Notes under the pieces: generated by a model
Database searches by the model: none
Told to the model about the DNA's origin: nothing
The model's input: the letters and a program-made list of their open reading frames with translations, nothing else
Translations under genes and position numbers: made by a program
Origin: Enterobacteria phage CUS-3
Sequence record: FN394991.1
DNA length: 2,827 bases
Direction: 5' to 3' (one strand)
Part shown: positions 1-2,827 of the stretch, piece after piece
Numbering within the stretch: position 1 is the stretch's first letter
How the letters are laid out: each line of letters begins with the position of its first letter

Positions 1-438
1 ATGGCGCGCCCAACGAAGTATCAAGAGGCGTATGCCGAACAGGCACGCAAACTGTGCTTGCTGGGCTATACAGACGCCGAACTCGCGGACTTCTTTGAAG
101 TTAGCGAGGCAACAATCAACAATTGGAAATTGGAATATCCGGAGTTTTTAGAGTCCATAAAAAAGGGTAAGGCAGTCGCTGATGCAGAAGTTAGTGATCG
201 TCTTTATCAACGCGCTATGGGCTTCGTGGCTCCAGACATCGATATTCGTGTTATTGAAAACAGAATTGTCGAAACTCCTCTTGAGAAGTATTACCCGCCT
301 GATACAACCGCTGCCATTTTCTGGCTTAAGAACCGACAGAAGGATAAATGGCGCGACAAGGTTGATCACGAGCTAACAGGCAAAGACGGCGGCGCAATCC
401 AGATTGAAACATCACCGATGAGCACTCTGTTCGGAAAA
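1..438 (+). CDS. Phage terminase small subunit-like protein with N-terminal HTH DNA-binding domain; 3' end unresolved (runs into N-run 439-538; candidate stop TGA 541-543 only if gap length is exact)
   Basis: Seen: ATG at 1, frame 1 open for 146 codons with no stop before the N-run; frames 2 and 3 have early stops here (e.g. TAG at 146-148 in frame 2), so frame 1 is the coding frame. Translation MARPTKYQEAYAEQARKLCLLGYTDAELADFFEVSEATINNWKLEYPEF... has the R-P-T/S-x-Y start, a helix-turn-helix-like stretch (about nt 52-126) and a basic C-terminal part (FWLKNRQKDKWRDK). Recalled from memory, not searched: this matches the architecture of Sf6-type terminase small subunits. GC about 57% in the first 60 nt. 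Confidence 0.55.
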
Positions 439-538
439 NNNNNNNNNNNNNNNNNNNNNNNNNNNNNNNNNNNNNNNNNNNNNNNNNNNNNNNNNNNNNN
501 NNNNNNNNNNNNNNNNNNNNNNNNNNNNNNNNNNNNNN

Positions 539-1762
539 TCTGAGCCATGTGTAAAATATTATGATGGCATTCTGTATCTGACGACCAGGGGGACATTAAG
601 TACTCAACCCGGTAGTTCATTGCACAGAAGCTCTGATTTAGGTACATCATGGAATTCTCTTCGCTTCCCAAATAATGTTCATCACTCAAACCTTCCTTTT
701 GCCAAAGTTGGCGATGAGCTGGTTATTTTTGGCAGTGAGCGCGCATTTGGTGAGTGGGAAGGAGGAGAACCTGATAACCGTTATGCAGGAAATTATCCAA
801 GAACATTTATGACCAGAGTTAACGTCAATGAGTGGAGTCTGGATAATGTAGAGTGGGTTAATGTTACTGATCAGATTTATCAGGGCGGAATAGTTAACTC
901 TGCGGTTGGTGTTGGTTCAGTTTGTATCAAAGACAACTGGCTGTACTACATTTTCGGTGGGGAAGATTTTCTAAACCCATGGAGCATAGGGGATAACAAC
1001 AGAAAATATCCTTATGTTCACGATGGTCACNNNNNNNNNNNNNNNNNNNNNNNNNNNNNNNNNNNNNNNNNNNNNNNNNNNNNNNNNNNNNNNNNNNNNN
1101 NNNNNNNNNNNNNNNNNNNNNNNNNNNNNNNNNNNNNNNNNNNNNNNNNNNNNNNNNNNNNNNNNNNNNNNNNNNNNNNNNNNNNNNNNNNNNNNNNNNN
1201 NNNNNNNNNNNNNNNNNNNNNNNNNNNNNNNNNNNNNNNNNNNNNNNNNNNNNNNNNNNNNNNNNNNNNNNNNNNNNNNNNNNNNNNNNNNNNNNNNNNN
1301 NNNNNNNNNNNNNNNNNNNNNAGCGGCGGTGAAACAACGTCTTCAGCAGATGGTGCAATGATAACGTTGCATGGTTCCAGAAGCAGTACTCCACGTCGCG
1401 CGGTATATAACGCACTCGAACATCTTTTTGAGAACGGAGATGTTAAACCTTATCTTGATAATGTAAATGCTCTTGGTGGTCCGGGAAACAGGTTCTCGAT
1501 AGTTTATCTTGGCTCCAATCCTGTGGTTACCAGTGACGGAACATTAAAGACAGAGCCGGTCTCTCCTGACGAAGCATTGCTGGATGCCTGGGGTGACGTC
1601 AGGTATATCTCTTATAAATGGCTGAACGCTGTCGCTATAAAGGGGGAAGAAGGGGCGAGGATACATCATGGTGTAATCGCGCAGCAACTTCGTGATGTTC
1701 TTATTTCTCACGGACTCATGGAAGAAGAAAGCACAACATGCTGCTATGCCTTTCTTTGCTAT
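539..1762 (+). CDS. Endosialidase (endo-N-acetylneuraminidase) tailspike protein, partial: catalytic beta-propeller region plus C-terminal region; interrupted by N-run 1031-1321; true start and stop not visible
   Basis: Seen: frame 2 is open with no stop across 539-1030 (164 codons) and 1322-1762 (147 codons); the 291-nt N-run between them is a multiple of 3, so phase is preserved. The first piece carries an Asp-box S-S-D-L-G-T-S-W at 629-652; its translation ...GSERAFGEWEGGEPDNRYAGNYPRTFMTRVNVNEWSLDNVEWVNV...CIKDNWLYYIFGGEDF... is beta-rich and propeller-like. The second piece contains T-S-D-G-T-L-K with Ser at 1532-1534 and Lys at 1547-1549. Recalled: similarity to K1-phage endosialidases (K1F endoNF, CUS-3 tailspike). 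This ORF is absent from the supplied track, probably because no in-window stop terminates it. Confidence 0.7.
629..652 (+). other. Asp-box motif (S-x-D-x-G-x-T/S-W) of a sialidase beta-propeller
   Basis: Seen: codons agc tct gat tta ggt aca tca tgg = S S D L G T S W in the tailspike frame. Established: Asp-boxes are the hallmark repeat of sialidase propeller blades. Confidence 0.6.
1532..1762 (+). other. Start of C-terminal intramolecular chaperone / autoproteolysis domain (peptidase S74-like) of the tailspike; cleavage Ser 1532-1534, catalytic Lys 1547-1549; domain continues into the N-run
   Basis: Seen: S-D-G-T-L-K with Ser and Lys five residues apart, followed by ...RYISYKWLNAVAIKGEEGARIHHGVIAQQLRDVL... 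Established: endosialidases, K5 lyase and T5 tail fibres carry a C-terminal chaperone domain released by Ser-Lys dyad autocleavage. Only about 77 residues after the Ser are visible. Confidence 0.6.
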
Positions 1763-2179
1763 NNNNNNNNNNNNNNNNNNNNNNNNNNNNNNNNNNNNNN
1801 NNNNNNNNNNNNNNNNNNNNNNNNNNNNNNNNNNNNNNNNNNNNNNNNNNNNNNNNNNNNNNNNNNNNNNNNNNNNNNNNNNNNNNNNNNNNNNNNNNNN
1901 NNNNNNNNNNNNNNNNNNNNNNNNNNNNNNNNNNNNNNNNNNNNNNNNNNNNNNNNNNNNNNNNNNNNNNNNNNNNNNNNNNNNNNNNNNNNNNNNNNNN
2001 NNNNNNNNNNNNNNNNNNNNNNNNNNNNNNNNNNNNNNNNNNNNNNNNNNNNNNNNNNNNNNNNNNNNNNNNNNNNNNNNNNNNNNNNNNNNNNNNNNNN
2101 NNNNNNNNNNNNNNNNNNNNNNNNNNNNNNNNNNNNNNNNNNNNNNNNNNNNNNNNNNNNNNNNNNNNNNNNNNNNNNN

Positions 2180-2827
2180 ATGTCGTTTTCCGTTGATGAT
2201 AATGGGTCAGGTAATATTTTTGTATGTGGAGATCTTGTAAATAGCAAAGAGAATAAAGTTCAGTTCAATGGAAACAATAACAAACTTATTATAGAAGATG
2301 ATGTTGAGTGTCGATGGCTTACCGTAATATTTAGGGGTGATAATAATTACGTAAGAATACATAAAAACAGTAAGATTAAAGGTGATATTGTCGCAACAAA
2401 AGGTTCAAAAGTTATTATCGGTAGAAGAACGACAATAGGTGCAGGTTTTGAAGTCGTCACTGATAAGTGCAATGTTACAATTGGCCATGACTGCATGATA
2501 GCAAGAGATGTTATTTTGCGTGCATCAGATGGGCATCCTATATTTGATATTCATAGCAAAAAAAGGATTAATTGGGCAAAAGATATCATTATATCTAGTT
2601 ACGTATGGGTAGGGAGAAATGTCTCTATAATGAAAGGGGTATCTGTTGGAAGCGGATCTGTCATTGGGTATGGGAGTATTGTAACTAAAGATGTGCCATC
2701 TATGTGTGCAGCAGCCGGTAATCCAGCAAAAATAATAAAAAGAAATATAATATGGGCAAGAACGGATAAAGCGGAGCTAATTAGTGATGACAAGAGATGC
2801 TCCAGCTATCATGCGAAGCTCACGCAA
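2180..2827 (+). CDS. neuO: Polysialic acid O-acetyltransferase NeuO-like (hexapeptide-repeat acetyltransferase); 5' end probably lies in masked region 1763-2179; 3' end runs off the window
   Basis: Seen: frame 2 open for 216 codons from ATG 2180 to the window end with no stop. Translation MSFSVDDNGSGNIFVCGDLVNSKENKVQFNGNNNKLIIEDD...IGRRTTIGAGFEVV...VTIGHDCMIARDVILRASDGHPIFD...VWVGRNVSIMKGVSVGSGSVIGYGSIVTKDVP...GNPAKIIK shows repeated [LIV]-G-x4 hexapeptides (about 2414-2700) and a D-G-H-P motif (His codon 2534-2536) typical of the LacA/Maa/NodL O-acetyltransferase family. Recalled: close match to NeuO of prophage CUS-3. GC roughly 25-37% in sampled 60-nt lines versus about 57% at the window start. 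Confidence 0.75.
   Translation, partial: MSFSVDDNGSGNIFVCGDLVNSKENKVQFNGNNNKLIIEDDVECRWLTVIFRGDNNYVRIHKNSKIKGDIVATKGSKVIIGRRTTIGAGFEVVTDKCNVTIGHDCMIARDVILRASDGHPIFDIHSKKRINWAKDIIISSYVWVGRNVSIMKGVSVGSGSVIGYGSIVTKDVPSMCAAAGNPAKIIKRNIIWARTDKAELISDDKRCSSYHAKLTQ

Follow-up and report, generated by a model that had tools for sequence, protein, structure and literature searches.

An apparent reading-frame clash between terS and the tailspike gene in a prophage CUS-3 record is almost certainly an artefact of a placeholder spacer

Gene fragments and spacers in the window

The window – the whole 2,827-nt stretch of record FN394991.1, named Enterobacteria phage CUS-3 – contains four fragments of determined sequence, all read on the plus strand, and three runs of N, at 439–538 (100 nt), 1031–1321 (291 nt) and 1763–2179 (417 nt). 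The fragments belong to terS (the gene for the small terminase subunit), to two internal parts of siaK1 (the endosialidase tailspike gene) and to neuO (the gene for the polysialic acid O-acetyltransferase). All four are colinear on the minus strand of the complete CUS-3 genome (CP000711), with identities of 93–99.7%. CUS-3 is described as a prophage of E. coli K1 RS218 (King et al. 2007 J Bacteriol 189:6447, cited in PMC8653822).

The first fragment (1–438) is the coding part of a terS of the CUS-3/P22-like kind, comprising 146 codons from the ATG to K146, with the stop codon omitted. Its product matches PHROG 309, 'terminase small subunit', with E = 4e-67, and finds no family match in Pfam at E <= 1e-3. 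In CP000711, it corresponds to 22705..22268 on the minus strand, within a CDS spanning 22705..22265.

The two following fragments both come from siaK1. Fragment 1 (539–1030) covers codons 487–650 in the catalytic β-propeller, and both Pfam and the mapping to CP000711 (4013..3522, minus strand) identify frame 2 as its true frame, which is free of stops throughout 539–1030 and whose translation starts SEPCVKYYDG... The match to PF12217 (End_beta_propel; E = 3e-104) extends over profile positions 192–355 of 367, so that the fragment begins in mid-domain. Its sequence is 100% identical to that of the related record FN395002 and to those of eight of the listed E. coli genomes. Fragment 2 (1322–1762; CP000711 3230..2790, minus strand) covers codons 748–894, where the tail-spike/stalk domain ends and the C-terminal intramolecular chaperone domain begins, and matches first PF12219 (End_tail_spike; 6e-33) and then PF13884 (Peptidase_S74; 2e-12).

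The original prediction had offered, among other readings, that the tailspike is a 5'-truncated pseudogene. This is not supported: fragment 1 is made up of codons 487–650 of an intact endosialidase of 981 aa, and in the sibling records discussed below it is annotated as partial at both ends. The complete gene occupies 2526..5471 in CP000711, where it encodes the full 981 aa; in E. coli AF14 (NZ_OZ546925), the tailspike CDS measures 2,946 nt; and siaK1 is annotated as intact in both genomes whose gene tables were read (CP000711 and AF14). Judged from these alignments and annotations, the tailspike is an intact gene that was sampled internally, not a 5'-truncated pseudogene.

The fourth fragment (2180–2827) contains 216 codons of neuO and is partial at its 3' end, as indicated by its Pfam Hexapep match (PF00132) and by the annotation of sibling records. 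Positions 2183–2827 align with CP000711 2236..1592 (minus strand) at 99.7% identity. An endosialidase tailspike with neuO as a cargo gene downstream is thus what we find for CUS-3, from the matches to PF12217, PF12219, PF13884 and Hexapep together with the CP000711 mapping. The beginning of the gene nevertheless differs: the window reads ATGTCGTTTTCC (2180–2191), whereas CP000711 has ATGT-(TAAGACT)x19-CGTTTTCC (2372..2228, minus strand), so that the 19 AAGACTC repeats of neuO in the CUS-3 genome are missing from the window. On this comparison, the depositors evidently removed the whole phase-variable heptanucleotide (poly-psi) repeat and kept the ATG, and the in-frame neuO of the record is an edited construct. 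Since the repeat has been excised, the neuO reading says nothing about the ON or OFF phase state of the isolate.

The three N-runs are not alike. The one at 1031–1321 is an exact spacer that stands for 97 unsequenced siaK1 codons (651–747), which take up 291 nt both in CP000711 and in AF14 (locus 21018..21308). The one at 1763–2179 is likewise exact and bridges siaK1 fragment 2 and the neuO ATG, which are 417 nt apart in CP000711 (2789..2373). As these two lengths match the true distances, the reading frame is preserved across the second, 291-N gap. Only the 100-N run is a placeholder.

The end of terS and its overlap with terL

The terS CDS is 441 nt long in CP000711, in AF14 and in Salmonella phage NM-3, and in all three a TGA stands directly after ...TTCGGAAAA (TTC GGA AAA TGA), with terL, the next gene, beginning at an overlapping ATG (ATGA). 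Comparison of the TerS C-terminus with its homologues – a check that the original prediction had itself suggested – places the normal end exactly at base 438. The real end of TerS is thus, as read from these aligned genomes, base 438, and the genomic TGA that comes next overlaps the ATG of terL.

Solved structures bear on the same end. The phage Sf6 gp1 chains 3HEF and 4DYC (PDB) share the C-terminal ...GGAIQIETSPMSTLFGK (...SPMSTLFGK) with TerS, and in a PDB sequence search TerS residues 110–146 align end to end with residues 104–140 of the Sf6 gp1 chain. The likeness is confined to this part: only residues 110–146 align, and by phmmer the N-terminal two thirds of TerS have no detectable similarity to Sf6 gp1.

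The original prediction had also envisaged translational coupling or fusion of TerS with the tailspike. The partner of TerS is, rather, the gene directly downstream of it, terL. The 4-nt terS–terL overlap (ATGA) of P22-like phages occurs in the CUS-3, AF14 and NM-3 genomes, and both the stop codon and terL lie outside the window; the actual coupling at the end of TerS is with terL through ATGA, not with the tailspike.

The terS allele itself is 93.4% identical to that of CP000711 and 99.1% identical to that of AF14. It shows 98.9–99.3% identity to other P22-like phages and prophages (e.g. Salmonella phage NM-3 and E. coli 04-00955) and, among the matches listed, 93.2–93.8% identity to the CUS-3 records, including the reference genome; the window represents a genotype distinct from those of the sibling records among these matches. 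Most of the terS differences from FN395002 (22 of 30) cluster in 69–150, and the protein departs from that of the CUS-3 reference (CP000711) by four amino-acid changes: S37A, K41N, D45E and S50L. These sequence comparisons suggest that TerS is mosaic towards its N-terminus, with a recombinant patch there. Most E. coli copies of this TerS carry the RefSeq label 'hypothetical protein', an annotation gap for this type of TerS.

Fragment positions in complete genomes and the nature of the record

Prophage CUS-3 (CP000711) is a P22-like Lederbergvirus with the gene order terS, terL, portal ... ant, siaK1, neuO, int, and the fragments of the window follow the same order. The spacing, by contrast, is very different: in the contiguous CUS-3 genome, terS and siaK1 fragment 1 are separated by 18,254 nt with about 20 genes, where the window has 100 N. 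The closest complete genome is that of E. coli AF14, whose terS is 99.1% identical to that of the window and whose siaK1 fragment is 100% identical; there the two lie 19,574 nt apart on the same strand, and the genes between them include terL, portal, scaffold and coat. The distance is again 19,574 nt in NZ_OZ546911 and amounts to 16,078 nt in CUVET21-PYO5 (NZ_CP116948). In none of these four complete sequences (CP000711, OZ546925, OZ546911 and CP116948) are terS and siaK1 adjacent, their separation ranging from 16,078 to 19,574 nt; these distances were measured in relatives of the isolate. In both CP000711 and AF14, terS is followed directly by terL, and the tailspike lies at the far end of the late operon – the layout of P22-like Lederbergviruses.

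What the 100 N stand for is accordingly a large part of a phage genome: the terS stop, terL, the portal, scaffold and coat genes, the head-completion and ejection genes, immI-type genes (mnt, ant) and siaK1 codons 1–486. The premise of a boundary between TerS and the tailspike thus fails, as the two fragments are non-adjacent in every genome examined. The suspicion that the gap length is not exact was well founded but understated by some 180-fold, the 100 N standing for about 16–20 kb in the relatives. The genomes of these relatives also show both of the things that the original prediction had set against itself, namely that TerS has a clean stop with another gene starting behind it, and that the gap exceeds 100 nt.

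The window is, moreover, one of a series. Megablast searches of the phage collection with each unmasked segment yielded at least 17 GenBank records (FN394218 and FN394986–FN395002), named Enterobacteria phage CUS-3 and each 2,827 nt long, which have the same length, the same four fragments and the same fragment order as the window. Three of these records were compared directly, and the coordinates of their N-runs are identical to those of the window. All three carry the title 'partial proviral terminase gene, siaK1 gene and neuO gene', with genotypes GT_18 (FN395002), GT_10 (FN394994) and GT_11 (FN394995). Each has four CDS features: 1–438, partial at the 3' end; 539–1030 and 1322–1762, each partial at both ends; and 2180–2827, partial at the 3' end. 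The window differs from the three by 36–38 substitutions and no indels, with all four fragments colinear.

Taken together, these observations make it almost certain that the window is a composite multi-locus typing record of E. coli K1 prophage CUS-3 rather than a contiguous genome, and that the frame clash is a spacer artefact. Four separately sequenced fragments – terS, two internal pieces of siaK1, and neuO – would have been concatenated in prophage gene order. As the siaK1–neuO region is contiguous, its two spacers would have been given the lengths found in the reference genome (291 and 417 N), and terS and siaK1, which are far apart, would have been linked by a conventional 100-N run signifying a 'gap of unknown length'. 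That the run at 439–538 joins non-adjacent loci is borne out by the fragment mapping, the gene tables, the distances and the coordinates shared with the three sibling records. From the record titles and the layout, we infer that the four fragments are PCR amplicons joined for typing. The CUS-3 typing scheme is probably that of Mordhorst et al. (2009, Environ Microbiol 11:3154), to which PMC8653822 and PMC13001214 refer.

A draft assembly might leave a similar trace: the terS and siaK1 contigs would then be scaffold neighbours across an unsequenced gap of unknown size. The fragments do stand in true prophage order and orientation, and by NCBI convention, scaffold gaps whose length is unknown are written as 100 N. 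We nonetheless consider this origin very improbable, given that all the sibling records compared break at identical coordinates despite their differing sequences, and that the fragments begin and end precisely at codon boundaries, terS opening with its ATG and ending precisely with its final sense codon. The deliberate excision of the neuO repeat with retention of the ATG, and titles of the form 'partial ... gene ... genotype GT_n', are also unlike the output of an assembler. Were the record a scaffold after all, the conclusion would be unchanged: the gap length would still be meaningless and the clash still an artefact.

A deletion of about 18 kb in this isolate, placing the end of terS some 100 nt from mid-siaK1, is extremely improbable; it would reduce the tailspike gene to a 5'-truncated pseudogene next to TerS, and the masked bases would hide a novel junction. 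The joining bases are indeed masked in the window, and defective P22-like prophages with large deletions exist. Against such an event, at least 17 records, differing in strain and genotype, share the layout; 16–20 kb of structural genes lie between the two markers in all four complete genomes in which both were located; and one breakpoint would need to sit directly behind the final sense codon of TerS, the other precisely between two codons of siaK1.

The AF14 prophage (NZ_OZ546925.1 3809800–3834500), whose terS and siaK1 alleles match best, has some features of its own (locus 16702–22420). It adjoins torT, and an IS3 element within it splits ant into pseudogene halves, KilA-N and P22AR. Downstream of its tailspike, we find no match to neuO and only a short pseudogene remnant. 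A second copy of siaK1 is present elsewhere in the AF14 genome.

The frame relation at 439–543

The arithmetic behind the supposed clash is sound. With exactly 100 N, the TerS frame does run on to a TGA at 541–543 and the tailspike frame is already open from 539, as had been pointed out. Read without regard to the spacer, frame 1 is open from the TerS ATG (base 1) through the Ns to that TGA, giving an ORF of 1..543 that encodes 180 aa, including 34 X; this end follows from 100 mod 3 = 1. A spacer of the other length class that is not a multiple of 3 would make the TerS frame stop at codon 5 of the fragment, and a multiple of 3 would produce an apparent in-frame fusion. The frame relation depends only on the arbitrary length of the spacer, and the clash is therefore biologically uninformative, amounting to no more than chance. 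It would arise simply from carrying a reading frame over a spacer of meaningless length, with no mechanism behind it.

The triplet read as the TerS stop, TGA at 541–543 on the plus strand, lies out of frame across siaK1 codons 487 and 488 (tcT GAg) and is without function. Out-of-frame stops are dense in siaK1: the +2 frame has one in every 10 codons, the +1 frame one in every 20. Coupling or fusion of TerS and the tailspike – whether through overlap, re-initiation or a programmed frameshift – has practically no chance of being right. All that speaks for it is a coincidence of arithmetic, the tailspike fragment beginning 3 nt before the TerS frame ends. The mapping refutes it by showing terS and the tailspike gene to be non-adjacent, TerS has its own stop at a position conserved in homologues and solved structures, and the tailspike has its own start 1,458 nt (486 codons) upstream of base 539. 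With the window read as a composite of typing fragments, the TerS/tailspike boundary is no real feature, and 439–543 offers no biology to follow up.

The wider bearing of the case is on how such records are used. Runs of N in database records, especially those of a round 100, can join loci that are kilobases apart, and reading frames should therefore never be carried across them. The biology in this record – CUS-3, its endosialidase tailspike, the phase-variable neuO and the terS–terL ATGA overlap – is already well described.

A start codon and Shine–Dalgarno sequence for the tailspike fragment near 539 were also considered; the matter is moot, as the fragment starts at codon 487 of a gene for 981 aa. 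The ATG at 546–548 is out of the siaK1 frame.

What the first reader, a model, noticed from the sequence alone, without database searches (positions are those of the whole stretch)
1322..2827. Receptor-degrading tailspike immediately followed by a receptor-modifying acetyltransferase (conversion module)
The tailspike cleaves polysialic acid capsule; the adjacent gene O-acetylates the same polymer. This parallels Sf6 tailspike-oac and P22 tailspike-gtr and is the arrangement described for CUS-3. The acetyltransferase is far more AT-rich than the tailspike or TerS islands (sampled 60-nt lines: about 25-37% GC versus about 48% and 57%), consistent with a horizontally acquired moron. It is a known system type, but the specific allele and its coupling to a possibly truncated tailspike are worth recording.
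Basis: partly seen in the sequence, partly recalled or inferred. Interest (0 to 1): 0.5.

Follow-up and report, generated by a model that had tools for sequence, protein, structure and literature searches.

The report
CUS-3 prophage tailspike plus NeuO acetyltransferase
This is the already well-studied pair of genes from the E. coli K1 prophage CUS-3, a tailspike that cuts the polysialic-acid capsule followed by NeuO, which O-acetylates that capsule. The apparent tailspike truncation comes only from the window being a stitched database record of four separately sequenced gene pieces.

Summary
The window is not contiguous DNA. It has the exact layout of 18 GenBank records, [quoted passage not shown]. 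These hold four sequenced pieces joined by runs of 100, 291 and 417 N.

Positions 1322-1762 are the stalk end and the start of the self-cleaving chaperone domain of the endosialidase tailspike SiaK1. Positions 2180-2827 are NeuO. It differs by one residue over 215 aligned from crystallised NeuO (PDB 3JQY, E 1.6e-142), far above generic maltose or galactoside acetyltransferases (about 1e-19).

In complete CUS-3 the two genes really are neighbours, 153 bp apart, with neuO lying between the tailspike and int/att.

Three corrections apply:
- The tailspike is not truncated. It is only partly sequenced.
- The neuO "allele" has had its phase-variation repeat (AAGACTC)n removed, so ATG is joined straight to the enzyme body.
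- The GC contrast is real but smaller than stated: 36% against 44% and 48%.

A neuO-less sister prophage shows neuO to be a discrete cassette of about 850 bp.

Everything central here is published. Interest is low.

The parts
1..438 (+). Partial small terminase subunit gene (first 146 codons). It is context only and not part of the tailspike-neuO module.
   Evidence: Sibling record FN394998 annotates this piece as 'phage terminase small subunit'. There is a weak Pfam Terminase_5 hit. In CUS-3 this piece lies 18,254 bp from the tailspike piece (coordinates). The allele is only 93.8% identical to FN394998 (27 differences, 21 of them in 69-150). It is 99.3% identical to prophages of other E. coli genomes.
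439..538 (.). Run of 100 N. This is a conventional spacer of arbitrary length standing for about 18.25 kb of prophage (terL, portal, coat, injection proteins, immI region, and the 5' half of siaK1).
   Evidence: The 17 sibling records listed all have the same total length of 2827, and FN394998 has the same piece coordinates.
539..1030 (+). siaK1 piece 1: catalytic beta-propeller of the endosialidase tailspike, codons 487-650 of 981.
   Evidence: Pfam End_beta_propel E 3.4e-104. PDB endosialidases 4HIZ (1.8e-83) and 1V0E endoNF (4.7e-80), aligned without gaps. It has 3 nucleotide differences from CUS-3 RS218. It is in the same reading frame as piece 2 (539 and 1322 are both 2 mod 3, and the 291-N gap is 97 codons).
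1031..1321 (.). Run of 291 N, equal to the true length of the unsequenced siaK1 stretch between the two amplicons.
   Evidence: In CUS-3 the gap between the matching positions is exactly 291 nt (start coordinates 36195 and 36978).
1322..1531 (+). siaK1 piece 2a: C-terminal end of the stalk (tail-spike) domain, codons 748-817.
   Evidence: Pfam End_tail_spike E 6.4e-33 on residues 1-70. It aligns to the last 69 residues of mature endoNF chains 1V0E/3GVK.
1532..1762 (+). siaK1 piece 2b: first 77 codons of the C-terminal intramolecular chaperone (peptidase S74) domain. It begins with the Ser (1532-1534) and Lys (1547-1549) of the self-cleavage motif S-D-G-T-L-K.
   Evidence: Pfam Peptidase_S74 E 1.7e-12 on residues 71-132. 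PDB 3GW6 E 3.2e-60. The Ser aligns with the Ala of that chain in 'VTANGERK', and mature endoNF chains end one residue before it.
1763..2179 (.). Run of 417 N, equal to the true length in CUS-3. By projection from CUS-3 it hides the last 88 codons of siaK1 (stop at 2024-2026) and the 153-bp AT-rich intergenic region (2027-2179). That region carries a promoter-like site (-35 ATGACA at about 2135-2140, extended -10 TAAAAT at about 2158-2163) and the left edge of the neuO cassette (about 2140/2141).
   Evidence: CUS-3 sequence and coordinates. Promoter scan: 10 of 12 matches with TG before the -10. Cassette edge from the comparison with neuO-less strain AZ159. All of this is inferred from the reference and is not visible in the window.
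2180..2182 (+). neuO start codon. The 2182/2183 junction is where the (AAGACTC)n phase-variation tract, the poly-psi VNTR, has been taken out.
   Evidence: Window: ATG|TCGTTTTCC. CUS-3 RS218: ATG-TT-(AAGACTC)19-GTTTTCC. CE10: ATG-TC-(AAGACTC)18-GTTTTCC. The window holds zero copies of AAGACTC. Sibling record FN394998 has the same join.
2183..2827 (+). neuO body: left-handed beta-helix (hexapeptide-repeat) polysialic-acid O-acetyltransferase. It is complete up to the last sense codon; the stop codon lies just beyond the window.
   Evidence: PDB 3JQY E 1.6e-142 with one difference, Ile13 for Val. Pfam Hexapep E 4e-11. His147, Arg137 and the seven basic platform residues named in PMC3046976 are all present at the offset positions. 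GC 36.3%, GC3 27.8%.

Best explanation
The window is a typing record for prophage CUS-3 of E. coli K1, not a contiguous stretch. It holds four separately sequenced pieces (terS, two internal siaK1 pieces, neuO) joined by N spacers, and the neuO repeat tract has been edited out.

The biology behind 1322-2827 is the known CUS-3 lysogenic-conversion arrangement.

- SiaK1 is the trimeric endosialidase tailspike. It binds and cleaves the alpha-2,8 polysialic-acid K1 capsule, which is the phage receptor. Its C-terminal S74 chaperone domain helps the trimer fold and is then cut off at a Ser-Lys site.
- In native DNA, neuO starts 153 bp downstream of siaK1, just before int/att. It is a discrete AT-rich cassette with its own promoter-like site.
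- NeuO is an acetyl-CoA-dependent hexapeptide-repeat acyltransferase that O-acetylates polysialic acid at O7/O9.
- In native copies a 5' (AAGACTC)n tract changes length by slippage, so the enzyme is made only when n is a multiple of three. Longer tracts give a more efficient enzyme.
- Acetylation of the receptor lowers killing by lytic K1 phages and changes interactions with the host.

Shown here: the identity of both genes, their native adjacency, the composite nature of the record, the removed repeat tract, the GC trough and the cassette boundaries. Taken from the literature: the enzyme chemistry, phase variation and phage protection.
For: Record identity:
- The 17 CUS-3 records listed (16 from the FN394986-FN395002 series plus FN394218) all have the same 2827-nt length. 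FN394998 annotates CDS pieces at the same coordinates as the four sequenced pieces of the window.
- The 291-N and 417-N runs equal the true CUS-3 distances once the 133-nt repeat tract is left out.

NeuO:
- PDB 3JQY E 1.6e-142, with all residues but one identical over 215 aligned.
- Catalytic His and Arg and the basic platform residues are conserved (numbering from PMC3046976).

Tailspike:
- Pfam End_beta_propel 3e-104, End_tail_spike 6e-33, Peptidase_S74 2e-12.
- PDB endosialidases.

Native arrangement:
- The order is siaK1, poly-psi repeat/neuO, int, attL in CP000711.
- 148 of 196 matching complete genomes carry the tailspike 3' end and neuO in one place.

Repeat tract:
- 19 perfect copies in RS218.
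- 5-52 copies in 39 sampled genomes, with length differences that are exact multiples of 7 in 39 of 40, and 12 of 39 in frame.
- This agrees with 3-53 copies and 34% phase-ON in PMC13001214.

Moron character:
- GC trough.
- Second-lowest GC and lowest GC3 among the CUS-3 coding regions compared.
- A precise 850-bp presence/absence difference against the neuO-less prophage of strain AZ159 at the same ybhB/bio site as CE10.
- A promoter-like site 17 nt upstream of the ATG.

Function from the literature:
- PMC3046976.
- PMC9659370: a neuO deletion mutant gave larger K1-phage plaques and lysed completely.
- PMC13001214.
Against: - The exact source record was not found. The only accession missing from the listed FN394986-FN395002 series, FN394991, is not in the collection. 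The best sibling record is only 98.3% identical, because of the divergent terS piece.
- The paper that I recall as describing these records (Mordhorst et al. 2009) and the two primary CUS-3/neuO papers (Deszo 2005, King 2007) are not held. That the depositors removed the repeat tract on purpose is therefore an inference from the identical length of all sibling records.
- The promoter is only a consensus match. The region gave 6 such sites against 5.3 expected.
- No tool here can test enzyme activity or phage protection for this allele.
Confidence: 0.96

Rival explanations
1. The window is real contiguous DNA from a decayed CUS-3 remnant. In it a deletion has fused terS to the middle of the tailspike gene, leaving a truncated tailspike next to neuO.
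For: Read literally, the window goes from terS codon 146 to siaK1 codon 487 across only 100 unknown bases. Truncated-tailspike-plus-neuO remnants do exist in nature. In APEC E19019 an IS3 element leaves only a 207-nt 3' remnant of the tailspike next to an intact neuO-intS-argW end. CE10 has a frameshifted tailspike.
Against: The 17 sibling records listed have the same length (2827), and FN394998 has the same piece coordinates and is titled 'partial ... terminase gene, siaK1 gene and neuO gene' with each CDS flagged incomplete. 100 N is the conventional unknown-length spacer, whereas the other two N runs equal true distances. No complete E. coli genome has terS and siaK1 joined: no place covers at least 80% of the window, and the best places cover only 539-2827.
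Confidence: 0.02
2. The strain carries a natural neuO allele with zero heptanucleotide repeats. Such an allele would be always in frame, locked ON and of low catalytic efficiency, rather than an edited sequence.
For: ATG joined to TCGTTTTCC keeps the frame. PMC3046976 states that the poly-psi extension is not required for activity.
Against: FN394998 has the same join, and the 17 sibling records listed, from different strains, have the same length. All 39 sampled complete genomes have 5-52 copies. Published natural ranges are 2-93 (PMC3046976) and 3-53 (PMC13001214). Identical zero-copy alleles in every typed strain are implausible for a tract that changes length at high frequency.
Confidence: 0.03
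3. The acetyltransferase is a generic sugar (maltose/galactoside-type) acetyltransferase unrelated to capsule modification, and its position next to the tailspike is fortuitous.
For: It belongs to the same hexapeptide-repeat superfamily. Galactoside and maltose O-acetyltransferases are detectable hits (1e-15 to 1e-19).
Against: One residue differs from crystallised NeuO over 215 aligned (E 1.6e-142). The second-best hit is another polysialic/sialic-acid capsule O-acetyltransferase, OatWY (3e-31). The generic enzymes are more than 120 orders of magnitude weaker. The adjacency recurs in 148 complete genomes.
Confidence: 0.005
4. The low GC of neuO reflects only local composition at the prophage end, or protein constraints, and not foreign origin.
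For: The whole stretch from the siaK1 stop to the int 3' flank is at 34-37% GC, including non-coding DNA outside the cassette. Other small CUS-3 genes are also AT-rich: hkcB 33%, and ECRS218_0047 and ECRS218_0007 at 38-39%.
Against: GC3 is 27%, the lowest of all CUS-3 coding regions compared (z = -2.65). A sister prophage at the same chromosomal site lacks exactly the neuO cassette. The same tailspike 3' half occurs in Uetakevirus phages and prophages followed by lysis genes and no neuO.
Confidence: 0.1

Closest known systems
Prophage CUS-3 of E. coli K1 RS218 (CP000711): siaK1 endosialidase tailspike and neuO
   Same: It is the same element. The tailspike pieces differ at 3 + 3 nucleotides and the neuO body at 2 nucleotides (1 amino acid). 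Gene order in the complete phage is siaK1, 153 bp, neuO, int, attL. The sibling records are themselves labelled 'phage CUS-3'.
   Different: The window is a concatenated partial record. The repeat tract (19 copies in RS218) is absent. The terS piece is a different allele (29 differences in 438 nt). There is one unusual Cys-for-Arg change near the end of the second tailspike amplicon (window 1742).
NeuO crystal structure, PDB 3JQY (Schulz et al. 2011, PMC3046976)
   Same: All but one of the 215 aligned residues are identical, and the catalytic His147 and Arg137 and the polySia-binding basic residues are all present.
   Different: The crystallised protein carries four RLKTQDS heptads (12 repeats), while the window encodes none. 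Ile replaces Val at window residue 13.
Neisseria meningitidis W/Y capsule O-acetyltransferase OatWY (PDB 2WLC)
   Same: Next-closest solved relative (E 3e-31). It has the same left-handed beta-helix fold and active-site layout according to PMC3046976.
   Different: It is far more distant than NeuO, has a different acceptor polymer, and is not described as phage-borne or as carrying a heptad extension in the paper read.
Endosialidases of lytic K1 phages (endoNF of K1F, PDB 1V0E/3GVK/3GW6; phi92 endosialidase 4HIZ)
   Same: They share the catalytic beta-propeller, stalk and C-terminal S74 chaperone domains. By the gapless alignment to 1V0E, window residues E2, R17 and R68 of piece 1 fall on endoNF Glu581, Arg596 and Arg647. 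I recall these as the proposed catalytic residues; this is my own knowledge, and it assumes the chain starts at residue 245.
   Different: DNA identity to K1F is only about 72% over 333 nt. Those phages are lytic, have different N-terminal adaptor domains, and carry no neuO.
P22-like conversion modules next to the tailspike: Sf6 tailspike-oac and P22 tailspike-gtrABC (own knowledge, not tested here)
   Same: The logic and position are the same. A gene that chemically modifies the surface polysaccharide recognised and cleaved by the phage's own tailspike sits between the tailspike gene and int/att at the prophage end.
   Different: Oac and GtrABC are integral membrane proteins acting on O-antigen. 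NeuO is a soluble cytoplasmic hexapeptide-repeat enzyme acting on capsule, and it has its own translational phase switch.

Membership tests
NeuO (polysialic-acid-specific O-acetyltransferase of CUS-3) | Near-identity to experimentally characterised NeuO over the catalytic body | tested here: met
   PDB 3JQY E 1.6e-142, residues 2-216 aligned without gaps, with one conservative difference.
NeuO (polysialic-acid-specific O-acetyltransferase of CUS-3) | Hexapeptide-repeat / left-handed beta-helix acyltransferase fold signature | tested here: met
   Pfam Hexapep PF00132, 42.5 bits against a cut-off of 27.
NeuO (polysialic-acid-specific O-acetyltransferase of CUS-3) | Catalytic His147 and Arg137 and the basic polySia platform (Arg73, Lys95, Arg111, Arg174, Arg222, Lys233, Arg234; numbering of the +12-repeat variant) | tested here: met
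   All nine residues are present at the positions offset by 28. The residue list comes from PMC3046976.
NeuO (polysialic-acid-specific O-acetyltransferase of CUS-3) | 5' (AAGACTC)n variable-number repeat two nucleotides after the start codon (poly-psi phase switch) | tested here: inconclusive
   There are zero copies in the window. The sibling records share the same length, and FN394998 has the same repeat-free join, while native loci have 5-52 copies. The tract was evidently removed from the record, so the strain's true copy number and phase state cannot be read from the window.
NeuO (polysialic-acid-specific O-acetyltransferase of CUS-3) | Acetyl-CoA-dependent O-acetylation of alpha-2,8 polysialic acid of at least 14 residues | not testable with these tools
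   This is a biochemical property. It is reported for NeuO in PMC3046976 and PMC13001214.
Phage endosialidase tailspike (endo-N-acetylneuraminidase) | Catalytic six-bladed beta-propeller domain | tested here: met
   Pfam End_beta_propel E 3.4e-104, profile positions 192-355 of 367. PDB 4HIZ and 1V0E. Only part of the domain is in the window.
Phage endosialidase tailspike (endo-N-acetylneuraminidase) | C-terminal stalk (tail-spike) domain | tested here: met
   Pfam End_tail_spike E 6.4e-33.
Phage endosialidase tailspike (endo-N-acetylneuraminidase) | C-terminal intramolecular chaperone (peptidase S74) with the Ser...Lys self-cleavage motif | tested here: met
   Pfam Peptidase_S74 E 1.7e-12. PDB 3GW6 E 3.2e-60, with the window Ser aligned to the Ala of that chain and a Lys five residues later.
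Phage endosialidase tailspike (endo-N-acetylneuraminidase) | Complete, uninterrupted gene with a P22-type N-terminal head-binding part | not testable with these tools
   Codons 1-486, 651-747 and 895-981 are not in the window. The reference CUS-3 gene is intact at 2946 nt. The two pieces present are in the same frame.
Lysogenic-conversion moron of P22-like prophages (receptor-modifying gene beside the tailspike) | Located between the tailspike gene and int/att at the prophage end | tested here: met
   CP000711 has the order siaK1, neuO repeat, int, attL. E19019 has neuO, intS, tRNA-Arg. CE10 has neuO followed by a short int-like remnant and ybhB/bioA.
Lysogenic-conversion moron of P22-like prophages (receptor-modifying gene beside the tailspike) | Discrete insertion with deviant composition, present or absent between otherwise collinear phages | tested here: met
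   There is an 850-bp presence/absence difference against the AZ159 prophage. Tailspike-only matches end exactly at that edge (query 819). GC is 36% against a 47% phage mean.
Lysogenic-conversion moron of P22-like prophages (receptor-modifying gene beside the tailspike) | Own promoter active in the lysogen | tested here: inconclusive
   A good consensus match (ATGACA, 17 nt spacer, TG-TAAAAT) lies 17 nt before the ATG. However, the number of such sites in the region is no more than chance (6 against 5.3). The scan found no terminator-like site between siaK1 and neuO. PMC9659370 reports DsdC-dependent transcription.
Lysogenic-conversion moron of P22-like prophages (receptor-modifying gene beside the tailspike) | The modification reduces infection by phages that use the same receptor | not testable with these tools
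   Reported for lytic K1 phage in PMC9659370 and PMC13001214. It is not shown for CUS-3 itself in the papers I could read.

The most novel reading that the evidence does not exclude
The most novel reading that is not excluded concerns the cassette and how it moves, not the gene pair.

- neuO is a self-contained cassette of about 850 bp (717 bp plus repeats).
- Its left edge falls exactly after a -35-like hexamer supplied by the phage backbone, so the promoter would be a hybrid created by the insertion.
- The cassette, or the tailspike-neuO end as a unit, circulates among mosaic P22-like prophages. These have different packaging modules (this window's terS allele is 94% identical to CUS-3 and 99% to other prophages) and different integration sites (argW, ybhB/bio).
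- Sister prophages at ybhB/bio and torT carry the same tailspike without neuO.

The boundaries and site diversity are observed here. Whether they are unpublished, and whether the hybrid promoter is functional, is unknown.
Probability: 0.35. Interest if true: 0.2.

Novelty: already known. Interest (0 to 1): 0.08.

Why it matters
The tailspike-neuO pairing is a textbook-style case of a temperate phage carrying both an enzyme that degrades its receptor and an enzyme that modifies that receptor. It has consequences for K1 E. coli virulence, immune evasion and resistance to therapeutic K1 phages. All of that is already established for CUS-3.

For this scan the useful results are negative:
- The window is a concatenated typing record.
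- Its gene adjacencies and apparent truncations must not be read as genome structure.
- The neuO 5' end in it is edited, so it says nothing about phase state.

Tried and rejected
- **Real deletion fusing terS to mid-tailspike:** rejected because the sibling records share the same length, FN394998 has the same piece coordinates and is annotated as partial genes, and no genome has that junction.
- **Natural zero-repeat neuO allele:** rejected as unlikely.
- **Generic acetyltransferase:** rejected.
- **Looking for the exact source record:** FN394991, the only accession missing from the listed series, is not in the collection.
- **Reading the primary CUS-3/neuO papers** (King 2007, PMC1951898; Deszo 2005, PMC555961): neither is held. 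A text search for the typing paper found nothing relevant.
- **BLAST of CE10 against AZ159 in Python:** this failed because several loci were not copied to the script machine. I used DNA alignment and direct reading instead.
- **Rfam, tRNA and repeat scans of the window:** these found nothing else.
Full report
**What the window is.** The 2827-nt window consists of four readable pieces (1-438, 539-1030, 1322-1762, 2180-2827). They are separated by runs of 100, 291 and 417 N. A megablast against the phage collection returned 17 GenBank records of exactly 2827 nt: 16 from the FN394986-FN395002 series plus FN394218. FN394998 is titled 'Enterobacteria phage CUS-3 partial proviral terminase gene, siaK1 gene and neuO gene, genotype GT_14'. 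It annotates four incomplete CDS at exactly the coordinates of the window's four pieces. The window is therefore one more member of this typing series. It is a concatenation of separately sequenced amplicons, not a contiguous stretch of genome. The only accession missing from the listed series, FN394991, is not in the collection, so the exact record could not be confirmed.

**How the spacers relate to real DNA.** I projected the pieces on the complete CUS-3 genome of strain RS218 (CP000711).
- The 100-N run stands for 18,254 bp. This covers terL, portal, coat, injection proteins, the immI region and the 5' half of the tailspike gene.
- The 291-N run equals the true 291-nt distance between the two siaK1 pieces.
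- The 417-N run equals the true distance from the end of siaK1 piece 2 to the neuO ATG.

The window's 539-2827 span is 133 nt shorter than in CUS-3. That is exactly the 19 x 7-nt repeat tract annotated there.

**The tailspike.** The two siaK1 pieces are in the same frame.
- Piece 1 is the catalytic beta-propeller: Pfam End_beta_propel E 3.4e-104, and PDB endosialidases 4HIZ and 1V0E at about 1e-80.
- Piece 2 holds the end of the stalk domain (End_tail_spike, E 6e-33) and the first 77 codons of the C-terminal intramolecular chaperone (Peptidase_S74, E 2e-12).
- Piece 2 aligns at E 3e-60 to PDB 3GW6. The window's Ser (1532-1534) sits on the Ala of that chain, followed five residues later by Lys. 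Mature endoNF chains end one residue before this Ser.

These pieces are codons 487-650 and 748-894 of a 981-codon gene that is intact in CUS-3. Nothing in the window indicates truncation. The missing parts were simply not sequenced.

**The acetyltransferase.** Window 2180-2827 translates to 216 residues without stops.
- It matches crystallised NeuO (PDB 3JQY) at E 1.6e-142, with a single Ile/Val difference over 215 aligned residues.
- The next hit is the meningococcal capsule O-acetyltransferase OatWY (3e-31).
- Generic galactoside and maltose acetyltransferases reach only 1e-15 to 1e-19.
- The catalytic His147 and Arg137 and the seven basic residues proposed to bind polysialic acid (PMC3046976) are all present.

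**The missing phase switch.** In native neuO, the ATG and two further nucleotides are followed by (AAGACTC)n. RS218 has 19 perfect copies and CE10 has 18. The window reads ATG|TCGTTTTCC and contains no copy of the heptamer. FN394998 has the same join.

In a spread sample of complete E. coli genomes, the length of this interval differed by an exact multiple of 7 in 39 of 40 cases. That gives 5-52 copies, with 12 of 39 in frame. This agrees with 3-53 copies and 34% phase-ON in 64 genomes reported by PMC13001214, and with the 2-93 range cited in PMC3046976.

The repeat-free join is therefore almost certainly an edit made for alignment. The 'allele' recorded in the window says nothing about the strain's phase state or heptad number.

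**Is the adjacency real?** Yes, in native DNA.
- In CUS-3 the order is siaK1, a 153-bp AT-rich spacer, neuO, a hairpin, int, attL.
- I used the native stretch from siaK1 piece 2 to the neuO stop as query. Of the 196 complete E. coli genomes that matched, 148 had one place covering at least 80% of it.
- The remainder fall into informative classes, described next.

**Natural variants that delimit the module.**
- Strain AZ159 has a P22-like prophage at the ybhB/bio site with a full 2946-nt tailspike and no neuO. CE10 has neuO at the same site. The two are collinear up to ...TTTTTRATGACA. AZ159 then continues directly with CAATATTAATATAAGG..., which in CE10 and CUS-3 lies 27 nt after the neuO stop.
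- neuO is thus a discrete cassette at L002 4603-5452. It is 850 bp with 19 repeats and 717 bp without. Other tailspike-only matches end at exactly this edge (query position 819).
- The left edge falls just after the ATGACA hexamer. Together with TG-n-TAAAAT 17 nt downstream, that hexamer forms the best promoter-like site of the region.
- The same tailspike 3' half (99% identity) occurs in the Uetakevirus phage ZX5 and in a prophage of strain SCU-125. There it is followed by holin and endolysin genes and not by neuO.
- In APEC E19019 an IS3 element has removed all but 207 nt of the tailspike, while neuO, intS and tRNA-Arg remain. In CE10 the tailspike is frameshifted. Decayed tailspikes beside neuO do occur in nature, but this window is not evidence for one.

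**Composition.**
- GC is 36.3% for neuO, 42.3% and 46.9% for the tailspike pieces and 47.7% for terS. neuO GC3 is 27.8%.
N-free 60-nt lines average 36.2, 43.9 and 47.9%. The neuO difference is significant (p about 0.006-0.007).
- In the complete phage, neuO has the second-lowest GC and the lowest GC3 of the 47 coding regions compared (z = -2.5 and -2.65). Only 1.7% of 650-nt windows are as AT-rich.
- With the masked bases restored, the trough (34-37%) persists from the siaK1 stop to the int 3' flank.
- Together with the presence/absence difference, this supports the moron interpretation.

**Mechanism.**
- Shown here: the identities, the arrangement and the repeat polymorphism.
- From the literature: NeuO is a trimeric acetyl-CoA-dependent enzyme that acetylates O7/O9 of polysialic acid of at least 14 residues. 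Slipped-strand changes in the repeat tract switch translation on only when n is a multiple of 3, and efficiency rises with heptad number (PMC3046976).
- Also from the literature: deletion of neuO in CE10 enlarges K1-phage plaques and allows complete lysis, and transcription depends on DsdC (PMC9659370). A locked-ON allele increases survival against lytic K1 phage and neutrophils (PMC13001214).
- Inferred: the prophage carries the receptor-cutting enzyme for entry and a stochastic receptor-modifying enzyme that partly shields its lysogen. This is analogous to Sf6 oac and P22 gtrABC (my own knowledge). Whether acetylation hinders CUS-3's own tailspike was not addressed in the papers I could read.

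**Other checks.** No Rfam family, tRNA or further repeat was found in the window. The minus-strand ORFs are short and lie inside the coding regions.

**Verdict.** The system is already known in detail, including a crystal structure and phenotypes. Interest is low. The only mildly new observations are the exact cassette boundaries and the mosaic context of the terS allele.

Noticed in passing
window 1-438 (differences clustered at 69-150): The terS piece is a different allele from the sibling CUS-3 record FN394998 and from RS218: 27-29 differences in 438 nt, those examined being third-position and synonymous, and 21 of 27 falling within about 80 nt. It is 99.1-99.3% identical to prophages in genomes that are not among the neuO hits. 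One such genome, isolate AF14, carries this terS 20.8 kb upstream of an endosialidase tailspike with no neuO, at the torT site. Either the neuO prophage of the source strain is a packaging-module recombinant, or the primers amplified terS from a second P22-like prophage.
   Followed up: partly
window 1742 (codon 141 of piece 1322-1762): T instead of C gives Cys where CUS-3 RS218, CE10 and endoNF (PDB 3GW6) all have Arg, in the chaperone domain. The site is 20 nt from the end of the amplicon, so a read-end error is as likely as a real substitution.
   Followed up: no
L002 4603-5452 (window equivalent: about 2141, masked, to about 30 nt past the window end): Exact neuO cassette boundaries come from comparing CE10 and CUS-3 with the neuO-less prophage of strain AZ159 at the same ybhB/bio site. 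The left edge lies directly after the -35-like ATGACA, and the right edge lies 27 nt after the stop codon. Tailspike-only matches end at the same base.
   Followed up: yes
L006 3733-5204 (E. coli APEC E19019): An IS3-family element has replaced all but the last 207 nt of the tailspike gene, while neuO, intS and tRNA-Arg are kept. This is a natural 'truncated tailspike plus neuO' remnant. IS3 or IS1 insertions at this locus also appear in hits H6, H110 and H128.
   Followed up: partly
L004 1543-4489 and 4643-5419 (E. coli CE10): In CE10 the tailspike is annotated as frameshifted. neuO has 18 repeats, is in frame, and is annotated as a 258-aa acyltransferase. The prophage end abuts ybhB/bioA rather than argW.
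   Followed up: partly
L005 866-3985 (phage vB_EcoP_ZX5) and L008 1583-4702 (E. coli SCU-125): Window 539-1762, from the catalytic propeller to the chaperone start, is 99.4% identical in the Uetakevirus phage ZX5. The prophage of SCU-125 shares 99.1% identity over the last 673 nt of siaK1. In both the gene is longer (3120 nt) and is followed by holin and endolysin genes. This fits a tailspike receptor-binding module exchanged between phage lineages.
   Followed up: partly
L002 5494-5513, minus strand: The only terminator-like hairpin in the region (GCCCGT...ACGGGC followed by a T-run) is oriented for int, not for neuO. The scan found no terminator-like site between siaK1 and neuO, so late-operon read-through into neuO is possible.
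   Followed up: no

Follow-up and report, generated by a model that had tools for sequence, protein, structure and literature searches.

The boundary between siaK1 and neuO in the Enterobacteria phage CUS-3 record FN394991.1 raises two linked questions, namely what the run of N directly upstream of neuO stands for, and where the repeat tract that switches this gene is to be found. The window analysed here is the whole stretch of 2,827 nt, read on one strand. In neuO, the tract consists of AAGACTC heptanucleotides that encode RLKTQDS heptads, and the gene is ON only at copy numbers that are multiples of 3 (PMC3046976, PMC13001214), as the original prediction, made from the window sequence alone, had correctly stated. 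Three units give one RLKTQDS heptad, and the catalytic efficiency of the enzyme goes up with the number of heptads (PMC3046976). The same prediction described an N run at exactly 1763-2179, an ATG at 2180 directly at its edge, and the absence of any visible AAGACTC repeat, all of which agrees with the window sequence. It also placed the real neuO start and the tract under the N run, and it is this placement that is addressed below. The window comprises the following features.

1-438, plus strand: fragment 1, terS (small terminase subunit of the P22-like CUS-3 prophage), codons 1-146 without the stop; assigned by homology and sister-record annotation
439-538, no strand: 100-N spacer joining non-adjacent loci, in place of ~18.25 kb of prophage; the N run is also present in FN394998.1
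539-1030, plus strand: internal fragment of the siaK1 endosialidase tailspike, catalytic beta-propeller; assigned by identity, sister-record annotation and Pfam
1031-1321, no strand: 291-N gap, its length that of the unsequenced siaK1 interior; from the distance in genomes and the N run of FN394998.1
1322-1762, plus strand: siaK1 fragment 2, residues 748-894 of the 981-aa tailspike; assigned by identity, annotation and Pfam
1763-2179, no strand: 417-N gap, equivalent to siaK1 codons 895-981 plus TAA (1763-2026) and then the siaK1-neuO intergenic region (2027-2179)
2180-2184, plus strand: native neuO start codon and two further bases (ATGTC), the 5' flank of the poly-psi VNTR; from natural alleles
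2184-2185, plus strand: junction where (AAGACTC)n sits in real genomes, the tract being omitted (apparent n=0); the window reads ATGTC directly followed by GTTTTCC
2185-2827, plus strand: neuO body, encoding a polysialic acid O-acetyltransferase with a left-handed beta-helix (hexapeptide-repeat) fold, up to the last sense codon and without the stop; from PDB 3JQY, Pfam and genomes

A search of the phage collection returns 18 sister GenBank records (FN394986-FN395002 less FN394991, plus FN394218), each of exactly 2827 nt and each aligning with the window from end to end, under the title 'Enterobacteria phage CUS-3 partial proviral terminase gene, siaK1 gene and neuO gene, genotype GT_xx'. Base-by-base inspection covered two of the 18 (FN394994 and FN394998), and in both the annotated CDS features coincide with the visible blocks of the window: the terminase small subunit at 1-438, siaK1 at 539-1030 and 1322-1762, and neuO, complete at its 5' end, at 2180-2827. 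The terS block ends exactly at the last sense codon, as does the neuO block. The window contains three runs of N, at 439-538 (100 nt), 1031-1321 (291 nt), and 1763-2179 (417 nt), and FN394998.1, like the other inspected record, carries its N runs at these very coordinates. Because the ranges are identical, the N runs belong to the deposited records, where they lie between separately sequenced fragments, and are not a mask laid over readable sequence, as had been supposed at first. FN394998 (GT_14) is also the closest of the listed records, with 35 differing sites, 27 of them in terS, and these differences make the window another genotype of the same series.

Length, block edges, and N runs are thus common to independent isolates, and the blocks themselves are not adjacent in the genome. 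We consider it highly probable that the window is a composite genotyping record of the Escherichia coli K1 prophage CUS-3, with four blocks joined by N and with the neuO tract omitted. The depositors would have linked the four sequenced blocks (terS, two pieces of siaK1, and neuO) by runs of N. Judging by the 'GT_' labels and by strain names such as IMT and Delta, the records probably originate from the CUS-3 genotyping study of Mordhorst et al. 2009.

The first block is annotated as 'phage terminase small subunit' (CDS 1-438) in the sister records and is 99.3% identical to a 441-nt CDS that immediately precedes the terminase large subunit in E. coli 04-00955, while a Pfam search gave no match for it. 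In CUS-3 of strain RS218, terS occupies positions 22265-22705 and the first siaK1 fragment begins at record position 4013, and from these positions the 100-N spacer stands for ~18.25 kb. In the window itself, the terS and siaK1 fragments are only 100 positions apart, which could be read as a real contiguous segment of a degraded prophage, with a deletion fusing terS to the middle of siaK1 and with some stretches masked by a pipeline; CUS-3 tailspikes that are truncated or disrupted by insertion sequences do exist, for example in IMT5155 and VTB96815v. Against such a deletion stand the 18 independent isolates that share an identical 2827-nt layout with CDS features ending at the block edges, the IMT5155 genome, in which terS is not next to the siaK1 fragment, and the ends of the terS and neuO blocks at the last sense codon. 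A fusion of terS to siaK1 was rejected on account of the identical layout in 18 isolates and the lack of any such fusion in the IMT5155 genome, and its probability is close to nil.

Between the window and FN394998, the 27 differing sites among the 438 of terS are clustered at positions 66-150. This clustering, taken together with the 99.3% identity to the terS of the P22-like prophage of E. coli 04-00955, suggests that the packaging module has been exchanged in mosaic fashion between CUS-3 genotypes and other lederbergviruses.

Two blocks of the window come from siaK1. Block 539-1030 shows 99.6% identity to K1 E. coli tailspike genes, and the Pfam family End_beta_propel matches the full-length homologue of this fragment. 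Block 1322-1762 shares 99-100% identity with the endosialidase tailspike gene found in prophages of K1 E. coli; it covers the last portion of the catalytic and stalk part and the first portion of the C-terminal intramolecular chaperone domain (Peptidase_S74), which Pfam places at residues 818-878 of the homologue in strain elppa4 (locus L002). In that locus, as well as in the IMT5155 locus (L008), the two fragments are exactly 291 nt apart. The flanks of the 417-N gap are the endosialidase tailspike siaK1 (1322-1762) and neuO (2180-2827), as identity, annotation, Pfam, and PDB matches show.

The CUS-3 tailspike is truncated or interrupted by IS66 or IS3 in IMT5155 (L008, positions 1-250) and in VTB96815v (H51), with neuO intact in both. 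Judged from these two sequences, the CUS-3 prophage appears to be decaying while its cargo gene neuO is kept.

The length of the 417-N gap has a direct counterpart in genomes. In four genome loci (L002, L008, L004, and L006), the distance from the end of siaK1 fragment 2 to the native ATG of neuO is 417 nt, with 2-9 mismatches among the four in this stretch. In strain elppa4 (L002, positions 3434-3850), it consists of 87 siaK1 codons followed by TAA (264 nt) and of an AT-rich intergenic region of 153 nt. The codons concerned, 895-981, encode the rest of the C-terminal intramolecular chaperone domain. A consensus scan of the same locus finds a candidate sigma-70-like promoter, ATGACA-17-TAAAAT with an extended -10 TG, at the equivalent of 2135-2163, ending 16 nt before the ATG; this site is a consensus match only, PMC9659370 having mapped no transcription start for neuO. 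It is followed by a Shine-Dalgarno sequence, AGGA, 7 nt before the ATG (equivalent 2169-2172). In length, the N run at 1763-2179 matches what it stands in for, namely the end of the tailspike gene, the promoter, and the ribosome-binding site, and it contains no neuO coding sequence. What it would cover is the unsequenced 3' end of siaK1 (87 codons and the stop) and a 153-nt region with the neuO promoter and ribosome-binding site. Since the siaK1 tail and the intergenic region take up all of the 417 nt, no room is left in the gap for a neuO start or for repeats. The expectation of a tailspike stop and an intergenic promoter and ribosome-binding region therefore matches the stretch found in genomes. 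The arithmetic that accompanied it was approximate, with 76 codons and about 190 nt to spare where the genomes have 87 codons plus the stop and 153 nt of intergenic sequence.

In L002, positions 3695-3736 (equivalent to 2024-2065, within the N run) contain the stop of siaK1 and, overlapping it (TAAATG), the first codon of a 12-codon mini-ORF, MFRWRQKYELLT followed by a stop. This mini-ORF may be a chance occurrence.

On the other side of the gap, neuO is unambiguous. Residues 2-216 of the NeuO protein encoded in the window are essentially identical to residues 30-244 of PDB entry 3JQY ('Polysialic acid O-acetyltransferase', E=1.6e-142), the offset of 28 residues corresponding to the four engineered heptads of 3JQY, and the Pfam family Hexapep is matched with E=4.2e-11, as expected for a member of the NeuO family. 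The position of the gene, directly downstream of the siaK1 tailspike in a P22-like prophage, is that of neuO as well, the siaK1 and neuO blocks being colinear in genomes with 417 nt from the fragment end to the ATG. At the DNA level, 161 complete E. coli genomes have an 'acyltransferase' gene with 100% identity to the right flank, but the match extends over 2183-2827 and does not begin at 2180. A match that starts at 2183 is the first sign that ATG does not precede TCGTTTTCC in real genomes. Natural alleles, as found in four genome loci, 11 IMG/VR contigs, and 9 metagenome contigs, read ...TAGGATACTAATATGTC (or ATGTT), then (AAGACTC)n, then GTTTTCCGTTGATGA. Across its neuO start, the window reads ATGTCGTTTTCC, that is, ATGTC directly followed by GTTTTCCGTTGATGA, with the flank GTTTTCC and a copy number of n=0. 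The visible bases of the window contain no match to AAGACTCAAGACTC at up to 3 mismatches, and no AAGACTC tandem stands two nucleotides after the start codon. Here the sequences that natively border the tract, ATGTC and GTTTTCCGTTGATGA, abut each other, which identifies the ATG at 2180 as the native neuO start codon rather than an internal methionine.

This junction also bears on the view that the N run masks real contiguous sequence and that this sequence includes the stop of the tailspike gene, the promoter, a neuO start located upstream, and the tract, with the ATG at 2180 as an internal methionine. Such a view accounts for an N run that abuts the ATG with no repeat in sight, and the natural tract does lie near the 5' end of neuO. 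In genomes, however, the tract is downstream of neuO's start codon, and natural alleles have ...GACTC ahead of GTTTTCC, a place taken by ATGTC in the window; moreover, in four genomes the siaK1 tail together with the intergenic region accounts for all of the 417 nt, and the N run is part of a deposited sister record. Masking of this kind is very improbable. An internal methionine with a start further upstream is ruled out by the visible ATGTC flank and by the length arithmetic. The real start that had been sought inside the gap is thus the ATG at 2180 itself, in its ATGTC context, and the natural place of the tract is not under the N run but two nucleotides after this ATG, between 2184 and 2185.

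The junction with n=0 could belong to the source strain or to the record, and one strain provides a direct comparison. The blocks of 492, 441, and 643 nt of FN394994.1 (IMT_5155) match the complete genome of IMT5155, NZ_CP005930.1, exactly. At the neuO start, the genome reads ATGTC, 18 copies of AAGACTC, and GTTTTCC, and the typing record of the same strain reads ATGTC followed by GTTTTCC. Because FN394994 is devoid of the tract while the genome of its strain has 18 copies, n=0 is attributed to the construction of the record. Both inspected sister records have the n=0 junction, and all 18 have the length of 2827 nt. Evidently, the typing sequences were compiled without the (AAGACTC)n tract, and the IMT5155 comparison suggests that it was removed on purpose; for the window's own strain, we infer the omission from the comparison with the sister record. 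Leaving out the tract suits phylogenetic genotyping, since it mutates by slippage. In PMC13001214, the repeat region was likewise excluded from the BLAST query. The neuO block of the window would start at the true ATG at 2180, and the hypervariable (AAGACTC)n, normally two bases downstream, would have been removed when the record was built, which joined ATGTC to GTTTTCC.

Surveys of other sequences agree with this attribution. Among 5,426 complete E. coli genomes, none was hit by a 56-nt probe that scores only across the n=0 junction. Nor is this junction, in its exact form, present in IMG/VR or in metagenome contigs, where the repeat-bearing junction, used as a positive control, occurs 11 and 9 times, respectively. 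Scans of the genome_contigs collection gave zero for both the n=0 and the repeat-bearing junctions, so that this collection, evidently holding no neuO-bearing representative, is uninformative on n=0. In 14 of the 16 rows calculated, the genome span corresponding to window positions 539-2827 is longer than the span in the window by a multiple of 7, equivalent to 5 to 52 copies; in CE10, one of the two exceptions, the tailspike is annotated as frameshifted. Natural copy numbers of neuO range from 2 to 93 (PMC3046976, citing Deszo 2005 and Mordhorst 2009), and from 3 to 53 in 64 complete genomes (PMC13001214).

Taken at its word, the visible ATGTCGTTTTCC is in frame and leads into an intact NeuO core of 216 aa, as it would if the source strain were truly repeat-less, its gene locked in the ON phase and its NeuO made from the ATG at 2180 without a poly-psi domain. 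Such a neuO, if true, would be a low-efficiency O-acetyltransferase allele that has escaped from contingency switching, and the first natural case below the reported minimum of 2-3 copies. The same junction, however, is found in both inspected sister records, including that of IMT_5155, whose genome has 18 repeats, and the 2827-nt length is common to 18 records; nor is there an n=0 allele in the 5,426 complete genomes, IMG/VR, or metagenome contigs, the natural range being 2-93. A repeat-less source strain is hence hardly credible, and n=0 in the living strain is almost certainly not real. The original prediction held that a missing tract together with a start at ATG 2180 would point to a NeuO-like paralogue that does not vary in phase. 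Formally, the window presents both features, but the paralogue is unwarranted, as the IMT5155 record is repeat-less yet the genome has 18 repeats. The record at face value thus calls for caution, in that it suggests either a hidden tract or a non-phase-variable neuO paralogue, neither of which is real.

In the living source strain, neuO is almost certainly an ordinary contingency gene. As a cargo gene of the P22-like CUS-3, it would be subject to slipped-strand mispairing that alters n, with full-length translation only at n divisible by 3. Among the relatives, the copy number does vary, from 3 to 32 in the fetched loci and from 5 to 52 by genome spans. In the 30 genomes listed, the PGAP annotation 'acyltransferase' is present exactly where n is divisible by 3 and is given as 'none' elsewhere (the span of the row 729_270514_x_12 is not a multiple of 7). 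This pattern, with annotation only at n divisible by 3, indicates the ON/OFF logic at work in the relatives. Whether O-acetylation of the K1 capsule is switched on or off has consequences for phage resistance, killing by neutrophils, and serum sensitivity (PMC13001214). As the original prediction also held, the repeat number and the ON/OFF phase of the isolate cannot be recovered from the window record, from which the tract is absent. The phase of K1 capsule O-acetylation is not to be inferred from typing records, and long-read genomes or fragment analysis of the tract are needed for it.

Several alleles show variation in and around the tract. Three poultry isolates, 729_021014_1_4, 729_270514_x_12, and 729_xx_1_3_yolk, carry neuO tracts of ~19, ~32, and 14 units at near-identical chromosome coordinates, which, on the sequences compared, illustrates what would be rapid tract change within a lineage. 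In L010 (IMGVR_UViG_3300007747_000060, minus strand, just upstream of 1611-1638), 13 copies of AAGACTC come immediately after ...AACGTAGGA at the 5' end of neuO, without the 12 nt TACTAATATGTC and the start codon contained in them; either the allele has no start or the assembly is wrong. The 15-unit tract of L011 (IMGVR_UViG_2537562173_000011, minus strand, upstream of 2023-2050) contains the interrupted units AAGCCTC and AAGTCTC, arranged as a duplicated 42-nt higher-order pattern, and interrupted units of this kind could damp slippage. The bases before the tract are ATGTT rather than ATGTC in L006, L016, L018, L022, and L026, including CUS-3 of RS218, which changes codon 2 in ON alleles.

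Both the gap and the repeat biology are ordinary and already known, and comparison with the known systems places the window accordingly. In the CUS-3 neuO poly-psi contingency locus (Deszo et al. 2005; Schulz et al. 2011, PMC3046976), the gene, its upstream neighbour siaK1, and the ATGTC and GTTTTCC flanks are as in the window. Unlike that locus, the window record is devoid of the (AAGACTC)n tract, a difference due to the construction of the record and not to biology. The conceptual protein of 2180-2827 corresponds to the engineered NeuO+0 (pET22-NeuO+0; Bergfeld et al. 2007, cited in PMC3046976), a NeuO without RLKTQDS heptads; NeuO+0 is a laboratory construct, whereas the heptad-free protein of the window is known from the record alone. 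The closest counterparts of the window are the GenBank CUS-3 records FN394986-FN395002 and FN394218, with which it shares the length of 2827 nt, the four blocks, the three N runs, and the repeat-less neuO start.
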